Virus record (IMG/VR): IMGVR_UViG_3300043418_000072 | Span: 1 to 64,000 of that record | Direction: 5' to 3' (one strand) | Length of the DNA: 64,000 bases | Shown here: one piece after another, positions 1 through 64,000 of the stretch | How the letters are laid out: the number at the start of each line of letters is the position of its first letter | Position numbering within the stretch: the stretch's first letter is position 1 | Notes under the pieces: model-generated | What the model was told of the DNA's origin: nothing | Database searches by the model: none | What the model saw: only the letters and a program-made list of their open reading frames with translations | Made by a program: the position numbers and the translations under genes

Positions 1-36
1 GATGATGTATTCAATCAACTGTTCGTATTTGTTCAT
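1..36 (-). CDS. 5' end of a probable prohead core/scaffold protein (runs off the window)
   Basis: Reads MNKYEQLIEYII from the ATG at 36. AAGGAA Shine-Dalgarno and a TAAATA late box (73-78) lie upstream. Position downstream of portal fits T4-like head core genes. Confidence 0.5.
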   Translation of the reverse strand, partial: MNKYEQLIEYII

Positions 37-137
37 ATTAAAAATTCCTTTCAATAATATGGCTTGTAATGATATTTACTAATCTACGCAGATTACTGCT
101 TTAAATGGGGGTTTTTTGAATCGTTTTGTCGGAATAA

Positions 138-380
138 TTAAATTCCACCAGGCATAGCACCCATTCCAGCGTCAGCGGCCGGAGCTTTGTACTGCTTGGT
201 AACTTTCTTCAATTTGTCTTCGTGTTCGAATTTGCGTACATCGTTTGCCATTCTCAGCTTGTTTAGGTGAGCAAAGGTTAGCTTAGTTTTACGCATATCT
301 TTAAGATGCTGGATGCTGTTATCGTCCTCTTCAGAACGATAACCTGCTTGTCTGCCGTCAAATAATTCAGTTATAAACAT
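138..380 (-). CDS. Small head-module protein, possible prohead core protein (gp67/gp68-like position)
   Basis: 80 aa ORF right after portal with its own TAAATA box (389-394). N-terminus MFITELF resembles a capsid-targeting/protease motif. Confidence 0.5.
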   Translation of the reverse strand: MFITELFDGRQAGYRSEEDDNSIQHLKDMRKTKLTFAHLNKLRMANDVRKFEHEDKLKKVTKQYKAPAADAGMGAMPGGI

Positions 381-410
381 ATATAGTGTATTTACTTATT
401 TATGTTGAAT

Positions 411-2117
411 TTACGCTGCTGCGGGAGGACCGCCCGGGGCCATTGCACCACCAGCTGCTGGTGCTCCAGGTGCTGGACCTACTCCGGGTGCGCCGGGTGG
501 CCCTTCTTCAGGGGCAGGGGCAACAGACTCTAAGTCTCCTGCAATACCGCCTGGTGTAACGCCAACGCTACGTAAGTCTGCGCCAGGTGCTGGTGCTGCT
601 TCTACGTCGCCTTGTTCTTCGTTCCACTGTTGTTCGTTTTCATTCATCTCTTGTTCGCTTAGACCTAAGTAACGAGTCATCAACCAACGCTTAGAGAAGT
701 ATGGGAACGCTTCTAAGCTAGTAAACGTTGCAATTCGTGCTTGGTCGGCTTCCGCTTGACTGTAGCTTGCAAAGTTTTGTGGCTCTTCGAATACCAAATC
801 AAACAATGAACCGTCGATGTTAATGCCTCTCCAACGCATAAACATCTTAAACTCTTGGTCAAGTTTGTCTACTACCATTGACTGTAAACGCTTGCAATAC
901 TGGTTGAAGCGCCATTCTTGGATCATTGCTGTGCCGACTTTACCGTCATTGGCACTTTGAGTTCCATCATCTAAGCCTGTTGGCAAATAGCTAGACGGAA
1001 TACGCAACCCACGGAATAGCTTGTTAGTAAAGAAACGCAAGTCTGTAATTTCGCCTAAGTTCTGACCGCCGGGTAGTGTATCAACACTAGATCCGCGACC
1101 GTCTGCTGTTACAGGGAAGAAGTAATCTTCGTTTGTGCTCAATGGATTGTACGTAGCATCCATCATGTTGGCACCGCCACCTGTTTGTGTAGGGATTCGG
1201 CGCTGTGAAACTTCGTTTTTAATACGGTCAACGAATGCCATAGCCATATGTGTTGGCATATTACCTACGTCAATCTTAAAGATTCTACGCTCCGGAGCAC
1301 GTTGCACACGGTAGATAATAATGCTGTCTTCGAGCAACTCTTTTTGCTTAAACACCTTGAAAACGTTTTCTAATACGCTGTTACCAAACGGCCAATATAC
1401 GTCTAAGCCTTCTGTTAAACTGATGTGTACCACATGTTCTGCGTTGATAACTGCTTCGTTTTGTTGGTGCGCAAAGCGTCCACCACCGCTTGATGGGCTG
1501 TTAGGTTGCACATAGCTACCGCTCGGACCGCCTACTTGTGGGTGGTTAGTGAATGTGTCACTGGTGCTAACTGCTGTAACTGTTAAGTTCTGGAAATTAG
1601 GGTTTAAGTCTTTAACAATATACTGTTCAGGCTTTTTGCCTTCTGCTTCGTTAACAATAACTTTAGTAACCTTGCTCATTTCAGTCCAGAATAACTTAAA
1701 TGTTTCTGGATCGCGGATAAACACTTGATCGCCGTACTTGATAACATTACGGAAAATCTTAAAGATGCGTTTGTTGAATTCGTTTAGAGCGACCCATTGC
1801 TGTAGCTGCTCTTTAATGATGTTTACTTCGTTGTCAGTTGGCTTGTCTTTGAAATGGATACTAAACGCTGTGTTGTTTTCCATGTTCTTTTGTGTAGAGA
1901 ACTCAGCTAAAATGTCTAGTGCAGCGTTAACTTCACTGTCCATGTCCATTTGTTCATACTGATTGTAACGCTCAACACGGTTAGGGTGACCGATATATAC
2001 TTCTGGTAGTGTGCTTTGATAGTTACGATAGCCAGGATCAGCTAAACGACCATTGGCCATTGGGCTTACGTTTGACGGTAAGTTTGCGCTCTTGAAATAC
2101 TTTTTCCACCCGGCCAT
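411..2117 (-). CDS. gp20: Portal vertex protein (T4 gp20-like)
   Basis: Motifs YRVQRAPERRIFKIDVGNMP, EDYFFP, GRGSSVDTLPGGQNLGEITDLRFF and GLRIPSSYL are typical of T4-type portals. SD AAGGA. Pro/Gly/Ala-rich C-terminal tail. Confidence 0.93.
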   Translation of the reverse strand: MAGWKKYFKSANLPSNVSPMANGRLADPGYRNYQSTLPEVYIGHPNRVERYNQYEQMDMDSEVNAALDILAEFSTQKNMENNTAFSIHFKDKPTDNEVNIIKEQLQQWVALNEFNKRIFKIFRNVIKYGDQVFIRDPETFKLFWTEMSKVTKVIVNEAEGKKPEQYIVKDLNPNFQNLTVTAVSTSDTFTNHPQVGGPSGSYVQPNSPSSGGGRFAHQQNEAVINAEHVVHISLTEGLDVYWPFGNSVLENVFKVFKQKELLEDSIIIYRVQRAPERRIFKIDVGNMPTHMAMAFVDRIKNEVSQRRIPTQTGGGANMMDATYNPLSTNEDYFFPVTADGRGSSVDTLPGGQNLGEITDLRFFTNKLFRGLRIPSSYLPTGLDDGTQSANDGKVGTAMIQEWRFNQYCKRLQSMVVDKLDQEFKMFMRWRGINIDGSLFDLVFEEPQNFASYSQAEADQARIATFTSLEAFPYFSKRWLMTRYLGLSEQEMNENEQQWNEEQGDVEAAPAPGADLRSVGVTPGGIAGDLESVAPAPEEGPPGAPGVGPAPGAPAAGGAMAPGGPPAAA

Positions 2118-2118
2118 A

Positions 2119-2664
2119 TTAAATTTCCTTTGCCTTATTGTTTAAATAAGCAGCTCTTCTTGTATCAGACCAGGAAGTTCCGGTTATCCCTTTATTCCAA
2201 GGAATCGTTCCTTTTTTAGTTTCTGAAATTTTTTGTTTAGTTTCCATTGATTTCGTTAATCCAATGTTAGCTTTTCTAATTTTGTTTGCATGTTGGATTG
2301 ACTTAGGCTTACTATAATTTTTTATTGCTTCCGCAGATCTAACTTTTCCTAAATTAGATTCTGATATTTTTATCTTAGTCTCAGCACTATGATGCCATCC
2401 CGATGTACATGCCCACTGATTTAATTTTATATTGTCAAGAACGCCGCCATCTAATTTTCTACCATATTTTCTTATCAACTGCATTTCAATTTGAAGAGCA
2501 TCGGCCTCTGTTAAATCTGTACAAATCAATTCTCTACAGTGTAAGGCAGGGACCGTTACATGTTTATGGGGTGCGTGGATACGGTTCCCTTTACCTTTTC
2601 CGATATAATATGGAGTTCCGTCTTCAGTTAAGTACCGATATACGTAGAAAATAGCTTGTGTCAT
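2119..2664 (-). CDS. Free-standing GIY-YIG homing endonuclease with NUMOD3-like repeats
   Basis: YVYRY...PYYIGKG GIY-YIG motif and catalytic Arg/Glu region. Two HSAETKIKIS/KSMETKQKIS NUMOD3-like repeats. Visibly AT-richer than flanking genes. Confidence 0.85.
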   Translation of the reverse strand: MTQAIFYVYRYLTEDGTPYYIGKGKGNRIHAPHKHVTVPALHCRELICTDLTEADALQIEMQLIRKYGRKLDGGVLDNIKLNQWACTSGWHHSAETKIKISESNLGKVRSAEAIKNYSKPKSIQHANKIRKANIGLTKSMETKQKISETKKGTIPWNKGITGTSWSDTRRAAYLNNKAKEI

Positions 2665-2681
2665 TGTGTATTTACCGTTGC

Positions 2682-5168
2682 TTAACTCATGTTACGCATA
2701 AGACGTTCCGTAATGTCCCTATTATCGCCCATAATTCTAATTAAGTCTTCTGTTCTAGACAGTTGCTCTTTAAACAGTGAGGCTAACTCACTAGACGAAT
2801 CCGATGTAGCTGACCTGTTTGCCCCAAACATCTTTAAGAGTTCGCTCATTCCAGCAGACCCTTCTTTGAGGCCACCGTCTTCTTTCATTGGTAGCACTAG
2901 TTCCTTGCCGTGCAGCATAGACGCATATCCAGTCATTGGGCCACTAGCAATACCACCGTTAGCATACGATCCAGTTGGGGTAGCAGCTTTGTCTGGTTTT
3001 GATCCAGTTAGTCCGCCCCAGTTTTGATATAGTCCATAGCCTGCGCCAAGAACGCCGCCAGCTAATGCACCCATTGGGCCAAACATGGCACCCATACTAG
3101 CACCAGATAGTGCTGCACTACCAACACCAAGTCCGGCGCCAAGTTTTTCGTGCCCTGATTCTTTAGCCATGTCGGCACCCTTATCAAGGGCTAGGCCGCC
3201 CACCATACCAGCAATAGATCCCTTGTTGCTTTTTAGGAAATCTCCTGCACCACTCTTAGCACTCTTAGCCATTTCTTTTGCGCCACCACTAATGCCACCA
3301 CTTGCTCCGCCTTTTGCAGCAAATAATGACAGCACTGGTACTATCGCAGTTAATGCTGACACAATACCTGCCATTGCTGTTAACAAAGGCGACTGTGTGC
3401 CTGCGTTAATTCCCAGTTTAGCAAGCTCTTTAACAGAACCTTCAATGTCTTTAATAGTTGTATCAATTGCTTTTGCAAACTGTGGCAAGTTCTGTGCTGC
3501 AATCTTTTCCATTTCGACTGCAAAACGCTGCTGAGTTTCTTGTAGTCCAACTTCTTCTCGCTTGCCGCCCTTGCCTTCGTTCATTTGTTCAAGGATCTTC
3601 TTACGCTCTTCTTCAGTTGCCGCAGTTTGCAACTTACGTGTCAGCTGATCAGTTTTCATTTGATCACGGGCTGCGGCTGCTGCATCAGCATTACCTGCGT
3701 TACCAGCTTGTGCCAATGCTTTGTTAGCCATTGCACCTTTGTGGATTTCGTCTGAGTTCTCACCTTGCACCTTAAGGGTGTTATCTAAGTTTAGTCTACC
3801 TTCTGCTGCCAGGTTAGCAAACTCTTGGTTAGACTTGGCCAGTCCGCTGTTAGTTGCTTCTGCAATAGCAACATCTTTGCTAATAACAGTGCCGTAGATC
3901 ATACGCTCACGCAGGGCTTTGCGCTGAACTTCGCTCATACCCTTCATACTCTCAGTGATGTTGATACGTTCTTGCTCTGTCATTCCATCTAATTGCTGCT
4001 GGAATGCCAAGTTATCATTTTCTTGTCTAATCTGCTCTTGCTTGGCTTTCATATCTTCGCCAGTTAAGTCAGACAATAGCTTTAAATTCTTTGCGTATGT
4101 TTCTGTACGTGCAGCAATTTCTTCATTGCTTGCATTTAGCTTCCCGCTCGGTCCGGCCATCTGAGCCATAACTTGAGCATAAGCTCCTGCTTGCTCTTCC
4201 ATGCCCATGCCTAGAGCCATCATGCCTTTGCGGGCACTTGCTCCACCAGCTTCCATTGCTTTAGCTAGTTTCTTACTGCCTTCACCTACGCCCATTCCCA
4301 ACTGGGACAGTGCATCTTTGTTCTCTCCAACTGCCTTAGAAAACTGTTCTAGTGTTAGTCCTGCAGAGTTAGCAGTTCTAATCATTTCTTTCATGCCGCC
4401 GGCAAACATCGCACCACTGGCACTCATTGTTTGGAAGCCGCCGATTAGCTTTTGAGTCTGTGACAGCATAAAGCCAATACCAGCTTTAGCTAATTCACTT
4501 ACAGTATTACTTAGGAATCCTAGTGCGGCGCCAGCAACTGACGCAGCTATACCAAACTTACCCATTTTGCCACCAGCACCTGCTGTGGCTGCACCAAAAT
4601 CCCCAAGAGCCTTTGCACCAACTTGTGTTGCTGAGTTAGCAGTGTCAATATTGGCTTTCATAAACTCAGATGCCACAGACAGTGCATCACCACCACTTAG
4701 AGCTGCTGTTGCAGATCTAGTAAACGAGCTTGCAACCCCTTTAAGCACAGTGCCTGCCAGTGTACCCATTGAGTTCTTGAAGATTTCGCTGGATTTGTTT
4801 CTAGCATTGGCTTCTTCGAGTATTGCTTTCTCAGCAATTAGTGCAGCTTTCTTCTCTTTGTCCGCGGTATTGTTTACTTCTTTGCGTAAGCTAGCCAGTG
4901 ATTCTTCAAGATCATCAGCTGACATTCCTCCGCTTTTAAACTTTTCCTTAAGGCCCTTTAAGCTAGCGTCAATTTGATCATACGATCGCTTGAACATCTT
5001 ATTGGCTGATTCCATGTTCTTAGCAAAATCCAGCGCAGTCTTCTTAGCGTCGGCTTCACTTTTGCCCTTACCAAGCTCTGTTGCGATATTTTTCTCAATG
5101 GTGTGCCGATATACTTCGCTTATCTTCTTAAACTTTTCTAACTCTTCGTCCAGATTTACATCAGCCAT
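2682..5168 (-). CDS. Tail tape measure protein
   Basis: 828 aa Ala/Gly/Lys-rich, predicted helical, with Gly-rich hydrophobic stretches and a C-terminal YANGGIASGP...HGKELVLP motif. Adjacent to hub chaperone genes. Confidence 0.75.
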   Translation of the reverse strand: MADVNLDEELEKFKKISEVYRHTIEKNIATELGKGKSEADAKKTALDFAKNMESANKMFKRSYDQIDASLKGLKEKFKSGGMSADDLEESLASLRKEVNNTADKEKKAALIAEKAILEEANARNKSSEIFKNSMGTLAGTVLKGVASSFTRSATAALSGGDALSVASEFMKANIDTANSATQVGAKALGDFGAATAGAGGKMGKFGIAASVAGAALGFLSNTVSELAKAGIGFMLSQTQKLIGGFQTMSASGAMFAGGMKEMIRTANSAGLTLEQFSKAVGENKDALSQLGMGVGEGSKKLAKAMEAGGASARKGMMALGMGMEEQAGAYAQVMAQMAGPSGKLNASNEEIAARTETYAKNLKLLSDLTGEDMKAKQEQIRQENDNLAFQQQLDGMTEQERINITESMKGMSEVQRKALRERMIYGTVISKDVAIAEATNSGLAKSNQEFANLAAEGRLNLDNTLKVQGENSDEIHKGAMANKALAQAGNAGNADAAAAARDQMKTDQLTRKLQTAATEEERKKILEQMNEGKGGKREEVGLQETQQRFAVEMEKIAAQNLPQFAKAIDTTIKDIEGSVKELAKLGINAGTQSPLLTAMAGIVSALTAIVPVLSLFAAKGGASGGISGGAKEMAKSAKSGAGDFLKSNKGSIAGMVGGLALDKGADMAKESGHEKLGAGLGVGSAALSGASMGAMFGPMGALAGGVLGAGYGLYQNWGGLTGSKPDKAATPTGSYANGGIASGPMTGYASMLHGKELVLPMKEDGGLKEGSAGMSELLKMFGANRSATSDSSSELASLFKEQLSRTEDLIRIMGDNRDITERLMRNMS

Positions 5169-5178
5169 GGTTTTTACC

Positions 5179-5186
5179 TATAAATA
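5179..5186 (+). promoter_or_regulatory. T4-type late promoter TATAAATA for the gp26-like gene
   Basis: Exact T4 late consensus 34 nt before the ATG at 5221. A gp55-like sigma is encoded in the window. Confidence 0.75.
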
Positions 5187-5203
5187 TACATTAGTATCAA
5201 TTA

Positions 5204-5211
5204 TATTTATA
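5204..5211 (-). promoter_or_regulatory. T4-type late promoter TATAAATA for the tape measure gene
   Basis: Exact consensus on the minus strand 35 nt before the ATG at 5168. Confidence 0.75.
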
Positions 5212-5220
5212 GGAAATAAA

Positions 5221-6069
5221 ATGCCAAATTCAAGCATCAACCCACTATCTCGTCACTTTCGCCAACCTGCAATGTACATTAAGTTAACCAGCGGTGGCAA
5301 GTACTGGGCAGACGGTGCGCTAGAGCTTCCGGGTACAGGAGAACTTCCAGTGTTACCAATGACAACTAAAGATGAAATCATCTTACGCACTCCAGACGCA
5401 CTAGTTAACGGAACTAGCGTAGTGCAAGTGATTGAAAGCTGCTGCCCGAACATTAAAGATGCATGGGCTATGCCAAGCATTGACGTTGATTCTACGCTAA
5501 TTGCAATTCGCATCGCTAGCTACGGGCAACACATGCCTATTAGCAGCAAGTGCCCTGCATGTGAAGAAGAAAACGACTATGATATCGATCTAGCAGAGTC
5601 GTTGTCTAAGGTAAAAATTCCAGACTACGTTACCCCAATTGCAGCAGACGAAACGCTGACTATTCAGTTAAAGCCCATGCCTTACTCGCAAGTAAGCAAA
5701 TCAGGCGGTGTTAAACTAGAAGAAGAGAAATTAATCCAGGCCCTTGCTAATCCAGACCTAGATGAAGAATTGCGTATTGCAGAGTACGATAAGCATGTTA
5801 AGAAAATGATTAGTCTTAACTTAGACAACATTGTGGCATGTACTAAAAGCATCACTGCTGACGGGATTGTGGTTACAAACCCTGCACACATTAGAGAATA
5901 CTACGCAAACGCAGAAGCTGGTGTAATGCGTAAAATCAACACACGTATGGAAAGCATCGCAGCTGAAGCTGGTATCAAGCCACATGACGCTACCTGCAAT
6001 GAGTGTGGCCATCAATTCAAACTAGCTGTGGAGTTTGATTACTCTAATTTTTTCGCCAAAGGCTTTTGA
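5221..6069 (+). CDS. gp26: Baseplate hub subunit/assembly chaperone (T4 gp26-like); true start 5221, not 4990
   Basis: NPLSRHFRQP...LPVLPMTTKDEIILRTPDALVNG...IDVDSTLIAIRIASYG plus two CxxC pairs (CPAC, CNEC). SD AGGA before 5221. The ORF-track extension to 4990 is antisense to tape measure. Confidence 0.8.
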   Translation: MPNSSINPLSRHFRQPAMYIKLTSGGKYWADGALELPGTGELPVLPMTTKDEIILRTPDALVNGTSVVQVIESCCPNIKDAWAMPSIDVDSTLIAIRIASYGQHMPISSKCPACEEENDYDIDLAESLSKVKIPDYVTPIAADETLTIQLKPMPYSQVSKSGGVKLEEEKLIQALANPDLDEELRIAEYDKHVKKMISLNLDNIVACTKSITADGIVVTNPAHIREYYANAEAGVMRKINTRMESIAAEAGIKPHDATCNECGHQFKLAVEFDYSNFFAKGF

Positions 6070-6284
6070 TTCTCAACGCAGAAGACAGCATGGCCCTCAT
6101 TGAGGGTTATGAAAAAGAAACAAAAGCCATGAAAGAGGAAGTGCTGCGTATATGTTGGTATATGCGCGGCGGTATAAGTTACAACGATGCCATGCTGTTA
6201 AGCCAGCAGGAAAGAGAACTTATAGATAAAATCGTTAACGATAACATGGAAACAACAAAGAAATCAGGACTTCCGTTCTTCTAA
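6066..6284 (+). CDS. Small hub assembly protein (gp51-like), possibly expressed as a -1 frameshift extension of gp26
   Basis: WYMRGGISYNDAMLLSQQERELI resembles gp51-like chaperone tails. Only a TTG (6066) or a weak ATG (6090) start. Its frame opens exactly at a T TTT TTC heptamer (6048-6054). Confidence 0.6.
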   Translation: MILNAEDSMALIEGYEKETKAMKEEVLRICWYMRGGISYNDAMLLSQQERELIDKIVNDNMETTKKSGLPFF

Positions 6285-6304
6285 GTCTCAGTTATTCATT
6301 TATT

Positions 6305-6810
6305 AAAGTCTAAGGGTTTAAAGATGTCTACGACATCTGTTGTTTCGCTTATCAGCTCACAACATAGGTTAAAGTTTTAATTTGTTAGCTTACATACAGA
6401 GCGAAGCGATTTAATACTTCATCTAGATTAATTGGTCACACTTTGCCCGAGCAGGGCAAAAAATGATTGAACTTCATCTGAGTAGCACAGTCACTTAGCG
6501 TTACAACAATTACAGAGGCGGTCGTCCGGTACCTCGAGTTGCGTCTTTATACGACGGCAGTTTATATACATACGCTAACACATATATAAACGTTAGGGTT
6601 TTTCTCCCTTCTTTTAGCCTTGATTAAATTCTTTTCAAACAGCAAAACCGGTTTTATGAAGGCATATCCGATCGTCGTCCTGTTAAGGATAGTTGCTGAG
6701 TGCTCCATACAGCGTGGAGTCTTCCGTCCCTGTGACCCGAGGTCCAGTTTTCCTAGGCGCCCGACTTTTAGCTGGCGCTTGCCTTATACTGTGTATCCTG
6801 CTTAGACTTT
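6305..6810 (-). ncRNA. Candidate large structured RNA (~506 nt), family not recognised
   Basis: Fills a 530-bp gene-free gap. Bounded by a perfect 10-bp inverted repeat (AAAGTCTAAG 6305-6314 / CTTAGACTTT 6801-6810). At least eight internal stems. One 14-bp helix (6560-6591) has four G-U pairs on the minus strand that would be A-C mismatches on the plus strand. Confidence 0.55.
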
Positions 6811-6815
6811 GTGTC

Positions 6816-7244
6816 TTAAATTTTGTTTATGATGTGGGAGCCATGGACACGAACAGAAATCTGTCCGTTATAATAATCTGTTGTTTCTAATACTTTACGT
6901 TCGAATTGCTCTCTAGCTTCAATGTAACTACATTCAGCCTTTGATTTGCAAATGTGAAGTATCTCTCTGGAAAAGTTTTCGGTGCCTAATTTTGTAATGT
7001 CTGAGGTTAACTCTGTGCTTGAACCATAATATTCTCTCCAATCGCTATCGATCTTTGAGCGGATTTTCTTTTTCTTTTTCGTGCCATTCTTTAATTTCAC
7101 TGTTTTTACAGTTGTCTTAGAGAACTTGGCTAGTTTTTTGCCTATGTACTTTCGGCCAGATAGATTATTTGTAATTAAGTAAACAAACCCAACACAGTCT
7201 TCGGGTAATTCTTCGACGGGTGCGCCTTGATATATCCAGGTCAT
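6816..7244 (-). CDS. Small GIY-YIG nuclease (endonuclease II/DenA-like)
   Basis: GFVYLITN...KYIGKK, YYGSS, FSREIL..C, EAREQF and YYNGQI match the single-domain GIY-YIG fold. Very basic insert KTVKLKNGTKKKKKIRSK. Confidence 0.8.
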   Translation of the reverse strand: MTWIYQGAPVEELPEDCVGFVYLITNNLSGRKYIGKKLAKFSKTTVKTVKLKNGTKKKKKIRSKIDSDWREYYGSSTELTSDITKLGTENFSREILHICKSKAECSYIEAREQFERKVLETTDYYNGQISVRVHGSHIINKI

Positions 7245-7277
7245 GTTAGATTAGTTTTAGTGCCATGTGTTCTATAG

Positions 7278-8510
7278 TTATGCCTTGATGCTAGTAGTAA
7301 AATAATTTGTTATTTGGGGCTGTTTAAGCCATTGCCATAATGTTAGCTTCTCGTACAATTCCTGCGTTAAAACAGGATCGCCTGGTAGCTCTAGTGCCTT
7401 GATGATTGCCTTAATTTCGTTGTCTATGTGTTGCTTGAACCATGTAGGGTCGCGTGGGTTGCTATCTGCTGGTGCAGGTTCGCTATGCTCCCATTTGCTA
7501 TATTGTTCAAGCAACCGTTTTTTAATATCTTGTGGTAAGTGTTGTATCTGTTGATATGCTGGACGAACTAACATGTTAGTCATTACATCAACTTCTCTTG
7601 ATACACACCAGCGGTATAAATCGTCTAATGTGTGTACACTCAGTGCGCTAGGTACTGCACGTACTGTAACATAGACGTGTCCTTGTTTGCGATGCTTTAG
7701 GTATAAATCAATATTGTCTAATACTGTTTGCGTACTCGAACCCTGTCGAATCAAATCGTTAAGTTCCCCGGTGCATTCAATACTAACACCAACGTCTACG
7801 TGTCTGAATGCGTTTAGTTTCTGCATCAGTGATTGATTAAACACCGTTCCGTTGGTAGTAAATCCTAGATATATGTTGTTCTTGCCCGCAAGTAGCAGGC
7901 GGTCAATTAGCTGTTCAAAGCGAGGGTTAAGTAAGGGTTCTCCACCTATTAAGTGTACAAACTCCAAGTCTTTTGACCCGCAGATGTAGTCAGTTACATG
8001 ATCCCATGCTTGTTGATCTTCAGTCCAGTTCATACGGGCAGCACCTCTAAAGGTCCCTGCTTTAATTTCTTGGACTGCAATCTTACTGCTAGCCATTGGC
8101 GTACACATTCTGCAAGCAAGATTACATTCGTTACCTAAGCTGATATGAAAGCTGTTAATACGTGGTGCAATATTTTCGTACTTGCGTTGATCAAATGTTT
8201 TGTAGAAGTTAACGGGATCAATTCCGTCTTTGTGATTTTCTTTAACTCGTTTGCTACTAGACCCCATTGCATCTTCATGATAACACATAGCGCACAGGGG
8301 CTCATTGATGCCCGACAATTTGTTAACACGGGCAGCATGTTGGTGTTCACTAGCAACCCACTCGGGTATAGTCATGATATGTACATTGTACTGTGCAGCC
8401 GCAGGCGTCCCATATACACGGTTGGGCTGTGCTCCACAGGTATGATAAGTGCCATCTGCATTGATATGCACTTCCTTCCATGGCACATTACAAAATACTT
8501 TATCGATCAT
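7278..8510 (-). CDS. Radical SAM protein with N-terminal twitch/SPASM-like Cys module
   Basis: CNLACRMC motif, GGEP and TTNGT core motifs. N-terminal FCNVPW...TC...CAMC. Confidence 0.88.
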   Translation of the reverse strand: MIDKVFCNVPWKEVHINADGTYHTCGAQPNRVYGTPAAAQYNVHIMTIPEWVASEHQHAARVNKLSGINEPLCAMCYHEDAMGSSSKRVKENHKDGIDPVNFYKTFDQRKYENIAPRINSFHISLGNECNLACRMCTPMASSKIAVQEIKAGTFRGAARMNWTEDQQAWDHVTDYICGSKDLEFVHLIGGEPLLNPRFEQLIDRLLLAGKNNIYLGFTTNGTVFNQSLMQKLNAFRHVDVGVSIECTGELNDLIRQGSSTQTVLDNIDLYLKHRKQGHVYVTVRAVPSALSVHTLDDLYRWCVSREVDVMTNMLVRPAYQQIQHLPQDIKKRLLEQYSKWEHSEPAPADSNPRDPTWFKQHIDNEIKAIIKALELPGDPVLTQELYEKLTLWQWLKQPQITNYFTTSIKA

Positions 8511-9450
8511 TTCTACACTTTATATTACAAACTTCTAACGGGAACAGTTCTAATCTAGTTAAAAACTCTTCCCATAATGGATCCGCAAGGATGTCAGACA
8601 AGGGTCGTGTCTTGATACTTAAACGATCGCGATACTTTTCGACAAAATCGTTTTGCTGATATCCGCTGTTGAACCAAGGACAGGGAAACACTAGTCCGTT
8701 AACGTTAATGAACATTTCCTTTTTCCAGTTCAAGCACTTGGCCCAACTATGCACATCCTTTTGATACTGGATATCAATTACCATGCCACGGGCACTGAGT
8801 GCGCCTTTTTTCTTTTGATAGTTAGGCACATTAATAACAATCTCAGGGCATAATGGATCGACCCCGTTAACTGCATAGCGACCGTCAAACTTGGTACTAT
8901 GCACCTCATTGAACTCGTCGACTCCCGCAGCCCGTGCAACTTCTTTGATCTCCCTGGTGTGGTGCTCGTTGAAGTTAAAAATAATGTAACTCCAAATGAT
9001 CCTACACGGCGACGCTGCACGTAGACTCTTGATACCAGCAATGATACTGTCAAAATTGCTATTGACTCGATATAGTTCATTGCTCGCTTGATCCCACCCG
9101 TCTACGCTAAATGTAACTGCATCATGCTCTGTTAGCATGTGCCCTAGTCGATCCCACCAGTCTACGCTCTTGTAGCTACCATTGGTTACAATCTTAACTT
9201 GTATGCGATTGAGTTTTAGATACTCAACGATTTCTAGGAACTCTGTTGCATAGATTGGATCGCCTACATCGCCGCAGAACAAGAATGTCTTCATGTTAGT
9301 TAGCATAGACGGAGGAAACGCCAACATGAATTCATGTAGCGTTATTTCTCTATTCAGTTGTTCGGGCTTTAATTCAGTACGAGGGCAGCGTGGACATTTT
9401 AGTGTACACTTGCTGCTGATCTCGATATGAATGTCTTGTAGGTTAAACAA
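8500..9450 (-). CDS. Radical SAM protein with C-terminal SPASM/twitch domain
   Basis: CTLKCPRC, GDVGDP, VTNGS, FSVDG. C-terminal C...GLVFPC...CNIKC. TTG start overlaps the gp46 stop. Confidence 0.88.
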   Translation of the reverse strand: MFNLQDIHIEISSKCTLKCPRCPRTELKPEQLNREITLHEFMLAFPPSMLTNMKTFLFCGDVGDPIYATEFLEIVEYLKLNRIQVKIVTNGSYKSVDWWDRLGHMLTEHDAVTFSVDGWDQASNELYRVNSNFDSIIAGIKSLRAASPCRIIWSYIIFNFNEHHTREIKEVARAAGVDEFNEVHSTKFDGRYAVNGVDPLCPEIVINVPNYQKKKGALSARGMVIDIQYQKDVHSWAKCLNWKKEMFINVNGLVFPCPWFNSGYQQNDFVEKYRDRLSIKTRPLSDILADPLWEEFLTRLELFPLEVCNIKCRNDR

Positions 9451-11215
9451 TGTCTATGTCTGTATTATAACTGGTGTAGCCGTTTTCCTTAACAACGTGT
9501 AATGTGTTGTTAACTCGGCCCGCTAACTCATCTTTGTGCGACACAAGCCAAATGCTCTTGTTGCTTTCACGACTCATCTTCTTAAGGATGCTTAGTGCAT
9601 TTTCAACACCACTGGTGTCCATGCCGCTGTCTACTAGCTCGTCAATGAACAACAGGTTAATGGGTTGATATAAACTTTCCCAAACATCACGGAACGCCCA
9701 GCTCAATGACAAAATCAATCTGTTACGTTCGCCACGTGACAAGTTGTCAAAGTCTAGATCGCGCCCTAGTTCGGTAATGCTAACTGATAAGTCGTTGTTG
9801 AATTTTACAGTATGCGGCAAGCCAATGCGATCTAAGTATTGTCCTAAACGTGCATTTAAGTAGCTCAAGTTTTGATCGATAATGCGCTTACGGATAAAGC
9901 TGTCTTTATTAGTTAACAATTTAAGCAAGAACTCTTGGTGCTCTTTCAAACTCACAAGTTCGTTCATTACATCGTATGAGATTTCTTCTAACGCTTGCTC
10001 ACTCATTTCTTTAATTTGCTCTGCATAAGGATCGGCTTCCTTTTCCTTTGCAGACAATTGGGCAAGTACGCTAGCCATACTGCTACGGTGTTCAAACGCA
10101 TCGCTTTCGCGATCGTAATAGACTTTTGGTTGCGCACCAGCTTCGCCAAATTCGGCTAAGGCATTCTTTAGTTCTACAATTTGAAAACCTAGAGCTTCAA
10201 AGTCAACGGTAACAGTTTCTAATTCTTTTAGTTTGGCTGCTAATTGTGTTTCGTGATTTTCATCATGCAGCTCGTGGCCACACGCATGACACTTGTGTTC
10301 ATGTAATGCAGCAACTTCTTGCTCAATGCGAGCGTAGAGCTTACGTTCACGGTCCTGATCTAACTCTGCACGTTTAAGGGCTTTGTTTAGCTCATTAATG
10401 TCTTTGACTTTCTGATTGTACTCGCTAAGTTCTTTGTGCGCTTGCAATTCAGCTTCGATGTCTAACGTGCTTAACTCATCAAAGGCACGTTGGAACTGTA
10501 GCACATCACGATCGTGGTGCTCTGTCCACATTTTCTGGCGTCTACGCAGACTACCAATCTGTTCTTCGATACGCTTGTTAGCATCGCCTACTGCTTTGAT
10601 GCGATATTCTTCTTGTGTGATTGCATCTTTAGTGGCTTTAGACAGTTCTTTCAATGACTCTGCCTTCTCGCTTAACAAGGTAATGCCCAACAACTGCTCA
10701 ATAATAGTGCGTTGATCATTGGCTTTGAGTGCAAGGAATGGTTCAGTGTAGGTGTTGAGTGCAAGGATATGCTTAAACATATCGTGGCTCATACCTAACA
10801 TACGCTCAATCTCTGCTTGAGTTTCGCGGCTGTCGCCTTGGGCCTCATCGGTAATTTCTTTTTCAGTACCTGACACAAAGAACTTCATAATGCCAGGCTT
10901 GCGCCCGCGCTCAATGCGATAGTCAATACCATCCTTTTCAAAATCAATGGTAACCAACATGCCTTTGCCATTGGTCTTATTGATCAAGTTATCTTTCTTG
11001 ATGTTAGTAAGTGCATTACCGTACAAGGCGAAGCTTAGTGCATTGATGATGGTTGTTTTACCTGTGCCATTACGTGCGCCAGTATCGTCGCCGCCTAAGT
11101 CTAAGTTTTCACCAAGTACTAGCGTCAAGTCATTGCGGTCAAAGTTGACGGCTTGCGTGGCATTTCCTACGCTCATGAAATTCTTCACGGTTAAATCTTT
11201 GATCTTGAAAGTCAT
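9443..11215 (-). CDS. gp46: Recombination endonuclease ATPase subunit (gp46, Rad50/SbcC-like)
   Basis: Walker A NGTGKT, coiled coil with CHAC zinc hook, signature LSRGE, Walker B LFIDE, H-loop VSH. Confidence 0.95.
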   Translation of the reverse strand: MTFKIKDLTVKNFMSVGNATQAVNFDRNDLTLVLGENLDLGGDDTGARNGTGKTTIINALSFALYGNALTNIKKDNLINKTNGKGMLVTIDFEKDGIDYRIERGRKPGIMKFFVSGTEKEITDEAQGDSRETQAEIERMLGMSHDMFKHILALNTYTEPFLALKANDQRTIIEQLLGITLLSEKAESLKELSKATKDAITQEEYRIKAVGDANKRIEEQIGSLRRRQKMWTEHHDRDVLQFQRAFDELSTLDIEAELQAHKELSEYNQKVKDINELNKALKRAELDQDRERKLYARIEQEVAALHEHKCHACGHELHDENHETQLAAKLKELETVTVDFEALGFQIVELKNALAEFGEAGAQPKVYYDRESDAFEHRSSMASVLAQLSAKEKEADPYAEQIKEMSEQALEEISYDVMNELVSLKEHQEFLLKLLTNKDSFIRKRIIDQNLSYLNARLGQYLDRIGLPHTVKFNNDLSVSITELGRDLDFDNLSRGERNRLILSLSWAFRDVWESLYQPINLLFIDELVDSGMDTSGVENALSILKKMSRESNKSIWLVSHKDELAGRVNNTLHVVKENGYTSYNTDIDIV

Positions 11216-11802
11216 TCTTTATATTGCCTCATTAAATTATCTTTCCATGGTAGCATTCTGAGATTGCTGATTTGTGCTGCTTCATGCGGACTCTGCCCTT
11301 TTTCGAAGCACTCTTTAATAGGGGTTATATGGTCTAATTGCCATCCACCTTCTACACCGCATAATGTCCTTGGGTAGTTATTAGGGTTAATTGCATCTTT
11401 ATGTTTTTCATACATCTTCTGACTAAGTCCGTGTACTTTTCTTGCATACCTAGTATATTCTTCGATATTTGGATTACGAATTGGCCTAAGCATCCCCTTA
11501 TACGATGGATTTTGTGTAAGCATCTGGCATCGTGGAGAACAAAATCTTTTTTTGGAGGCTTGGTTAACGGTAAACGAAGTTGAACAATCTTTACAAATGC
11601 AACTACGGGTAACTTGCCGTATTTTTTTAATATTTGGTTTTCCAGGTTTAGCTCCGATTGGGATAATGATTCCTTGTTGCTTTCTAAATCGATATACTGT
11701 TTGCGGGTGTATGTTTAGCAATTTTCCTATTTCGGCTGCGGCCAATAATGGGTTACTAATTAATTCTATTTCTTTTGTTGTGTAGATTCTTGCGTTAGCC
11801 AT
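11212..11802 (-). CDS. Putative HNH-type homing endonuclease
   Basis: N-terminal HTH-like region, CKDC/FCSPRC zinc finger, C-terminal WQLDHITP...NLRMLPWKDN. AT-rich, with its own late box and SD AAGGAG. Confidence 0.7.
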   Translation of the reverse strand: MANARIYTTKEIELISNPLLAAAEIGKLLNIHPQTVYRFRKQQGIIIPIGAKPGKPNIKKIRQVTRSCICKDCSTSFTVNQASKKRFCSPRCQMLTQNPSYKGMLRPIRNPNIEEYTRYARKVHGLSQKMYEKHKDAINPNNYPRTLCGVEGGWQLDHITPIKECFEKGQSPHEAAQISNLRMLPWKDNLMRQYKE

Positions 11803-11829
11803 AGAAATACTCCTTTGGGGTATTTACCT
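11212..11829 (-). mobile_element. Homing endonuclease cassette inserted after codon 10 of the ancestral gp46
   Basis: A relic gp46 start (MFKIKDLTVK, 11859-11830) sits upstream of the cassette and a second copy (MTFKIKDLTVK) sits downstream. The 17-mer GTTAAATCTTTGATCTT occurs at both 11190-11206 and 11837-11853. Confidence 0.7.
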
Positions 11830-11859
11830 CTTTACAGTTAAATCTTTGATCTTAAACAT
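11824..11859 (-). pseudogene. Relic 5' fragment of gp46 (MFKIKDLTVKR*)
   Basis: Starts by TAATG overlap with the gp47 stop. Nine residues are identical to the present gp46 N-terminus with synonymous codon differences. Ends at the TAA of the late box. Confidence 0.75.
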
Positions 11860-12875
11860 TAGAGGTTTCTATAGATATCGAGTAGTAGGTTTTTATTGAA
11901 TTTGCCGTTGTCTAAATTAGTAAGTTGACCAGTAACAATTTGATCAATTGATTCAAATTCAATATTGCCTTGAATTTCATATTCAGTTAAGTCAGTAACC
12001 TTAGCTGGGATAAGAGTAAGCTCGCGTAATTTGTATGTATCAACGAACGTTTCTTTAATAAACGTTGCCTCTTCGTAGCTGATATCAATGTCTAAGTTAA
12101 CACGGCAGTGCATACCGGGTTGCAACATCTTTTCAGTATGAGTGATAACGTCACTAAGTTGGAACACACGGTACTTGGGCTGATCTGGCCACGAATGATA
12201 TTCGGGATCCTTGCCCCAATCTAAGATAGTTAATCCTCGATCGTCGTCGCCGGCGTCTGCATAGTTGTGGGGGAACGCATTTCCGATGTAGGTAATGTTG
12301 CGTTGGGTTTGTCGTTTATGGAAGTGTCCACTAAACACATGACCAAAGCCCTGCATGTCGTCGCCAGTTAACTCACCGTGATCTGGCATGGCAACCATTG
12401 CGTTCATTAAGTAACCCGGAAGCTCAAAATGGCCAAACATGTATTGGCCCTTCATCTTCTTCAGCTTTTTATAATCGTCGCCTACAAGCCAAGGGGCAAT
12501 AGTGACATTACCGTCGCTAAACCAATCATTGCAGATTTGAATATTAGGGAGGTGCTTCGCCCACTCCACGCTCTGAACGTCACGTTTATCGCGATAGTAT
12601 AAATCATGGTTACCAGGAATAAAATACACACGTTCAAAATTTGCATTCAGATGCTCCAATGCTTGCAGGCTATACCCTAGTGTTAGGATGTTAATGCTTG
12701 CGCGGTTGTTATGCCAGTCGCCTAAAAACAAACAGGTTTCGCAACCTTCTGCTTTGGCTTTGGCTGTGGCCCACTTGACAAAGTTCAAACAGTCCTCGTT
12801 GTGTAGAGTGCTGTTTGACTTTAAGCCAAAGTGGATGTCAGTAAAGATTGCGGCTTTTTTAAATAAATTACTCAT
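11859..12875 (-). CDS. gp47: Recombination endonuclease nuclease subunit (gp47, Mre11/SbcD-like)
   Basis: Metallophosphoesterase motifs DIH, GDWH, GNHD and GHFH, directly upstream of gp46. Confidence 0.95.
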   Translation of the reverse strand: MSNLFKKAAIFTDIHFGLKSNSTLHNEDCLNFVKWATAKAKAEGCETCLFLGDWHNNRASINILTLGYSLQALEHLNANFERVYFIPGNHDLYYRDKRDVQSVEWAKHLPNIQICNDWFSDGNVTIAPWLVGDDYKKLKKMKGQYMFGHFELPGYLMNAMVAMPDHGELTGDDMQGFGHVFSGHFHKRQTQRNITYIGNAFPHNYADAGDDDRGLTILDWGKDPEYHSWPDQPKYRVFQLSDVITHTEKMLQPGMHCRVNLDIDISYEEATFIKETFVDTYKLRELTLIPAKVTDLTEYEIQGNIEFESIDQIVTGQLTNLDNGKFNKNLLLDIYRNL

Positions 12876-13816
12876 TCACAGATTTTTCGTAAATCGGTTA
12901 GATTAGTGGGTAGCATATTAAGATTGTACACTTTTAACCTAATTCCTTTTTTGCCAAGTTGATGTTGTATTACAGATTCGTCCAAAATACTTAAAGTATC
13001 CCAGTTAAAGTTAACAGTGGAATCGATATTTTGGATGATGTTATTAACTAATTGATCTTTGTTTATATGCGTTTGCGTAGACATCCAATGTGTATGTATT
13101 GTAGACATCTTATCTTGGTTCTGCAACGTATATGGTTGACCTAGCCATTGGATGCACTCACAAATTGTGTCTTCGAAATTTTGATAGAAATCTATTTGAC
13201 TAATTTTAAAAACATTTCCGGGGCAAGCATCTAACTTAGTTGGGTGCGCTGTTTTAGATAGTGACACTAAGTCTAGTCCGCTAAGTATTTCCCTGAGGAT
13301 CCATGCCGGGAGATGCTTAATTTGAGAGCTTGCAGCCTTTGAAGGCACCCGTGGGATGTTGATATTATAAATTTCCTTATACAATAAAGAATTTGCAACA
13401 ATCATTGAGCACACATGCCCCCAAAAAATCCCACCAAATGCAGCTCTAAAGAATGCGTTATTTAATTGCGTTAGTGTGTGCTCAGGGGACGACACTATTG
13501 AGATCATATGTAACGAATCTTCTCCAACGCAATCTACAAAATTTTTATAGTCGTTGGATTTCAATGGTGGGTGCATTAAGACAATATTCGAATTTCGAGC
13601 AGTGCCAGACCTGATACAAGATCTCCATTGGAAATAATCATCAATTGTTACACCGTTGTTGTTTTCTTTTCTAAAAATGTGATTGTGTGATGCATTATTT
13701 AAATCCAACGGAATAGGCATATTGCAGTATTCCTTGATTCCAAAGTAATTTAAGCACCACAGTAACCAATTTCCATGGTTACCAGAGTGATACAATAACG
13801 GAATAAGGTTACTCAT
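12872..13816 (-). CDS. Hypothetical protein inserted between sigma and gp47 (start 13816 preferred)
   Basis: AT-rich ORF coupled at both ends (GATGAGTAA and ATGA overlaps). The N-terminal YHSGNHGNWL loosely recalls sulfotransferase-like loops but is unassigned. Confidence 0.6.
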   Translation of the reverse strand: MSNLIPLLYHSGNHGNWLLWCLNYFGIKEYCNMPIPLDLNNASHNHIFRKENNNGVTIDDYFQWRSCIRSGTARNSNIVLMHPPLKSNDYKNFVDCVGEDSLHMISIVSSPEHTLTQLNNAFFRAAFGGIFWGHVCSMIVANSLLYKEIYNINIPRVPSKAASSQIKHLPAWILREILSGLDLVSLSKTAHPTKLDACPGNVFKISQIDFYQNFEDTICECIQWLGQPYTLQNQDKMSTIHTHWMSTQTHINKDQLVNNIIQNIDSTVNFNWDTLSILDESVIQHQLGKKGIRLKVYNLNMLPTNLTDLRKICE

Positions 13817-14678
13817 CGCCATCGTACCCTCCGCCGCCGCCACCGCCCATACCTTGACGAGTATAACTTGGGTTTAGGTTATTCATTTCTAAGATATCGT
13901 CTCTCAGATTCTGGTTACGCTTTTCGATGTTCAAGACACGAGTAAAACTGTTAGTGATAGCGGCAGTATAATACGCAAAAGGGTTCTGCGATTTGGATTC
14001 GTCAAACTGGAGTCCGATTTGGCTGAGTTGAAGTAGGGCTTGGCTTCGCATTTCGTCATTGTATGTGTATCCTCTCCAGTTAGAGCGTGTGGCGTAACGC
14101 TCGCATAATTTCATAAACATGTGCGCTAGCTTGCGGGTCATTGCGCCATGATCCTTGCTATATACGCCGTCTTCTAAGGTACCTTTCCAGTGGCTTCTAC
14201 CAACTACAACAGGCTCGCCTGCTTCGTTAAGTTTATAATGCAAGAATGGAGGAAAGTTACATTTGGTGTATTTGGTAGTTTTTGCTTCTTCGGGTTCGTC
14301 GTATTCGCTTAGGATTTCGTCATCCTCGTCTACCCATGCAGCAACTTTTTTGCCTTTTTTACTATCGTCAAGTGGTACATGCTCCCAACTCATTACCCTA
14401 AAAATAACGTCCGACTCGGCAATAGTGTCCAATTCGATTGCAAATTCATCTAGTTTACGCTTTGTGCCATCTGCGGTAGCTAGTTCATGTGCTGCTTTTG
14501 CTAAACGTTCTGCTCTATTAGTGCGACCTTCTAAGATATTGGCCTTGTTTAGTCTTTTCAAATCCGGTAAGATGATGTCGTAATCGCCATATTCTGGTTG
14601 AGTGTAGCAACAATAGGTGTTCTTACTTTTATGAATTTCCTTTAGGATGTCTTTGTTGTTGAGATAGTTGTGTTTCAT
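13809..14678 (-). CDS. gp55: Late-transcription sigma factor (T4 gp55-like)
   Basis: HNYLNNKDIL N-terminus and RSNWRGYTYNDEM...FDESKSQNPFAYYT...F region. TAAATA boxes precede the structural genes. Confidence 0.85.
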   Translation of the reverse strand: MKHNYLNNKDILKEIHKSKNTYCCYTQPEYGDYDIILPDLKRLNKANILEGRTNRAERLAKAAHELATADGTKRKLDEFAIELDTIAESDVIFRVMSWEHVPLDDSKKGKKVAAWVDEDDEILSEYDEPEEAKTTKYTKCNFPPFLHYKLNEAGEPVVVGRSHWKGTLEDGVYSKDHGAMTRKLAHMFMKLCERYATRSNWRGYTYNDEMRSQALLQLSQIGLQFDESKSQNPFAYYTAAITNSFTRVLNIEKRNQNLRDDILEMNNLNPSYTRQGMGGGGGGGYDGDE

Positions 14679-14710
14679 GTTTTAACACGTTCCTTATAAT
14701 AATAGTACAT

Positions 14711-14739
14711 AATATAACAAATAAATACTACAATAGCAA
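14711..14739 (-). promoter_or_regulatory. Sigma70-type promoter for the late sigma operon
   Basis: Minus strand TTGCTA-17 nt-TATATT with an extended -10 TG. SD AAGGA before the ATG at 14678. Confidence 0.55.
14720..14727 (+). promoter_or_regulatory. Late promoter box AATAAATA for the baseplate operon
   Basis: TAAATA core 22 nt before the ATG at 14750, at the strand switch. Confidence 0.6.
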
Positions 14740-14749
14740 GAGAAATCAT

Positions 14750-15625
14750 ATGTCAGACAGTTTATTTTCGTCCGTTTCTAGCATGTTTAACACAGCTAAG
14801 GAGAGCGTTGCTGACGCAATAACTTCTGCTGAGTCCAATCCTGTAATAAGAAAAGCACTCAACATTGTTGACCCTGCACAAACCCGTTTAAAAGCAGCAG
14901 GATTACTAAAAGGCGGAGCAAAAACATCTGCTACGAATTCTAGTGCCCCAAATGTTTCATTTGCCACTAGCGACACCGACTGGAGATTGAAAATTAGTCT
15001 TGCTCAGTCGGCAGACTATTTTTACAAAAATCCAGAAGATGCGGGTATTATGAATCCGCTAGCGCCAACAGGAGGGGTTATTTTCCCTTACACTCCTCAA
15101 GTGAGTGTTACACATGCAGCACGTTACGGCTCACAAAACCTTACACATAGTAATTATACCAATTACTTCTACGAAGGTTCAGAAGTTCAAGCAATCAGCA
15201 TCAGCGGCGACTTTACTGTTCAAACTGTTGCAGAAGGACAGTACTTGATGGCAGCAATTTATTTCTTTAGAGCAGCAACAAAGATGTTCTTTGGGCAAGG
15301 TAACAAAGTAGGCAATCCTCCACCAATGGTGTTTTTAACAGGTTATGGTAGCCACTATTTTCCAAATGTACCTTGCGTAGTTACTAGTTTTGCGCACACT
15401 ATGCCTCAGGATGTTGATTATCTAGCAATACCAACAGGTGGCGGCCAAGCAGTAGCACAAGATGCAGGTAGACCAGTGTCGGGGATGACTACTCGAGTAC
15501 CAACAAATAGCACATTGACTATAAGTTTACAGCCAATTTACTCTAGAGCCAATTTATACGACAACTTCAATCTTGAAGATTTTGCTGCTGGCAAACTTAT
15601 CAATGGCAAAGGTGGATACATTTAA
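14750..15625 (+). CDS. Tail tube initiator/baseplate cap-like protein (gp48/gp54-like)
   Basis: GGVIFPYTPQVSVTH...ISISGDFT...PPPMVFLTGYG...PCVVTSFAHT pattern resembles tube-fold initiators. First gene of the baseplate operon. Confidence 0.55.
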   Translation: MSDSLFSSVSSMFNTAKESVADAITSAESNPVIRKALNIVDPAQTRLKAAGLLKGGAKTSATNSSAPNVSFATSDTDWRLKISLAQSADYFYKNPEDAGIMNPLAPTGGVIFPYTPQVSVTHAARYGSQNLTHSNYTNYFYEGSEVQAISISGDFTVQTVAEGQYLMAAIYFFRAATKMFFGQGNKVGNPPPMVFLTGYGSHYFPNVPCVVTSFAHTMPQDVDYLAIPTGGGQAVAQDAGRPVSGMTTRVPTNSTLTISLQPIYSRANLYDNFNLEDFAAGKLINGKGGYI

Positions 15626-15927
15626 TGACAACTACATACAACAAAGCTAGCCCTTACGCAGCAACTAATAAATTTGGACAATTTCTAGACCTATTAGAAT
15701 ACCGTGCTATTTCTAAGAAATCTGATGATGTGTCTTACACCATTGACCGTGTTTACAAATACCGCCCTGACATGCTGGCATACGACTTGTACGGTGACAG
15801 CGCATTGTGGTGGGTGTTTATTGCACGAAATCCCAATGTTCTTAAAGATCCAGTATTTGGATTTAAGCCAGGTGTGACTATTTACATTCCCAAGAAGGAA
15901 ACCCTTGTTGCTGAATTAGGAATCTAA
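15625..15927 (+). CDS. gp53: Baseplate wedge subunit with LysM-like fold (gp53-like)
   Basis: YRPDMLAYDLYGDSALWWVF...NP...F..G..IYIP is the gp53/LysM signature. Confidence 0.8.
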   Translation: MTTTYNKASPYAATNKFGQFLDLLEYRAISKKSDDVSYTIDRVYKYRPDMLAYDLYGDSALWWVFIARNPNVLKDPVFGFKPGVTIYIPKKETLVAELGI

Positions 15928-15930
15928 TCT

Positions 15931-18738
15931 ATGGCAACGTTTAGTAAATTCACCCTAGTAATTGATCCAGTTACTGGACAAGAAGTCGAGTTTGGGTCTT
16001 TATCAAAATCCGCACAACAACAAATTCTTGCAGCAGATGAAGCAGCAACAGCACAACAGCTTGGGTTATATTCTGCTGCATCACAAAATGCAGGCACCGC
16101 AGTTAACAGTGTAGCGACCCCAGTTAATGAGCCAATTGTGGCTCCAGCGGTTCCGGTAGATCCACCGGTCACAGACGGTGAAGCTGCTAATGAGTTAGCA
16201 GCCACACAAAGCGATGACGAACCGATTAGTGATGAGGAATCTGACATCATTGATTCCTCAGACGACTCTCCTACTGAAGACGACGTTGCTGATTTTAATG
16301 CTCGACATGCAGCCGATGACGAAGACGCATCCAACGAGTCAGCAAGTCCCGAATCTAAGACACAGCTAGGCGATAGCACAACCGCAGTAGCATCATCATC
16401 TGATATTGAAAAACCTACGCCTACTAGAAATCCGTTGCATTCGTATGCTACATCTACTTACGGCATTACGCTGTCTGTATTAAGCAAGGATGCGTACAAG
16501 AGTTTAATAAATGGCGAACTTAAAGGTGCATGGCAACCGACGTACAGTTTAATTAGTAGCGGCGGCGGGGAACATTCTAACCGTAGTAAGTTCTTCCACG
16601 ACGACTTCTATTTTGAAAATCTTAAGATGACAACCATTATTGGACCGAGCTCACAGTCTCGTAACACTAATGCTATCGATTTGTCATTTACTATCATTGA
16701 GCCGTACGGCATTACGTTGCTTGATAGAATCATTGATGTATGCGCTGATCCCAAGGTCAATGGCAAGAACTATTTGCAACAGCCATATTTGCTTGAAATT
16801 AATTTCTTTGGTTCAGACGCCCTGGGCAAACAACACACTAAAATCCACGAGTTACAAAAGCGTATTCCTATCAAGTTACTAGAGATGAAAATTCGAGTAA
16901 CTGCTAAAGGCACAGAATACGCAATGAAAGCAATTCCGTTTAACCACGGTGCTCTATTAGAATCTGTAAACTCCACTCCTGCAAACTTTGAAATCAAAGC
17001 TACTAAAGTTAGCGACTTCTTCAATGGCATGGAACAAGGGGAGATGGCTAAGCAAATTCAACAAAAGAACCAAGCTCGCAGCGATGCAATTTTAGCAGCG
17101 GGTATTACTAAAGACGATGACGGTAATGATATCCTACCTCCAGGGCAGCGTGTTGGATTAGGCGGCGACGAAAAAGCACTAGCCGCAGCAGAAAAAACAA
17201 TTAACGCACCTTACTCGGTTAAGAGCTATCCGGGTGCATATAACGCATGGCAACAGAGTGCAGTTGATGGTGCGCACGTAACTGTGGCTAACCAAATTAA
17301 ATTTGAATTTGATCCCGAGTTAAATTCAGAGATTGTTGACCCTACTAAAGTGCCGTTGTACAGATCTAAGATGACTGTAGCCGATAAGGCGTCAGAGCAG
17401 GGAAAAGATGCTAGCACCAGCAGCAAGACTCCGACTAACGACTTTGATCCAAATACTATGTCGTTTAACATTAGCTCCGGTACTAGCGTAGTTGATGTTA
17501 TTAACATGGTTATGCGTAACAGCAAGTATATTAAAGATCAGGTAGTTGACCCACTAAGCGACAAGAATACTCTCCCAACTGATACTACTGTTAAGTATTA
17601 TAAAATTGTACCAAAAGTTGAATTGTTAGACTTTGACGACAAGCGCAATGAGTACGCAAAGCTGACTACCTTCTACGTTAAGAAGTACGATTACTATAAT
17701 AGCAAGAGTCCCAACTTACCAGTTGCAAAACCTAAAGGTGCAGTTAAAGAATACAACTACATTTACACTGGTAAAAACATTGATATCTTAGAGTTTTCCT
17801 TGGACTTTGACACAGCTTACTATACTACGGTAGTTGTTAACCGTGAGAAAACAGAAGCAACCAGTGGCGCTGCAAACGCAGACTCGGGTGATGCTAGCAA
17901 AGACAATTTAAAAAATCAGCCAACACACAATGACAGAGTAGCCAAGGCAACTACACAACCAGTGAGTGCAGATGCACAAGCAACAGCCACTAACGCCGAT
18001 TCTGCAAAGTCTGTATTAGTCGCTAATGCAACAAAGAGTATTGCAGCATCAAGTCGTGGTGATATGCTTAACGTTAAATTAAAGATTCTTGGCGACCCTC
18101 ATTTTATTAAACAAGATGATGTTTATGCAAACCCCGGTCACAGTGATTATGCAGATACTAAAACGTTAATCATGCCCGGAACATTAAACATGGATCGTGT
18201 AGAGATTTTCTGTAAGATTAATTTTACAACTCCAGTAGACATGGATGATAAAACCGGTCTAACTAGAAAAGATACTAGATACACAAATGCTGGTTTCAGT
18301 GGCTATTACAAAATTTTAACAGTGGAGAGCGAGTTCTCTAAAGGCCAATTTATACAGACACTTGATTGCATTCGCGTATTTGATCAAGACACTCCTAACG
18401 AACAAGAGCGTGCTCAATCAAAAGCAGAAAAAGCACGTAGAGACTTTGCTCAAACAGACCCACGTTTAATCAATCAGCAGACTGACGATGAAGATCCGTT
18501 TGAAGCGATGCGCAAACAGAATGAAGAACAAGAAGACGAGCCAATTGATGTTGATGAATTGTTTGACACGCCAGACGAAGAAGCCGGGCAGGACGACGAT
18601 AACAACAGCGAAGAAACTAGCGCCAGCAATGAAGGGCAATCAATTGCAGATGATTTAGATGGCGCACCTGAGATAGATGTAGACACTCAACTAGCTGAAG
18701 ACAATTCAAGCTCTGAGCCACAAAACCCGTTTGCATAA
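15931..18738 (+). CDS. Baseplate hub protein (gp27-like) with acidic disordered termini
   Basis: Located between gp53 and gp5. Contains hub-like LKILGDPHFI and YKILTVESEFSKGQFIQTL motifs. D/E-rich N- and C-terminal segments. Confidence 0.6.
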   Translation: MATFSKFTLVIDPVTGQEVEFGSLSKSAQQQILAADEAATAQQLGLYSAASQNAGTAVNSVATPVNEPIVAPAVPVDPPVTDGEAANELAATQSDDEPISDEESDIIDSSDDSPTEDDVADFNARHAADDEDASNESASPESKTQLGDSTTAVASSSDIEKPTPTRNPLHSYATSTYGITLSVLSKDAYKSLINGELKGAWQPTYSLISSGGGEHSNRSKFFHDDFYFENLKMTTIIGPSSQSRNTNAIDLSFTIIEPYGITLLDRIIDVCADPKVNGKNYLQQPYLLEINFFGSDALGKQHTKIHELQKRIPIKLLEMKIRVTAKGTEYAMKAIPFNHGALLESVNSTPANFEIKATKVSDFFNGMEQGEMAKQIQQKNQARSDAILAAGITKDDDGNDILPPGQRVGLGGDEKALAAAEKTINAPYSVKSYPGAYNAWQQSAVDGAHVTVANQIKFEFDPELNSEIVDPTKVPLYRSKMTVADKASEQGKDASTSSKTPTNDFDPNTMSFNISSGTSVVDVINMVMRNSKYIKDQVVDPLSDKNTLPTDTTVKYYKIVPKVELLDFDDKRNEYAKLTTFYVKKYDYYNSKSPNLPVAKPKGAVKEYNYIYTGKNIDILEFSLDFDTAYYTTVVVNREKTEATSGAANADSGDASKDNLKNQPTHNDRVAKATTQPVSADAQATATNADSAKSVLVANATKSIAASSRGDMLNVKLKILGDPHFIKQDDVYANPGHSDYADTKTLIMPGTLNMDRVEIFCKINFTTPVDMDDKTGLTRKDTRYTNAGFSGYYKILTVESEFSKGQFIQTLDCIRVFDQDTPNEQERAQSKAEKARRDFAQTDPRLINQQTDDEDPFEAMRKQNEEQEDEPIDVDELFDTPDEEAGQDDDNNSEETSASNEGQSIADDLDGAPEIDVDTQLAEDNSSSEPQNPFA

Positions 18739-18750
18739 CAGAGAATATAT

Positions 18751-21700
18751 ATGAGTTCAGATAAAAGATTAGTTAATAGATTACCAGAGCGGGTACGCCG
18801 CGAAGACACTCCCGGGGTACGAATTGACTCGGGGCCCTTCATTGGAATTATTAGAAACAATAATGATCCTACTAGGGCAGGACGTTTGCAAGTATGGATT
18901 CCTGACTTGGGTGGTAAAAGCGATGACCCGTCTAGCTGGCGCACAGTAAGTTATGCTAGTCCATTCTATGGAACAACATTCCAACCAGACAACGTACAAA
19001 ACAACAAGTTTACAGACGTATCTCATAGCTATGGCATGTGGGCAGTAGTGCCCGACATTGGTAACCAAGTAATCTGTACATTCATTGCAGGCGACCCTAA
19101 CAGAGGGTTCTGGTTTGCTTGTATTAACCCTAATTTAAGTCATCACATGGTTCCAGCAATGGGAACAGGTGGATCAGTTGACAACAACTTAACAACCGCA
19201 GGACTTAAAGAAAAGTACGATCCAAATACCAGCATTTGGCCAGTGGCAGAATTTAACGAAAACTCAACAGGTGCGATTAAACCAGGTTGGACTAACAACC
19301 CTAAGCCTGTGCATGAGTTCCAGGCAAACATTTTGATCCAGCAGGGACTAGACAGAGACGGACTCCGTGGTGCAATTGGATCTAGCAGCCAGCGAGAAAG
19401 TCCTAGCACTGTATTTGGTATTAGTACTCCTGGTAGACCGCTTAATGATCCGATGGATAACCCTCAATATCAAGCTAAGTTGAAAGCCGGTACACTAACG
19501 GAAGCAGATACTGCGATTACAGGTCGTAAGGGTGGCCACACTTTTGTTATGGACGATGGATCATCAACTGGTGCTGATCAGTTAATGCGTTTACGAACAG
19601 CAGGTGGGCATCAGTTGCTAATGAACGACAGTGACCGCGTTGTGTATCTTGCTAACAGTGATGGCAGTGTGTGGCTTGAGTTTACTGGTGGCGGACATAT
19701 TAACGTATTCAGTGCAGCAGGCATTAACATGCGCACTGATGGTGAGTTTAACCTTCACGCAGGAAAAGACATTAACATGCACAGCGGTGGCTCTATTAAG
19801 ATGAAAGCCGATGTGTCGATTAACAGCCAAGCCAAAGATTACACAATTAAAGCCAGCAACAGTGTGGGCATCCAGTCTGGTAAAGTTGGAGTATTAGCAG
19901 ACGGTGCGCTGAGTTTGCAGTCTGCCAATGGCGGATGGTTAAGCGATGGTAAACTAGCACTGCAAGGCAGCAAAGTATTGCTTAATACCGAAGCTCCGGC
20001 AGCAGTTACGCCAGTGGCAGATATTAAAACAAACAAACAAACAGATACCGGATGGGATGACAAAAAGGGTATTTGGTCAAACCAAGCGGACGTATTTGAA
20101 AGCATTGCTACAATTACTCCATCGCACGAGCCGTGGCCACGTGGTCCGGGCAAAGGTGCAACAAAGAAAGCAGTTAGTCAGTTTGCTGCGGCACCACAGC
20201 CAGTTAAACCTACTAGCGTGTGTGCTCCGCCAGGACAAACATTGCCACCTAACATCAATAACATTACCCCAAGTGGGGGAAGCAATGAGGCAATGCTTGA
20301 GTCTACATTAACTGGATATGGGCTAACTGATAGAATACAAATTGCAGCGATTATGGCACAGTGTGCCCATGAGTCCGGTAACTTCCAGTTCTTAACCGAA
20401 CTTGGAGCAGACAGCTACTTCCAGAAATATGAAGGTCGTGCAGATTTAGGCAACACACAGCCGGGCGATGGACTAAAGTACAAAGGCCGCGGGTTTATTC
20501 AGATCACAGGTCGTGACTTATATACCCAAGCAGGAGCTTACTTGAACATTGACTTGGTTAACCAGCCACAGTTAGCAGCAGATCCAGCAACAGCAGCAAA
20601 GCTAGTATTGTTCTTCTTCTTCCAGTTTAAGAAAAGCAGAACCGCCGGCGTCAACTGGGGCGATGTAACCGCAGTAACTCGAATTGTTAACGGTGGTACA
20701 AACGGGCTACCTGACAGGGTTGCTAAATTCTCTGCGTACACACAAAAATACACTAACGGAATCGTTATAACAGGATCAGGTGGCGTTCTAACCGACGGCA
20801 GCGGAAACCCAGTAACAACAGGATCTACTAAACTAGATCCGGGGCCAGACATTGCAAAGAGCAAGTCAGTAGTAAGTCCTGCACCAGGCGAATCAATGAA
20901 GAAACAAGATGCCCCAAATCCGGGCGCAATTACTTCAACTGAATCTAAGATTCCGGGACTGATTCCTACGCAAATGAAAGCACTGATGATCGAAATTGGA
21001 TTTGCAGAATCCAATTCAGACTATGCTGCACAAGATACAGACCTAAACAGAATCGGTCGTTATGCAGTCAACGCTAATCTATTGCGTGACAACGGATACA
21101 TCAAATCTGACTACGTTAAAAAGTACAAAGGTGCTGCTATATTCCAAGCTGGTGCATGGACTGGCAAAGATGGTATTAGTGATGCAGCGGGATTTACTAG
21201 TGCAAAAGGAACACAAGACACGCTAATGGAGAAAATTCTCAACGATTACTATACAGCGTTAGTAAGTAATCGAGGTATTCAAATTGAAGACGATGTGTGT
21301 ACCGTTGCAGGCATGATGAGTGTTGCATACTTCTTACGAGACAGTGAGCGTGGATTCTTTAGCGGTAGTCCGCCTGACCAAGCTAAGTTCTGGAGAGAAC
21401 AGGGTAATAACATCACCAATGAGCAGAAGCAAACACCAGATTCTGCATACAATCAAGGTCGATATGCGATTGACGTATTAAGTATATCAACTGCTGGCGC
21501 AGCTAGCGGAGCAGTTGGGACTATAACTCCATCTACCACTGGTATTGATCCCAACGAAGTGTTTACATTCACAAACCGCAGCGGCGATGCAGCTCACTTT
21601 GATGTTGCAACCGTTGACTTTAAGGATCGATTGCTACAAGCAGCCCGTGACTACAAAGCAGCAACCGGCAAGAAAGTTACTATTAGCAGCACAGTGCGTA

Positions 21701-22017
21701 CACAGGATGAGCAGACATCAATTTACGATGGATGGATTGCTGCTGGCGGTCAGTTGCCGGGGAACCCAACAGTTAACGTTACCCCATACGGTAATATTAG
21801 CAGACCAGTTAAGACAGTTGGCAATCACGGTCTAGGTATTGCAGCAGACATTGGGGTTGCAGATGCAATCGCAATGGAGAGCATGGGCATATTAGCCAAG
21901 TACGGCTTATACAGATTTGACCCTGCAGGCGATCCACCTCACATTCAGTTAAAGCCCGAGCTACGCCCAGCTAATTTAGCAACTATCCAGAGTTTACCCG
22001 GCAATAGCACAGCATAA
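18751..22017 (+). CDS. gp5: Baseplate central spike (gp5/VgrG-like) with GH19, second lysozyme-like and M15 peptidase domains
   Basis: OB-fold DPTRAGRLQVWIP...PDIGNQV; GHTFVMDD/GHQLLMND beta repeats; GH19 AQCAHESG...YKGRGFIQITGR...VNGGTNGLPDR; AESNSDY...GRY segment; M15-like SSTVRT...NHGLGIAAD...DPPH. Confidence 0.88.
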   Translation: MSSDKRLVNRLPERVRREDTPGVRIDSGPFIGIIRNNNDPTRAGRLQVWIPDLGGKSDDPSSWRTVSYASPFYGTTFQPDNVQNNKFTDVSHSYGMWAVVPDIGNQVICTFIAGDPNRGFWFACINPNLSHHMVPAMGTGGSVDNNLTTAGLKEKYDPNTSIWPVAEFNENSTGAIKPGWTNNPKPVHEFQANILIQQGLDRDGLRGAIGSSSQRESPSTVFGISTPGRPLNDPMDNPQYQAKLKAGTLTEADTAITGRKGGHTFVMDDGSSTGADQLMRLRTAGGHQLLMNDSDRVVYLANSDGSVWLEFTGGGHINVFSAAGINMRTDGEFNLHAGKDINMHSGGSIKMKADVSINSQAKDYTIKASNSVGIQSGKVGVLADGALSLQSANGGWLSDGKLALQGSKVLLNTEAPAAVTPVADIKTNKQTDTGWDDKKGIWSNQADVFESIATITPSHEPWPRGPGKGATKKAVSQFAAAPQPVKPTSVCAPPGQTLPPNINNITPSGGSNEAMLESTLTGYGLTDRIQIAAIMAQCAHESGNFQFLTELGADSYFQKYEGRADLGNTQPGDGLKYKGRGFIQITGRDLYTQAGAYLNIDLVNQPQLAADPATAAKLVLFFFFQFKKSRTAGVNWGDVTAVTRIVNGGTNGLPDRVAKFSAYTQKYTNGIVITGSGGVLTDGSGNPVTTGSTKLDPGPDIAKSKSVVSPAPGESMKKQDAPNPGAITSTESKIPGLIPTQMKALMIEIGFAESNSDYAAQDTDLNRIGRYAVNANLLRDNGYIKSDYVKKYKGAAIFQAGAWTGKDGISDAAGFTSAKGTQDTLMEKILNDYYTALVSNRGIQIEDDVCTVAGMMSVAYFLRDSERGFFSGSPPDQAKFWREQGNNITNEQKQTPDSAYNQGRYAIDVLSISTAGAASGAVGTITPSTTGIDPNEVFTFTNRSGDAAHFDVATVDFKDRLLQAARDYKAATGKKVTISSTVRTQDEQTSIYDGWIAAGGQLPGNPTVNVTPYGNISRPVKTVGNHGLGIAADIGVADAIAMESMGILAKYGLYRFDPAGDPPHIQLKPELRPANLATIQSLPGNSTA

Positions 22018-22025
22018 ATATTACT

Positions 22026-22400
22026 ATGGTAACTTATCGCGGATTTAACACAATTAACCAAGTCAAGAAGTTTAGATTAACAGATCTTGACTTGGTTAAA
22101 CGCAACCTCTTAAATCATTTCATGATTCGCAAAGGGGAGAAGTTAATGCAACCAAATTTTGGTAGTATTATCTGGAACATATTGTTTGAACCATTGACTG
22201 AGGAAACTAAAAAGGTTATCCTTGATGATGTAACAACGATTGTAGGGTACGATCCGCGTATTGCAGTGGATGAGGTTATTATCCAGGAGCTAGGCAACGG
22301 GTTGCAACTGCAAATAGCATTGACTTACAAGCCAGGTAACACCACAACAAGCATGACGTTAGCGTTTGATAAAAATAGTCAAACGCTAACTATGTCTTAA
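22026..22400 (+). CDS. gp25: Baseplate wedge subunit (gp25-like)
   Basis: LLNHFMIRKGEKLMQPNFGS...LFEP...DPRI is the gp25 signature. CATAAATA box at 22013-22020. Confidence 0.9.
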   Translation: MVTYRGFNTINQVKKFRLTDLDLVKRNLLNHFMIRKGEKLMQPNFGSIIWNILFEPLTEETKKVILDDVTTIVGYDPRIAVDEVIIQELGNGLQLQIALTYKPGNTTTSMTLAFDKNSQTLTMS

Positions 22401-22445
22401 TAGTACCACTTTTTACACGCCATAAATACTGAATAAGGTATAGAT

Positions 22446-25400
22446 ATGGCTACTACAACACGTCAAACGAGTTTACTTGTCCAACAGGATTGGACAAAAT
22501 TGTATCAAACTTTCCGCAATGCGGACTTCCAAAGTTATGATTACGAAACGCTACGCAAGTCAATGATTGACTATTTGCGTACTTATTATCCTGAAGATTT
22601 CAACGACTTCACTGAGAGCAGCGAATACATCGCATTAATTGACTTGATTGCGTTCCTAGGGCAGTCACTTGCTTTCCGTACAGATTTGAACGCACGTGAA
22701 AACTTCTTAGATACAGCAGAACGTCGTGATAGCGTATTAAAGCTAGCCAAGCTAATCAGCTACAATCCTAAACGAAACCTACCTTCCACTGGTTATTTAA
22801 AAATTAACAGTGTAAGCACGACCGAAACAATTACTGACAGCAACGGCCTAAACTTAGCTAACTTGCTAATTAGCTGGAATGATGCTGCAAACGAAAACTG
22901 GTTAGAGCAATTTACTTCTATTATTAACGCATCCTTGTTAAGCAGTCAAGTAGTAGGCAAGCCCGGCGCAAGCAACACAATCAATGGCGTATTAACTGAT
23001 GAGTATGGCATTAGTATTGTTCCTGGGGTACTACCAGTTTACAAGTTTACATCTTCTATTGAAGGAGTGAACATGCCGTTTGAGGCAGTTAGTGCAACCA
23101 GCTATAACCAAAGCTATATCTACGAAAAAGATCCAAAGCCAACGGGTGTGTTTAACATCTTGTCTCGTAATGACAACCAAGGCAACGGATCAAATAACAC
23201 AGGCTTCTTTGTTTACTTTAAGCAAGGTGAATTAAAGAGCTTGGACTTTTCTCTAACTGATAGCTTGCCTAACCGTGTTGCTAACATTAACTTTGACAAC
23301 ATCAACGACATTGACGTCTGGTTATACCAATTAACATCGTCAAACATTCCTGGCGCTAAGTGGACACAGATTCCAGCCATTGGCGGATTGAACGTAGTAT
23401 ACAACCAAGAAAGTCAGCGTAACCTATTCCAAGTAGCAACTCGTGCAAACGACCAAATTGACTTGGTATTTGGTGACGGCGCCTTTGCAAACGTACCACA
23501 AGGTAACTTCCGTTTGTACTACCGTCAAAGCAACGGATTGAACTACAAGATTACTCCCGACGAAATGCAGGCTGTGTCGTTTAGCATCAGTTACGTTAGC
23601 CGTACTAACCGCATCGAAACTCTAACTATCTCTGCTAGCTTGAACTACACAGTTACAAACAGCAGTGCAAAAGAGTCTATTAACGATATCCGCACAAAAG
23701 CACCTCAACAGTACTATACTCAAAACCGTATGGTGACTGGCGAAGACTACAATACATTACCGTTCACTAGCTTTAACAACATTTTAAAAGTTAAAGCAGT
23801 AAACCGCTCTAGCTCGGGTATCAGTCGCTACCTTGATGTAGTTGACAGTAGCGGAAAATATTCTAGTACCAACATCTTTGCACAAGATGGCATGGTGTAT
23901 AAGAACTATCAGAATACCACAACATCGTTTACATATTCAACGATTAACGACATTAACAAGACTATATTTAACGTTGCCAAACCAATGATTGCAACCAAAG
24001 AGTCTGTGCATTTGTATTACAACACGGCGGCAACGTTTGTTCCATCTACAACTGCAAATTGGACTAAAGTTTCTATTGCAAACGGGACAACCACTGGTTA
24101 CTTTAACTCAGGTACTAACATTGGTATCGGTGCAACAGGCAACTATCAATACATTACAATGGGTGCATTGATTAAATTTGTGCCGCCTACAGGATTTTAC
24201 TTTGACAAGAACAATCAGTTGCAAGCAGGTACTCCTACATTAAACACTGACAAGACTTACATTTATGCGTCGGTTGATTCTACATCATCGCCGACATTGG
24301 TAGTGAGTCAGATTGTTCCAACTGATGCAATAATTGAATCTATTATTCCTGTCTTCAAGAATGACTGGACAACTTCTTTAATTTCAAATATTGCAAGTCA
24401 GATTCAAGCTAACAAAAACTTTGGCGTAAGCTATTCTGTTGCAACAGCTGGTGCTCAACCAACATGGAACATTATTCCTAACACTAACTTGAGTTTAGGC
24501 GATTACGATCTGGCTTCTGCAGGTACAGCAGTAGATACCAGCTGGTATTTGGCATTCACTTACAACAACGGTCAGTACACTATTACTCAGCGTAATTTGT
24601 ATTACTATATCGAGAGTGTACTAGAAACTCGTTTCTACTTTGACCCTAAAGTTAAAACTTACGACAGTAACACTGGCTTGATTCTTAAAGACCACATTAA
24701 GATCTTGAAGACTAACAGCATGCCTGATTCTTCTGCGGCGCTGTCAGTTGATCAAAATTGGTATGTATATAACAGCATTGTGCAAGCCGACGGCTACCAA
24801 GACACTAAGAAAGTATTGATTACTTTCCCTGATTCAAATAACGATGGTATCCCTGATGATCCTACATTGTTTGAAACTCTAGTGGCTCCAGCAGTTAATA
24901 CATTTAACAAATATGTATACTTCAAGCAAGTGGTAAGTTACAGCAGCTTCGTTGATTACGTAGTAGTTGATGCTGGCACGATTGTTGCTACTTACGGAAC
25001 TAAAACAGCAATTTCATTAAATGCAAGTCTATATAACGAGACACAGATCTTCTACGCATTTACTGAAAACAAATTCTATGTACTAACTAACGGAAACTTA
25101 ATTGAGAATACTCAATATATTGCCCGTGTTGGTCGCCAAGACTTGTATTTCCAATACCGTCACAATAGTCCTAACAACCGTCGCATTGACCCAAGTCCAA
25201 ACAACATCATGGATTTGTATTTGTTAACAAAGACTTACAACACATTGTACACAGCATGGATCCGTGATAGCAGCAATAAAATCACGCAGCCAGTTGCTCC
25301 TACCACTGAAGAATTGCGAGTTGACTTTAGTACCCTAGAGAACTTAAAAGCAATGAGTGATACTATCATTTATAACTCTGCTAAGTTTAAGCCAATCTTT

Positions 25401-25778
25401 GGTGCTAAGGCTCCACTGGCATTACAAGCAACATTTAAAATCGTTAAAAACCCTAACGTTACAGTAAGCGACAATGACATTAAGAGTCAAGTGATTTCGG
25501 CCATTAACGCATACTTTGACATCACTAACTGGGACTTTGGCGAAACGTTTTACTTCTCTGAGTTGAGCGCATATCTACATAACAAACTAACTCCTAACGT
25601 GAGTAGTATTATCATTGTTCCTAGTTCGGGACAAGGACAATTTGGCGGCCTGTATCAAATCAATGCAGAGCCAAATGAAATCATTACTAGTGCAGCTACA
25701 GTTGATAACGTACAAATTATCAGCGCAATCACCGCATCACAATTGAACCAGACTGCATCTGGGTTAAATATTGTATAA
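22446..25778 (+). CDS. gp6: Baseplate wedge subunit (gp6-like)
   Basis: DFQSYDYETLR...FNDF.ESS...ARENFLDTAERRDS; FGDG; ESINDIR..AP..Y.TQNRMVT.EDY. CATAAATA box at 22421-22428. Confidence 0.88.
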   Translation: MATTTRQTSLLVQQDWTKLYQTFRNADFQSYDYETLRKSMIDYLRTYYPEDFNDFTESSEYIALIDLIAFLGQSLAFRTDLNARENFLDTAERRDSVLKLAKLISYNPKRNLPSTGYLKINSVSTTETITDSNGLNLANLLISWNDAANENWLEQFTSIINASLLSSQVVGKPGASNTINGVLTDEYGISIVPGVLPVYKFTSSIEGVNMPFEAVSATSYNQSYIYEKDPKPTGVFNILSRNDNQGNGSNNTGFFVYFKQGELKSLDFSLTDSLPNRVANINFDNINDIDVWLYQLTSSNIPGAKWTQIPAIGGLNVVYNQESQRNLFQVATRANDQIDLVFGDGAFANVPQGNFRLYYRQSNGLNYKITPDEMQAVSFSISYVSRTNRIETLTISASLNYTVTNSSAKESINDIRTKAPQQYYTQNRMVTGEDYNTLPFTSFNNILKVKAVNRSSSGISRYLDVVDSSGKYSSTNIFAQDGMVYKNYQNTTTSFTYSTINDINKTIFNVAKPMIATKESVHLYYNTAATFVPSTTANWTKVSIANGTTTGYFNSGTNIGIGATGNYQYITMGALIKFVPPTGFYFDKNNQLQAGTPTLNTDKTYIYASVDSTSSPTLVVSQIVPTDAIIESIIPVFKNDWTTSLISNIASQIQANKNFGVSYSVATAGAQPTWNIIPNTNLSLGDYDLASAGTAVDTSWYLAFTYNNGQYTITQRNLYYYIESVLETRFYFDPKVKTYDSNTGLILKDHIKILKTNSMPDSSAALSVDQNWYVYNSIVQADGYQDTKKVLITFPDSNNDGIPDDPTLFETLVAPAVNTFNKYVYFKQVVSYSSFVDYVVVDAGTIVATYGTKTAISLNASLYNETQIFYAFTENKFYVLTNGNLIENTQYIARVGRQDLYFQYRHNSPNNRRIDPSPNNIMDLYLLTKTYNTLYTAWIRDSSNKITQPVAPTTEELRVDFSTLENLKAMSDTIIYNSAKFKPIFGAKAPLALQATFKIVKNPNVTVSDNDIKSQVISAINAYFDITNWDFGETFYFSELSAYLHNKLTPNVSSIIIVPSSGQGQFGGLYQINAEPNEIITSAATVDNVQIISAITASQLNQTASGLNIV

Positions 25779-25797
25779 GACATAAATTGAGATAATA

Positions 25798-28700
25798 ATG
25801 GCAGCTACAAAAACAATTAACTTTTTACCTGAGATTTTTCAGACCGATACAAACAAGAAATTTCTTAACGCGACCCTAGACCAATTAATTAGTGAACCTA
25901 ATTTTAAAAAGGTCAATGGATACATTGGTAGAAAGTTTGCGCCGACGTTTAAAACAACTGACAGCTACATCAGCGAAATTGATGCAGCTCGTCAAAACTA
26001 TCAACTTGAGCCAAGTACTGTAATCGTTAACCCACAAACTGACACTGTTGATTTTTATAGCAGCTATGTTGATTTAATTAACAAGATTAAATTTTACGGT
26101 GGTAATGTTGACAACCATAGCCGTTTGTTCTCTAATGAAATGTACAGCTTTGACGGTAAGTTTGACTTTGACAAGTTTATTAACTTCTCGCAGTACTACT
26201 GGATTGAAAATGGCCCTGAGTCTGTTATGATCAGTGCCAGCGGTGTACCAACTGAATACTCTTGGGATGTAACAATTGATTCTACTACCGGTGCATACAA
26301 CTTCGCAAGTAAAGCTGGCGCAGATAACAACCCAAACATTACACTAGCATACGGTGGCAAGTACACCTTTAACGTTAAGGCTGGCGAATTCTGGATCCAA
26401 GCTAAACCCGGCACTAGTGGATTTGACAGCGACCACCCAAACATTAACGTGCGACAAGTTCTTGGCGTAGCAAACAACGGAGCCACAACAGGATCAGTTG
26501 AGTTTATTGTACCGCAACCAAACGGTCAATCGCGTTACACTGATATGCCATTGTCACAAAGTGTTGACTATGCTACTACTATTGCATTCAGAGACATCAA
26601 TGGTGCAACCTCTGCAGACTTTATCTCTCAGTTTAATGGCTTTGATGGTGTTTCTGCTGCAATTAACGGTAAGAGAATTATTTTTGTTGGTAGTAACATC
26701 GACGAATACTACTGGACTAGCGCACTAACAAATAACGATGTAGTTCCAACCGCCGACCGTTCTAAAACTTGGCAAGTACAAGTGGATCAAAACACTGACA
26801 TCATCACTTTGGTGCCAGCAGAGATCGTAAACAAGAACGAACGTGTTTACATTAAGTCTGGTAATACAAATGCAAGCAAGAACTTCTTCCTTGACTACAC
26901 TGGATTCTATAAAGAAGTACCATTATTAACTGCTCCGTTGAAGACATTGTTCTATCAAAACTCATTGAGCGGATTGTCAGCTGGTATTATTTCTCTAGTA
27001 GACCCAGCAAGTGCAGTAATTGATCCAGCGTCGGACATTGTAGGACAGAAGTCGTACATTAGTCCAACTGGTGTAGTGTTTACTAACGGACTTCGTATTA
27101 GATTTGATACTACAGCAATTAACGGGTACGCAGATAACGAATACTATGTTGAAGGCGTTGGGTCTGCCATTAGATTGGTTCCGGTTGCGGCATTGATTGC
27201 ACCTGAGCTACCAAACTTGTCCACTCACGATTATTTGACCATTAACCGTAGCAGTTTAAGTGTTAACGCATGGAGCCGTAGCAATCGCTGGTTCCACGTT
27301 GACGTGTTAAAAGCTACCGCAGCATACAACAACGAAGACTTAGTCTTAGATCAAAGTCTAAGAGCAAGCCGTTCTATCATTGAATTTGAACCAGACGTTC
27401 AATTGTTTAACTACGGTTTTGTTGCCAAGAACCCAATTGACATTTTTGATACTAGCATTACCAATGCTTACACTCAAATTGAAAACAAAGCCACAGACAA
27501 CGACACTACATTAACTGTAACCAACAGTGGTATTACACTGACACTAACACACGGCGATAGAGTAATTTTCTCTAACGATTCGAGTCCAACTGTTAGAAGT
27601 AAAATTTATGTGTTTAAAATTGTAGACATTAGTGAAAACATTAACGTCCAACAATACATCGGTAACATTGTTGAGGCAGACGATGCAGAGATTGTTGCCC
27701 GTAATAACCTATTAGTGACTGGCGGCACAAGTGCTGGAAAAGAAATCTGGTATGATGGCACAAGCTGGCACACTGCCCAACAAAAAACAGCAGTAAACCA
27801 AGCACCGTTGTTTGATATGTACGACGAAGCAGGAAACAGCTTTGGTGATACAAACTATTATGTTAACACCAGCTTTGCAGGTACCAAGTTATTTTCTTAT
27901 AAGCCAGGCACAGGCGCAAATGACCTAGTGCTTGGATTCCCATTAAGCTACCGTACGTTTAACAACGTGGGTGATATTCAATACGAAAACAACTTTGATG
28001 TTGACACGTTTACATACCTAGTTAGTCCATCAACTAAAGTTGAGAGCATTAACACTGGATATCTACATGTAACAACTGCAATTGATACACACGATACTAC
28101 AAACATCTGGACAAAGACAACAGAGAAAAGCAAGCAATATCAGATTATTCGTCACACTGCTGATGGAACTAATAACTTGTTTGAAATTGACATATTGCCG
28201 AACCCAAGCGCGGATATTCCTAACGTTAAAGTTCTTGTAAACAGTAAAGTAATTGATGTAACTAACTTTGGATTAACACAAATTGGCGCACGATATGCAG
28301 TATTGATTAACCCAACATTGTTGGCAGTCGGTGATAGCGTTGACTTGTTAATCTATAGCAGCAGTGTTAGTAAGTTAGGATACTACCAAGTTCCATCTAA
28401 CTTAGATAATAACTCACTAAACGGAAACTTTACATCATTGACATTGGGACAAATTCGTAATCACTTGATTACGTTAAGTCAAAATTCTCAATCAGTAACT
28501 GGTACAGTACCAGGTAATAACAACCTACGAGACATCAACATCAAAGCCAATGGTGGCAACATTTTAAAACATGCTAGCCCAGTGGTGTACAGCAGCTTGT
28601 TCTTAGTTGACGGGACAATGAATTTTGTTGACGGACTACGTAACGCACAAAAAGAATATGCCAAGTTCAAGAATAAAATCCTTGAGCTATCAACTCAAAT

Positions 28701-31700
28701 TGAAATAGATGTAAACGACATTGCCGGTTCTCTTGATACTATCATTGGTACAATCAATGCAGTAAAGAACTCCAACTTCCCTTGGTACTATAGCGATATG
28801 GCTCCGTGGGGACAAAACAAAACTACTCTGCCATTGTATACTGTATTAGATCCACGAATTCGTGAATACGAATTAACTAAGATCTTTAATGATACTGAGT
28901 TAAGCAATCTTGCGGTGCTGGTATATTTGACTCGCACAGTTAACGGTGCAACCACAAAAGAATTGCTAGTTAAAGGTCGAGACTATGTGTTTAACAGTGA
29001 CAGACCTACTATCACTGTGGTTGATTCGTTCAACTTAAACTACAACGACATTATCACTATCGTAGAATATAGCAATACCGACGGTAACTATATTCCTGAA
29101 ACACCATCTAAGATGGGTATGTGGACTTCATCGGTTCCGATGATCTATTCCGACGATACATTTGCTAGTGGTCCAGTTGATGTAATCCAAGGACACGACG
29201 GAAGCATTACACCTGCGTTTGGTGATTACCGCGATGCTATCTTGCTTGAATTTGAACGTAGAATCTACAACAACATTAAGCAAGAGTTGACACCATTGGT
29301 TGTGCAAGCAGGAAGCCAATTCCCTGGACGTTTCCGTGTAACAGATTACAGCCTAGCTGAATTTAACCAAGTGTTAAGCTCAAATTTCTTGAGCTGGGTT
29401 GGTAACAACAGACTTGACTACACTACAAATAACTATTTCCAAAGTAACAATCCTTGGACTTGGAACTACAAAAATTTCAAAGATGTGCTAACAGGTGATT
29501 ACTTACCGGGCACATGGAGAGCAATTTTTGATTATTTCTACGATACAGATCGTCCTCACACACATCCATGGGAAATGTTAGGTTTCACCGAGAAGCCAGA
29601 TTACTGGGATGACCGTTACGGTGCCGCACCATACACAGGTGGTAACTTAGTACTATGGACAGACTTGAGTTTAGGTTATATCCATGCAGGAGACCGTGCA
29701 GGTATCTACGCTGAGTTTGCTCGTCCTGGATTATTGAATATTATCCCCGTAGATGACAACGGTAATTTGCGCAGCCCTGAAAAATTTGCAGTACTAGATT
29801 TTGATAGTTCGAAGGCAAACTCGAGCTATGCAGTGGGCGATTTTGGCCCAGTTGAAACTGCATGGCGCCGTAGCAGCGATTATCCGTTTGTTTTAATGCA
29901 AACATTGGCTCTGTTAAAGCCTGCCTACTTCTTCTCAAACTTTGCTAACATTGACCGTTACAAGTACAATAATAACATTGCACAATACCTAGTAAGCCCA
30001 GGTAACCAACACCTTACTCCTACTAGCTTAGAAGTAAACGGTGCAGTAGATTCCAATGGCAATATCCAACGCACTGCTGGATATGTTAACTGGATTAGCG
30101 ATTACCTAAAGAACTTAGGCATCGGCGAACCGCAGGCTAAAATTAAAACTTACCTGAAAAACTTAAACGTACAGTTGAGCTACAAAGCAGCAGGTTTTAC
30201 AGACAAGCGTTATATTAACTTGCTAGCGGAACAAGGTAGCCCAAACTCAACTAGTGACAGTATTATTATCCCTGACGATAACTATCGCGTTGAACTGTTT
30301 AAATCAGTTCCTACTAATAAGATTGCGTACAGTGCAGTTATTGTTGAGCGTAGTCAGAATGGTTACACAGTAAGCGGCTACAACCTAAGCAGCCCTTACT
30401 TTACAATCGTACCTAGCCTATCTAATAACAACGCCTATACGATTACTGCTGGTAAAGCAAGAGGCGTAATATACAAAGACTATCAGAAAGTTCGTGTACG
30501 TGTTCCGTACGGATTTGAATTTAAAACAACACAAGAAGTAGTTGACTTCTTGGTAAGCTACCAACGTCAATTACAAAGCCAAGGTTTTGTATTTACAGAA
30601 TTTGATAATGACTTAGGTGCAAAGCAAGATTGGATATTGAGCGCACGAGAATTTTTAACTTGGGCACAACAAGGATGGCAAGCTGGTAATGTTATCATCT
30701 TGAGTCCAGTTAACCAATCGTTGTCAGTAAAGTCAACTAACACAGTAGTGGACGAGATCACAAACTTGCCAACAGGATCTAAAGTAATGGATCCTAACTT
30801 TAGTGTAATTAAACCTAGTGCATTCTCAGTGATCCGCGAAGACAATAAATTTAATATCTCAACCACTAAAGGTCAGACTATTGCGTTTGCGGAATTGCAC
30901 CTAGTGCAGTACGAACATGTATTAATATTTGATAACAAGACTTCGTTTAACGATATTATCTATAGTCCAGACACTGGTAACAGACAATACCGCTTGAAAC
31001 TAATTGGTAGCAAGACTGCTGATTGGTCTGGAGCACTTAACCCGGCTGGCTTCATCTACAACAACAACAAAGTTGATGAATGGCAACAAGGCAAGGACTA
31101 CAAAAAAGGTTCGTTAGTTTCATACAAGAATAGTTACTATGTTGCATTAGGCAAAGTAGTTGCGGCTGATTTGTTTGATATTAAACAGTGGAAGCAAATT
31201 GACCAGAACAGCATCAAGACTGGTCTGTTGCCTAACTTTGCTACTAACGCTGCAAAATTTGAATCTATCTACGACATTAACAATCAACCAGTTGATGAAG
31301 AACTAAACTTCTATAGCAACGGTATTACTGGATTCAGAGAGCGTCAGTACTTAACTGACTTAGCACTTGATGTAGAAACACAAAGCAAATTCTACCAAGG
31401 GTATATTAAGCAAAAAGGTACAAAGAACGCGATCCTTGCATTGGCGCAAGCGCAGCTAGCTAACATTAGCAACGAGATTACCGTATCAGAAGAGTGGGCA
31501 TTGCGTGTCGGCGAATACGGCGCAACTGATAGCGATCGTTTTGTTGAATTGCAACTCGACGAAGCGATTATAACTAACAATCCTGCACCGATACAGCTTC
31601 TAAAAGATAATGAAGTTCCATTGCGTGGAGTAGCACATTACTACCCTCGAGAAGTATACAGAAGTTCTTTAACTCACACTCCCGACATGTTTGGTGATTA

Positions 31701-34700
31701 TGTGTCAACTGCCGATGACGTGGGCTATCCAACTGCTGGTTATGTAAACATTGATGACGTAGATGCTACTATTTTTGACATTCAAAATTTTGCAGACCTT
31801 GGAAACGTGTTAAACAAAATTGGTACTGGATTTACTATCTGGGCTGCAAAAGGGTTTAGCGGAGACTGGGATGTTTACCGAGTAAGCGAAACAGAGTGTG
31901 CGGTCACAGGATTGTCATACAGCATCAACAATTACGCAACAGTGACCACAAGTGCAGAGCACAATTTATCAATCGGTGATATTGTTGCAGTTCGTAGATT
32001 TGATGATAGATTTGATGGCTTCTACCAAGTGTATGCCATTAATGGAATTAACAGTTTCACAATTGGATTGCGCCAAAACTACAAACTACTAAGTCAGTTA
32101 CAGACAGTGTCGGGTAACGGAATTTTATTTAAGTTAGCAAGTGGTCGTATGGCAAACCCAACAGAAATCGACTCACATACTCCGCCATACGGATGGGTAC
32201 AGAACGACAAAGTCTGGGTTGATACATTGGATGCAGCAGGTAACTGGGGAGTCTACAATAAAACTAGCCCATGGGAATCTGCAACTAAGATTTATCTAAA
32301 CAGCAGTGAATACCAGGGCCAAGACAACTTTGGTCAAAGTTTGAAAATTTCAAGCGATGGTAAGATTATGTTTGCTGGCGCTCCAAATAGCGGCACCGGT
32401 CGAGCAGCGATCTTCTTAAAGACAACCGATGGCGAATGGTTAGAAAACAGTAATTTCGTAGTTGGTAGCACAGGTACTAGCGGCTTCGGACAAGTAATTG
32501 ATGCTAGCGATAGATCGTTTGTAATTGCAGCCCCAAGAAGTTTGTCAAACACTGGTTATGTGTACGTATACTCTGTAGACGTAGCAACTGGCGTGTCAAT
32601 GAGTCAAGTCATAACGGTACCAACTGGACAAGCAAACGACTTATTTGGCGCAAGTCTTGCAGTTAGTCAGAATGGTAACTGGTTGTACATTGGTGCGCCG
32701 GGCGCAGGAAAAGTGTATGCTTATGGATTGTTTGCTGATTCTACTAATATCCAAACTCTTGCAGCCACTGGTAGCAATAATGACTTTACATTAACTAATC
32801 AAACAATTACAGATCCAAGTGAGCTGCTAGTTAACGGTGATACGACGTTAGTTCCTAACGTTGATTTTACAATTATCGACGTTAGTGGAACATACAAGAT
32901 CCGATTCTTAGTTAACGGCATGGCCACCCCGCCTGCGGCTGGCCCAATCCTAGTAACAGTACACTCTCGTTACAAGTTAATCGATACATGGATTCAGGGC
33001 AACGGGTTTGGTACTAGCGTTGCATGTAACCCTGCAGGAGATCAAATTGCAATTGGTGCAAACACTGCAACAGTCGGCAGCGTTGCTAATGCTGGTAAGG
33101 GCTACGTATATGACCGTATGGTTGAAGGCTTCTATGCAAACGGGTCGAATAACACATTTATCCCTGTGCGACAAATCGGTAGCACACGCAGAGTAACAGC
33201 AAATAATGTAGAACAAATTGCAGGAGTTGATTACAATATCGTCGGTAACAACGTTCAATTTGTAGTAGCTCCGACAGCAGGTACATTGATTAACATTGAG
33301 ACTAACCAGTTTAACTTGATTCAAACATTGTCTAGCAGTACTGCAACTGATGGTCAACGCTTTGGTACAAAGGTAGTTATTAGTCCAGACACTACTAAGA
33401 TTTACTTTAGTGCTCCGTACTTTAACTTGCCGTACTACAGAAGCGGCGCAGTATACACCTTTGCAAACCAAGGTCGTCTATACGGATCCATTATTGGTAC
33501 AGTAGCTAATCCAACAGTTACGCCAGGTCACAGTATCCGTGTTAACACAGTTGAAATTCAGTTCACTAGCAATACATTGGCGCACGTTGTTAGTAAGATT
33601 AACGGTGCTGGTATTCCCGGTATTACAGCATTTGATGACAACGGTCACTTGAAGATTGTGTCTGCTCGTGTTACTTCGTTTAACAACATTGGTGTGTTAA
33701 CTAAGAGTAATAAACTAGACGTATTGCCGGGCAGCGGAACTACACTGGCTCCTGGAACAGGAACAGCATTAGTTGATTTGGGACTAACAATCTTTGTTCA
33801 GACTCAAACTATCACACACCCAATGAGCAATGAAAACGAATTCTTTGGTTCGGCTCTTGCTATTAGCGACAATGCCACAACATTGGCTATTGGTAGCACA
33901 GGTGCTAAGACTATCAACGGAACATCGTTTGATTCAACCGAAACGACATTTGACGTTGGTAGCTTGAACTTTAAGGATGCTATTGCCAACAGTGGTGCGG
34001 TATACATTTACGATTTGATGGACAACCCATTTGAATCAATTGATAATCCAGCATTGTTTGCTTACGTACAACAGTTGCAGGCACCGGCACTTGATGACAA
34101 CTTTAACTTTGGTGCGTCAATTGACATTGTTGGTAATTACATTGTTGCTGGCGCAATCAATGATTACTCAATTACTGCACGTGGCGGTAGCATCTATGCG
34201 TTTGAAAACACAATGGGCACACAAGGGTGGGACTTGATTCGTTTCAATGAAACTCGTGTTGAGCCAAACAGCATTGACAAGTTGTACATCTATAACACAA
34301 AGACACAGAACATTACTGCTAGACTAGATTACTTTGATCCAGTTAAAGGCAAGTTGTTGGGTGTTGCACAACAAGACATTGATTATGCAAGCATAACTGA
34401 CCCAGCAATTTACAACGACGGTACTGGTGTCGACACTGGCCCTACTAGTAAGTTTGATACAACATTCCACTGGACAAATGCACAAGTTGGCAAGACATGG
34501 TGGGACACAGATCAAATGCGTTTTATTGATTACGAACAAGGTGATATTGTGTACCGTAGCAAGCACTGGGGTGATATGTTCCCTGGCAGCAATGTTAAGG
34601 TATACGAGTGGGTTGAGAGCAGCGTATTGCCAAGCAAGTATGTTGAAAGTGGCGGCAACGGAATTCCTAGAGATGACTCAAACGGCGCATTTGTTAGCTA

Positions 34701-37700
34701 TACATTTGTTGATGCAGCAACTGGCTTGTTTAAGACATTGTATTATTTCTGGGTAAGTGATAAAACCACTGTTGATGTTATCAAAACTAACAGAACAAAC
34801 AGTGTAAGCACAATCCAACAAATTATTAAGAATCCAAAAGACCAAGGGATCTCTTATGTTGCTGCATTGGCTAAAAATGCAATTAGTTTGTACAACGTGA
34901 ACTCGTTCTTAACAGGAACAGACGCAGTGTTGCATATTGATTACAGCCCTGCAACTAGCACAAACATTATTCATAGCGAATATCAGCTAGTTGAAGAGAA
35001 CAGCGATGCGACACCAATTCCGACTCGTATTATTACCAAGATGCAAGACAGTTTATCTGGGCTTGACCGTGCGGGATTAGTAGTACCAGATCCGGAGCTA
35101 ACTGCGGTTGCACAGGTAGGTATTGATATTCGTCCTCGCCAAACTATGTTCGTGGATCGTTTAGCAGCACTAGAGAATTTTGTAAAATACGTAAACAGTA
35201 TTTTTGCATTGTACCCGATTGTTGACAGCAGAGACATTTCTACATTAGAAGCAGGGGCGCCAATTCCGGCTGCTGGTACAGGCGAATGGGATGCTAAGAT
35301 TGCAGAGCGCATTGAATTAGATTACATTGTAACATCAGCTCTTGCTGATGGCTATAAGATCTTAATTGAGTCTGACAGTGAGCATAGTGGCTTATGGACA
35401 ATCTTTAAATGGATTTCTGCAACTCAAAGCTGGTTCTTAGTAAGAATTCAAAGTTTTGCCACCAGCATCTACTGGACAAAGATTGATTGGTATGCAACTG
35501 ATTTTGACTACACTCAAAAGCCAACACACACCATTGATCGTTATTACCAACTTGATAAGCTAGCTTTAACAGCAGGCGACACTATCAAGTTGAACGACAA
35601 TGGTGCTGGACGATTTGTGTACTACCGTGTTGCTAGCGATTTATCGTTAACTCAAGTGGGTATCCAAGATGGAACTATCGAGTTGTCAAGCAGCATCTAT
35701 GACCTGGAATCAGGTAACATGGCGTTCGACAACGACAACTTTGACACTGTTCGATTCGACCAAAACCCTAACCAAGAAGTTCGCTACATCTTTGATAGTG
35801 TGTACAATGACATCTTTACTAAGGAAATTAAGGTTGAATTTAACAAGCTATTCTTTGGATTAGTGAACTATATTTTCAGCGAACAAAAGTCCACTGATTG
35901 GATCTTTAAGACCAGCTTTATCCGTGTACTACACAAGATTCGTGATCTTGTGCAATACCCTAGCTATGTTAAAGACAACCAAACATTCTACGAAGACTAC
36001 ATTAACGAAGTTAAGCCATATCGCACACAAATCCGTGAATACGTACCTTTATACAGAGGTACTGATTACCTACACGCAGGTGCAACAGACTTTGACTTGC
36101 CGTCGTACTACGACACAGTGTCTAGTACATTCCGCAGTCCAGACGGCACATACACAACCGACGCTGAGTTGTTAACTACTGCAAATTATGCAGACTGGAA
36201 TAACAATCACACCTATAGCGTAGTCGAAATTGACATCGCAAATGGTGGTACTGGTTATACATTGACTCCGAACGTCGAAGTATCGGGCGGCAATGGTTCA
36301 GGCGTAGTTGCACATGCAACAATTAACGTCACTTACGGAAACGTTGCAAGCGTTACTATTATTAGTCCTGGTTCAGGCTTTACTACTCCTCCGGTTGTTA
36401 CTGTTAACGGTAACGGTACTGGTGCAATTCTTGTACCTAAGTTAAAGAACGTATTCTTTAAGCCAGATCCTGCCAGCAGCTACAATACAGTGCGTACATT
36501 TGATACAACTATTAAATTTGACCGCACTAACTTTACAAGCAACGTAGTGGACTGGGCTGCAAATACAGCGTATTCTGCAACGGTGTCAACTGGTACAGGT
36601 ACAGGTAACATCTGGCTAGCAAGTGGCAACTTAGTTACATACAACAATATCATTTACAAGCCAGTGGCTGCAAATGCAAACACTCATGCAACATTTGATT
36701 CTAGTTTGTTTGAAGTTGTTAATGCTGGTAACGCACTAATCAGAGCAAACGATCGTATAATGGGCTACTATCAGCCAGGTGTTGGTATGCCAGCTCGTGT
36801 GGTCTCTATGCTAATCGACGGCACCGAGTATCCAGGGGTAAATGTAACTGGTGGCAAATTTGATAGCTTTACAAGCAACGTCAATGTTGGTGCAACTGTG
36901 GCATTCTTTAGCGCAAACTCAAGTATCATTAGCACTAATGCAAATGTTGATTTCATTGAATTAGGTTACGAATTGAACCAACAAATTACAGTGATTGGGT
37001 CAGCTAACAATAACAAGGTATTTGGTATTGTTGACGTAAGCGCAAACACAATGATCTTAGATACTGCCCTAGTATCAAATGAAAGCGTTGGTGCAAACGT
37101 AACCCTACGTTACTTAGATTATACTGATACCAGCAAGATTGATGGTACAATTTCTAGTAGCTACCTTGATAGTGCATTAGGTACCCGCCCAGAAGATATT
37201 AATATCGATGGTGGTGCATACGTAGACACATTCAGCAGCCATGCTCCTGAAGAGTTGATTCCTGGACGTGTATACGACACATTGTCGATGACAGTATTTA
37301 CTAAGATTTCTGGCAACACCGTAACTCTTGGGCACAGAGTGTTCCAAAACATGAACGGTCAAGTGCAGTATCACCGTATTACGGATGCAAATACAACCAC
37401 TTTGATCGCCGACTTATCCCTAAGTGATAGTAACGTTCATGTAACAAATGCTAGCGTATTACCTGCACCTAACGCAGAACAGGGTCATCCTGGTATTGTG
37501 TTTATTAACGGCGAAAAGATCACATATTACACAATTGATACTGTAAATAATGTGTTAGGTCAGATCCGTCGTGGTGTTGATGGCACAGGCGCCCCGTTAA
37601 CTCATGTTGCTGGTAGCCGCGTTGTTGATGCTAGTATGCAACAAATTGTTCCCGGAAGTACCACAACTGAATCATGGTTAAACATGACAGCTAACGTAGC

Positions 37701-37776
37701 AGATGGGACAGGATTTGAGGGATCTACCACAAGCGAAGTAACGTTCCTTAAAGCTAGCCCAAGTTATACACCATGA
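25798..37776 (+). CDS. Giant baseplate wedge/structural protein (3992 aa, gp7-like position) with FG-GAP propeller and CBM-like modules
   Basis: Uninterrupted 12 kb ORF after gp6. Seven FG-x-S-x-A...GA repeats (~32320-34200). W..GK.Y..G.LV.Y chitin-binding-like motifs (~31080 and ~36550). Confidence 0.75.
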   Translation: MAATKTINFLPEIFQTDTNKKFLNATLDQLISEPNFKKVNGYIGRKFAPTFKTTDSYISEIDAARQNYQLEPSTVIVNPQTDTVDFYSSYVDLINKIKFYGGNVDNHSRLFSNEMYSFDGKFDFDKFINFSQYYWIENGPESVMISASGVPTEYSWDVTIDSTTGAYNFASKAGADNNPNITLAYGGKYTFNVKAGEFWIQAKPGTSGFDSDHPNINVRQVLGVANNGATTGSVEFIVPQPNGQSRYTDMPLSQSVDYATTIAFRDINGATSADFISQFNGFDGVSAAINGKRIIFVGSNIDEYYWTSALTNNDVVPTADRSKTWQVQVDQNTDIITLVPAEIVNKNERVYIKSGNTNASKNFFLDYTGFYKEVPLLTAPLKTLFYQNSLSGLSAGIISLVDPASAVIDPASDIVGQKSYISPTGVVFTNGLRIRFDTTAINGYADNEYYVEGVGSAIRLVPVAALIAPELPNLSTHDYLTINRSSLSVNAWSRSNRWFHVDVLKATAAYNNEDLVLDQSLRASRSIIEFEPDVQLFNYGFVAKNPIDIFDTSITNAYTQIENKATDNDTTLTVTNSGITLTLTHGDRVIFSNDSSPTVRSKIYVFKIVDISENINVQQYIGNIVEADDAEIVARNNLLVTGGTSAGKEIWYDGTSWHTAQQKTAVNQAPLFDMYDEAGNSFGDTNYYVNTSFAGTKLFSYKPGTGANDLVLGFPLSYRTFNNVGDIQYENNFDVDTFTYLVSPSTKVESINTGYLHVTTAIDTHDTTNIWTKTTEKSKQYQIIRHTADGTNNLFEIDILPNPSADIPNVKVLVNSKVIDVTNFGLTQIGARYAVLINPTLLAVGDSVDLLIYSSSVSKLGYYQVPSNLDNNSLNGNFTSLTLGQIRNHLITLSQNSQSVTGTVPGNNNLRDINIKANGGNILKHASPVVYSSLFLVDGTMNFVDGLRNAQKEYAKFKNKILELSTQIEIDVNDIAGSLDTIIGTINAVKNSNFPWYYSDMAPWGQNKTTLPLYTVLDPRIREYELTKIFNDTELSNLAVLVYLTRTVNGATTKELLVKGRDYVFNSDRPTITVVDSFNLNYNDIITIVEYSNTDGNYIPETPSKMGMWTSSVPMIYSDDTFASGPVDVIQGHDGSITPAFGDYRDAILLEFERRIYNNIKQELTPLVVQAGSQFPGRFRVTDYSLAEFNQVLSSNFLSWVGNNRLDYTTNNYFQSNNPWTWNYKNFKDVLTGDYLPGTWRAIFDYFYDTDRPHTHPWEMLGFTEKPDYWDDRYGAAPYTGGNLVLWTDLSLGYIHAGDRAGIYAEFARPGLLNIIPVDDNGNLRSPEKFAVLDFDSSKANSSYAVGDFGPVETAWRRSSDYPFVLMQTLALLKPAYFFSNFANIDRYKYNNNIAQYLVSPGNQHLTPTSLEVNGAVDSNGNIQRTAGYVNWISDYLKNLGIGEPQAKIKTYLKNLNVQLSYKAAGFTDKRYINLLAEQGSPNSTSDSIIIPDDNYRVELFKSVPTNKIAYSAVIVERSQNGYTVSGYNLSSPYFTIVPSLSNNNAYTITAGKARGVIYKDYQKVRVRVPYGFEFKTTQEVVDFLVSYQRQLQSQGFVFTEFDNDLGAKQDWILSAREFLTWAQQGWQAGNVIILSPVNQSLSVKSTNTVVDEITNLPTGSKVMDPNFSVIKPSAFSVIREDNKFNISTTKGQTIAFAELHLVQYEHVLIFDNKTSFNDIIYSPDTGNRQYRLKLIGSKTADWSGALNPAGFIYNNNKVDEWQQGKDYKKGSLVSYKNSYYVALGKVVAADLFDIKQWKQIDQNSIKTGLLPNFATNAAKFESIYDINNQPVDEELNFYSNGITGFRERQYLTDLALDVETQSKFYQGYIKQKGTKNAILALAQAQLANISNEITVSEEWALRVGEYGATDSDRFVELQLDEAIITNNPAPIQLLKDNEVPLRGVAHYYPREVYRSSLTHTPDMFGDYVSTADDVGYPTAGYVNIDDVDATIFDIQNFADLGNVLNKIGTGFTIWAAKGFSGDWDVYRVSETECAVTGLSYSINNYATVTTSAEHNLSIGDIVAVRRFDDRFDGFYQVYAINGINSFTIGLRQNYKLLSQLQTVSGNGILFKLASGRMANPTEIDSHTPPYGWVQNDKVWVDTLDAAGNWGVYNKTSPWESATKIYLNSSEYQGQDNFGQSLKISSDGKIMFAGAPNSGTGRAAIFLKTTDGEWLENSNFVVGSTGTSGFGQVIDASDRSFVIAAPRSLSNTGYVYVYSVDVATGVSMSQVITVPTGQANDLFGASLAVSQNGNWLYIGAPGAGKVYAYGLFADSTNIQTLAATGSNNDFTLTNQTITDPSELLVNGDTTLVPNVDFTIIDVSGTYKIRFLVNGMATPPAAGPILVTVHSRYKLIDTWIQGNGFGTSVACNPAGDQIAIGANTATVGSVANAGKGYVYDRMVEGFYANGSNNTFIPVRQIGSTRRVTANNVEQIAGVDYNIVGNNVQFVVAPTAGTLINIETNQFNLIQTLSSSTATDGQRFGTKVVISPDTTKIYFSAPYFNLPYYRSGAVYTFANQGRLYGSIIGTVANPTVTPGHSIRVNTVEIQFTSNTLAHVVSKINGAGIPGITAFDDNGHLKIVSARVTSFNNIGVLTKSNKLDVLPGSGTTLAPGTGTALVDLGLTIFVQTQTITHPMSNENEFFGSALAISDNATTLAIGSTGAKTINGTSFDSTETTFDVGSLNFKDAIANSGAVYIYDLMDNPFESIDNPALFAYVQQLQAPALDDNFNFGASIDIVGNYIVAGAINDYSITARGGSIYAFENTMGTQGWDLIRFNETRVEPNSIDKLYIYNTKTQNITARLDYFDPVKGKLLGVAQQDIDYASITDPAIYNDGTGVDTGPTSKFDTTFHWTNAQVGKTWWDTDQMRFIDYEQGDIVYRSKHWGDMFPGSNVKVYEWVESSVLPSKYVESGGNGIPRDDSNGAFVSYTFVDAATGLFKTLYYFWVSDKTTVDVIKTNRTNSVSTIQQIIKNPKDQGISYVAALAKNAISLYNVNSFLTGTDAVLHIDYSPATSTNIIHSEYQLVEENSDATPIPTRIITKMQDSLSGLDRAGLVVPDPELTAVAQVGIDIRPRQTMFVDRLAALENFVKYVNSIFALYPIVDSRDISTLEAGAPIPAAGTGEWDAKIAERIELDYIVTSALADGYKILIESDSEHSGLWTIFKWISATQSWFLVRIQSFATSIYWTKIDWYATDFDYTQKPTHTIDRYYQLDKLALTAGDTIKLNDNGAGRFVYYRVASDLSLTQVGIQDGTIELSSSIYDLESGNMAFDNDNFDTVRFDQNPNQEVRYIFDSVYNDIFTKEIKVEFNKLFFGLVNYIFSEQKSTDWIFKTSFIRVLHKIRDLVQYPSYVKDNQTFYEDYINEVKPYRTQIREYVPLYRGTDYLHAGATDFDLPSYYDTVSSTFRSPDGTYTTDAELLTTANYADWNNNHTYSVVEIDIANGGTGYTLTPNVEVSGGNGSGVVAHATINVTYGNVASVTIISPGSGFTTPPVVTVNGNGTGAILVPKLKNVFFKPDPASSYNTVRTFDTTIKFDRTNFTSNVVDWAANTAYSATVSTGTGTGNIWLASGNLVTYNNIIYKPVAANANTHATFDSSLFEVVNAGNALIRANDRIMGYYQPGVGMPARVVSMLIDGTEYPGVNVTGGKFDSFTSNVNVGATVAFFSANSSIISTNANVDFIELGYELNQQITVIGSANNNKVFGIVDVSANTMILDTALVSNESVGANVTLRYLDYTDTSKIDGTISSSYLDSALGTRPEDINIDGGAYVDTFSSHAPEELIPGRVYDTLSMTVFTKISGNTVTLGHRVFQNMNGQVQYHRITDANTTTLIADLSLSDSNVHVTNASVLPAPNAEQGHPGIVFINGEKITYYTIDTVNNVLGQIRRGVDGTGAPLTHVAGSRVVDASMQQIVPGSTTTESWLNMTANVADGTGFEGSTTSEVTFLKASPSYTP

Positions 37777-37799
37777 TAATGAATACAATAAATACAGAT

Positions 37800-38456
37800 A
37801 TGGATAAAAATATGACAGACGTACAACCAGAAAACAATGCCGTTACTGCGGTAGTTAAGCAGCCTGATGAACAAGGCAACATGACTATCCGCGGTCACAT
37901 TAAAATTTCGGACCCAGAAACAGGGGAAGTGTTTATTGATAAGCCAAACGCTATTCACTACGAAAATATCAGTGAAGCAATGGCCTACAGTTTAGCTGAC
38001 AAAAGCGGAAACTTCATTAACGTAATGAATTTTGGTAACGGTGGTACAAGTGTTGACCCAACTGGCGTTATTAACTACTTGCCAACTAACACAAACAGTC
38101 AAAACGCTGCATTGTATAATCAAACATTTAGTAAAAACGTTGACGATACTAGCATTGCTAACTTAGACCCAACTAATAATAAGATGGAAATCCGTCATAT
38201 TCCTGGGCAAGTGTTTACAGACATTCTAGTAACATGTCTATTAGACTACGGCGAGCCTTCAAGTCAAGCAGCGTTCGACAATAGCCAGAACTTAACTGAA
38301 GCCTTTGTTTTTGATGAACTAGGTTTGTTCAGTACTGCTGGAAAAATGCTTACTCACGTGGTATTCCACCCAGTACAAAAAGCTCTTAACCGCAAAATTC
38401 AAATCGACTATACAGTGCGTATTCAAGCCTTGACTAACCTAAGCGCGATCGGATAA
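37800..38456 (+). CDS. Structural protein, tail-collar/fibre attachment-like (start 37800 or 37812)
   Basis: FGNGGT...FVFDELGL...LTHVVFHPVQK...IDYTVRI. AATAAATA box at 37787-37794 argues against the 37773 start. Confidence 0.55.
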   Translation: MDKNMTDVQPENNAVTAVVKQPDEQGNMTIRGHIKISDPETGEVFIDKPNAIHYENISEAMAYSLADKSGNFINVMNFGNGGTSVDPTGVINYLPTNTNSQNAALYNQTFSKNVDDTSIANLDPTNNKMEIRHIPGQVFTDILVTCLLDYGEPSSQAAFDNSQNLTEAFVFDELGLFSTAGKMLTHVVFHPVQKALNRKIQIDYTVRIQALTNLSAIG

Positions 38457-38462
38457 TAACGT

Positions 38463-39929
38463 ATGTCATACCTAGTTAATAAAACAGACGGCCAGTTACT
38501 TGCCACTATCTTAGACGGACAAACCAATGGCTCTGCCAGCAGTATTGTTTTAATCGGTAAACAAGTAACAGGCTATGGTGAAATACAAAACGAAAATTTT
38601 GTACACATCATGGAAAACTTTGCAAATAGCATTGATCCTGCTCACCCATTGGCGGGCCAATTGTGGTGGAACACCGCAGCTAACACTATGCAGGTGTTTG
38701 ACGGAGCAAACTGGCGACCAGTAACTGGTTTTACTAGTGCAGCCACTGCCCCATCTAATGCTTATATTGGCGATCAGTGGTGGGATACAACTAACGACCA
38801 GTACAGAATTTACAATGGCACTGAGTGGGCTCTAGTGGGACCATCGTATAGTAAACTAGACGGTAAAAGCGGCGCATTAGTTGAAACAGTTTATGACACT
38901 GGGCTAACTAAACACACAGTTATTAAACTATATCATAACGGAAACGTAACTGCAATTATCAACCGCGATGCAGAGTTTACTCCAAACGTGTCAATCTCTG
39001 GCTTTACAACAGTACAGCCTGGTATTAGTTTTACTAGCGAAGTTGATGCTATTAAGTTTTACGGTACAGCAACAAACGCAGACACATTGGGTAACTTAAC
39101 TCCGAGTCAGTTCTTACGCAGCGACATTGATTCAACAACTACGGGTACATTAAGTGTCAATGGTCAACTTAACGTTGGACAAAATAACGAATTTAATGCA
39201 ACAGTTAACGGACTTAGTCAAGTAATTCTAAAGAATACAGCAAACAACCAAGACCTGCAGATTAAAGTAACAGTGGCTAACGCATTAACCACTGCATTGG
39301 TGGTAAGTGGAACAGACGGCTTAGTAACAGTTGCACAAAATCCTGTTGATGCAATGGGGGTCGCAACTAAGGGCTACGTTGACGCAGTAGCTGACAATTT
39401 ACGCAACGATACATCTGCAGAAATACTAGCTAACGTTGCAACAATCAACGTTGACTTAACAACTATGCGTGCCAACACAGCGGCTGCTAACGTTGCGATT
39501 AACATTTTGCGTGGTGGTAAAGCAAACATTGCTGGACCAACATTCACAGGTAACGTACAAGCACCTACCCCAACCGCAGGCGATAGCTCTAATAGAATTG
39601 CAACAACAGCATTTGTTGCAAACGCAATTGATATCTTTGACGCGACACAAATCTATAACAATACCACAAATGTAAAAGCAAATGATGGTTCTATTGATTT
39701 GGTTGCTAGCGGTATTACTACTGCAACTATCACTAGCAGCGGTATTACTACTGCAACTCGTCCGCAAAACGACAATAACACTTTTGCTGCTACTACAGCA
39801 TACGTGGATCGCGGCGACAAGAACTTTGTATTAAACTCGGTTAAGTATCAGCCAACGTGCTATGTGTCAGACCAGTTACCGAATAACAGCATTGGCGCAA
39901 ATGGCGACCTTTGGTTCCAATACCAATAA
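38463..39929 (+). CDS. Tail fibre protein
   Basis: N-terminal ENFAN...GQLWW and GDQWWDT modules; DAMGVATKGYVD and IATTAFV fibre repeats. Confidence 0.75.
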   Translation: MSYLVNKTDGQLLATILDGQTNGSASSIVLIGKQVTGYGEIQNENFVHIMENFANSIDPAHPLAGQLWWNTAANTMQVFDGANWRPVTGFTSAATAPSNAYIGDQWWDTTNDQYRIYNGTEWALVGPSYSKLDGKSGALVETVYDTGLTKHTVIKLYHNGNVTAIINRDAEFTPNVSISGFTTVQPGISFTSEVDAIKFYGTATNADTLGNLTPSQFLRSDIDSTTTGTLSVNGQLNVGQNNEFNATVNGLSQVILKNTANNQDLQIKVTVANALTTALVVSGTDGLVTVAQNPVDAMGVATKGYVDAVADNLRNDTSAEILANVATINVDLTTMRANTAAANVAINILRGGKANIAGPTFTGNVQAPTPTAGDSSNRIATTAFVANAIDIFDATQIYNNTTNVKANDGSIDLVASGITTATITSSGITTATRPQNDNNTFAATTAYVDRGDKNFVLNSVKYQPTCYVSDQLPNNSIGANGDLWFQYQ

Positions 39930-39938
39930 GGATAATTA

Positions 39939-41519
39939 ATGGCTAGCGAATTAGAAACCGTTGTTACCGTCCCGCTTTCGTACATAGGCGGGCGCTACGT
40001 TTTAACCATGCCAGAATTTGGATTCACTGGTAAAGTTGGATTCAACTTATGGGGTGCCGGTGGCGGATGCGGCGGCAATGATTCTCATCACGGCGGCAAC
40101 GGCGCAGGCGGCGGCTACGTTGAGGGTATTATTAATCGTGTTAAAGCTGGGGCAACAATTGAAGTATTTGTTGGGCAAGGCGGCGGCGCTGGAGGATCCA
40201 GTTCCGGCGGCGGTGGCGGATATAACGGAAAAAGTGGAACAGGCTTTAGCGGGGGCGCTGGCGGCAATGCAGGACCAGCTGGCTGGTCGGGTGGCGGCGG
40301 CGGCGGAGGTGGCGCCACTGTAGTTGCTATTAACGGACGTCCTGTTGCAGTTGCAGGTGGAGGTGGTGGCGGAGGTGGAGGCGGAAATCACGGATTTGGT
40401 GTAGACGCTGGAATCTCATTTAACCACACCTATAAAGACAATGTAGCACTAACTGATCAGTCAAAAGGCATCGCAGGCGGAAGCCATCACGGAGATGGTG
40501 GCGGTGGTGGCGGCGGGGGTGGCGGCATTGCCGGCGGCAGTGGCGGATATCCCTCAGGTGGCGACAGCGGCGGCGATTGCGGATCCAACGGAACTAACGA
40601 TGCACGTTCTGAACAACCTGTGTTTACAGGAGAGTACTGTAATTACAAAGTACCGGGTGGATTTAATTCTCCATTATATCCAGGCAGTAACGTTGGGTTC
40701 GGCGGAGCAAACGATGCAGCCGCTAGCTATTATCCCAATGGTGGCGCAAACGGTGCATGGAGCTGGTTGTTAAACACATACAGCGTTTGGCAAGGCAACG
40801 GCAATTATACTTACAGCGTATACTTTCCTGCTTCGCAAAACTATCAATTTGATCTAGCGATTGACAACTACGGTTGGTTGTATGTAGATGATGTTGAAAT
40901 GGTGTATGCACCGAGTTTCAACGGAGTATGGTCAGCAACACACTTTATTGCAGCAGGTTGGCACACAGTCAGAGTATATGGTATTAACACAGGCGGCCCG
41001 GGCGCAATTGGCGCACAGATTTTACAAAACGGGACACAGATTTGGAATACTCGCAGCGCGATTAATCCTAACGATGGATCTAGAACCGCACAAGGTGGCA
41101 ACGGGTATGCAATTATCACATTCTACAGATCGTCGGGATTCTTTGTAAAGAAAGACGGAGCTTACACTCTCATTCGTCCCCGCGTAAAGGTTAATCATGT
41201 ATTTGCAGCTAGGCTGCACACATGGGTTAAGATTGACGGGGAATGGCGCAGCGCCAATGGATCAGACACTGTGGTTTTTGATCAAGATAGCGTAAACTGG
41301 AGCGATAGCGGATTGCCATCAGATTTTATTACTCCTCCAACTTACTACTTAGGTGGCGACGGCGGAGGCGGCGGATGGGGCGGTGATGGCCAGTCAGATA
41401 GTGGCAACGACGGAACTGACGGAGATGGTGACGGCGATGGCGATGGCGACGGAGGAGATGGCGGAGGCGGCGGAGGAGATGGCGGGGGCGGCGGCGATGG
41501 CGGAGGCGGTGACGGTTGA
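39939..41519 (+). CDS. Glycine-rich fibre/adhesin with PA14-like beta domain and Gly/Asp C-terminal tail
   Basis: Poly-Gly tracts with GGGGGATVV...VAVAGGGGG pattern (polyglycine-II bundle type). YQFDLAIDNYGWLYVD...GWHTVRV domain. Confidence 0.65.
   Translation: MASELETVVTVPLSYIGGRYVLTMPEFGFTGKVGFNLWGAGGGCGGNDSHHGGNGAGGGYVEGIINRVKAGATIEVFVGQGGGAGGSSSGGGGGYNGKSGTGFSGGAGGNAGPAGWSGGGGGGGGATVVAINGRPVAVAGGGGGGGGGGNHGFGVDAGISFNHTYKDNVALTDQSKGIAGGSHHGDGGGGGGGGGGIAGGSGGYPSGGDSGGDCGSNGTNDARSEQPVFTGEYCNYKVPGGFNSPLYPGSNVGFGGANDAAASYYPNGGANGAWSWLLNTYSVWQGNGNYTYSVYFPASQNYQFDLAIDNYGWLYVDDVEMVYAPSFNGVWSATHFIAAGWHTVRVYGINTGGPGAIGAQILQNGTQIWNTRSAINPNDGSRTAQGGNGYAIITFYRSSGFFVKKDGAYTLIRPRVKVNHVFAARLHTWVKIDGEWRSANGSDTVVFDQDSVNWSDSGLPSDFITPPTYYLGGDGGGGGWGGDGQSDSGNDGTDGDGDGDGDGDGGDGGGGGGDGGGGGDGGGGDG
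41353..41516 (+). repeat. GC-rich low-complexity GGC/GAT/GAC codon repeat encoding (GD)n/(GGGGD)n
   Basis: Seen directly at the 3' end of the 39939 ORF. Confidence 0.85.
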
Positions 41520-41575
41520 TCCTATTGTAAAAGCACCATAAAACTAAGATAAATAACTAATAATCAGGTAAAAGA

Positions 41576-43117
41576 ATGTCGTATACAATATCATTATCAA
41601 ACGGGCAATCACTTTTCGGAGCCGATGGGTTGCCGGATGGAACAATTGACACCACTTCTACTAGCTTGGCATTAGTTGGTAAAAACTACCCTGGCTACGG
41701 CGTGTTCCTTAACAGCAACTTAGTTCACTTAGTTGAAAACTTTGCTAACTCGTCTGCTCCTATCGCAGCATTACCGGGTCAAATCTGGTTTGACTCTGCA
41801 AACAAGTCGTTAAAAGTAAACGTTGCAAGCGCAGTGGGAACAGAATCGTGGAAAGTACTTGCTGGTATCACTAACGCTGCAACTAAAGCAGCTATCACTA
41901 TTGCCCCAAATGTGGGCGAGTTTTGGTGGGACACTACTAACAACCAACTTAAAGTCTATAGCGGATTGCTATCACAAGGTGATACAGGTTGGGTAACAGT
42001 GGGTCCAGCAAGTAACACAACTACTGGTCAAACCGGTGCACAGCCCGACACAGTTGTTGACGTAGGATCAGTTTCGCACGTGGTTGTTAAGTTCTACATT
42101 GCCGGCGGCGACCCTGTTGCTATCTTGAGTAAAGACGTTGAATTTACACCTAGTGCCACTATTCCGGGTTTCCAGACTATCAAGCCTGGGTTTAACTTGA
42201 GCACAGCTACTACTAACCGTTTGCAATATTTCGGTAACGCCAACGTTGCAATGAGCTTGATGGTTAACGGGTCAGTTGTAAGCGCCAGCAACTTTACCCG
42301 GTCTGATGTAGTAACAACTAGTACAGTGCCGATTATCACAAGCAACATAGCGGGATTGGCAATTGGCCCAACCAGCGATTTTGTAGTTAACGTAACCCCT
42401 GCAACCACTTCAGTTGGTTTGTATAACACAGACAACAATTACGATACCGTTTTCTATGTTAAAACAGGCGGCGTAACTACTCCAGTTCTAAAAGCAAACG
42501 GCGCACTGGGCGCATTGCAATTATACAATGACCCAACAACTGGTTTGGGCGTTGCAACCAAACAGTATGTTGACTTAGCTAACGCTTCGATTGCGTCGAC
42601 TATGTTAAAACGAGATGGTACAACTACTATCACAGGATCATTGACACCTGCAGCCAACGTAACGTATAATCTAGGTTCTAGTACAGCTTGGTTTAACGTC
42701 ATGTACGGTAAATCCTACCAAGCACAATACGCTGACTTGGCAGAACGCTTTGCTGCTGATGCAGCTTATGAAAAAGGTACAGTAGTTGAATTAGGTGGCG
42801 ACAAAGAAGTTACATTAGTCAAGGATGATCTTAGCGATGCAGTGTTTGGTGTTGTAAGCACCGGTGCTGCTTATTTGCTAAACTCCACAGTTGGTTCAGA
42901 CAAGTCGCATCCGGCCATTGCATTAGCAGGACGAGTACCGGTTAATGTAGTTGGTATAATTACCAAAGGCGACCGCTTAGTGAGCGCAGGCAATGGATTT
43001 GCTAGAGCAGGAACCAAAGAGGAAATTACTCCGTGGAACGTAATTGGGCGAGCACTAGAGAACAAAACCACAACCGGCAATGGCGTAATTGAAGCTATTG
43101 TTAAAGTTAATAGCTAA
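41576..43117 (+). CDS. Tail fibre protein with C-terminal chaperone/autoprocessing-like domain
   Basis: N-terminus paralogous to 38463. C-terminal AQYADLAERF...GTVV.LGG.KEVT...GRVPV...KGDRLVS domain. GATAAATA box at 41548-41555. Confidence 0.75.
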   Translation: MSYTISLSNGQSLFGADGLPDGTIDTTSTSLALVGKNYPGYGVFLNSNLVHLVENFANSSAPIAALPGQIWFDSANKSLKVNVASAVGTESWKVLAGITNAATKAAITIAPNVGEFWWDTTNNQLKVYSGLLSQGDTGWVTVGPASNTTTGQTGAQPDTVVDVGSVSHVVVKFYIAGGDPVAILSKDVEFTPSATIPGFQTIKPGFNLSTATTNRLQYFGNANVAMSLMVNGSVVSASNFTRSDVVTTSTVPIITSNIAGLAIGPTSDFVVNVTPATTSVGLYNTDNNYDTVFYVKTGGVTTPVLKANGALGALQLYNDPTTGLGVATKQYVDLANASIASTMLKRDGTTTITGSLTPAANVTYNLGSSTAWFNVMYGKSYQAQYADLAERFAADAAYEKGTVVELGGDKEVTLVKDDLSDAVFGVVSTGAAYLLNSTVGSDKSHPAIALAGRVPVNVVGIITKGDRLVSAGNGFARAGTKEEITPWNVIGRALENKTTTGNGVIEAIVKVNS

Positions 43118-43131
43118 TATCGGAATACAAA

Positions 43132-44127
43132 ATGGCATACGGATCAGGAAATCAAATTATTGCGTTAGACTACAACACCTTTGCACAAGGTGGTGCGTCA
43201 GTTAACCATGCAGTAGCAAACATCAACACCATTTGGGGCACAGGACAAGGCGACAAAGGCTATGGACAAAGCACAGTGTTGTCAACAGTTGCAGGCGGTA
43301 CAGATACGGTAACTGCTACCCAATGGGCAACAATGATTTCCCGTTTAAACAGTATGCTAACTCACCAAATCGGATCGGGTTCGGGCATCACTGCACCAAC
43401 AGCAGGCGCGACTATTGCGTACCTAAACACATTAAGCTCAAGCATAACCACAGCGTTTAACAACCGTCTAAATGCTGCATCTAACGGAACGGACGTTGCT
43501 GGAACAGCAACTAACAGTGTGTGGAGCACTGGTGCACCAACTACATTCCAGATTATTAAAACAGCATCTTGGGCAAGTGCAGATCAAGCACGTTACTTCT
43601 TTAATGCTGGCGGCAAACTAATCCTTACATTTGGTACAGTTACTAACTCAGCAGGTAACAGCAAAGGTGCTGATTGGGCAACTCTAATTAACACTAAATT
43701 CAGTAGCATTACAGTTGGTGGTTACTCAAACGTGCGTAACGGCACTGGCGGTACTGCTGGTTTTACTAACAGTGCAATCGGATACTGGAATGCCGGTACA
43801 AGTAACAACTCAATGATTAACTTAACCTCTGCATCTGGTACAGCAGATTATGGCTCCAACTCTATTGCAGTTGGTATCAAGACAAACGGTGTACAAGGTA
43901 GCAATGGAGACGTTGGGTCTATTATGACGTTCCAAATTGATTTAAGCGATGCAGCAGCAGATACAAACATTGCACCAGCAGGTATTCCGGCATATACTCC
44001 AGCTGGTACAGCACCATCTCAAGGTAACTTTAACGATTCGTTGAACCTAACTATCCCAGTAAGCATTACAATCAGGCCACCAGAGACATCAAACCTATCT
44101 GGTATTGTTAACCCAACAATCGCGTAA
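43132..44127 (+). CDS. Virion structural protein (Thr/Ala/Gly/Ser-rich), last gene of the tail module
   Basis: Composition and position. Followed by a terminator. Confidence 0.55.
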   Translation: MAYGSGNQIIALDYNTFAQGGASVNHAVANINTIWGTGQGDKGYGQSTVLSTVAGGTDTVTATQWATMISRLNSMLTHQIGSGSGITAPTAGATIAYLNTLSSSITTAFNNRLNAASNGTDVAGTATNSVWSTGAPTTFQIIKTASWASADQARYFFNAGGKLILTFGTVTNSAGNSKGADWATLINTKFSSITVGGYSNVRNGTGGTAGFTNSAIGYWNAGTSNNSMINLTSASGTADYGSNSIAVGIKTNGVQGSNGDVGSIMTFQIDLSDAAADTNIAPAGIPAYTPAGTAPSQGNFNDSLNLTIPVSITIRPPETSNLSGIVNPTIA

Positions 44128-44128
44128 T

Positions 44129-44156
44129 ATTAAAAGCACTTTCGGGTGCTTTTAAT
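44129..44156 (+). terminator. Intrinsic terminator, probably bidirectional
   Basis: ATTAAAAGCAC-T-TTCG-G-GTGCTTTTAAT stem with UUCG loop and A/T tracts on both sides. Confidence 0.85.
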
Positions 44157-44186
44157 TTGACTCTTTCCTTTCCCTTTGTGTATAAT
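44157..44186 (+). promoter_or_regulatory. Near-consensus sigma70 promoter for the modification cluster, probably leaderless
   Basis: TTGACT (44157-44162), 18 nt, TATAAT (44181-44186). The ATG at 44193 is 6 nt later and has no SD. Confidence 0.75.
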
Positions 44187-44192
44187 TGTGTT

Positions 44193-44507
44193 ATGAGTAA
44201 CATACCTACGATTGTGGACCAAATTCGATTAGCCACTAACTATCAAAAGAACAAGCGCATACTACGGGAGCGCATCCAAACTGATCTGCATTTTGCACAT
44301 AATGGCGGTTTATTTAAAATCACTCCGGGCCTGATCTCTTTTGTAAAAGAATGGCCTGTTGACGAACTGTACATTGAAGATGTGTACGAGAATCCAATTC
44401 AAGTGGATAGACAGGTATTCTTAGTGCAAGCACAACAACATTACAGTCGAGTTATGAATGAATGGCATCAACAACATGCAGAACTTAAAAAGATTAGAAA
44501 AATCTAA
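44193..44507 (+). CDS. Hypothetical protein (start 44193)
   Basis: ORF; the upstream TTG start lies inside the -35 box. Confidence 0.65.
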   Translation: MSNIPTIVDQIRLATNYQKNKRILRERIQTDLHFAHNGGLFKITPGLISFVKEWPVDELYIEDVYENPIQVDRQVFLVQAQQHYSRVMNEWHQQHAELKKIRKI

Positions 44508-45303
44508 GGGCGTGTTATTGTTTGCATTTAACAATGCAGATACTGATTACATTAAGCTAACCAGCAACACTATTCGCTTGATTAAGCATAACCTCGGCTT
44601 GCCAGTTACGTTAGTAACGGGCTTAGATGAAGTAGTTGATTTTGAAGTTGATAACATAGTACGCATTGAATCACAAGGTGGCAACACACGTTACAGCACA
44701 GAGCTAGGTCAACGTGTACAGTGGCGAAACTTTGGTCGGTATATGGCCTACGAGCTTAGTCCATACGATGAAACTATTCTTATGGACACTGACTACCTTG
44801 TATTAGATAACAGTCTATTGACATATTTTGATACAACGTGGGACTACTTAATTCCACATCGTAATATTAATTTGGGACAAGATGAATTTGCGGATACCAT
44901 GGGCATGTACAGCTTGCCATTTATCTGGGCCACAGTTATCTTGTTTCGCAAAACAACCAAAGCAGAAACGCTATTTGATTTAGTGGGACGAGTGCAGCGT
45001 AATTACGATTACTATAAGATGTTATACAATATCCCTGCAACTAATTATCGTAACGATTATGCGTTTGCGATTGCAGATTATTTGGTTAACGGTTACCAGA
45101 CTGATAAACAAACGCAGTTACCACAGCCTTTATTAACTGCCACTGGGCAGCTACAAAGTATTAATAGGATTGGATCTTTACTGCACGTCAAAGACACTAA
45201 CGAAGGCTATGTTATCCCATTGGGTAATTTACATGTCCTGAGTAAAGGATATTTACTTAGTAACAACTTTAAAACATTTGTGGATCAGCACTGTGCAGCA
45301 TAA
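44476..45303 (+). CDS. GT-A fold glycosyltransferase (GT8-like)
   Basis: GVLLFAFN...SPYDETILMDTDYLV with intact DxD; late H..K motif. Confidence 0.7.
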   Translation: MQNLKRLEKSKGVLLFAFNNADTDYIKLTSNTIRLIKHNLGLPVTLVTGLDEVVDFEVDNIVRIESQGGNTRYSTELGQRVQWRNFGRYMAYELSPYDETILMDTDYLVLDNSLLTYFDTTWDYLIPHRNINLGQDEFADTMGMYSLPFIWATVILFRKTTKAETLFDLVGRVQRNYDYYKMLYNIPATNYRNDYAFAIADYLVNGYQTDKQTQLPQPLLTATGQLQSINRIGSLLHVKDTNEGYVIPLGNLHVLSKGYLLSNNFKTFVDQHCAA

Positions 45304-46135
45304 AGAACAACAGGGATTTTTAACTATTGCACAAAACGGCAATGCAGATTATCTGCGAATGGCCTACGTGCAAGCATTGAGTATTAAGGCAGTGACACCG
45401 GGTGCCAGGTATGCAGTTATTGTAGACGCAGCTACTATGGCACAAGTGTCAGAGCAACATCGCAAGGTGTTTGATTATGTAATTGAATTAACACATGATT
45501 ATTCAACTGGTACTGATTGGAAGTTAGCAAATGAATGGCAAGTATTTTGGCTTACTCCTTTTAAGGAAACGATCAAGCTGGAAGCAGACATCGTGGTTAC
45601 ACGGGACATGACACAGAGGTGGGACCTATACCGTATGCGTGATGTGGTATTGGGACTAGGATGCAGAAACTATCATGGCGACCAAGTGCCAAGTCCATAT
45701 CGAACATTGTTCGTAGACAATGAGTTACCTGATGTATATAATGGACTGATGTATTTTCGTTATAGTAAAACAGCATTAGAATTCTTTAAGGTCGCAAGAG
45801 AGCTGTTCCTTACGTGGGAGCAGGTTGGGGCAGAGTTTAAGCGAACAGCAACTACTCAGGCCACTACAGATTTCGTATATGCAGTGGCCTCTAACATTGT
45901 TGGTAGAGAGTTAACTACGTTACCCGGGGTTGGAACAAGTTTTGTACACATGAAGCCCGGTATTAATGGATGGCCGTCGGATACTGAATTTCATAGGGCA
46001 GTTAATGTAGTAGTAGATGCACCAGATATTAGAATCAATAATGTGCTGCAACTATTTCCGGTCCATTATCATTACAAAGACTTTATCACAGATGAGATAA
46101 TTAGAGATTATGAACGAGCTGCCGGAGTTAATTAA
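45278..46135 (+). CDS. GT-A fold glycosyltransferase paralogue
   Basis: GFLTIAQN...TPFKETIKLEADIV (ExD), VYNGLMYF, FVHMK, HYH. Aligns by eye with 44476. Start may be GTG 45293. Confidence 0.7.
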   Translation: MWISTVQHKEQQGFLTIAQNGNADYLRMAYVQALSIKAVTPGARYAVIVDAATMAQVSEQHRKVFDYVIELTHDYSTGTDWKLANEWQVFWLTPFKETIKLEADIVVTRDMTQRWDLYRMRDVVLGLGCRNYHGDQVPSPYRTLFVDNELPDVYNGLMYFRYSKTALEFFKVARELFLTWEQVGAEFKRTATTQATTDFVYAVASNIVGRELTTLPGVGTSFVHMKPGINGWPSDTEFHRAVNVVVDAPDIRINNVLQLFPVHYHYKDFITDEIIRDYERAAGVN

Positions 46136-46460
46136 AGCATTTGGTTTGATTGAACCAGAGGTTGCGCAAACCATTGAATATCGTTTATACTACGATGTAC
46201 ATGGTAATGCCCTGTACATGGGTATGGGTGATAGTAAAGGTACTAATTATATCACTATACCAAAATCAGTTTATGATAGAGCAACAGTACATAACCTAAA
46301 AGTTGTAAATGAACAGTTAATCACAATCGATGCTGGTACAATGTGGTTGCAGTTACGTAAATCAACAAGTGGGTACGCAGTAGTTAAGAACCATCCTGCG
46401 CTGCTAATAGAACAAGACGAAGAGTATACAGACATCGAATACTATGACAGAAATAATTGA
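46110..46460 (+). CDS. Hypothetical protein
   Basis: ORF coupled within the operon; no motif recognised. Confidence 0.6.
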   Translation: MNELPELIKAFGLIEPEVAQTIEYRLYYDVHGNALYMGMGDSKGTNYITIPKSVYDRATVHNLKVVNEQLITIDAGTMWLQLRKSTSGYAVVKNHPALLIEQDEEYTDIEYYDRNN

Positions 46461-47343
46461 CGTTGCAGACCTGGACTGCATCTTCCTTACATATGATGAA
46501 CCTAAAAAAGAAGAATTCTGGATTCAGATACAGAATGTCGTTCCTTGGGCCAAGCGGGTGGATGGCGTTAGCGGGAGCGATGCTGCACACAAAGCAGCGG
46601 CAAGAGCTAGTGACACGGACCGCTTCATTCTTATTGACGGAGACAACCTCCCCGATCCTTCTTTCTTTAACCGGCAACTTAGTATTGATGATACTAATCG
46701 TGATTGTGTATTTAGATGGAGAGCAAGGAATATTATAAATGGATTACAATATGGCAATGGTGGGATTTCGTGCTGGACTAGGAGCTTTGTCGAATCTATG
46801 CGCACACACGAAGCCACTGACGGTAGTCATGAGACACAAGTTGAATTCTGTTTCCATCCTCAATACTGGGCTATGGCCGACTGCTACAGTACCACGCATC
46901 CGAATGCCACTGCGTTCCAGGCTTGGCGTGCAGGATTTAGGGAAGGCGTTAAAATGTGTTTGGACCGTGGACGTAAACCAAGTTTATCTGATTTCAAAAA
47001 TAGCGTTGTTAGGCGAAACCTTGACAACTTATCTATCTGGCACAACGTGGGATCAGATGTGGAAAATGGACTGTGGGCAATGGCAGGTGCCCGCCAAGGT
47101 ACTTACAACACCATGCTCTCAGACTGGGACTACACAGAAGTCCAAGACTTCCAAAAGTTAAAAGACTATTGGGATAACACGGTACACAAGTTTGATGTTA
47201 TTGACTTTGTAAACTTATACAGCGTTGAATTGACGAGATGCTTGGACTTACCTATTATTGACTTGGACGAATACCAAAGTAAATTTTTCAAACATCACTA
47301 CAATAGTCAGTTTAAGAATAAGGGAATCATGTGCAGAGAATAA
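46444..47343 (+). CDS. GT-A fold glycosyltransferase (GT2-like)
   Basis: CIFLTYDEP...AAHKAAARASDTDRFILIDGDN with DxD; GNGG; AWRAGFREGVK. Confidence 0.7.
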   Translation: MTEIIDVADLDCIFLTYDEPKKEEFWIQIQNVVPWAKRVDGVSGSDAAHKAAARASDTDRFILIDGDNLPDPSFFNRQLSIDDTNRDCVFRWRARNIINGLQYGNGGISCWTRSFVESMRTHEATDGSHETQVEFCFHPQYWAMADCYSTTHPNATAFQAWRAGFREGVKMCLDRGRKPSLSDFKNSVVRRNLDNLSIWHNVGSDVENGLWAMAGARQGTYNTMLSDWDYTEVQDFQKLKDYWDNTVHKFDVIDFVNLYSVELTRCLDLPIIDLDEYQSKFFKHHYNSQFKNKGIMCRE

Positions 47344-47897
47344 AAGGCATGATAGTCATTGGTACTGCTCGCAGTGGTAGTCACATGACCTGCGACATGC
47401 TTTATAACGAGTCGCAGTTGCCTGAAAAACTTATACTAGGTGAAGTCACTGAGCTGCCTGATATAGCTGACAAGTTTGTGTATTGCAGCATTGTGCAAAA
47501 CTGGGTAAAGATTGCGCTAGCAGTAGACATTAGTTGGACAAGTGATTACTATGTGGTTAATTTACGCCGTAGAGACAAAGTAGCACAGTATCTAAGTTGG
47601 TGCGTGTTTAGGGCGCAAACACAGGCTAGCATAAGCAAACATTCGCCGGACTGGAATGACTATAAAGACTTGTTACCGTGGGAGTCGACTAAGGACGACA
47701 TAGAGCAATTTCTAATGGAACAATATTTGGACTTTGCAATTACACCAAATGAGATTGTCTATTACGAAGATATGATCAAGTCCTGCAAGACAACTAAGTT
47801 TAAGCAGAACCAATACCCGATCCCTCCCCAAGAGATAGTAACCAATTACACATTAGTTAAAAACATGTTAGAGAAATTTTCATATGACAACAGGTAA
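47331..47897 (+). CDS. Sulfotransferase-like protein (Stf0-like); start may be ATG 47349
   Basis: IVIGTARSGSH PAPS-binding loop, LRRRDKVAQYLS 3'-phosphate motif and YED. Confidence 0.6.
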   Translation: MQRIKGMIVIGTARSGSHMTCDMLYNESQLPEKLILGEVTELPDIADKFVYCSIVQNWVKIALAVDISWTSDYYVVNLRRRDKVAQYLSWCVFRAQTQASISKHSPDWNDYKDLLPWESTKDDIEQFLMEQYLDFAITPNEIVYYEDMIKSCKTTKFKQNQYPIPPQEIVTNYTLVKNMLEKFSYDNR

Positions 47898-49275
47898 GAG
47901 CGACTTTATGAGTGCAGCTGATGAGATGAAGGCCAACTTGGGCCCTGCTCTCTGTTTGGCTAAATGGCAACAAGTAAGTCTGCACCTACCAACTGGATTA
48001 AACAACAGTTGCTACCATCCACCATTGCACAAGATCGACCCAGAAGCCATTAAACTTAACCCTGGCGCACTGCATAACACTGAGCACAAAAAGCAACAGC
48101 GTGTGATCATGCTAAAGGATGAAAAGCCTAGCGAGTGCAGCTATTGCTGGAACATTGAAGCACATGATCAACTAAGCGACAGACATTACAGAAGCGGAGA
48201 GCCCTGGGCAGCAGAACACTATGACGAGATCAAAAATTCTACAGGATCCGAAGATACGATTCCAAGTTATGTGGAAGTCAATTTTAATCACGCTTGTAAC
48301 CTTAAGTGTAGTTATTGCAGCCCTCAGTTTAGCAGTAGTTGGGCTGATGAAGTTGCTAGGCACGGAGCATTTCCTACTAGTGTTCCCCATAATGACCCTG
48401 CTCATTTTACGGGTGTTCGACGACCAATCCCTGCTCGTGAAGACAACCCTTATGTTGATGCGTTTTGGGAGTGGTGGCCTGAACTGTACCCTAAACTTAA
48501 ACATTTTAGAATGACAGGCGGCGAGCCACTAATGGACAAGAACACTTACAAGGTGTTTGACTATGTGCTGGCCATGCCCAAGCCTGACCTGCACTTAAAC
48601 GTAACCAGTAACTTCAGTGTAGAGCCCAAGCTAATGGATCAGTACCTTGACTACGTTAAGCGATTGTGCGATACACAAATTGAACACTTCATGCAGTATG
48701 TTAGTTTAGATAGCGGTAACATGGAACAGGCTGAGTACATTCGACATGGCATGACAGCATCTCGTGTTCATAATAATGTGCAGCGTTACCTAACTGATAT
48801 TCCTTATCGCAACAGTCTCACATTCATTATCACAATGAATAATTTAAGCATCGTTGGCTTACAGGCGCAGCTGGATTGGATTCTGGATTTACGAAAACAG
48901 CATAGCACAACTTATCAACGTGTTTGGTTCGACACTCCGTTGTTACGCACACCTAGCTGGCAAAGCATCCAGATCATGCCATGGGTCTATGTCAAGCGTA
49001 TGGAAGATGTACTAAAATGGATGCAAGCAAATGCCGAAACAGCAGACAAACCATTTCAGGGTTTTAAGGACTACGAGATACAACGTATGGCTCGTGACAT
49101 AGAATGGATGAAGGAAGGTAGCACTCTTGACCCTGAATATGTTACACTGCAACGTGCTGACTTTTATCGCTTCTTTAATCACCACGATACGAGACGCGGC
49201 ACTGACTTTAAAACAACATTCCCGGAAATGAAAGAGTTCTGGGACGAATGTAGGTACCATGCCCAGAATCAATAA
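47884..49275 (+). CDS. Radical SAM protein (N-terminal twitch, subfamily A)
   Basis: CNLKCSYC, TGGEP, VTSN. N-terminal CLAKW...SCYH...CSYC. Confidence 0.88.
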   Translation: MTTGKSDFMSAADEMKANLGPALCLAKWQQVSLHLPTGLNNSCYHPPLHKIDPEAIKLNPGALHNTEHKKQQRVIMLKDEKPSECSYCWNIEAHDQLSDRHYRSGEPWAAEHYDEIKNSTGSEDTIPSYVEVNFNHACNLKCSYCSPQFSSSWADEVARHGAFPTSVPHNDPAHFTGVRRPIPAREDNPYVDAFWEWWPELYPKLKHFRMTGGEPLMDKNTYKVFDYVLAMPKPDLHLNVTSNFSVEPKLMDQYLDYVKRLCDTQIEHFMQYVSLDSGNMEQAEYIRHGMTASRVHNNVQRYLTDIPYRNSLTFIITMNNLSIVGLQAQLDWILDLRKQHSTTYQRVWFDTPLLRTPSWQSIQIMPWVYVKRMEDVLKWMQANAETADKPFQGFKDYEIQRMARDIEWMKEGSTLDPEYVTLQRADFYRFFNHHDTRRGTDFKTTFPEMKEFWDECRYHAQNQ

Positions 49276-50608
49276 CGAAACAGACCTAGAATACAAACGC
49301 AGAGTAATCGACATTAAGAGCGAAAGCTTCTGCGGAGCAAAATGGTACAACGCCACTATCTGGTTAGGTAGTGGTCAAACCACTAGTTGCCATCATCCGT
49401 TGCCACATGCAATCGATGTAAGCGAGCTATCATCTAACCCCAAAGCATTGCACAACACTACCAAGAAGAAAATGGAACGTGAGCAGATGCAAAAGGGAGA
49501 ACGTCCTGCAGGTTGTGAATACTGCTGGAAGATTGAAGATATGGGCAAAGACGCAGTAAGCGACCGTGTTTACAAAACAGTTATATATGACGATAAGGAT
49601 TTGAATTATGCTTTTAGTACCCCAGCCAGCACCGATGTGGATTTGCAAACTTTGGAAATTGCTTTCGACCGCACTTGTCAGTTTGCATGTAGCTACTGCA
49701 ATCCTGCTTTTAGCAGCACTTGGGTTAAAGACATTAGGAATAACGGGGCCTATAACGGATTGGTTAGTGACGGACGAAATCACTTTACTCATGCTCATGA
49801 TAGCTCTCAACTGTATCGCTTCGGTCAAGCTAATCCTTATGTGGACGCCTTTCACAAGTGGTGGGAAAGCGATCTCCACAGAACACTAAAGGAACTACGC
49901 ATTACTGGCGGCGAGCCGTTAATGTCAGGTGAGACTTGGAAGCTAATTGACTGGTTTAAGACTAATAACGGCAAGAGCAAGACACGTCTGGCTATTAACA
50001 GTAACTTAGGCACAGAGGTAGATATTGATCGTTTGCTCGATGCCATTGATGGAGTAGAAGTTGACTTGTACACTAGCAACGAATCTATTGGCTTGCAGTC
50101 TGAGTACATCCGTGATGGTATTAACTTTGGGGACTGGACTAACAACGTAGAGCGTTTACTGGCTAGTGGCAAGTTCCGTGGCCTGCATGTGATGTGTACT
50201 ATTAACGCACTATGTCTTACTAGCTTAGACAGCTTCCTTGAAATGTTGTTAGCATGGAAGAGTAGGTATGGTAAGGACTCGATTAACTTTTCGCTAAATA
50301 TTTTACGATTCCCAAGTTTTCAAAGCCCGTTGGTATTACCCGACGAACTACGCACCCAATACAGAACAAATCTCAGCAACTTCTATCAAGCTCACAAAGA
50401 CACTGGCGTGTGCCACGGATTTGAAATTGATCAATTGAAACGACTAATTGATTACCTTGATGTAATGATAACTCCACATGCAGGTGCGGCAGAGCAATCA
50501 GTGCTACAACAGGACTTTAAAAACTTCTTTGCACAGTACGATCAACGCAGGGGCAAAGACTTCTGCAACACATTCCCTGAGCTAGCAGCTTGGTATAATC
50601 AACTATAA
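49259..50608 (+). CDS. Radical SAM protein (N-terminal twitch, subfamily A)
   Basis: CQFACSYC, TGGEP, INSN. N-terminal FCGAKW...SCHH...CEYC. Confidence 0.88.
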   Translation: MPRINNETDLEYKRRVIDIKSESFCGAKWYNATIWLGSGQTTSCHHPLPHAIDVSELSSNPKALHNTTKKKMEREQMQKGERPAGCEYCWKIEDMGKDAVSDRVYKTVIYDDKDLNYAFSTPASTDVDLQTLEIAFDRTCQFACSYCNPAFSSTWVKDIRNNGAYNGLVSDGRNHFTHAHDSSQLYRFGQANPYVDAFHKWWESDLHRTLKELRITGGEPLMSGETWKLIDWFKTNNGKSKTRLAINSNLGTEVDIDRLLDAIDGVEVDLYTSNESIGLQSEYIRDGINFGDWTNNVERLLASGKFRGLHVMCTINALCLTSLDSFLEMLLAWKSRYGKDSINFSLNILRFPSFQSPLVLPDELRTQYRTNLSNFYQAHKDTGVCHGFEIDQLKRLIDYLDVMITPHAGAAEQSVLQQDFKNFFAQYDQRRGKDFCNTFPELAAWYNQL

Positions 50609-50640
50609 TTCACTATAATTCACTATAATTCACTATAATG
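50592..50640 (+). repeat. 10-bp tandem repeat (ACTATAATTC) spanning a stop-start junction
   Basis: Three exact units at 50602-50631, a partial unit ending in the ATG, and one degenerate upstream unit. Five TATAAT hexamers at a 10-bp period. Confidence 0.95.
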
Positions 50641-51954
50641 GCAGATAACCTAAACGACTACTACAAAGATTACAACTACGGCGCACGTAAGCCGGTGTAC
50701 ATCAAAGAAGAAGACCTACGCACGGATCAGCTCGATCGACTAATTAAGAGCGATCAGTTCTGCATGATTCCCTGGATCCACATGCACGCCTTTCCTGACG
50801 GTCGTGCATATCCTTGCTGCCTGAGCGAGCCAGACCATCCAATTGGTAATCTTAAAACGCAAACCATGCGTGAGATTTGGAACGATGCTCCGCTAAAGGA
50901 CATGCGTAAACGTATGCTACTAAATCAACCTTGCAAGGAATGTACCAAGTGCTATGAGCAAGAAGATAGCAAACTGTTTAGTATGCGTGAAAGTGCTAAC
51001 AAGAACTTCGGGCACCACATTGGATTAGTTGACGACACAAAAGAGGATGGACAATATGATGACTTTAAATTGCGCTACTATGATATTCGCTTTAGCAACC
51101 TTTGTAACTTTAGCTGCCGTACCTGCGGTAGCATCTTTTCAAGTAGTTGGTATAGAGATGAAAAAGCAGCTGGATGGGATCCAAAACACCCTCAAGTGAT
51201 GTATGCTGGTAAAGACAAAGGCGACATGTGGGAGCAGATGCAAGAGCATATCCCACATTTGGAACAAATCTACTGGGCAGGTGGCGAACCGCTTATTATG
51301 GAAGAACACTGGAAGGTACTTGACGAACTAGTTAAGCGCAAGATGTTCCACGTGCGACTGATCTATAACACTAACTTTAGCGAAATGAAGTTTAAAGGTC
51401 GTGACGTATTCGAAATGTGGAAACTGTTTGATTGTGTTAGCGTTGGTGCTAGCTTAGATGGCAGCTATGAGCGCGGCGAGTACATCCGCAAAGGACAAGA
51501 TTGGCAGCAAACCGTTGACAACCGCAAGCGCATGATTGAAGTATGCCCTAACGTAGACTTTTACGTTAGTAGTACAGTAAGCATGATGAACGTGTTGCAT
51601 ATTGCAGACTTTCACCGAGAGTGGAGCGACCTTGGTCTAGTACGCCCAATGGATTGGAACATCAACATCCTACAACATCCGCATCGTTATCGTGTTGATG
51701 TGTTGCCTCAGCATTTGAAAGAGCAAGCCAAAGCAAAGATTGAAGAACACTTACAGTGGCTACGCCCGCAAGACAAACTAAGCAGAGCCACTAGCGGTTA
51801 CGAAGGTATTATTAACTTCATGATGGCAAACGATAGCACAAGCCAATTGCCCGAGTTCTTTAAGAACAATGACTTGATTGATAATGTACGCAAGGAAAAC
51901 TTCTTTGCCGTATTCCCGGAACTTGGAGACCTAAAGAACTATGCACCTACCTAA
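50638..51954 (+). CDS. Radical SAM protein (N-terminal twitch, subfamily B)
   Basis: CNFSCRTC, AGGEP, YNTN, ASLDG. N-terminal FCMIPW...PCC...CTKC. Confidence 0.9.
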   Translation: MADNLNDYYKDYNYGARKPVYIKEEDLRTDQLDRLIKSDQFCMIPWIHMHAFPDGRAYPCCLSEPDHPIGNLKTQTMREIWNDAPLKDMRKRMLLNQPCKECTKCYEQEDSKLFSMRESANKNFGHHIGLVDDTKEDGQYDDFKLRYYDIRFSNLCNFSCRTCGSIFSSSWYRDEKAAGWDPKHPQVMYAGKDKGDMWEQMQEHIPHLEQIYWAGGEPLIMEEHWKVLDELVKRKMFHVRLIYNTNFSEMKFKGRDVFEMWKLFDCVSVGASLDGSYERGEYIRKGQDWQQTVDNRKRMIEVCPNVDFYVSSTVSMMNVLHIADFHREWSDLGLVRPMDWNINILQHPHRYRVDVLPQHLKEQAKAKIEEHLQWLRPQDKLSRATSGYEGIINFMMANDSTSQLPEFFKNNDLIDNVRKENFFAVFPELGDLKNYAPT

Positions 51955-53149
51955 GACTATTTGTATGCTGCCGTGGGTTAGTATTGAGACTAGCCCAATG
52001 GGAACCACACGCCCATGTTGTCTCGCACAAGAGCAGATCACAGACGAAAACGGGGTCAAGTACGATCTTAATGAAACAGACTTAGCAACAGTGTACAAGA
52101 GCGAATACATGCAGAATCTGCGTAGACAATTCCGTGCAGGTGAAAAGCCTGCAACATGTAGTGACTGCTGGAAAGAAGAAGAAATTGGTCGCAACAGCAA
52201 ACGTATCAACAGCCAGATTCGACTAAAGGAATTGTACCCGCTCGTGGACTGGGCCAACGACACGCCAGACCAGCTGTGGTTCATTGACTTAAAGTTAGGC
52301 AACATCTGTAACTTAAAATGCCGTATCTGCGGAAGCTGGAGCAGCAGCAAGTGGGCAGAGGAAGAAATGAATTACATGCCTGCAGGCGCAGACAAGAAAC
52401 AACATATCGCATACCAGTGGTTAAAGAAAGGCGCATGGCCACGCAAGACCACAACGTTCTGGGACAACCTCAGAGAGATGCTACCTAACATCAAATACTT
52501 TGAGTTCACTGGCGGAGAACCATGGTTGATTCAAGAGCACTTTGATCTATTGCGTTATGCAGCCGACAACGGCTTTGCAAAGGGTATTGATATTCACTAC
52601 AATACAAATGCTACCCAATGGCCCGAAAATGCAGTAGATCTATGGAAAGAGTTTGGTCGTGTGGATATTGCATTTAGCGTTGATAACGTAGGTGATCGGT
52701 TTGAATATGAACGCTACGGCGCTAAGTGGGATCGAGCAAACGAAGTAATTGATGCAGCACATCAACTGCGCCGAGTGCAGAAGAATATTACAACTCAGCT
52801 ATGTTTTACAATCAACATTCAAAACGTTTATTACATCGATGAATTGCTAGCTTGGGCTGCACCTAAGATGTTTAACAGCATCCACTTCAACATGTTACAT
52901 AGCCCTAACCATATGAGCGTACAATACATGACACCCGCAGCACAAGAGCTGGTTGTTGCTAAACTGCAATCAGTAACATGGCCGGGTCGTTATCAGCAAG
53001 AAGTTGACAACGTAGTTAGGTTTATACAAAATGGGCAGGGCAGTGATGGTGCAGAATTCCTGCGCCAAATGCAGCGCACAGACGAATACCGCAAGCAAGA
53101 CTTTAGAACAACTCACTTAGACATCGCAAAGGCAATGGGGTATGAATAA
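51941..53149 (+). CDS. Radical SAM protein (N-terminal twitch, subfamily B)
   Basis: CNLKCRIC, TGGEP, YNTN, FSVD. N-terminal ICMLPW...PCC...CSDC. Confidence 0.9.
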   Translation: MHLPKTICMLPWVSIETSPMGTTRPCCLAQEQITDENGVKYDLNETDLATVYKSEYMQNLRRQFRAGEKPATCSDCWKEEEIGRNSKRINSQIRLKELYPLVDWANDTPDQLWFIDLKLGNICNLKCRICGSWSSSKWAEEEMNYMPAGADKKQHIAYQWLKKGAWPRKTTTFWDNLREMLPNIKYFEFTGGEPWLIQEHFDLLRYAADNGFAKGIDIHYNTNATQWPENAVDLWKEFGRVDIAFSVDNVGDRFEYERYGAKWDRANEVIDAAHQLRRVQKNITTQLCFTINIQNVYYIDELLAWAAPKMFNSIHFNMLHSPNHMSVQYMTPAAQELVVAKLQSVTWPGRYQQEVDNVVRFIQNGQGSDGAEFLRQMQRTDEYRKQDFRTTHLDIAKAMGYE

Positions 53150-54446
53150 ACCTGCCACTATGTGCCTTGCACCTTGGGTACATACATATCTAAGTCCACA
53201 AACAGAACGCAGAATGTGTTGCGCTAGCCGCGAACCTGCACAAAATTTTCAACAGTATATCGACGTTTCAGCGGGTACAGGACGTTATATACCAATAACT
53301 CTAGAAGAACACTGGAATAGCGAGCACATGCGGTCGGTCCGTCGTCGCATGATTGCTGGGGAAACCCTACCAGAGTGTGAAGTATGTAATGATAAACTGT
53401 TGAATACTTCCGTTTACCGCAGCTATTTTGACCATATGTTCGGGCATAAGTATGATTACAATGTTGTAATAAACGCAACGGACGAGACGGGCTACACTAC
53501 AATGAAACCCGTTAGCTGGGATTACAGGTTTACCAATCTGTGTAATTTCAAATGCCGTATGTGTGGTGACATGTTAAGTAGTAGTTGGGAGACAGAGCAA
53601 AGACAGCATAACATGATAGATTGGTCTAATCCAAAGAATACTTGGATGCAACCTGAAGTCAAAAAACAAATTGAGCAATTTCAAGATAGAGAAATTGAGG
53701 CAGAGTTTAGTCAAGCCGTCGAAGAACACCGTGTTGAAGAAGTCTACTGGGTTGGCGGAGAACCGCTCATGTATGAACAACACTGGCGCTATATGCAACG
53801 CATCATAGAACTAGGAGATGGCCAAAATGTCTATGCACGATATAATACAAATCTTTCTCGAACTACTTATCGTGGTGTTAACTTGTACACTGATATCCTT
53901 GCTAATATACGGGATTGGCAAATATGTGCAAGTCTTGACGGTACGGGACCAATTGGCGAATACATTAGAACAGGCCTTGATTACCCTAGATGGCTTGAAA
54001 ACTTCCGTGCAGGAATTGCGATCCAGCGTCACCGTCGACAAATGCGAATCGACTTTACCCTTACCTTGCCGGGTATGTTCGAGCTCGAATCCATGCAAAG
54101 ACTGTCCCAAGAACTCAACGTTGACCTCCTTGCCAAAGTAATTTTTAGTTTCAGCCCGGACATAGTTATGTCACCTTTAGCCCTACCTAGACATCTACTA
54201 GATGAATGGATAGATGAACAACTTAACTTAATCAGTAACGATCCGTTAAAGGATATCTTAGTCCAGCTGAAAACTAGACCCACTTTTGCTGAACAATGGC
54301 CCAATGAATATCAAGATGGACTAAAGCGTGGCAAAGCTCGTATCAAAAAACTTGAACAAATTCGCAATGACCAGTATACTATGAGAGATATACTTGCAGA
54401 CAGACCTGCGGTATTAGAATGGTGGGACTCAATTGGGATATCGTGA
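53142..54446 (+). CDS. Radical SAM protein (N-terminal twitch, subfamily B)
   Basis: CNFKCRMC, VGGEP, YNTN, ASLDG. N-terminal MCLAPW...MCC...CEVC. Confidence 0.9.
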   Translation: MNKPATMCLAPWVHTYLSPQTERRMCCASREPAQNFQQYIDVSAGTGRYIPITLEEHWNSEHMRSVRRRMIAGETLPECEVCNDKLLNTSVYRSYFDHMFGHKYDYNVVINATDETGYTTMKPVSWDYRFTNLCNFKCRMCGDMLSSSWETEQRQHNMIDWSNPKNTWMQPEVKKQIEQFQDREIEAEFSQAVEEHRVEEVYWVGGEPLMYEQHWRYMQRIIELGDGQNVYARYNTNLSRTTYRGVNLYTDILANIRDWQICASLDGTGPIGEYIRTGLDYPRWLENFRAGIAIQRHRRQMRIDFTLTLPGMFELESMQRLSQELNVDLLAKVIFSFSPDIVMSPLALPRHLLDEWIDEQLNLISNDPLKDILVQLKTRPTFAEQWPNEYQDGLKRGKARIKKLEQIRNDQYTMRDILADRPAVLEWWDSIGIS

Positions 54447-54642
54447 ACGCTTAGACAGACTATATCACTCTCATGCAAAAACTCTCCAAGGGTTCGAGAG
54501 AGTAACCGAATTGCTCCAACAGGAATATCCGGGCAACTATCGAGTGCATGAGGCATTTGTCCCGTCTAAGATGAGTTGGGGACCACGATTGGTATTTGAG
54601 GACGAACAAGAAGAAATTGTGTTTCGATTAAAGTATGAATAA
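54433..54642 (+). CDS. Small hypothetical protein
   Basis: 69 aa ORF overlapping both neighbours. Confidence 0.6.
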   Translation: MGYRERLDRLYHSHAKTLQGFERVTELLQQEYPGNYRVHEAFVPSKMSWGPRLVFEDEQEEIVFRLKYE

Positions 54643-55723
54643 AGTAACAGTAACCCTGCAAAACCCCTTAGACAAAAGCGACACGTTAGATTACTACATC
54701 AACGTAAACGATACTCCAATGGGCAAACTGTGGTTCGAAGCATTGCAGGATGTAGTGCAGCGTAATCTATATCTTGAAAAGAACTTTTGCTTTTTGGGAT
54801 TTCCTGACAGCCAACGTGACTTGCGTTTTATTTGCCAAGAACTGTTTTGGGCAGTAAATGAGATTAACAGTTTCTTTGACGACTATCATATCGAAGAATT
54901 GTATACTCATACCACATTACGTGATCCAGTTACACTCGATCCCAACCAAGACTTGATGAACAAGTTGCATAATCATTTTGAGATACTGCAAGGCACTGTT
55001 AACGGACTTAGTGAATATTACAAGCGGGCAGACTACACTACAAAGTTTGCTATCCGCCAACTAAACTTACTATGCCACGAAGCAGAAAGTTTAATGTTAA
55101 GCCAGCGTAAAAAAGCAACAGCGCCAGAGTGGGTACGCCCTAGCCAAATCACAACCTTTTTAAATTGTCCACGATATGAATTCCCAGGAATATGTAAAAC
55201 TGCTTTTAGCGAACATAACTACGATCGACGCTTTGGGGAAGTCTACTTACATTGGACACAGATTGGCAAAACACTGTTTGAAGTTTATAGAGATGAGGCG
55301 GGAGTCGATATTGACCAGGCCACTTGTGATGCTATTACTCACCTACGTTACTATAGCGGGGAGTTTGACATTGAATGGGCGCAAGATGTATGCTTTAATG
55401 GTCCGCATCCTTGGCACACCCGAGAGCTTACAGGATTTAGGGATTGGCTTGTCCGTAACGGATTCGACTTACATGACACGCAATATAACTATGGATACCA
55501 TTCAGTGGGCCAAGTTTCGTTGCAAGAAAGTTTTGGCACAACTGATTACGCCAACATATGGCCCATCCTCTCTAAATACCTTGACATACAGGGGATCACT
55601 ACAGATGACGGGCGAGGGAATGTACTACGCTCCCTATATCCCTACACTTGGACAGACCAAGACTACTACCAACAACAAATCAACCGTTTAAAGCCTGGAT
55701 ATGATTATAGCAGCAGGCGATAG
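54635..55723 (+). CDS. Hypothetical protein with His/Glu motifs
   Basis: 362 aa ORF containing LHNHFE and NLLCHEAE; family not recognised. Confidence 0.65.
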   Translation: MNKVTVTLQNPLDKSDTLDYYINVNDTPMGKLWFEALQDVVQRNLYLEKNFCFLGFPDSQRDLRFICQELFWAVNEINSFFDDYHIEELYTHTTLRDPVTLDPNQDLMNKLHNHFEILQGTVNGLSEYYKRADYTTKFAIRQLNLLCHEAESLMLSQRKKATAPEWVRPSQITTFLNCPRYEFPGICKTAFSEHNYDRRFGEVYLHWTQIGKTLFEVYRDEAGVDIDQATCDAITHLRYYSGEFDIEWAQDVCFNGPHPWHTRELTGFRDWLVRNGFDLHDTQYNYGYHSVGQVSLQESFGTTDYANIWPILSKYLDIQGITTDDGRGNVLRSLYPYTWTDQDYYQQQINRLKPGYDYSSRR

Positions 55724-56525
55724 TTTTGTTTATGGCAGTGAGCTAGCAAGCCCTGCCAATACCTTTACAGCATTGTTAGGCGCAGACGAGTGCGTTGCAT
55801 GGCCAGGATATAGCAACGATGCTATTGCCCGCACCACCATTGAACGTTGCGAGCAAGGCGGGGTAACTGGTGTAATCGTTAGCTGGACATTTCCCGGTCG
55901 TTACGAGTTTAGATTTGCATACGATACAAAGCAACGCAAAAGTCCATGGTACAGCATTAACTCGTGGACGATAAAACAAGATGCAAGAGAAATTGAAAAA
56001 GAATTCGTTACTAAGGATAAGGCTATTCTGGATGCCCAGCTGGAGACCATCGGCAGAGCGCAGACGACTGGTGTTGCAGATTTTGCAAGAACGTTCTACG
56101 CACACGTGGGTTCTACGGAATATTGGGAAGTGTATTCAAGTCTTAAAGAAATTGTGTACCTTCAAAATTACCTTCAAGTAAAAGGCATTCCCTACATGTT
56201 TACTTGTGCAGACAATAGCTTGATCTATAACTACACCGTTAGCCAAAACGATCCTACTATTATGAGTCTTGTAAACCAAATTGATTTGTTGAAATGGTAT
56301 TGGTTTCCTGCAGGAACTAAGTTTAATGAAACATGCGACCCAAGAGGTTTCTATCAGTGGGCAAAGGAAAATAAATACCCTATAGGCACCACACATCCGC
56401 TAGAGCAAGCGCACAGTGACGCAGCCCTATTAATGAAAGAACAATTCAATGAACTGGTTAAAAAGTCTGTACAACAGAATCCGTCTAGAGATTCGTTACC
56501 GCAAGAAACTCAAGGAATTGCGTAA
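55701..56525 (+). CDS. SGNH/GDSL-like hydrolase or acyltransferase
   Basis: AAGDSFVYG, AWPGYSNDAI and C-terminal THPLEQAH. Confidence 0.65.
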   Translation: MIIAAGDSFVYGSELASPANTFTALLGADECVAWPGYSNDAIARTTIERCEQGGVTGVIVSWTFPGRYEFRFAYDTKQRKSPWYSINSWTIKQDAREIEKEFVTKDKAILDAQLETIGRAQTTGVADFARTFYAHVGSTEYWEVYSSLKEIVYLQNYLQVKGIPYMFTCADNSLIYNYTVSQNDPTIMSLVNQIDLLKWYWFPAGTKFNETCDPRGFYQWAKENKYPIGTTHPLEQAHSDAALLMKEQFNELVKKSVQQNPSRDSLPQETQGIA

Positions 56526-56546
56526 GCGCGATCCATTTATATACAA

Positions 56547-57092
56547 ATGATGTTTGTTAACGGTGACAGCTTTACATACGGGGAAGAACTACCACACGAC
56601 CAAAAACCGTGGCCACAGTTATTAGACTGCCCTGTTATGAATAGAGCTCAGCCGGGCTATAGCAATGATGCAATCGTTAAGTCTACGGTGGTTGCAGTAG
56701 AGAATAATTACCCAACCTATGCAATCATTGCTTGGACTACACCTAATAGGATAGAAGTAAACGGACAACACCTTACTCCAAGTAGTCATAGAAAGTATGG
56801 ATCGATTTGCGATCATGTATTCTTGGATTGGGACGAAGAATGGGCCATAACAAAGTTTTTAACGCAAGTGGTAATGTTAGATGCGTACTTGCGTGATCGC
56901 AATGTACCTTATGTATTTGTAAGAACGTTCGATGTTCCTAATTGCAAGGTAGGCAATTGGATACCGGGCAGTATGGTAGAATGGATGGGCGATTGCCCTA
57001 AAGGACCCGGCGGGCATCCGCTAGAGCTAGGTCATCAAAGAATAGCAGATAAAATAAATGAACATATTAGGCATCTCGGCTGGTTATCATGA
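56547..57092 (+). CDS. SGNH/GDSL-like hydrolase or acyltransferase paralogue
   Basis: VNGDSFTYG, NRAQPGYSNDAI and GHPLELGH. Confidence 0.65.
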   Translation: MMFVNGDSFTYGEELPHDQKPWPQLLDCPVMNRAQPGYSNDAIVKSTVVAVENNYPTYAIIAWTTPNRIEVNGQHLTPSSHRKYGSICDHVFLDWDEEWAITKFLTQVVMLDAYLRDRNVPYVFVRTFDVPNCKVGNWIPGSMVEWMGDCPKGPGGHPLELGHQRIADKINEHIRHLGWLS

Positions 57093-58545
57093 CGCAGCCG
57101 CAACAGTGTTAGACGAAGATGGGAACATCCTTTTCGCCAGTCATTCCGAAAGATATAGTAAGTCAAAGTCGGATGCTAATTTCTGTAGTCCACTTATTCG
57201 TAAGCTCGAGGAATACAATCCCATTCAGACCGTGGCTTATTACGAACGTCCTATATATAAGCAGCTACGTCAGGCTTATGCAGGACAAGGATTTGAGTGG
57301 GATAAGCTCAGCGTTAAGAAACTTGTGCATAAGCAGATTGGTCATGCCAAGTGGTGGGATCTTGCCCACTACAAAAACTACAACCATCACCTTAGCCATG
57401 CAGCAGCGGGATTTCAAACAAGCGATTTTAACAGAGCAACCGTGGTCGTTATTGATGCCATTGGGGAGTTTGAAACAACCACTATATGGGGAGCTGAATA
57501 CATTAACGGTAAGGCAACGTATAAAAAACTTTGGCAACAGAATTACCCACATTCAATCGGACTCTTTTATAGTGGAGTTACTCAGCGGGTTGGCCTACGC
57601 CCACTAGACGAAGAATACATTCTAATGGGCATGGCTGCTTATGGTAATCCGGTGCAAACTAGCAATAGTATGCGTTATGACTTAATCGATGATGAATGGG
57701 AGATTAAGTTTAAAGAAAACATGCACATAGGACTTTCGCAAAAGTATCTATGTGATTTTAAAGACTATGATCTAGCGGCCGGCGCTCAAGACTTAGCAGA
57801 GGATTTAATTCTCAATGTTATGGTTCGAGCAAAGCAATTTAAGTGGAGTGACAATCTTGTATACATGGGCGGGTGCGCTTTAAACTGTGCAGCAAATGCA
57901 CGTATAGGAAACTACTTTGAGAATATATGGATTATGCCTAACCCTGGCGATGCTGGCAGTAGCCTTGGTGCTGCTGCTTTGGCTTATGGGGGTGCCCTTA
58001 ACTGGAGAGACGCTTATCTCGGGCATGATATTCCTGGGCCTTACCCTGTTAACAACATTTTGGACGAGTTACTTACTCGGCAAATTGTGGGAGTGGCTTC
58101 CGGGCGAGCCGAATTCGGACCAAGGGCACTTGGAAACAGAAGCCTGCTTGCAGATCCTAGAGGCAGCGAGATTAAGGAGAAAGTAAATGACATTAAACGT
58201 AGACAACAATTCAGACCATTTGCGCCCGTTATTTTGGAAGAACTGGCTGATACTTACTTTGATATGCCTCGCGGTTTCGAGCATAGTAGGTATATGCAGT
58301 CAGTCGCTCGTTGCAGGGTACCTGACTTATTTCCTGCTATCGTTCACGCTGACGGGACTAGTCGTGTCCAGACAGTGCCGAAAGATGGAAGCGGCATTAG
58401 AGAGCTGCTCGAGAAGTGGTATGTAATGACCGGATGCCCTATGCTGTTAAACACAAGCCTTAACATTCGTGGGGAACCAATGGTAAACGATCGTGCAGAC
58501 GCCGACCGCTTTGAACAATTATACAGCGTAAAGGTCTGTTCATGA
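57058..58545 (+). CDS. O-carbamoyltransferase (NodU/CmcH/TobZ family)
   Basis: ILGISAGYHDAAA, HHLSHAAAG, IDAIGE, GGCALNC, GDAGSSLGAA, EFGPRALGNRS, FRPFAP, HADGTSRVQTV, LLNTSLN. Confidence 0.93.
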   Translation: MNILGISAGYHDAAATVLDEDGNILFASHSERYSKSKSDANFCSPLIRKLEEYNPIQTVAYYERPIYKQLRQAYAGQGFEWDKLSVKKLVHKQIGHAKWWDLAHYKNYNHHLSHAAAGFQTSDFNRATVVVIDAIGEFETTTIWGAEYINGKATYKKLWQQNYPHSIGLFYSGVTQRVGLRPLDEEYILMGMAAYGNPVQTSNSMRYDLIDDEWEIKFKENMHIGLSQKYLCDFKDYDLAAGAQDLAEDLILNVMVRAKQFKWSDNLVYMGGCALNCAANARIGNYFENIWIMPNPGDAGSSLGAAALAYGGALNWRDAYLGHDIPGPYPVNNILDELLTRQIVGVASGRAEFGPRALGNRSLLADPRGSEIKEKVNDIKRRQQFRPFAPVILEELADTYFDMPRGFEHSRYMQSVARCRVPDLFPAIVHADGTSRVQTVPKDGSGIRELLEKWYVMTGCPMLLNTSLNIRGEPMVNDRADADRFEQLYSVKVCS

Positions 58546-58745
58546 CTGACGCAACTAGTAGAAGTATTGCTAAGACTATTAGTTGGAGAGTAACTGGTAC
58601 CGCATCAACTTTATTGATATCGTATTTGGTACTTGGGAATCTTCAAATAGCTGGCGCAATAGCATCAACACAATTAGTAATTAATACTGTGTTATATTTT
58701 ATGCACGAACGTGCCTGGAATAAAATTAGATGGGGTAGAGAATGA
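58542..58745 (+). CDS. Small membrane protein (DUF2061-like)
   Basis: RSIAKTISWR...YFMHERAWNKIRWG. Confidence 0.8.
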   Translation: MTDATSRSIAKTISWRVTGTASTLLISYLVLGNLQIAGAIASTQLVINTVLYFMHERAWNKIRWGRE

Positions 58746-59164
58746 CTAAAAAGATTTTAATATTTGGGTTGCCGGGCAGTGGCAAAAGTACGCTAGCTAA
58801 ACCATTTGCAGAGCTAATTGGTGGTGTGTGGCTTAACGCAGATGCAGTTCGTGACGAATACAATGACTGGGATTTTACTCCCGAAGGTCGTATGCGTCAA
58901 GCAATGCGTATGAAATATCTAGCCGACGGCGTAGTTAAGGCCGGTAAGATTGCAGTAGCTGATTTTGTATGCCCTACTGAAGCAGCAAGAGCAGAATTTG
59001 ATGCTGAGTTTACAGTGTGGATGGACACTATCACCGAAGGTAGATTTGAAGACACTAATAAACTATTTGAAAAGCCTGCCTACTGTGATTATCATGTTAG
59101 CACTTGGTTTGATGATACACACAAGCAACTAGCAGAAGTAGTTGCAAAGTACATGAAGCATTAA
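58742..59164 (+). CDS. cysC: Adenylylsulfate (APS) kinase-like protein
   Basis: GLPGSGKST P-loop, LNADAVR, DWDFTPEGRMRQ and FEKP. Coupled to the DUF2061-like gene. Confidence 0.75.
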   Translation: MTKKILIFGLPGSGKSTLAKPFAELIGGVWLNADAVRDEYNDWDFTPEGRMRQAMRMKYLADGVVKAGKIAVADFVCPTEAARAEFDAEFTVWMDTITEGRFEDTNKLFEKPAYCDYHVSTWFDDTHKQLAEVVAKYMKH

Positions 59165-60279
59165 AGCGGAATGGCAAATCGTAGATTGTCAGTTAGTTCA
59201 CACCAAGCTGCATCCAAGAAGTCTTGGCTGTAGAATCGATTATAGTTGTAAGAGAGCACATCCTGCATTTCTTTAAGCATACGCTCTAACTGCTTGTCTG
59301 TCTTTTTGCAGATAGTTTCTAATACATCTGCAACAGCTTTTAGTCGCAGCACAGGATCCTCAATATCGTCGTAACTTTCGTCCCACCATTGGCTAAATGT
59401 TTCAAATCCGTATTCGCGTAAATACTTTAAGTTGTGAGCAGGCCCAACAAGTAAGAATGGCATTTGGCTCACAATAGGTTTGAATATCTTTTCAGTTAGG
59501 TGATGTTTACGATCCCAGAAACAAGTTTCGGTAACCACGTACACAAAACTCTCTTGAGTCTCTGGTACTGCACTTAACACAAAGCTATGATTAGGAATTG
59601 AATCCCGGTCTTTGTAATCAACACGTAACGGTAATGGTGCCGTTGAAATATTTGCAATGGCTTTGTTCGCTGCATCCCATGATATTAACCAATTTGATGC
59701 CGCAGATGATAAGTTGTCTACGTATGTTCCGCCATCTGGGCAAGTATCGTTATAACTAACATGCCCTTTGCTTAGGATATTGCGTTCGATTAGTTCACTA
59801 ATCAACAAACTTCTATAAACCCTTGAATTACTAGTGAGTCTATTAAATGTCACATACTTCTTTTTTATTGTTCTATCTACTGGTATTGTTAATCTGCTAT
59901 CGTAGCTGTATCCGCGGAACCAATCATGTGCGGCAAACACATGATGAAAGTAATACACAACCTCCCAACCGTAACGAGCACGAATCTCTTCAACGCCACT
60001 ACTTTCCTTTTCCGTAGTGACAAGAACAAAAGGGCCACTCATGTTATCTCTAATGTAGTCAAACAATCTAAAATTGTACGCACCATAGATAGGTTCTTGG
60101 TCATAAAAGATAAACAATGGGTCGCCGTTATTGGGCAAATGACTCATATCCTTTGCTAGCACTTCGATGTTTTCCGGTTGACTTGACCCAAATGGGTGTA
60201 GGTATAATACCCTTGGTTGTGCTACAATAGTAGACAAGAAGTGATAGATGTTTTCGTAATGACTGTTAAGATTATACAT
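59161..60279 (-). CDS. Putative glycosyltransferase (GT-B/GT10-like C-terminus)
   Basis: YVVTET...LTEKIFKPI...PFLLVG...LREYGFETF recalls the TEK motif of fucosyltransferase-like GT10 domains. Confidence 0.55.
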   Translation of the reverse strand: MYNLNSHYENIYHFLSTIVAQPRVLYLHPFGSSQPENIEVLAKDMSHLPNNGDPLFIFYDQEPIYGAYNFRLFDYIRDNMSGPFVLVTTEKESSGVEEIRARYGWEVVYYFHHVFAAHDWFRGYSYDSRLTIPVDRTIKKKYVTFNRLTSNSRVYRSLLISELIERNILSKGHVSYNDTCPDGGTYVDNLSSAASNWLISWDAANKAIANISTAPLPLRVDYKDRDSIPNHSFVLSAVPETQESFVYVVTETCFWDRKHHLTEKIFKPIVSQMPFLLVGPAHNLKYLREYGFETFSQWWDESYDDIEDPVLRLKAVADVLETICKKTDKQLERMLKEMQDVLSYNYNRFYSQDFLDAAWCELTDNLRFAIPL

Positions 60280-62725
60280 GTTTGACGTATTTTATTATGG
60301 CCGCAAGCCAAACCTATTTGAATTTGAACAATATGCGCCGAGCATAGAAGCAGCAGCGGCCAAGTGTGAAACTGGGTACTACTGGTATATTTATGGGGGC
60401 AACGATTACACTGGGTTTGATTTCAATTGGCGTCCTGCGCCGTGGGAACACAGCCATCTGCATGTATGGCCTAGTCAACATCAGCGATGCGGTGATGTAT
60501 TTCTTGCGCACGTAGATACCTATGCGCATAAACAATATCACTTTAGAGCTGAACAATCAATTAAACGTTTACCTTATCCTGCGGGATGGACAATACCCGA
60601 TTACATTGATCAGAACTCTGTGGACCTAACGTGGCACCCGGACACCACCGAAGGCAACTTCACTTATCACTTTCCTAGCCAACATCAAAGTGCAAGCGGC
60701 GTCTACTACACCATGTTGCATACAACTGGCATCAAGTTCGGTAGTGCGTTTACGGTTACAGCATTAGCAGACAAAACTCATTGGGTAGTCCCAGAAGAGA
60801 TTAACGAATCAACAGTTGATTTTAGTTGGCATCCAAATCCGCTTGATCCGCCTTACGAGTATCACTTCGGTAGTGACTACCAACAAAGCATTGGATTAAC
60901 TTACACAGTATCTGGCGCAACCAACATCAGCTTTGCGGGCCCAATGCCTACTCTCGGGTATCACAAATTAACTGCAATGCAAGTGCTGGATATTTTCTTC
61001 ATTGATAAAGGCAACCCGACTGCACAAGTTCGTTACGATAGACTTAACGAACTGCACAATGTCACGAAGGTGCGTTATGCTAACAGCATGATGGACACAA
61101 TCAAGCGATGTGTTGCACGAAGCAAGACCAATAAGTTTTGGGTAGTTAGCAGCGAGTATGACTACACTGGCTTTGACTTCCGTTGGCACGCCGAGCCATG
61201 GCAACAGTATATGACCCATGTGTTTCCAAGTCAGCACAACAAATGGAGTGACACATTCCTAATCAACAAGTGGGAATTCAATCGCCATGCAGAGTGGGCA
61301 AAAGATATAGAAGAGTTTCCTAACTTGAATTTTGTGCCTGACCAAAGTGTAGTTAAACCCGATACCAACTGCAACATGTACTTCGTAGATCACGGCAATC
61401 CCGAAAGCGATATTGATTACACTGCAATGTTAGCTATAGTTCCCGATCTAGTAAAAACACGCTTTGCAAACACCTACCTTGATACCTTTAAGCGTATCAT
61501 GCAAAACGCAGACACTGAGTATGTGTGGATTCTCAACAGCATCTGCGATTACTGGCTATTTGACTTCTCGTGGGAACCAGAGCCGTGGCAACGCGAAATG
61601 ATACACTGCTTCTCTAATGAGTCAGCATCGGTGATATCCAAAGATCAACGTGGCGACACATTCTACATACATGTTGAATCATTTAAAAAGCAAATGATTG
61701 AGCTGGAGTTACTGGATTGGTTTAATGTAATCAATTACATAGATGGGCACGAGGTAAAGCGTTATCCTGTACCAGCAGTATATTACAACTCGGACAACCT
61801 AATAGAAGCAATCAAGAATCATAACTTTACTACTCCGTATGCCTTGTTCACAAAGGACTCGCAACACAAAGGCATGATCGGAAATACCACATGCCTGTGG
61901 ACTGAGAAGGATCGTATTGCCATTGACGTTAGTGCAGACAAAAGCACCAGCTTGATTCCCCGCGATGTTAAGAAGTATATCAAGACTCAAGTATACGATT
62001 ACCCACACCTTGTGGAACATCCTCGCCTACGTAATATGCGGGCAGTGAAGGACTTGGACATTGTGTTTATCAGCAATGGCGAGCCAGACGAACAAAAATG
62101 GTTTGAGCATACTGAGTACATGAGTAACCGCGATGTAAAATGGATTCGTGGGGTTAATGGGCGTGTTGCTGCATATCAAGCCGCAGCTAATGCCAGCACA
62201 ACAGATTGGTTTCTAGCAGTGTTTGCCAAGCTAGAAGTAGTTGGCAATAGAGATATCTGGGAGTTCCGCCCGGACTATTGGCAAGGTCCCAAGCATTACA
62301 TCTTTAACGCACAGAATCCTGTCAATGGACTAGTATACGGACACCAAGGAATGATTGCCTACAATAAGAGCCTTGTTTTAGCAAATAACGACCCTGGAAT
62401 TGACTTTACCCTGTCACAACCGCACGAATCGGTGCCTATTCTTAGCGGGGTAGCACACTATAACCAAGACGCTTGGACCACATGGCGCACAGCCTTTAGA
62501 GAGGTGTTAAAGCTGCGATTGTTTATGGACACACAGCCTACACTGGAAACTGAGCATAGACTGGAAATATGGCGCACAGTTGCGGCAGGCAACTACAGCA
62601 ACTACAGCATCGATGGTGCTAACGATGCCGTTGCGTACTATGAAGAAGTACAGGGTGATTTAGCAAAGCTACAGTTGAGCTTTGAATGGGCGTGGCTACG
62701 TGCCCGTTACGATGCTAAATACTGA
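60278..62725 (+). CDS. Multi-module protein of tandem degenerate GT-A-like units
   Basis: Five DFxWxP..W...HxF repeats. C-terminal unit aligns with 46444 (DIVFISNGEP...AAYQAAANASTTDWF...AWTTWRTAFREVLK) but lacks DxD. Confidence 0.6.
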   Translation: MFDVFYYGRKPNLFEFEQYAPSIEAAAAKCETGYYWYIYGGNDYTGFDFNWRPAPWEHSHLHVWPSQHQRCGDVFLAHVDTYAHKQYHFRAEQSIKRLPYPAGWTIPDYIDQNSVDLTWHPDTTEGNFTYHFPSQHQSASGVYYTMLHTTGIKFGSAFTVTALADKTHWVVPEEINESTVDFSWHPNPLDPPYEYHFGSDYQQSIGLTYTVSGATNISFAGPMPTLGYHKLTAMQVLDIFFIDKGNPTAQVRYDRLNELHNVTKVRYANSMMDTIKRCVARSKTNKFWVVSSEYDYTGFDFRWHAEPWQQYMTHVFPSQHNKWSDTFLINKWEFNRHAEWAKDIEEFPNLNFVPDQSVVKPDTNCNMYFVDHGNPESDIDYTAMLAIVPDLVKTRFANTYLDTFKRIMQNADTEYVWILNSICDYWLFDFSWEPEPWQREMIHCFSNESASVISKDQRGDTFYIHVESFKKQMIELELLDWFNVINYIDGHEVKRYPVPAVYYNSDNLIEAIKNHNFTTPYALFTKDSQHKGMIGNTTCLWTEKDRIAIDVSADKSTSLIPRDVKKYIKTQVYDYPHLVEHPRLRNMRAVKDLDIVFISNGEPDEQKWFEHTEYMSNRDVKWIRGVNGRVAAYQAAANASTTDWFLAVFAKLEVVGNRDIWEFRPDYWQGPKHYIFNAQNPVNGLVYGHQGMIAYNKSLVLANNDPGIDFTLSQPHESVPILSGVAHYNQDAWTTWRTAFREVLKLRLFMDTQPTLETEHRLEIWRTVAAGNYSNYSIDGANDAVAYYEEVQGDLAKLQLSFEWAWLRARYDAKY

Positions 62726-63565
62726 ATGCGAATTAATGAAATTATAACCGAAGCAACTAACCCCGATATTCATCACTCAGAGTTCAAGCACGAGCAAGAG
62801 ATTGGGGGACTACTGTATAAGGCCGAAGCAGATAACAACTCAGGCTACGGTACTACACTAGTCATTACAGTATACAATGGTAGAAAACAAATTGCGTCGA
62901 CTGAATTCATTATAGACGAAGACCACAATTCACTAGTTAGTGCAAACACCTGGGTTTTGCCCAAGTACCAAGATCGGGGTGTAGCTACCACAATGTATGC
63001 TTATGCTAAGATGTTGGGCAACGACATTGTTCCGAGCAGGATACAAACAGATCAGGGCAACAGCATGTGGCGCTCATGGAATCAATCCAAACAAAGCAAA
63101 CACATTCTGCCCCGTGGTCACAAAGGCTACAACGAAGATACAGTGGGCCAATCTCTTGCTGAACTATTTGAGCCTGGTAAAGACTACAAATGGAGTTTCA
63201 CTGGCAGTGAAGAAGCAGTAGCAGTATTCCACATTGGCGAAGTGCCCTATCAATTCCATGCCTATACCTATCCCGGAGAGAATGGTACGTGGGAAGTGGA
63301 GTTTAAAAATGCCGAACGTGGACGCGGCCGCACTACTAAATTTGGATTAACTGGGACTGGTAATTCAGCTGAAGTAATGTCCACTATCACTGATATTATG
63401 CGTGAGTTCTTGCAGCGTTATCAAGGTAAAGTAACAGCACTCACATTCACAGCAGACGAACAGTCACGTCAATCGTTGTATGCTAGAATGGCCAAACGTT
63501 TATTACCAACGTGGCAGTTAACACAAACCGATAAGCAGTTTATATTAACTGCGCCTGCTAACTAA
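62726..63565 (+). CDS. Putative virion-packaged protein with GNAT acetyltransferase-like domain
   Basis: N-terminal MRINEIITEA; VLPKYQDRGVATTMY acetyl-CoA motif A; QTDQGNSMW; TAAATA box (62716-62721) 4 nt before the ATG. Confidence 0.6.
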   Translation: MRINEIITEATNPDIHHSEFKHEQEIGGLLYKAEADNNSGYGTTLVITVYNGRKQIASTEFIIDEDHNSLVSANTWVLPKYQDRGVATTMYAYAKMLGNDIVPSRIQTDQGNSMWRSWNQSKQSKHILPRGHKGYNEDTVGQSLAELFEPGKDYKWSFTGSEEAVAVFHIGEVPYQFHAYTYPGENGTWEVEFKNAERGRGRTTKFGLTGTGNSAEVMSTITDIMREFLQRYQGKVTALTFTADEQSRQSLYARMAKRLLPTWQLTQTDKQFILTAPAN

Positions 63566-64000
63566 AGAACTTTTTGATTGTGCGAACCACATGTTCGACT
63601 TCGCTATCAGTCATTTCGGGGTAGATAGGCAAGCTCATACATTCGCGTGTATATGCACTTGATTCTCTAAAGAATTCATTCATATAGTCGGTGTATTCGT
63701 AACCAACTGGCAATTCAAACAATGGCTTGTCGTAGTGTATCTTTGTTTCGATGCCTGCGTCACGCATATACTGCATCAATGCGTGTCGGTTACTTAGGCG
63801 AATAACAAACTTGTGCCATGCGTGTACAACATCGTCATTGGGCAGTAGCACATCTACGTAAGACACAAGGTTCTCAATATAGTACTCAGCAATGGCTGTT
63901 CTACGCTTTTGCCAATCATCAAAGTGCTTGAGCTTCACTAACATTTGAGCACAATCACTTTCACTCATTCTACTGTTAGTCCCGGGGATTTGATGCCCGC
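63558..64000 (-). CDS. DegT/DnrJ/EryC1/StrS sugar aminotransferase, 3' part (open to the window end)
   Basis: The frame stays open past 63968 (GHQIPGTNSRMSE...). Motifs LVKLKHFDDW..RR, HAWHKF, GIETKIHY and MSLPIYPEM. Confidence 0.85.
   Translation of the reverse strand, partial: GHQIPGTNSRMSESDCAQMLVKLKHFDDWQKRRTAIAEYYIENLVSYVDVLLPNDDVVHAWHKFVIRLSNRHALMQYMRDAGIETKIHYDKPLFELPVGYEYTDYMNEFFRESSAYTRECMSLPIYPEMTDSEVEHVVRTIKKFFS

Follow-up and report, generated by a model that had tools for sequence, protein, structure and literature searches.

The gp26-like gene of an uncultured, freshwater T4-like phage with a 354-kb genome ends in a slippery heptamer, beyond which a second reading frame is open in the -1 register. 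This raises the question as to whether the gene yields one protein or, by a programmed -1 ribosomal frameshift, a short and a long protein, which phage T4 makes from two separate genes, 26 and 51. The initial annotation of the locus, made from the sequence alone, proposed such a frameshift and linked the T4-type gp26/gp51 pair to the G/GT scheme of phage lambda. In the following, we examine the locus itself, the conservation of the signal and of its -1 product, the RNA structure around it, and its relationship to the T4 proteins.

The gp26-like locus and its reading frames

The window, i.e. the whole stretch of DNA that was analysed, comprises the first 64 kb (64,000 nucleotides) of the 354,098-bp IMG/VR virus record IMGVR_UViG_3300043418_000072, derived from a freshwater metagenome. 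The record represents a T4-like jumbo phage, and it encodes a gp20 portal, SbcCD-like gp46/47 genes, a gp55-like late sigma factor and homing endonucleases. A nucleotide search of GenBank phages with the locus returned no match. The features of the locus are collected in Table 1.

Table 1. Coordinates of the features at and around the gp26-like gene, numbered from the first nucleotide of the window.
Positions	Strand	Feature	Supporting data
411-2117	-	gp20 portal gene	
2682-5168	-	Divergently transcribed 828-aa gene, putative tape measure or virion structural protein	phrog_28, E 1e-3; syntenic large 'virion structural protein' in RaK2 (its record note cites similarity to a tape measure protein), PA5oct, 121Q, XbC2, BF and L130 (one of the lineages with tandem paralogues, see text)
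5179-5186	+	TATAAATA, the T4-type late-promoter consensus, about 35 nt before the gp26-like start	Sequence; gp55-like factor encoded in the window; function inferred
5221-6069	+	gp26-like gene, 0-frame short product of 282 aa ('G'-like form) with Cys-x2-Cys pairs; start ATG 5221, preceded by AGGA; stop TGA 6067-6069	PF12322 T4_baseplate, E 1e-16, 61.5 bits against a curated cut-off of 24.5; phrog_150; 1918 homologues found; AlphaFold2 model pLDDT 84.6
5221-6284	+	Conceptual long product of 354 aa (residues 1-276 in frame 0, then the 78 -1 codons); 'GT'-like form, equivalent to T4 gp51	Profile alignment with T4 gp51; aligns end to end with natural in-frame long forms
6030-6033	+	GGAG, Shine-Dalgarno-like element 14 nt 5' of the heptamer; possible local stimulator	Comparable element in only 12 of 27 sequences
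6045-6047	+	TAA stop in the -1 frame directly before the heptamer; the -1 frame can only be entered at or after the slip site	Sequence
6048-6054	+	Slippery heptamer T TTT TTC, X XXY YYZ register, on the invariant Phe277-Phe278	All 27 compared sequences and 80 of 80 cyanophage contigs
6048-6284	+	-1 frame extension of 78 codons (FFRQRLL...WYMRGGISY...ER...GLPFF), predicted helical; stop TAA 6282-6284	Conserved alignment; model pLDDT 82; 491 representative hits
6061-6068	+	5' arm (GGCUUUUG) of a stem that starts 6 nt after the heptamer; contains the 0-frame stop	MFE -29.3 kcal/mol; duplex test p 0.007
6066	+	TTG, candidate start of an independent ORF	AAAGG only 3 nt upstream
6090	+	ATG, candidate start of an independent ORF	No clear Shine-Dalgarno sequence
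6121-6128	+	3' arm (CAAAAGCC) of that stem; encloses an inner hairpin at 6089-6098 / 6102-6111	Covarying arms
6322-6338	+	Terminator-like hairpin after the end of the -1 ORF	Consensus scan only
13809-14678	-	gp55-like late sigma factor gene	

The gene ends TAC TCT AAT TTT TTC GCC AAA GGC TTT TGA in frame 0 (YSNFFAKGF, then stop), while the -1 frame, closed by TAA immediately before the heptamer, then reads FFRQRLLILNAEDSMALIEG... for 78 codons. What the initial annotation had described at the sequence level, namely the heptamer, the open -1 frame, the upstream GGAG and the poor start codons of the downstream ORF, is therefore exact. The start of the gene is placed at ATG 5221 rather than at the TTG at 4990 that the ORF list gives. 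The neighbouring gene, which had been taken to be the tape measure gene, is only weakly tape-measure-like and lies on the opposite strand.

The heptamer does not appear to be a product of chance. Across the 354-kb genome, only three in-frame T TTT TTY sites occur among 143 Phe-Phe dipeptides, and the first Phe codon is TTC in 119 of these 143, although TTT makes up 65% of Phe codons. T runs are thus avoided in general and retained at this site.

Conservation of the heptamer and of the -1 product

Lack of conservation of the heptamer and variation of the frame offset among relatives had been named beforehand as the observations that could overturn the proposal, together with independent initiation at 6066 or 6090 only; on each of these points the comparison came out in favour of the frameshift. 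Relatives were collected from GenBank jumbo phages (Atu_ph07, Phosso, SCTP-2, PA5oct, RaK2, 121Q, XbC2, BF, Vibrio 2.275.O, RsoM2USA and RAS14), from more distant T4-like phages (cyanophage P-SSM2, Melnitz, OLIVR6, PhiW-14 and Aeromonas AsFcp_1) and from IMG/VR contigs. In all 27 sequences compared (26 lineages, 11-59% identical to the window in the -1 product), the invariant C-terminal Phe-Phe of the gp26 homologue is encoded as N NT TTT TTY, and a -1 ORF of 60-84 codons follows. All 80 of 80 close P-SSM2-like contigs carry TTTTTTC, such that the signal is kept in all 106 relatives' junctions that were read, and the offset is always -1. Given a conserved Phe-Phe, and taking each gene's own Phe codon usage and third-position T frequency, the joint probability that 26 lineages all carry the heptamer is about 1e-18.

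The frame that is conserved beyond the heptamer is the -1 frame. The 0-frame tails differ in length (0-11 codons) and in sequence (AKGF, AVGS, GDAS, ALAS, A, E, ENGS, VQGFSSQNQKK), whereas the -1 frame reads F-F-R-x-(R/K)-(L/I)-L from the first codon after the slip, followed by a conserved protein containing ...WYMRGG.SY.EA..LS..ER.... A strain approximately 96% identical is present in an RNA library, and all strain variants downstream of position 6069 fall on third positions of the -1 frame.

It might be argued that the small ORF is an independent gene, translated by coupling or reinitiation at TTG 6066 or ATG 6090, and that the heptamer is merely a by-product of a conserved Phe-Phe. Indeed, the TTG overlaps the stop codon (TTGA) and an ATG lies 14 codons in; Atu_ph07 and Phosso have an ATGA overlap, all 80 cyanophage contigs have an ATG at codon 5, and GenBank records annotate a separate small gene. 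In some relatives (Atu_ph07, Phosso, 121Q and the 80 cyanophage contigs) an ATG lies 3-5 codons after the slip, so that separate initiation could also occur there. However, conserved residues precede every possible start. The first ATG of the -1 ORF lies anywhere from codon 3 to codon 58, PA5oct has no ATG, GTG or TTG in its 75 codons, and small ORFs called in a library of 1.84 billion proteins start at 9 or more different profile positions. Furthermore, ATG 6090 reads ATA in the ~96%-identical strain. T4-type phages keep a Phe-containing motif without the slippery codons (TTC TTT in T4 gp26), so Phe-Phe alone does not force the heptamer, and in-frame long homologues (see below) show that the extension functions as part of the larger protein. 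Independent initiation cannot explain these facts, and we consider two independent genes very unlikely.

An artefact, either a homopolymer sequencing error that splits one real ORF or a -1 ORF open by chance, was also considered, since T6 runs are error-prone on some sequencing platforms and one IMG/VR contig (L011) has in-frame stops in this gene. This is refuted by the comparative data: the same frame arrangement occurs in finished genomes of many cultured phages and in independent metagenomes, 119 of 120 close homologues end in FF plus four residues, independent DNA and RNA contigs all keep T6, and the -1 ORF is conserved as protein. Homologues of 308-336 aa, which we suspected of being fusions, proved to be N-terminal over-extensions that end in FF plus four residues like the rest.

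Transcriptional slippage, in which RNA polymerase adds one U in the T run, would yield the identical fusion protein, and three relatives do have longer runs (T7 in RAS14, T8 in Melnitz and T9 in RsoM2USA). Nevertheless, 24 of 27 sequences have only T6, below the run length at which bacterial RNA polymerase slips appreciably, and the base after the run is C in 24 of 27. A stem at the 5-7 nt spacing typical of ribosomal frameshift stimulators recurs, and RNA-library contigs show T6, although these are consensus sequences from an assembler, which cannot reveal a minority of slipped transcripts. This route is therefore improbable on a T6 run, yet it is still possible for the T8 and T9 variants.

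RNA structure and the upstream element

The 80 nt after the heptamer fold more stably than shuffled sequences (mean z -2.2). In the window, GGCUUUUG pairs with CAAAAGCC around an inner hairpin. In about 17 of 27 sequences, an arm starting 5-7 nt after the heptamer pairs over 8-12 bp with a partner 24-122 nt downstream, and the arms differ in sequence but stay complementary: GGCUCUUUG/CAAAGAGCC in Atu_ph07, GCCUCUUG/CAAGAGGC in two further compared sequences, L018 and L020, and also GCCUCCUG/CAGGAGGC, UCCUAGUAUC/GAUAUUAGGA and GCCCUCUCCCA/UGGGAGAGGG. A per-sequence duplex test gave a Fisher combined p of 5e-14 over 26 lineages against shuffles and 2e-8 against positional controls. In contrast, the stem is not significant in about 10 of 27 sequences (the RaK2/121Q/XbC2/BF clade, L021, L023 and RAS14), and RNAalifold on 15 downstream regions returned zero consensus pairs because the 3' arm sits at different distances. 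These observations point both ways, and whether a stimulatory structure belongs to the site in general is left undecided by them, although the stem is a more general stimulator candidate than the upstream element.

The GGAG upstream of the heptamer, which the initial annotation had put forward as a stimulator, is not conserved. A comparable element (duplex of -5 kcal/mol or stronger) is present in only 12 of 27 sequences and overlaps conserved codons where present; the GGAG itself is shared only with close relatives. It was thus rejected as a general stimulator, but it may contribute in this phage.

Relationship to T4 gp26 and gp51

In T4, gene 26 (208 aa) is followed by gene 25, and gene 51 (249 aa) is transcribed divergently from it; the two are not adjacent in tandem. 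Both proteins match PF12322 over about 200 residues (residues 1-201 of gp51), and gp51 has an extra ~48 residues at its C-terminus. The small ORF, termed gp51-like in the initial annotation, corresponds only to the last ~50 residues of T4 gp51. T4 gp51 hits phrog_150, the gp26 family, at E 3e-84 over the whole profile, and the cyanophage-type -1 ORFs hit positions 231-278 of that same profile, beginning exactly at FF. An HMM built from conceptual -1 fusions of five phages aligns to gp51 of T4, 60AhydR15PP and Stupor as one domain with no gap at the junction, where dFFrll aligns with IFKLL, VFKLL and LFEVL.

A profile of the jumbo-type fusions, with the window's 354-aa product first, was aligned to T4 gp51 with hhalign, giving a probability of 98.8% and E 6e-17 over residues 40-342 against 12-247, continuous across the junction; within this, residues 266-342 of the window fusion align to residues 189-247 of gp51, such that the long form carries the gp51-type C-terminal extension, including the ...NYSLNSISKMIPAER... 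motif. The full-length profile was needed for this result: the extension profile against T4 gp51 alone gave a probability of only 2.7%, although it aligned to the same region, and Pfam and PHROG scans of the window's extension alone returned nothing.

The short product corresponds to T4 gp26, which ends ...EFFELL, encoded TTC TTT, with no -1 ORF. T4 and the other Straboviridae examined (Tulanevirus, Krischvirus, Twarogvirinae) encode the two forms as two divergent paralogous genes without a slippery site or -1 ORF, with gene 25 following gene 26, and other two-gene Straboviridae have lost FF altogether. Genome scans show two full copies in T4, one gene plus an overlapping out-of-frame piece in AsFcp_1 and P-SSM2, and a single gp26-type match in RaK2 and PhiW-14; the window has one gene.

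Natural in-frame long forms also exist. Among the best 150 hits to the extension profile, 20 are proteins of 319-351 aa with the extension at their very C-terminus, with junctions that read, for example, ...DWSSSFRNKIL..., with a single Phe. In 4 of 4 informative contigs, one of them a 327-kb contig with the window's synteny, a short PF12322 paralogue of 281-318 aa lies directly upstream in the same orientation. In two contigs the short paralogue keeps T TTT TTC, but the -1 frame closes after one or two codons; in the third it has lost FF. Lineages without the frameshift therefore encode the two forms separately, as one expects if both forms are required.

Interpretation and comparison with known systems

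The proposal of a frameshift that links gp26/gp51 to a G/GT-like scheme is supported, and indeed more deeply than was first suggested, since T4 gp51 is the in-frame equivalent of the whole fusion product. In our view, most ribosomes would read frame 0 to the TGA and make the 282-aa protein, while a fraction would slip back one base with tRNA-Phe in both the P site (UUU) and the A site (UUC) on U UUU UUC, and continue in the -1 frame to make a 354-aa protein with the same N-terminal 278 residues plus a 76-residue helical extension. The slip would probably be promoted by the downstream stem. What the analysis itself demonstrates is the signal, its conservation, the conservation of the -1 product and the homology to gp51; that slippage actually occurs, how efficiently it does so, and that the products act as chaperones are deductions, as no protein, ribosome-profiling or reporter evidence exists. 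On balance, we hold with high confidence that a -1 ribosomal frameshift makes a gp51-like long form.

The chaperone role rests on the T4 literature and on GenBank annotation, not on a test. The T4 review PMC3004832 lists gp26 and gp51 as hub assembly chaperones and describes gp51 as essential, of unknown function and absent from the particle, while one GenBank record (Acinetobacter phage Stupor) labels both 'tape measure protein assembly chaperone'. Binding of the products to the tape measure and tail tube proteins, their requirement for tail assembly and their absence from the virion were not examined; a search of the genome for a T4 gp19 tube protein (PF06841) gave no hit, no complex prediction was run, and we make no binding claim.

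The lambda gpG/gpGT frameshift belongs to a tail assembly chaperone frameshift reported to be conserved in P2 (E/E+E'), Mu, HK97 and others (Xu, Hendrix and Duda 2004). As in lambda, a -1 slip near the 3' end of an assembly-chaperone gene would yield a short product and a C-terminally extended product that share their N-terminus, here at the sequence level only; the gene lies beside the putative tape measure gene; and, by the T4 literature, the products are needed for tail assembly but absent from virions. The need for both forms is supported by the lineages with two paralogues. However, the gene is divergent from the putative tape measure gene, not directly upstream of it in the same direction, the protein is larger (282 aa) with a Cys4 element, and the heptamer is U UUU UUC rather than G GGA AAG. 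PF12322 is not a recognised tail assembly chaperone family, and no sequence or fold similarity to known chaperone families was found: Pfam and PHROG scans gave no chaperone-family hit, Foldseek of the gp26-like model against the PDB gave a best E of 0.077, a wide VIA-align search matched only a helical hairpin (Z 8.3), and BFVD returned only other gp26/gp51-family models. Neither the gp26-like model nor that of the extension, both confident, resembles a solved chaperone structure. The locus would work like G/GT, but it is not shown to be a member of that family.

Frameshift-made short/long chaperone pairs are a hallmark of long-tailed phages. Full-text searches of the literature, which did not extend to subscription-only papers, found no report of such a frameshift for T4-like phages, and none of the 20 GenBank records examined annotates a joined CDS. 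If the finding is right, many cyanophage and jumbo-phage genomes carry a mis-annotated small 'gp51' gene, or no annotation at all (RaK2 and PA5oct), where there should be one recoded gene. T4 gp51 and gp26 would gain a mechanistic reading as a fixed-ratio long/short pair. The replacement of a frameshift by gene duplication, apparently in more than one lineage (divergent genes in T4, tandem paralogues in the lineages here called L127, L128 and L130), would be a clear natural experiment on why both forms and their ratio matter. Finally, the site would offer a U UUU UUC signal with a stem whose partner moves along the mRNA, useful for studying frameshift stimulators.

A broader reading, which we regard as likely though less secure than the frameshift itself, is that one gp26-type gene with a -1 frameshift is the ancestral and still dominant way in which the whole T4 superfamily makes a short/long chaperone pair, the superfamily here including cyanophages, relatives of pelagiphages and methylophages, PhiW-14, OLIVR, Angelvirus and the RaK2- and Atu_ph07-like jumbo phages. 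In this view, T4 genes 26 and 51 and, separately, the tandem paralogue pairs in other lineages are hard-wired replacements of the frameshift that arose by duplication. This would also extend the tail-chaperone frameshift rule to the one major long-tailed group for which we found no such frameshift reported.

The E. coli dnaX tau/gamma frameshift likewise has a heptamer; it also has a downstream stem-loop, with which the candidate stem described above may be compared, and a Shine-Dalgarno-like element comparable to that about 14 nt upstream in this phage, which is not conserved among the relatives of the phage. In dnaX, the shifted product is the shorter one. The small 'gp51 / baseplate hub assembly catalyst' ORFs annotated in cyanophages and relatives (phrog_634) are the same -1 extension in P-SSM2, Melnitz, OLIVR6, PhiW-14 and AsFcp_1, annotated as free-standing genes of 46-59 aa (47 aa in Melnitz, 59 aa in PhiW-14). 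The Melnitz and OLIVR6 annotations cut off conserved residues that have no start codon. The jumbo-phage type of the extension is longer (72-84 codons) because of an inserted helix.

Genomic context and minor features of the locus

The 530-nt gap after the locus contains, just 3' of the segE-like gene, a full-length match to the Polynucleobacter-1 RNA (Rfam RF01718; 109.5 bits against a gathering score of 37, E 3e-24), which is either a possible host hint (freshwater Polynucleobacter) or a phage-borne small RNA. Homing-endonuclease-like genes are interspersed among the core genes around the locus, and a segE-like gene sits at the same place in the syntenic 327-kb contig L130. Furthermore, two adjacent radical-SAM-domain genes of unknown role, one of which has a weak, sub-threshold SPASM match, lie next to the structural and recombination genes.

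Coordinates of additional features in the window, the whole genome and the compared sequences
Feature	Sequence	Coordinates (strand)
Polynucleobacter-1 RNA match	Window	6637-6783 (-)
Three homing-endonuclease-like genes (NUMOD3, SegE GIY-YIG, HNH)	Window	2119-2664 (-), 6816-7244 (-), 11212-11802 (-)
Two radical-SAM-domain genes	Window	7278-8510 (-), 8500-9450 (-)
G>A strain variant, ATG 6090-6092 to ATA	Window (run X7)	6092
1-nt deletion in one contig	Window (run X4)	6084
ORFs with further in-frame T TTT TTC sites	Whole genome	183490-185934 (-), 200138-201250 (+)
Small ORFs after gp26	GenBank records L028, L029, L030, L032	1493-1666, 1523-1666, 1520-1660, 1490-1669
Tandem short and long PF12322 paralogues	Uncultured relatives L127, L128, L130	411-2389, 820-2744, 2172-4008

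Codon usage and sequence variants

Across the whole genome, Phe-Phe dipeptides avoid TTT as the first codon (119 of 143 use TTC), although TTT is the preferred Phe codon. Two further in-frame T TTT TTC sites exist, which were not examined for -1 ORFs. The G>A variant belongs to a ~96%-identical strain in a freshwater metatranscriptome, while the single-nucleotide deletion probably derives from a more distant relative or an assembly error. In L011, an IMG/VR contig that is 99% identical to the window, the gp26-like gene carries in-frame stops (...CPACE followed by two stops), probably reflecting a low-quality assembly.

Annotation and distribution of related forms

The small ORFs after gp26 in the GenBank records are the -1 extension of gp26. 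P-SSM2, Melnitz and OLIVR6 annotate them as gp51 or 'baseplate hub assembly catalyst', whereas the ORF of PhiW-14 is termed a hypothetical protein. The Melnitz and OLIVR6 annotations start after conserved residues, and RaK2 and PA5oct have no annotation for this ORF at all. In some uncultured relatives, the tandem paralogues replace the frameshift, with two of the short copies keeping a relic T TTT TTC that leads into an immediate -1 stop. Finally, the BFVD matches of the gp26-like model show that the fold recurs in larger (380-550 aa) uncharacterised proteins of phiRSL1-, RSF1- and Special G-type jumbo phages and in Ackermannviridae, and the family may be wider than PF12322 suggests.

What the first reader, a model, noticed from the sequence alone, without database searches (positions are those of the whole stretch)
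6305..6810. Unrecognised ~506-nt structured RNA candidate closed by a perfect 10-bp terminal helix
Seen: this is the only large gene-free gap in a tightly packed window. Its ends are an exact inverted repeat (AAAGTCTAAG 6305-6314, CTTAGACTTT 6801-6810), starting 5 nt after the GIY-YIG stop. Internal stems: 6322-6338; 6345-6358 with 6399-6409; TTTGCCC/GGGCAAA 6442-6460; 6560-6591; palindrome 6644-6655; 6678-6689; 6703-6719; 6757-6778. There is a 7-bp long-range pair (6434-6440 with 6731-6737) and a 9-nt direct repeat ACTTCATCT (6416, 6471) flanking one hairpin. The 6560-6591 helix has four G-U pairs only on the minus strand, the same strand as the upstream operon. Known: large phages and prophages encode big ornate RNAs (GOLLD, ROOL), and some origins use long structured primer RNAs (ColE1 RNA II, T4 origin R-loops). 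Inference: this is a discrete processed ncRNA of a family I cannot name. Alternatives are an RNA-primed replication origin with the AT-rich 6285-6420 stretch as unwinding element, or a MITE.
Basis: partly seen in the sequence, partly recalled or inferred. Interest (0 to 1): 0.9.

Follow-up and report, generated by a model that had tools for sequence, protein, structure and literature searches.

The report
Large phage RNA, partly known motif
The gene-free gap encodes a real, highly folded non-coding RNA of about 466 bases in an uncultured T4-like phage; its first third is the catalogued Polynucleobacter-1 motif, while the rest, including two identical short segments that always mutate together, is uncatalogued and of unknown function.

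Summary
The gap holds a real structured RNA on the minus strand, at about 6318-6783.

- **Known part.** Its 5' 147 nt (6637-6783) is a full-length match to Rfam RF01718, Polynucleobacter-1 (109.5 bits against a cut-off of 37). "Unrecognised" is therefore only partly right.
- **Uncatalogued part.** The other ~320 nt have no Rfam match but are conserved in over 150 uncultured phage loci. They carry many compensatory base-pair changes and a 6-bp pseudoknot.
- **Conserved core.** The last ~170 nt (6313-6496) are the most widely conserved part. In other phages this core is joined to two unrelated 5' domains.
- **Setting.** The RNA sits at a fixed place: downstream of gp47, gp46 and a 142-aa GIY-YIG nuclease gene, and convergent with baseplate genes. 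It is not mobile.
- **Oddest feature.** Two 11-nt single-stranded repeats (6472-6482 and 6417-6427) change at four positions always in parallel. No partner was found inside the RNA.
- **Function.** Unknown. My best guess is a trans-acting RNA whose twin segments read one outside partner, possibly together with the adjacent nuclease.

The replication-origin and MITE readings are rejected.

The parts
6318..6783 (-). Whole conserved structured RNA, about 466 nt
   Evidence: A profile built from 25 homologues matches 6783->6318. The alignment shows conserved blocks with compensatory changes throughout.
6637..6783 (-). 5' domain: Rfam RF01718 Polynucleobacter-1 (helices P1-P6)
   Evidence: cmscan gives 109.5 bits against a gathering score of 37, with model positions 1-141 of 141 matched. 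Fifteen of 15 class-1 relatives also hit this family.
6560..6591 (-). P8, a long hairpin whose 6-nt loop (6573-6578) forms the pseudoknot
   Evidence: 93-95% canonical pairing; 11 of 13 pairs show compensatory double changes.
6495..6500 (-). 3' strand of the pseudoknot, pairing with the P8 loop at 6573-6578
   Evidence: 94% canonical pairing; all 6 pairs are compensated across 62 unique sequences, against 39% in the shifted control.
6515..6535 (-). P10 hairpin holding the near-invariant GGUACCGG..ACCGCC motif; enclosed by P11 (6504-6507 with 6538-6541)
   Evidence: P10 is 97-100% canonical. P11 is 91% canonical with 3 of 4 pairs compensated. The motif is shared by classes 1 and 2.
6313..6496 (-). 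3' core: r1, hairpin P12, r2, linker, P13/P14, P15
   Evidence: Covariance model R1 finds a single hit in the window at 117 bits. It finds one hit in each of 100 of 100 viral loci across all three classes.
6472..6482 (-). Twin segment r1 (CUCAGAUGAAG)
   Evidence: Its four variable positions always equal those of r2. It is predicted single-stranded in the consensus folds.
6417..6427 (-). Twin segment r2 (UCUAGAUGAAG)
   Evidence: Same as r1. The identical-base counts are AA53/GG42, GG86/CC10, GG61/AA37 and TT66/AA26, with 0 to about 6 discordant rows per position pair among 99 sequences.
6442..6460 (-). P12 hairpin between the twin segments
   Evidence: 95% canonical pairing. It is fully re-coded between classes, UUGCCC/GGGCAA against UUCACCG/CGGUGAA.
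6339..6363 (-). P13/P14: a helix interrupted by the conserved UGAGC...GCGAAA internal loop
   Evidence: the count of structure pairs gives 90% and 100% paired, with every pair compensated.
6322..6338 (-). P15 terminal hairpin, the probable 3' end; also matches the terminator-like pattern when read on the + strand
   Evidence: 99.3% paired, with 7 of 7 pairs compensated.
6399..6409 (-). Optional conserved module UCGCUUCGCUC in the variable linker
   Evidence: Present in 24 of 99 unique RNAs from all three classes, almost invariant, and not covarying with P14.
6801..6810 (-). 5' arm of the 10-bp closing helix, specific to this lineage
   Evidence: Exact repeat. One uncompensated change in 98%-identity relatives; absent in 90%-identity relatives.
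6305..6314 (-). 3' arm of the closing helix, specific to this lineage
   Evidence: Same evidence as the 5' arm.
6816..7244 (-). 142-aa nuclease consisting only of a SegE-type GIY-YIG domain, immediately upstream of the RNA
   Evidence: Pfam PF19835, E 2.9e-35. More than 586 viral loci and more than 8000 proteins, nearly all 142-144 aa.
6066..6284 (+). Conserved 72-aa ORF that closes the convergent baseplate operon and bounds the gap
   Evidence: ORF list. A homologous 72-aa ORF follows the gp51-like gene in L102 and L327.

Best explanation
**Shown**
- Window 6318-6783 (minus strand) encodes a structured non-coding RNA of about 466 nt.
- It lies at the 3' end of the operon gp47, gp46, two radical-SAM genes and a GIY-YIG nuclease, in an uncultured T4-like phage.
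- It is modular:
  - a 5' domain that is the known Polynucleobacter-1 motif;
  - a middle part with a long hairpin whose loop forms a pseudoknot;
  - a ~170-nt 3' core found in every relative examined.
- The core consists of twin 11-nt single-stranded segments flanking a hairpin, then a helix with a UGA/GAAA internal loop, then a terminal hairpin.

**Inferred**
- The RNA is made by read-through of the nuclease gene. In many relatives it begins 1-10 nt after that gene's stop codon.
- It acts in trans as a stable RNA.
- Its twin segments each contact a copy of one and the same outside partner. This could be a nucleic acid read by base pairing, or two subunits of one protein. That would explain why the segments must stay identical while still being free to change.
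- The leading but unproven candidate setting is DNA recombination or nuclease biology, with the adjacent small nuclease as partner.

**My probabilities**

| Claim | Probability |
|---|---|
| Real structured RNA that extends RF01718 | ~0.95 |
| Twin segments read a common external partner | ~0.55 |
| That function involves the neighbouring nuclease | ~0.25 |
For: **Identity**
- Full-length RF01718 hit, also found in 15 of 15 class-1 relatives.

**Extension beyond the Rfam model**
- blastn and a profile search show conservation as far as 6318.

**Structure**
- RNAalifold predicts 70 pairs, 42 of them compensated.
- Per-helix counts on 62 unique RNAs are 91-100% canonical, against 20-50% in shifted controls. 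The pseudoknot has 6 of 6 pairs compensated.
- The 3' helices are 96.8% paired against 68.4% in shuffles, with a covariation score of 0.696 against 0.195. None of 500 shuffles reached the observed value.

**Core and modularity**
- Model R1 hits each of 100 loci once.
- Class-2 and class-3 loci lack any Rfam hit but keep the core.

**Twin segments**
- Parallel identity holds at four positions. Within class 1 the mutual information is 0.84-1.24 bits, with the twin position only and with no other column.
- At least 21, 4, 13 and about 10 changes map onto a tree. On well-supported branches there are 5+3+3 contrasts: r2 followed r1 in nearly all, did not change in the rest, and never went the opposite way.
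- In L102 both segments carry the same 2-nt deletion.

**Link to a nuclease**
- The RNA lies downstream on the same strand in about 66 of 69 GIY loci.
- The GIY gene lies upstream in about 62 of 72 RNA loci.
- In L102 an unrelated PD-(D/E)xK nuclease occupies the same position.
Against: **No direct evidence**
- There are no transcript data. The ends, the processing and the stability of the RNA are all inferred.

**No partner identified**
- No complementary segment lies between 900 nt upstream and 500 nt downstream.
- There is no convincing enrichment of matching sites in the 64-kb window.

**Weak or missing link to the nuclease**
- Variants of the twin segments do not covary with residues of the GIY protein (mutual information at most 0.28 bit).
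- The nuclease and the RNA each occur without the other:
  - GIY homologues in cultured phages (Melnitz, S-SSM7) have no RNA;
  - three close GIY loci lack it;
  - L093 has the RNA after MazG-like and GroES-like genes rather than a nuclease;
  - unrelated ORFs separate the nuclease gene and the RNA by about 1 kb in roughly 10% of loci.

**Tolerated loss**
- One natural variant, L085, has lost r1 and the hairpin.
Confidence: 0.5

Rival explanations
1. A free-standing large phage RNA that works on its own, for example as a self-assembling or scaffold RNA like ROOL and GOLLD, or as a decoy or sponge for a host factor. On this reading its position next to the nuclease gene is only conserved synteny at the end of an operon.
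For: - The RNA and the nuclease each occur without the other.
- Twin-segment variants are independent of the GIY protein sequence.
- Unrelated ORFs can be inserted between gene and RNA.
- The fold is complex, includes a pseudoknot and has swappable 5' domains.
- Large ornate RNAs associated with phages are known to form RNA-only assemblies (PMC12286853, listed; abstract only read).
Against: - The association with a small nuclease gene is about 90-96% in both directions.
- It survives replacement of the GIY-YIG nuclease by a PD-(D/E)xK nuclease.
- No self-complementary or intermolecular pairing element was identified.
Confidence: 0.3
2. A cis-acting 3' untranslated element. It would protect the operon's mRNA from 3' exonucleases, or act as a two-way terminator between convergent operons.
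For: - It sits at a convergent junction, directly after the last gene.
- The terminal hairpin P15 matches the terminator-like pattern on the + strand.
Against: - About 466 nt, with some 15 conserved helices, a pseudoknot and near-invariant single-stranded motifs, is far more than termination or protection needs.
- In L093 the RNA lies between genes of the same orientation.
- The concerted change of the twin segments has no explanation on this reading.
Confidence: 0.1
3. An RNA inhibitor of the adjacent nuclease, in the manner of a type III toxin-antitoxin pair. The nuclease would cut at the two repeats and stay bound to the released 55-nt hairpin unit.
For: - Two identical direct repeats flank a hairpin.
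- The RNA is adjacent to a potentially toxic nuclease.
Against: - GIY-YIG enzymes are DNA nucleases as far as is known (my own knowledge).
- There are only two repeats, placed downstream of the gene, not a tandem array upstream.
- There is no covariation between protein and RNA.
- Homologous nucleases do without the RNA.
Confidence: 0.05
4. An RNA-primed replication origin, or a MITE, as the first reader proposed as alternatives.
For: - The window has an exact terminal inverted repeat.
- An AT-rich stretch lies at 6285-6420.
- In T4 one origin lies near the baseplate-hub genes (my own knowledge).
Against: - There is one copy per genome, at a fixed syntenic site.
- The inverted repeat is missing from most relatives.
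- The AT-rich stretch largely coincides with the least conserved part of the region.
- Conservation follows RNA base pairing, with G-U pairs on one strand only.
- There is no GC-skew signal at the site.
Confidence: 0.03

Closest known systems
Polynucleobacter-1 RNA motif (Rfam RF01718; Weinberg et al. 2010, PMC2864571)
   Same: - The 5' 147 nt are a full-length, high-scoring member.
- The context is as originally described: downstream of a gene family with possible homology to cyanophage P-SSM2 locus PSSM2_218, in freshwater or estuarine metagenomes.
   Different: - The Rfam model covers only about 30% of the conserved RNA.
- The more widely conserved part is the 3' core, which is not in Rfam and also occurs with two other 5' domains.
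- The original paper found no copy in any sequenced purified phage. Here the RNA lies in T4-like viral contigs of up to 354 kb.
- The paper's main table rates the motif a likely cis-regulatory RNA. There is usually no downstream gene on the same strand for it to regulate.
HEARO / omega-RNAs of IscB and TnpB (the OMEGA systems)
   Same: A large structured RNA genetically tied to a small nuclease gene. As with the TnpB RNA, it starts at or just after the 3' end of the nuclease ORF.
   Different: - The nuclease is GIY-YIG (or PD-(D/E)xK), not RuvC/HNH.
- There is no transposon: the position is fixed and syntenic.
- There is no hypervariable terminal guide. Only four positions vary, in two internal 11-nt segments.
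- The nuclease family also exists without the RNA.
GOLLD, ROOL and other large ornate RNAs associated with phages
   Same: Several hundred nucleotides long, with many conserved helices and pseudoknots; encoded by phages; function unknown.
   Different: - No sequence or structure match.
- No neighbouring tRNA genes.
- Smaller.
- Tied to a nuclease gene.
Type III toxin-antitoxin RNAs (ToxI)
   Same: Direct repeats in an RNA encoded next to a nuclease gene.
   Different: There are two repeats 55 nt apart inside a large fold, downstream of a DNA-type nuclease. There is no tandem array and no ToxN-type RNase.

Membership tests
Rfam RF01718 Polynucleobacter-1 | Covariance-model score at or above the curated gathering score (37 bits) | tested here: met
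   109.5 bits, E about 1e-24.
Rfam RF01718 Polynucleobacter-1 | Whole model matched, with its helices supported by covariation | tested here: met
   Model positions 1-141 of 141 are matched. P1, P3, P4 and P6 are 93-100% canonical with compensatory changes. P2 is weaker, at 79%.
Rfam RF01718 Polynucleobacter-1 | Lies downstream of a GOS11034 / PSSM2_218-like gene | tested here: inconclusive
   It lies downstream of a PF19835 GIY-YIG gene whose homologues occur in 339 Synechococcus and 22 Prochlorococcus phage records, plus 46 labelled Cyanophage. Whether this gene family is the same as GOS11034 was not tested directly.
OMEGA RNA-guided nucleases (IscB / TnpB with omega-RNA) | RuvC (with or without HNH) nuclease | tested here: not met
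   Pfam finds only SegE_GIY-YIG.
OMEGA RNA-guided nucleases (IscB / TnpB with omega-RNA) | Carried inside an IS200/IS605-type mobile element in varied genomic contexts | tested here: not met
   The gene order gp47, gp46, nuclease, RNA, then convergent baseplate genes is conserved across about 80 loci.
OMEGA RNA-guided nucleases (IscB / TnpB with omega-RNA) | Hypervariable guide segment at one end of a constant scaffold | tested here: not met
   Variation is limited to four positions in two internal segments. The ends are a conserved hairpin and class-specific domains.
GOLLD / ROOL | Match to the family covariance model | tested here: not met
   No hit, even at E up to 10 on the region.
Group I intron carrying a GIY-YIG homing endonuclease | Intron ribozyme core, with flanking exons of a single gene | tested here: not met
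   No group I hit. The flanking genes are convergent, separate genes.
MITE | Terminal inverted repeats present in all copies, and multiple dispersed copies | tested here: not met
   The inverted repeat occurs only in the closest relatives. There is a single copy per window and per locus.
RNA-primed origin (ColE1 RNA II, T4 oriF/oriG type) | Persistent RNA-DNA hybrid at an unwinding element; replication starts here | not testable with these tools
   Indirect evidence only: the AT-rich stretch is poorly conserved, and conservation follows RNA pairing.
Type III toxin-antitoxin | Tandem array of RNA repeats processed by a ToxN/AbiE-type endoribonuclease | tested here: not met
   Two repeats 55 nt apart, with no tandem array. 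The protein is GIY-YIG.

The most novel reading that the evidence does not exclude
The RNA is the nucleic-acid-recognition subunit of a previously undescribed phage ribonucleoprotein nuclease. A GIY-YIG nuclease that lacks any DNA-binding domain (or, interchangeably, a PD-(D/E)xK nuclease) would be aimed by two identical 11-nt guide-like segments. These could read two copies of one target, for example the two strands of a symmetric site or two aligned DNA molecules during recombination. The swappable 5' domains would then add a second layer of specificity.
Probability: 0.12. Interest if true: 0.9.

Novelty: new variant of a known kind. Interest (0 to 1): 0.62.

Why it matters
Polynucleobacter-1 has been in Rfam since 2010 as a 141-position motif of unknown function. 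A full-text search found its name only in the paper that first described it.

- **It is a fragment.** The data here show it is the 5' end of an RNA about three times larger, carried by hundreds of uncultured T4-like phages. The truly conserved unit is an uncatalogued 3' core that can be combined with at least three different 5' domains.
- **It gives a handle on function.** Two single-stranded segments are held identical through at least ten separate joint changes. That pattern points to one outside partner read twice, and it turns "function unknown" into a testable question.
- **It recalls HEARO.** The steady neighbourhood of a small nuclease that has no DNA-binding domain is reminiscent of how HEARO RNA looked before it was shown to be the guide RNA of IscB. 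Here, however, the link is weaker.

At the least, the Rfam family should be rebuilt as a larger, modular family and labelled as phage-encoded.

Tried and rejected
**Searches that found nothing**
- blastn of the gap against 50,697 phage records: no match. The RNA is not in cultured phages.
- PDB sequence search and profile search with the nuclease: no relatives.
- An AlphaFold2 model (pLDDT 87) searched with Foldseek against the PDB: no meaningful match, TM at most 0.2. The idea that the protein is a T4 endonuclease II (DenA) homologue could therefore be neither supported nor refuted.
- Rfam on 18 class-2 and class-3 loci: nothing.

**Searches that were poorly aimed**
- The 16-base motif scanned against bacterial and archaeal genomes: nearly all hits are chance matches in GC-rich genomes. 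Only one short MAG contig (L303) is a true copy. The pattern was too short for that collection, so the Polynucleobacter genome copy reported in 2010 was not recovered.

**Looking for a partner of the twin segments**
- Inside the RNA and 900 nt upstream: only wobble-rich matches to a strand already paired in P4.
- Elsewhere in the window: the 8-mer occurs 8 times against 1.7 expected. Two of these are the RNA itself. The rest look like ordinary Asp-Glu coding sequence.
- Covariation with the nuclease protein: none.

**Ideas tested and dropped**
- The variable ORFs inserted beside the RNA might be homing endonucleases: no Pfam or PHROG support, so the idea was dropped.
- The twin repeats might be target-site duplications of a small insert: the single-unit allele L085 looks like a deletion between the two repeat units, and it is 1 locus in 100.
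- Hammerhead, C/D-box, tRNA-like and small-ORF readings of the twin segments were considered by eye and rejected, because the variants break the required consensus.
- A family-wide closing helix: rejected.
Full report
**1. What is in the window**

The gap is real.
- On the + strand a gp51-like baseplate-hub gene (PF12322) and a 72-aa ORF end at 6284.
- On the - strand a 142-aa ORF (6816-7244) ends at 6816.
- That ORF is a bare SegE-type GIY-YIG nuclease domain (PF19835, E 2.9e-35).
- Upstream of it on the same strand lie two radical-SAM/SPASM genes and a gp46 (SbcC-like) gene.

The window therefore comes from a T4-like phage. Its own contig is 354 kb long. The window has no tRNA genes.

**2. 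The Rfam result**

A scan of the whole window against Rfam 15 gives one hit above threshold: RF01718, Polynucleobacter-1 RNA, at 6637-6783 on the minus strand. It scores 109.5 bits against a gathering score of 37 and covers the whole model.

The only paper in the library that names this motif is its 2010 description.
- Its supplement says the motif lies mostly downstream of genes of family GOS11034, with possible homology to cyanophage P-SSM2 locus PSSM2_218.
- It says the 3' half is not always detected.
- It says no copy was found in any sequenced purified phage.

Nothing in Rfam matches 6305-6636.

**3. The conserved RNA is much longer than the Rfam model**

The GIY-YIG protein is very common.
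- More than 586 IMG/VR loci encode it, at 70-86% identity among the 80 loci kept.
- More than 8000 proteins match it, almost all 142-144 aa long.

The DNA downstream of the gene is conserved as far as window position ~6318.
- An alignment of 25 loci shows conserved blocks and obvious compensatory changes all the way to the hairpin at 6322-6338.
- RNAalifold predicts 70 pairs, 42 of them with double changes.

I then counted pairs helix by helix on 62 unique full-length relatives.
- P1, P3, P4, P6, P8, P9, P10, P11, P12 and P14 are 91-100% canonical, against 20-57% (74% for P12) when the partner column is shifted by one.
- A pseudoknot between the 6-nt loop of P8 (6573-6578) and 6495-6500 is 94% canonical, with all six pairs compensated.
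- Near-invariant G-U pairs fix the strand as minus.

For the last three helices, a covariance-model alignment of 99 distinct sequences gives 96.8% paired against 68.4% in shuffles. The covariation score is 0.696 against 0.195, and none of 500 shuffles reached it. Slid controls give 32-44%.

No ORF is conserved in the region.

**4. The RNA is modular**

The relatives fall into three classes.

| Class | 5' part | Rfam RF01718 hit | 3' core |
|---|---|---|---|
| 1 (includes the window) | Polynucleobacter-1 domain | 15 of 15 tested | present |
| 2 | a different, well-conserved domain of about 185 nt with its own covarying helices | 0 of 18 for classes 2 and 3 together | present |
| 3 | a third 5' and middle part, preceded by an 88-aa ORF | as above | present, but without the GGUACCGG hairpin |

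- A covariance model of the core (window 6313-6496) finds exactly one hit in the window, at 117 bits.
- It finds one hit in each of 100 viral loci from all three classes.
- On a tree of the GIY proteins the RNA class changes at least 19 times, against about 44 for shuffled labels. This suggests that 5' domains are exchanged by recombination, although the tree is weakly resolved.

**5. Genomic setting**

The position is syntenic, not mobile. The order is gp47, gp46, optional radical-SAM or unknown genes, the GIY-YIG gene, the RNA, and then a convergent block that ends with the gp51-like gene.

The association holds in both directions.
- About 66 of 69 GIY loci with enough downstream DNA have the RNA on the same strand. 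In many class-1 loci it starts 1-10 nt after the stop codon.
- About 62 of 72 loci found through an RNA motif alone have the GIY gene upstream.

In L102 the same slot, between gp46 and the RNA, holds an unrelated PDDEXK_15 nuclease (PF24608; PHROG label "RusA-like Holliday junction resolvase").

The link is not obligatory.
- Homologues in cultured phages are at most 50% identical. They include Methylophilales phage Melnitz and many cyanophages, where the gene is mislabelled "NAD synthetase". They sit in other contexts and have no RNA.
- Three close GIY loci lack the RNA.
- L093 has the RNA after MazG-like and GroES-like genes.
- ORFs of unknown function separate gene and RNA by about 1 kb in roughly a tenth of loci.

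**6. The terminal helix**

The 10-bp inverted repeat is exact.
- A repeat of that length occurs somewhere in 10% of shuffles of the gap. None of 500 shuffles had both arms near the ends.
- Comparison does not support it as a feature of the family:
  - relatives at 98% protein identity carry an uncompensated A-to-C change in one arm;
  - relatives at 90% identity lack both arms;
  - over 62 RNAs the 5' and 3' flanks pair no better than flanks taken from different loci.
- It may well form in this phage as a closing stem specific to its lineage, but it does not define the RNA.

**7. The twin segments**

- r1 is CUC-R-S-AU-R-A-W-G, at 6472-6482.
- r2 is UCU-R-S-AU-R-A-W-N, at 6417-6427.

The four variable positions carry the same base in both segments. 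Counts over 99 distinct sequences:

| Position | Identical-base pairs | Discordant rows |
|---|---|---|
| 4 | AA 53, GG 42 | 3 |
| 5 | GG 86, CC 10, AA 1, TT 1 | 0 |
| 8 | GG 61, AA 37 | 0 |
| 10 | TT 66, AA 26 | ~6 |

- Rarer variants also change in both segments: G-to-A at position 5, G at position 10, and a 2-nt deletion in L102.
- Six of the eight possible combinations at positions 4, 8 and 10 occur. With the rarer variants, that implies about ten separate joint changes.
- On a tree built without these columns the minimum numbers of changes are 21, 4, 13 and about 10. On well-supported branches alone there are 5+3+3 contrasts. In nearly all of them r2 followed r1, in the rest it did not change, and it never went the opposite way.
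- These positions share high mutual information only with their twin. No Watson-Crick partner column exists in the core or in the full class-1 RNA.
- No complementary stretch lies nearby.
- They do not covary with any residue of the GIY protein.

Identical-base covariation is not what pairing between the two segments would give. Gene conversion over 11 nt seems unlikely, because the spacers before the segments stay different.

The simplest reading is that both segments are read by one and the same outside partner. This is an inference.

**8. How it most likely works**

Shown: a conserved, pseudoknotted, modular RNA of about 466 nt on the minus strand at the end of a recombination-gene operon.

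Inferred:
- It is co-transcribed with the nuclease gene. No conserved promoter motif is evident by eye in the few bases before the RNA in the alignment.
- It acts in trans.
- It uses its twin segments to bind two copies of one partner.

Whether the neighbouring nuclease is that partner's effector is open. Adjacency, and the replacement of one nuclease fold by another, argue for it. The independent occurrence of each, and the lack of protein-RNA covariation, argue against it.

My probabilities:

| Reading | Probability |
|---|---|
| Real RNA that extends RF01718 | ~0.95 |
| A common external partner | ~0.55 |
| The nuclease is involved | ~0.25 |
| Free-standing RNA | ~0.3 |
| Mere 3'-UTR or terminator | ~0.1 |
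| Antitoxin-like RNA | ~0.05 |
| Origin or MITE | ~0.03 |

**9. Comparison and verdict**

It is a member of RF01718 in its 5' domain. It resembles HEARO and the omega-RNAs only in being an RNA tied to a nuclease gene, and it fails their defining features. It resembles GOLLD and ROOL only as a large phage RNA of unknown function.

As far as Rfam 15 and the searchable literature show, four things are new:
- the true size of the RNA;
- the 3' core and the alternative 5' domains;
- the placement in T4-like phage genomes;
- the concerted twin segments.

I rate it a new variant of a known kind, interest 0.62.

Noticed in passing
window 7278-9450 (- strand): Two adjacent radical-SAM/SPASM genes (410 and 316 aa) lie between gp46 and the GIY-YIG gene. 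In related phages this slot holds a varying set of genes. It looks like a hotspot for accessory genes inside the recombination operon.
   Followed up: partly
L102:3893-4423 (- strand): In one relative a 176-aa PDDEXK_15 nuclease (PHROG label: RusA-like Holliday junction resolvase) replaces the GIY-YIG gene in exactly the same slot upstream of the RNA. Both twin segments there carry the same 2-nt deletion.
   Followed up: partly
L085:8530-8560: A natural variant of the RNA has lost r1 and hairpin P12. The loss looks like a deletion between the two repeat units, and the rest of the RNA is intact. It is 1 of the 100 loci examined.
   Followed up: partly
window 6399-6409 (- strand) and 24 of 99 relatives: An almost invariant 11-nt module, UCGCUUCGCUC, sits in the otherwise variable linker in about a quarter of the RNAs of all three classes. 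It is complementary to the P14 motif but does not covary with it.
   Followed up: partly
window 6066-6284 (+ strand); L102:3143-3361; L327:3411-3629: A conserved 72-aa ORF ending in ...TTKKSGLPFF follows the gp51-like baseplate gene. It has no Pfam or PHROG match.
   Followed up: no
L030:4427-4693 and other class-3 loci: An 88-aa ORF with a CxxC-type motif lies between the GIY-YIG gene and the class-3 RNA. It has no family match.
   Followed up: partly
window 2682-5168 (- strand): An 828-aa ORF next to the baseplate-hub gene has no Pfam or PHROG match. It is conserved in close relatives, where 828- to 858-aa genes are called.
   Followed up: no
Phage records (for example S-SSM7 SSSM7_239, T4-GC 213): The small GIY-YIG protein family is widely annotated as "NAD synthetase" in cyanophage and other T4-like genomes. 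This appears to be a propagated misannotation of a SegE-type GIY-YIG domain.
   Followed up: partly

What the first reader, a model, noticed from the sequence alone, without database searches (positions are those of the whole stretch)
11186..11861. HNH cassette split the gp46 start and brought a replacement: fossil of the homing event and likely target site
Seen: after the gp47 stop (TAATG overlap) the minus strand reads ATG TTT AAG ATC AAA GAT TTA ACT GTA AAG, then AGG TAA within a GGTAAATA late box. The working gp46 begins ATG ACT TTC AAG ATC AAA GAT TTA ACC GTG AAG. The two copies encode identical residues and differ at three synonymous positions. Inference: a cassette of late promoter, SD, HNH gene and donor gp46 5' end entered after codon 10 of the resident gp46. 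The junction (~11829) probably marks the recognition site, and the recoded copy may be immune. The cassette also puts gp46 under added late control.
Basis: partly seen in the sequence, partly recalled or inferred. Interest (0 to 1): 0.65.

Follow-up and report, generated by a model that had tools for sequence, protein, structure and literature searches.

The report
Homing-endonuclease cassette that replaces gene start
A selfish nuclease gene has inserted ten codons into an essential recombination gene of a giant freshwater phage and keeps that gene working by bringing its own copy of the first ten codons; sister phages still show the untouched site, and the same design recurs in dozens of related phages.

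Summary
On the minus strand, SbcD/gp47 (12875-11859) ends in TAATG. An 11-codon relic ORF follows (11859-11824) and stops inside GGTAAATA. Next come a 196-aa HTH/zinc-ribbon/HNH gene (11802-11212) and SbcC/gp46 (11215-9443). The 28-nt repeat (11856-11829 and 11209-11182) differs at three synonymous sites.

Sister contigs with 98-99% identical gp47 settle the question. L158 has the empty site, and the window is identical to it up to base 11829. L160 lacks the HNH gene but carries the cassette-type 5' end as a short conversion patch. A DNA contig from another sample skips exactly 647 nt.

This is not a single event. About 200 HNH homologues exist. Nearly all 66 IMG/VR loci place the gene directly upstream of gp46, and most full-length ones have a relic and a TAAATA box. 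Decayed remnants occur, and the HNH and gp46 trees disagree, so the element is mobile.

TAAATAY is the genome's most enriched upstream motif, and a gp55-like late sigma factor lies nearby.

Three things remain untested: the cleavage site, immunity of the recoded copy, and late timing. The design mirrors the end-replacing mobile ORFs of fungal mitochondria and is a new variant for phages.

The parts
13809..14678 (-). gp55-like late sigma factor gene (context: this phage has T4-type late transcription)
   Evidence: phrog_12791 'sigma factor for late transcription' E 5e-75. T4 gp55 tblastn E 6e-6 at 14189-13917.
11859..12875 (-). SbcD/Mre11-like nuclease subunit (gp47). Its stop overlaps the relic ATG as TAATG.
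   Evidence: Pfam Metallophos and phrog_100 E 1e-57. HNH-less relatives and PA5oct have the same TAATG or ATGA overlap directly with gp46.
11824..11859 (-). Relic ORF MFKIKDLTVKR*: the resident gp46 start codon and codons 2-10, cut off after the first base of codon 11
   Evidence: Identical to the empty-site allele of sister contig L158 through ...GTAAAGA. blastn homology ends at 11829. It aligns to the gp46 N-terminus of relatives.
11829..11856 (-). Upstream copy of the 28-nt direct repeat (resident allele: TTT ... ACT GTA)
11182..11828 (-). The 647-nt inserted cassette relative to the empty allele: box, hairpin and SD, HNH gene, new ATG plus ACT, and replacement codons 2-10
   Evidence: Homology breakpoints against L158/L160. 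A DNA contig of run X4 joins 11186 to 11834 and skips exactly 647 nt.
11821..11828 (-). GGTAAATA box: a putative T4-type late promoter that also supplies the relic's stop codon
   Evidence: 79 of 202 TAAATA sites in the genome lie in sense within 70 nt upstream of ORFs. The sense:antisense ratio is 79:21 and the next base is C or T, never G. The box is conserved 20-30 nt before the HNH ATG across the family and is a perfect TATAAATA in distant members.
11803..11828 (-). Predicted hairpin pairing the box region with the SD region (AAGGAG at 11815-11810) of the HNH gene
   Evidence: RNAfold gives -5.8 kcal/mol, z -1.4 in the window. Relatives form stronger hairpins with different arm sequences (z -2 to -5). 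RNAalifold gave no alignment-based consensus.
11212..11802 (-). 196-aa HTH / Cys4 zinc-ribbon / HNH-like endonuclease gene (P0001)
   Evidence: phrog_5104 E 2e-22 and phrog_1271 HNH E 9e-5. Invariant C68/C73/C88/C92 and D157-H158...N180...N189 in 47 homologues. Fold matches: HTH Z 6.2, HNH nicking endonuclease 4h9d Z 5.9. The domain-only model hits almost only His-Me nucleases, weakly.
11227..11230 (-). GAGG inside the HNH 3' end: the likely Shine-Dalgarno sequence for the relocated gp46 start
   Evidence: Read from the sequence. Decayed remnants always keep the last 17-47 HNH codons that carry it.
11182..11215 (-). Replacement gp46 5' end: ATG (overlapping the HNH TGA), an extra ACT codon, and the downstream repeat copy 11209-11182 (cassette allele: TTC ... 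ACC GTG)
   Evidence: The same ATGACT... signature occurs in HNH+ loci L086, L087 and L090.
9443..11215 (-). SbcC/Rad50-like ATPase subunit (gp46), 590 aa, intact
   Evidence: Pfam AAA_23 and SMC_N; phrog_77 E 8e-103. 50% identity to PA5oct gp46.

Best explanation
The 647-nt segment 11828-11182 is a mobile cassette built around a free-standing HNH homing-endonuclease gene. It sits inside the coding sequence of the recombination nuclease gene gp46 (SbcC/Rad50-like), one base into codon 11.

The cassette keeps gp46 intact by replacing its 5' end. It carries its own copy of the start codon (plus one extra codon) and codons 2-10, fused to the HNH stop as ATGA. The gp46 ribosome-binding site lies inside the last HNH codons. 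The resident start and codons 1-10 are left upstream as an 11-codon relic. The relic is still coupled to the gp47 stop and ends at the TAA of the cassette's first element, a TAAATA box.

Inferred mechanism. In a mixed infection the nuclease cuts or nicks an empty gp46 allele near its 5' end. Repair copies the occupied allele, using gp47 and the relic as the left homology arm and gp46 from codon 11 onward as the right arm. This transfers the box, the HNH gene and the replacement 5' end.

The box is probably a gp55-type late promoter. It is placed in the 5' arm of a hairpin that masks the HNH ribosome-binding site on read-through transcripts, as in T4 I-TevI and segB and Aeh1 mobE. If so, it would also add late transcription of gp46.

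Shown: the insertion boundaries, the empty, occupied and footprint alleles, family-wide site specificity, mobility and decay. Inferred: nuclease activity, cut site, immunity, promoter timing and hairpin function.
For: 1. Empty site. L158/L159 (gp47 99% aa) have gp47-TAATG-gp46 with one copy. The window matches this allele exactly up to 11829 and again from 11209.

2. Footprint allele. L160/L161 lack the HNH gene. They differ from L158 at 6 bases plus the ACT codon, all within the first 47 nt of gp46, and are 96-100% identical to it afterwards. All seven states equal the window's working copy (48/50), although the rest of the window's gp46 is only about 88% identical to both.

3. Independent sample. 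A DNA contig in another freshwater sample skips exactly 647 nt.

4. Second pair. The relic of HNH+ L122 matches the gp46 5' end of its HNH-less sister L026 at 25/26 bases, while L122's working copy differs more.

5. Site specificity. Nearly all 66 IMG/VR loci found with the HNH profile place the gene immediately upstream of, and overlapping, gp46, even where gp46 is only about 25% identical. At least 14 distinct loci have a relic that tracks the local gp46 N-terminus and ends at the box. The relic occurs behind different upstream genes: gp47, DUF6071 and others.

6. Codon pattern. Relic-versus-working differences fall 30/20/92 on codon positions 1/2/3. Both copies therefore diverged while coding.

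7. Mobility and decay. HNH presence needs at least 14-17 changes on the gp46 tree. The HNH tree rejects a gp46-supported clade (p-AU 3e-61). Six loci keep only the last 17-47 HNH codons.

8. Protein. It has an HTH, a Cys4 ribbon and an HNH-like domain with conserved catalytic-type residues.

9. Promoter context. The T4 precedent for a late promoter combined with a hairpin that masks the ribosome-binding site is in PMC2988022.
Against: - No enzymatic evidence exists. Pfam HNH models are matched only below threshold (5 of 47 members, best E 0.024), and the fold matches are weak (Z 5.9; Foldseek E 0.4-3).
- The working copy recreates the whole sequence around the insertion point, so self-immunity is unexplained. 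No nucleotide state separates HNH+ from HNH- alleles across the family.
- In the window itself the hairpin is weak (z -1.4), and RNAalifold found no consensus structure.
- 'Late' timing rests on analogy with T4.
- The window's exact parent is not in the data (flanks are 88-92% identical to the sisters). The relic could therefore have arrived with the cassette by co-conversion rather than being this genome's own former start.
- The RNA-library contig cannot prove transcription.
Confidence: 0.8

Rival explanations
1. One ancient insertion, then vertical descent. The HNH gene entered the gp46 5' end once in a distant ancestor and is now a domesticated partner or regulator of the gp46/gp47 nuclease. 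Its patchy distribution would reflect repeated loss by recombination between the flanking repeats, not homing.
For: The linkage to gp46 is strict even at about 25% gp46 identity. HNH and gp46 identities to the window are roughly correlated. Direct repeats would make precise loss easy, and L160 looks like a loss product.
Against: The HNH tree is incongruent with the gp46 tree (p-AU 3e-61). Sister pairs with near-identical gp46 protein (about 90% identical DNA) differ in presence (L099/L069, L122/L026). Relics match the local empty alleles rather than each other. Decayed stubs show the protein is dispensable. The third-position bias of relic differences is not expected for a pseudogene decaying since one ancient event.
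Confidence: 0.12
2. Passenger 'moron' at a recombination hotspot. The gp47-gp46 junction takes up many unrelated ORFs. The HNH gene would be one more, and the repeat a by-product of illegitimate recombination or slippage, with no role for the nuclease in its own spread.
For: About half of roughly 70 relatives carry unrelated inserts of 0.5-3.5 kb at this junction, many starting exactly at the coupled start codon. T4 itself has genes 46.1 and 46.2 there.
Against: None of the other inserts leaves a second copy of the gp46 5' end. Only the HNH cassette does, and in the window's phage group at the same nucleotide in more than 14 diverged lineages and behind different upstream genes; in the distant member L118 the junction lies about 9 nt further upstream. 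The inserted protein has a DNA-binding domain and an HNH-like domain.
Confidence: 0.06
3. Self-splicing or bypassed element. The relic would be exon 1 of gp46, and the HNH region would be removed as a group I intron or skipped by ribosomes, so that both gp46 starts are used.
For: T4 homing endonucleases often live in introns, and T4 mobA travels with a translational bypass element.
Against: No Rfam family matches 10900-12100 on either strand at E up to 1. Only 21 nt (11823-11803) separate the relic's stop codon from the HNH ORF and none follows it, leaving no room for an intron core. The relic ends in an in-frame stop. The working copy has its own start codon and ribosome-binding site and a full N-terminus.
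Confidence: 0.01

Closest known systems
Mobile endonuclease ORFs (mORFs) of fungal mitochondria that carry a duplicated gene end (Allomyces macrogynus atp6; Glomus atp6, atp9, cox2, nad3)
   Same: A free-standing endonuclease gene inserts inside a protein-coding gene and brings a foreign copy of the displaced gene end. [quoted passage not shown] The window versus L158/L160 shows exactly this pattern.
   Different: In those cases the 3' end is replaced and the relic lies downstream. The enzymes are of other families (PMC7487136 lists GIY-YIG and LAGLIDADG for fungal mitochondria) and are often fused in frame to the host gene. Here the 5' end is replaced: start codon, ribosome-binding site and 10 codons. 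The relic is a short upstream ORF, the enzyme is HNH-like, and the host is a phage.
T4-family free-standing homing endonucleases (seg and mob genes; intronless homing), with Aeh1 mobE and T4 I-TevI/segB regulation
   Same: A small nuclease gene sits between or inside conserved genes and is patchily distributed among relatives. It is inherited with flanking markers. Regulation combines a late promoter with a hairpin that masks the ribosome-binding site, and host-gene expression signals embedded in the endonuclease gene favour its retention (PMC2988022).
   Different: The T4 examples sit in intergenic positions or split the host gene into two polypeptides (Aeh1 nrdA, T4 39/60; from my own knowledge). 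None described in that review duplicates and replaces the host gene's 5' end ('duplicat' occurs 0 times). P0001 has no significant sequence match to T4 MobB or MobC. Those proteins match other loci of this genome.
T4 mobA with the gene 60 bypass element as a mobile cassette (Bonocora et al. 2011, from my own knowledge; paper not read here)
   Same: An HNH gene travels with extra sequence that keeps the interrupted host gene functional and is thought to protect the occupied allele from cutting.
   Different: The accompanying element there is a 50-nt translational bypass and the host gene is split in two. Here it is a replacement start and N-terminal coding segment, and the host gene stays whole.
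Unnamed HNH-domain ORFs between tail sheath (gp18) and tail tube (gp19) genes of cultured T4-like phages (Escherichia phage ECML-134; Sinorhizobium phage phiM19)
   Same: They share the C-terminal nuclease domain (28-48% identity over 85-125 residues) and a free-standing position between conserved genes.
   Different: The target locus is different, the proteins are annotated only as hypothetical, and no link to gp46 or relic is reported. No cultured phage in the collection has this gene next to gp46.

Membership tests
HNH (His-Me finger) endonuclease | Significant match to a curated HNH sequence model | tested here: inconclusive
   Pfam PF01844 is matched by 5 of 47 family members, and only below threshold (best E 0.024). 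There is no NCBIfam match. PHROG 1271 'HNH endonuclease' gives E 8.8e-5 and phrog_5104 (unknown function) gives 2e-22. JGI names several homologues McrA.
HNH (His-Me finger) endonuclease | Beta-beta-alpha metal fold with a conserved His general base and Asn/His metal ligands | tested here: inconclusive
   D157-H158, N180 and N189 are invariant in 47 sequences. The model's strands at 154-158 and 181-185 and helix at 186-193 fit the fold. The best structural match for residues 111-196 is the Gme HNH nicking endonuclease, Z 5.9, rmsd 4.8. The domain-only model (pLDDT 89) hits almost exclusively colicin, pyocin, Cas9, McrA and Gme HNH domains, but at E 0.4-3 and TM 0.3-0.45.
Free-standing homing endonuclease gene | Presence/absence polymorphism at one precise site among close relatives | tested here: met
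   The empty allele (L158, L159, L163), the occupied allele (window, L085) and the footprint allele (L160, L161) share 94-99% identical gp47. The difference is exactly 647 nt.
Free-standing homing endonuclease gene | Horizontal spread independent of host-gene phylogeny, with signs of decay and loss | tested here: met
   At least 14-17 state changes on the gp46 tree. The AU test rejects congruence (p 3e-61). Truncated remnants occur in L150, L153, L154, L155, L157 and L068.
Free-standing homing endonuclease gene | Co-conversion of flanking markers | tested here: met
   A roughly 40-nt patch of cassette-type states sits at the gp46 5' end of HNH-less L160, in an otherwise L158-like gene.
Free-standing homing endonuclease gene | Site-specific cleavage of the endonuclease-free allele and resistance of the occupied allele | not testable with these tools
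   This needs purified protein and DNA substrates. Sequence comparison found no universal resistance polymorphism.
T4-type late promoter (gp55-dependent, TATAAATA) | Match to the motif used upstream of genes in this genome, and presence of the late sigma factor | tested here: met
   TAAATA is enriched 8.7-fold upstream of ORFs with strand bias 79:21, and the next base is C or T. GGTAAATAC fits this motif. A gp55-like sigma factor is present. Distant family members have TATAAATA at the same position.
T4-type late promoter (gp55-dependent, TATAAATA) | Transcripts starting a few bases downstream of the box late in infection | not testable with these tools
   Only assembled contigs of one RNA library were available. 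They cannot show transcript 5' ends.
Group I intron carrying a homing endonuclease gene | Ribozyme core flanking the ORF | tested here: not met
   No Rfam match at E up to 1. There is no non-coding space downstream of the ORF.

The most novel reading that the evidence does not exclude
This may be a distinct, widespread strategy for invading phage genes: an 'end-replacing' homing element. It would enter an essential ORF without an intron or intein by carrying a substitute promoter, ribosome-binding site, start codon and N-terminal codons. Under this reading the retained relic is not mere debris. It would serve as a portable left homology arm, letting the cassette home into gp46 whatever lies upstream. 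It might also act as a leader ORF whose translation, coupled to gp47, opens the hairpin that masks the nuclease's ribosome-binding site. The element also targets the Rad50-like gene whose product resects the breaks needed for homing, and it may rewire that gene's timing.
Probability: 0.2. Interest if true: 0.8.

Novelty: new variant of a known kind. Interest (0 to 1): 0.62.

Why it matters
Homing endonuclease genes are thought to survive in phage genomes in three ways: hiding in introns or inteins, sitting between genes, or splitting a gene into two working halves. This locus shows a fourth way for phages. The element inserts inside an essential gene and carries a replacement for the gene's start.

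The data include all the natural intermediates: empty, occupied, footprint and decayed alleles. Some of these come from the same lake sample. This makes the homing cycle directly testable in an uncultured group of jumbo phages.

The work also defines a large, unnamed nuclease family (about 200 protein clusters) with one known target, the first 30-40 bases of the Rad50-like gene. That is useful for annotation, since short relic ORFs and truncated stubs upstream of gp46 can now be explained. It is also a possible source of new sequence-specific nucleases.

Tried and rejected
- Nucleotide searches of the cultured-phage collection with the locus found nothing. Relatives had to be reached through proteins.
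- No cultured phage has this gene next to gp46. The best cultured-phage matches lie in other contexts.
- The profile of the HNH family found no solved relative by sequence.
- Foldseek on the whole model gave no clear hit because the model has three loosely packed domains. A domain-only model helped only qualitatively.
- RNAalifold on 16 upstream regions gave no consensus hairpin because the arms are not in register. The hairpin claim therefore rests on single-sequence folds.
- An ungapped nucleotide search for relics was too strict for diverged loci and was replaced by a peptide comparison.
- I looked for a nucleotide state that separates HNH+ from HNH- alleles as an immunity signature and found none that holds family-wide.
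- No left-hand conversion tract could be seen in gp47. The last 48 nt are identical in all sisters and the rest is mosaic.
- T4's own 47-46.2-46.1-46 junction has no relic.
- Pfam gave nothing for the extra ORFs that interrupt gp46 in L090.
- An intron or bypass reading was rejected.


Full report
**What is there**

The window is the first 64 kb of a 354,098-bp IMG/VR virus record that CheckV rates as complete. Its gp46 is 50% identical to that of Pseudomonas jumbo phage PA5oct and 35-48% identical to those of Atu_ph07, Phosso and the Rak2-like phages.

The minus strand reads as follows:
- SbcD/gp47-like gene, 12875-11859. Its TAA stop shares an A with an ATG.
- An 11-codon ORF, MFKIKDLTVKR (11859-11824), whose stop is the TAA of GGTAAATA (11828-11821).
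- AAGGAG (11815-11810), 7 nt before the ATG of a 196-aa ORF (11802-11212).
- The TGA stop of that ORF overlaps the ATG of the SbcC/gp46-like gene (11215-9443), which begins MTFKIKDLTVKNF.

The 28-nt repeat (11856-11829 and 11209-11182) differs at three third-codon positions. It is unique in the window, with zero matches expected by chance.

**The inserted protein**

Pfam sees only a weak N-terminal HTH. PHROGs places the rest in an unnamed family (2e-22) and, weakly, in an HNH family.

About 200 full-length homologues exist in metagenomes, at 48-85% identity. Across 47 of them, four cysteines and the D-H...N...N pattern are invariant.

A confident model (pLDDT 86.5) has three parts: a three-helix HTH (Z 6.2), a zinc ribbon, and a C-terminal domain. 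The best structural match for the C-terminal domain is an HNH nicking endonuclease (Z 5.9). A model of that domain alone retrieves almost only His-Me nucleases, but with weak scores. I treat it as a probable HNH nuclease. Curated sequence thresholds are not met.

**The decisive comparison**

A search with gp47 found sister contigs with 91-99% identical gp47 protein.

L158/L159 (99%) and L163 (94%) have gp47-TAATG-gp46 with a single copy of the 5' end. The last 21 nt of the window's gp47 and its relic are letter-for-letter identical to L158 up to ...GTAAAGA. Alignment across gp47 (about 92% identical overall) stops at 11829 and resumes at 11209. This is the empty site.

L160/L161 (98%) also lack the HNH gene, but they start gp46 with ATG ACT TTT ... 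ACC GTG AAG AAT TTC. L160 comes from the same metagenome as the HNH+ contig L085. L158 and L160 are 96-100% identical along gp46 except in the first 47 nt, where they differ at 6 bases plus the ACT codon. All seven of those states equal the window's working copy (48 of 50), although the rest of the window's gp46 is only about 88% identical to either.

So two 5' alleles circulate. The window holds one as the relic and the other as the working start. L160 is a conversion footprint, or a product of cassette loss.

Laying public runs on the locus gave two further results. A DNA contig from a different sample and study joins 11186 to 11834 and skips exactly 647 nt. Contigs from two DNA runs of one sample (X2 and X3, possibly the window's own source) and one RNA-library run span both junctions without a difference. 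The RNA-library contig does not prove transcription.

**A family-wide design, not a private fossil**

A profile scan of IMG/VR with the HNH family returned 66 loci. In nearly all of them the gene lies directly upstream of, and overlaps, a gp46 homologue. This holds even where that gp46 is only about 25% identical to the window's.

Loci L086 (HNH 85% identical), L087-L089 (69%), L090/L091 (68%) and many others carry the same order of elements: relic, (A/C/T)GGTAAATA, Shine-Dalgarno sequence, HNH gene, ATGA, gp46.

The relic follows gp47 in the window, a DUF6071 gene in L087 and other ORFs elsewhere. HNH-less counterparts such as L016/L050 show the matching undisturbed DUF6071-gp46 junction.

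At least 14 distinct loci have a relic that resembles their own gp46 N-terminus and ends at the box. In 17 of 18 cases inspected by eye, the relic and the working copy differ in length by one codon.

Over 16 distinct loci, relic-versus-working differences fall 30/20/92 on codon positions 1/2/3. This is expected if both copies diverged as functional gene starts. It is not expected if the relic has been decaying freely.

In the pair L122 (HNH+) and L026 (HNH-), the relic matches the sister's gp46 start at 25/26 bases, better than the working copy does.

**Mobility and decay**

On a gp46 tree of 89 loci, built with the first 40 residues removed, HNH presence needs at least 14-17 changes. Sister pairs whose gp46 proteins are nearly identical (about 90% at the DNA level) differ in presence.

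The HNH tree rejects a clade that the gp46 tree supports (log-likelihood difference 100, p-AU 3e-61).

Six loci keep the relic, or part of it, but only the last 17-47 codons of the HNH gene (L150, L153, L154, L155, L157, L068). The retained stub contains the GAGG that serves as the gp46 ribosome-binding site (11230-11227 in the window). This explains why deletions stop there. It also parallels the embedded host signals that favour retention of T4 endonuclease genes (PMC2988022).

Among 71 HNH-less loci, none has a second copy of the gp46 start unless such a stub survives.

**Expression signals**

TAAATA-containing words are the most enriched 8-mers upstream of ORFs in this genome. Of 202 TAAATA sites, 79 lie in sense within 70 nt of a start codon, a region that makes up 4.5% of positions. 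The sense:antisense ratio is 79:21, and the following base is C or T, never G.

A gp55-like late sigma factor is encoded at 13809-14678. Distant members of the HNH family have a perfect TATAAATA at the position of the box.

In most family members the box region pairs with the Shine-Dalgarno region in a hairpin. Arm sequences differ between subgroups (z -2 to -5). In the window the hairpin is weak (-5.8 kcal/mol, z -1.4), and an alignment-based fold gave no consensus.

This layout matches the described control of T4 I-TevI and segB and Aeh1 mobE. Timing and function remain inferred here.

**What remains open**

The cut site is unknown. Free-standing enzymes can cut at some distance from their genes.

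The working copy recreates the sequence around the insertion point, so immunity needs an explanation. In the closest trio, four synonymous changes within 13 nt flank the junction (ACT GTA AAG AAC TTT versus ACC GTG AAG AAT TTC), along with the extra codon. No state separates occupied from empty alleles family-wide.

An alternative is that recognition reaches into the gp47 3' end. Its last 48 nt are identical among sisters that otherwise differ by 8-20%. This is speculation.

**Comparison with known systems**

The closest described design is the mobile endonuclease ORF of fungal mitochondria. It inserts into atp6, cox2 and similar genes, brings a foreign C-terminal gene end and leaves the native end as a relic identical to that of a sister species (PMC3630166). 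The phage case is the 5' mirror image, with an HNH-like enzyme.

Within phages it belongs with the free-standing seg/mob elements of T4-like phages. It differs in that it inserts in the ORF and replaces the gene start. The review of those elements describes no such duplication. Full-text searches found no report of a homing endonuclease tied to phage sbcC/gp46. Absence from that library is not proof of novelty.

I rate it a new variant of a known kind. The main correction is that the cassette is an old, recurrent design, not a one-off event.

Noticed in passing
L011-L081 (junction between gp47 and gp46); T4 locus L170:1982-2432: The gp47-gp46 junction is a general insertion hotspot. About half of roughly 70 relatives carry unrelated inserts of 0.5-3.5 kb there (DUF6071-like and several unnamed ORFs). 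Many of these begin exactly at the TAATG/ATGA coupled start that gp46 uses elsewhere. T4 itself has genes 46.2 and 46.1 in this position.
   Followed up: partly
window 13809-14678 (-): A gp55-like late sigma factor gene lies two genes upstream of gp47, so the gp55 ... gp47-gp46 neighbourhood of T4 is conserved in this jumbo phage. The 323-aa ORF between them (12872-13843) matches no Pfam or PHROG family.
   Followed up: partly
L090:1780-4783 and L134:2775-5149: In these relatives gp46 is interrupted a second time, about 55-90 codons into the gene near the Walker A region. L090 has a 92-aa N-terminal piece, a 366-aa ORF with no Pfam match, and then the rest of gp46. This may be another mobile element inside the same gene.
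   Followed up: partly
G000:C1:181387-181617 and 221116-221475 (outside the window): Two other places in the same genome match the N-terminal part of T4 MobB/MobC HNH homing endonucleases (E 1e-10 and 1e-5). The phage probably carries several unrelated endonuclease genes.
   Followed up: no
window 11859-11906 and 11829-11859 compared with L158, L160, L163: The last 48 nt of gp47 and the first 31 nt of gp46 are identical, or nearly so, among sister phages that differ by 8-20% elsewhere. This includes synonymous sites. The cause could be a conserved target or coupling signal, or homogenisation by repeated conversion.
   Followed up: partly
whole genome (G000), upstream regions: Besides TAAATAY, the words GCTATAAT/TATAATA and GTTGACCCGAAAT are enriched upstream of ORFs. 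They resemble the TTGAC and TATAATA promoter boxes reported for PA5oct (PMC7318152).
   Followed up: no
window 7278-9450 (-): Two radical-SAM genes (316 aa with a SPASM domain, and 410 aa) follow gp46. The sister contigs L158 and L160 differ here: there is a 115-137-nt gap after gp46 and a shorter first radical-SAM ORF of 268-275 aa.
   Followed up: no
L168:1785-2390 (Escherichia phage ECML-134) and L167:2207-2779 (Sinorhizobium phage phiM19): Cultured T4-like phages carry 'hypothetical' ORFs with the same C-terminal nuclease domain directly downstream of the tail sheath gene (annotated neighbours differ: a 'phage tail fiber protein' ORF follows in ECML-134, a Nos-D-like domain protein in phiM19). 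They are likely unannotated free-standing endonuclease genes of the same superfamily at a different target.
   Followed up: partly
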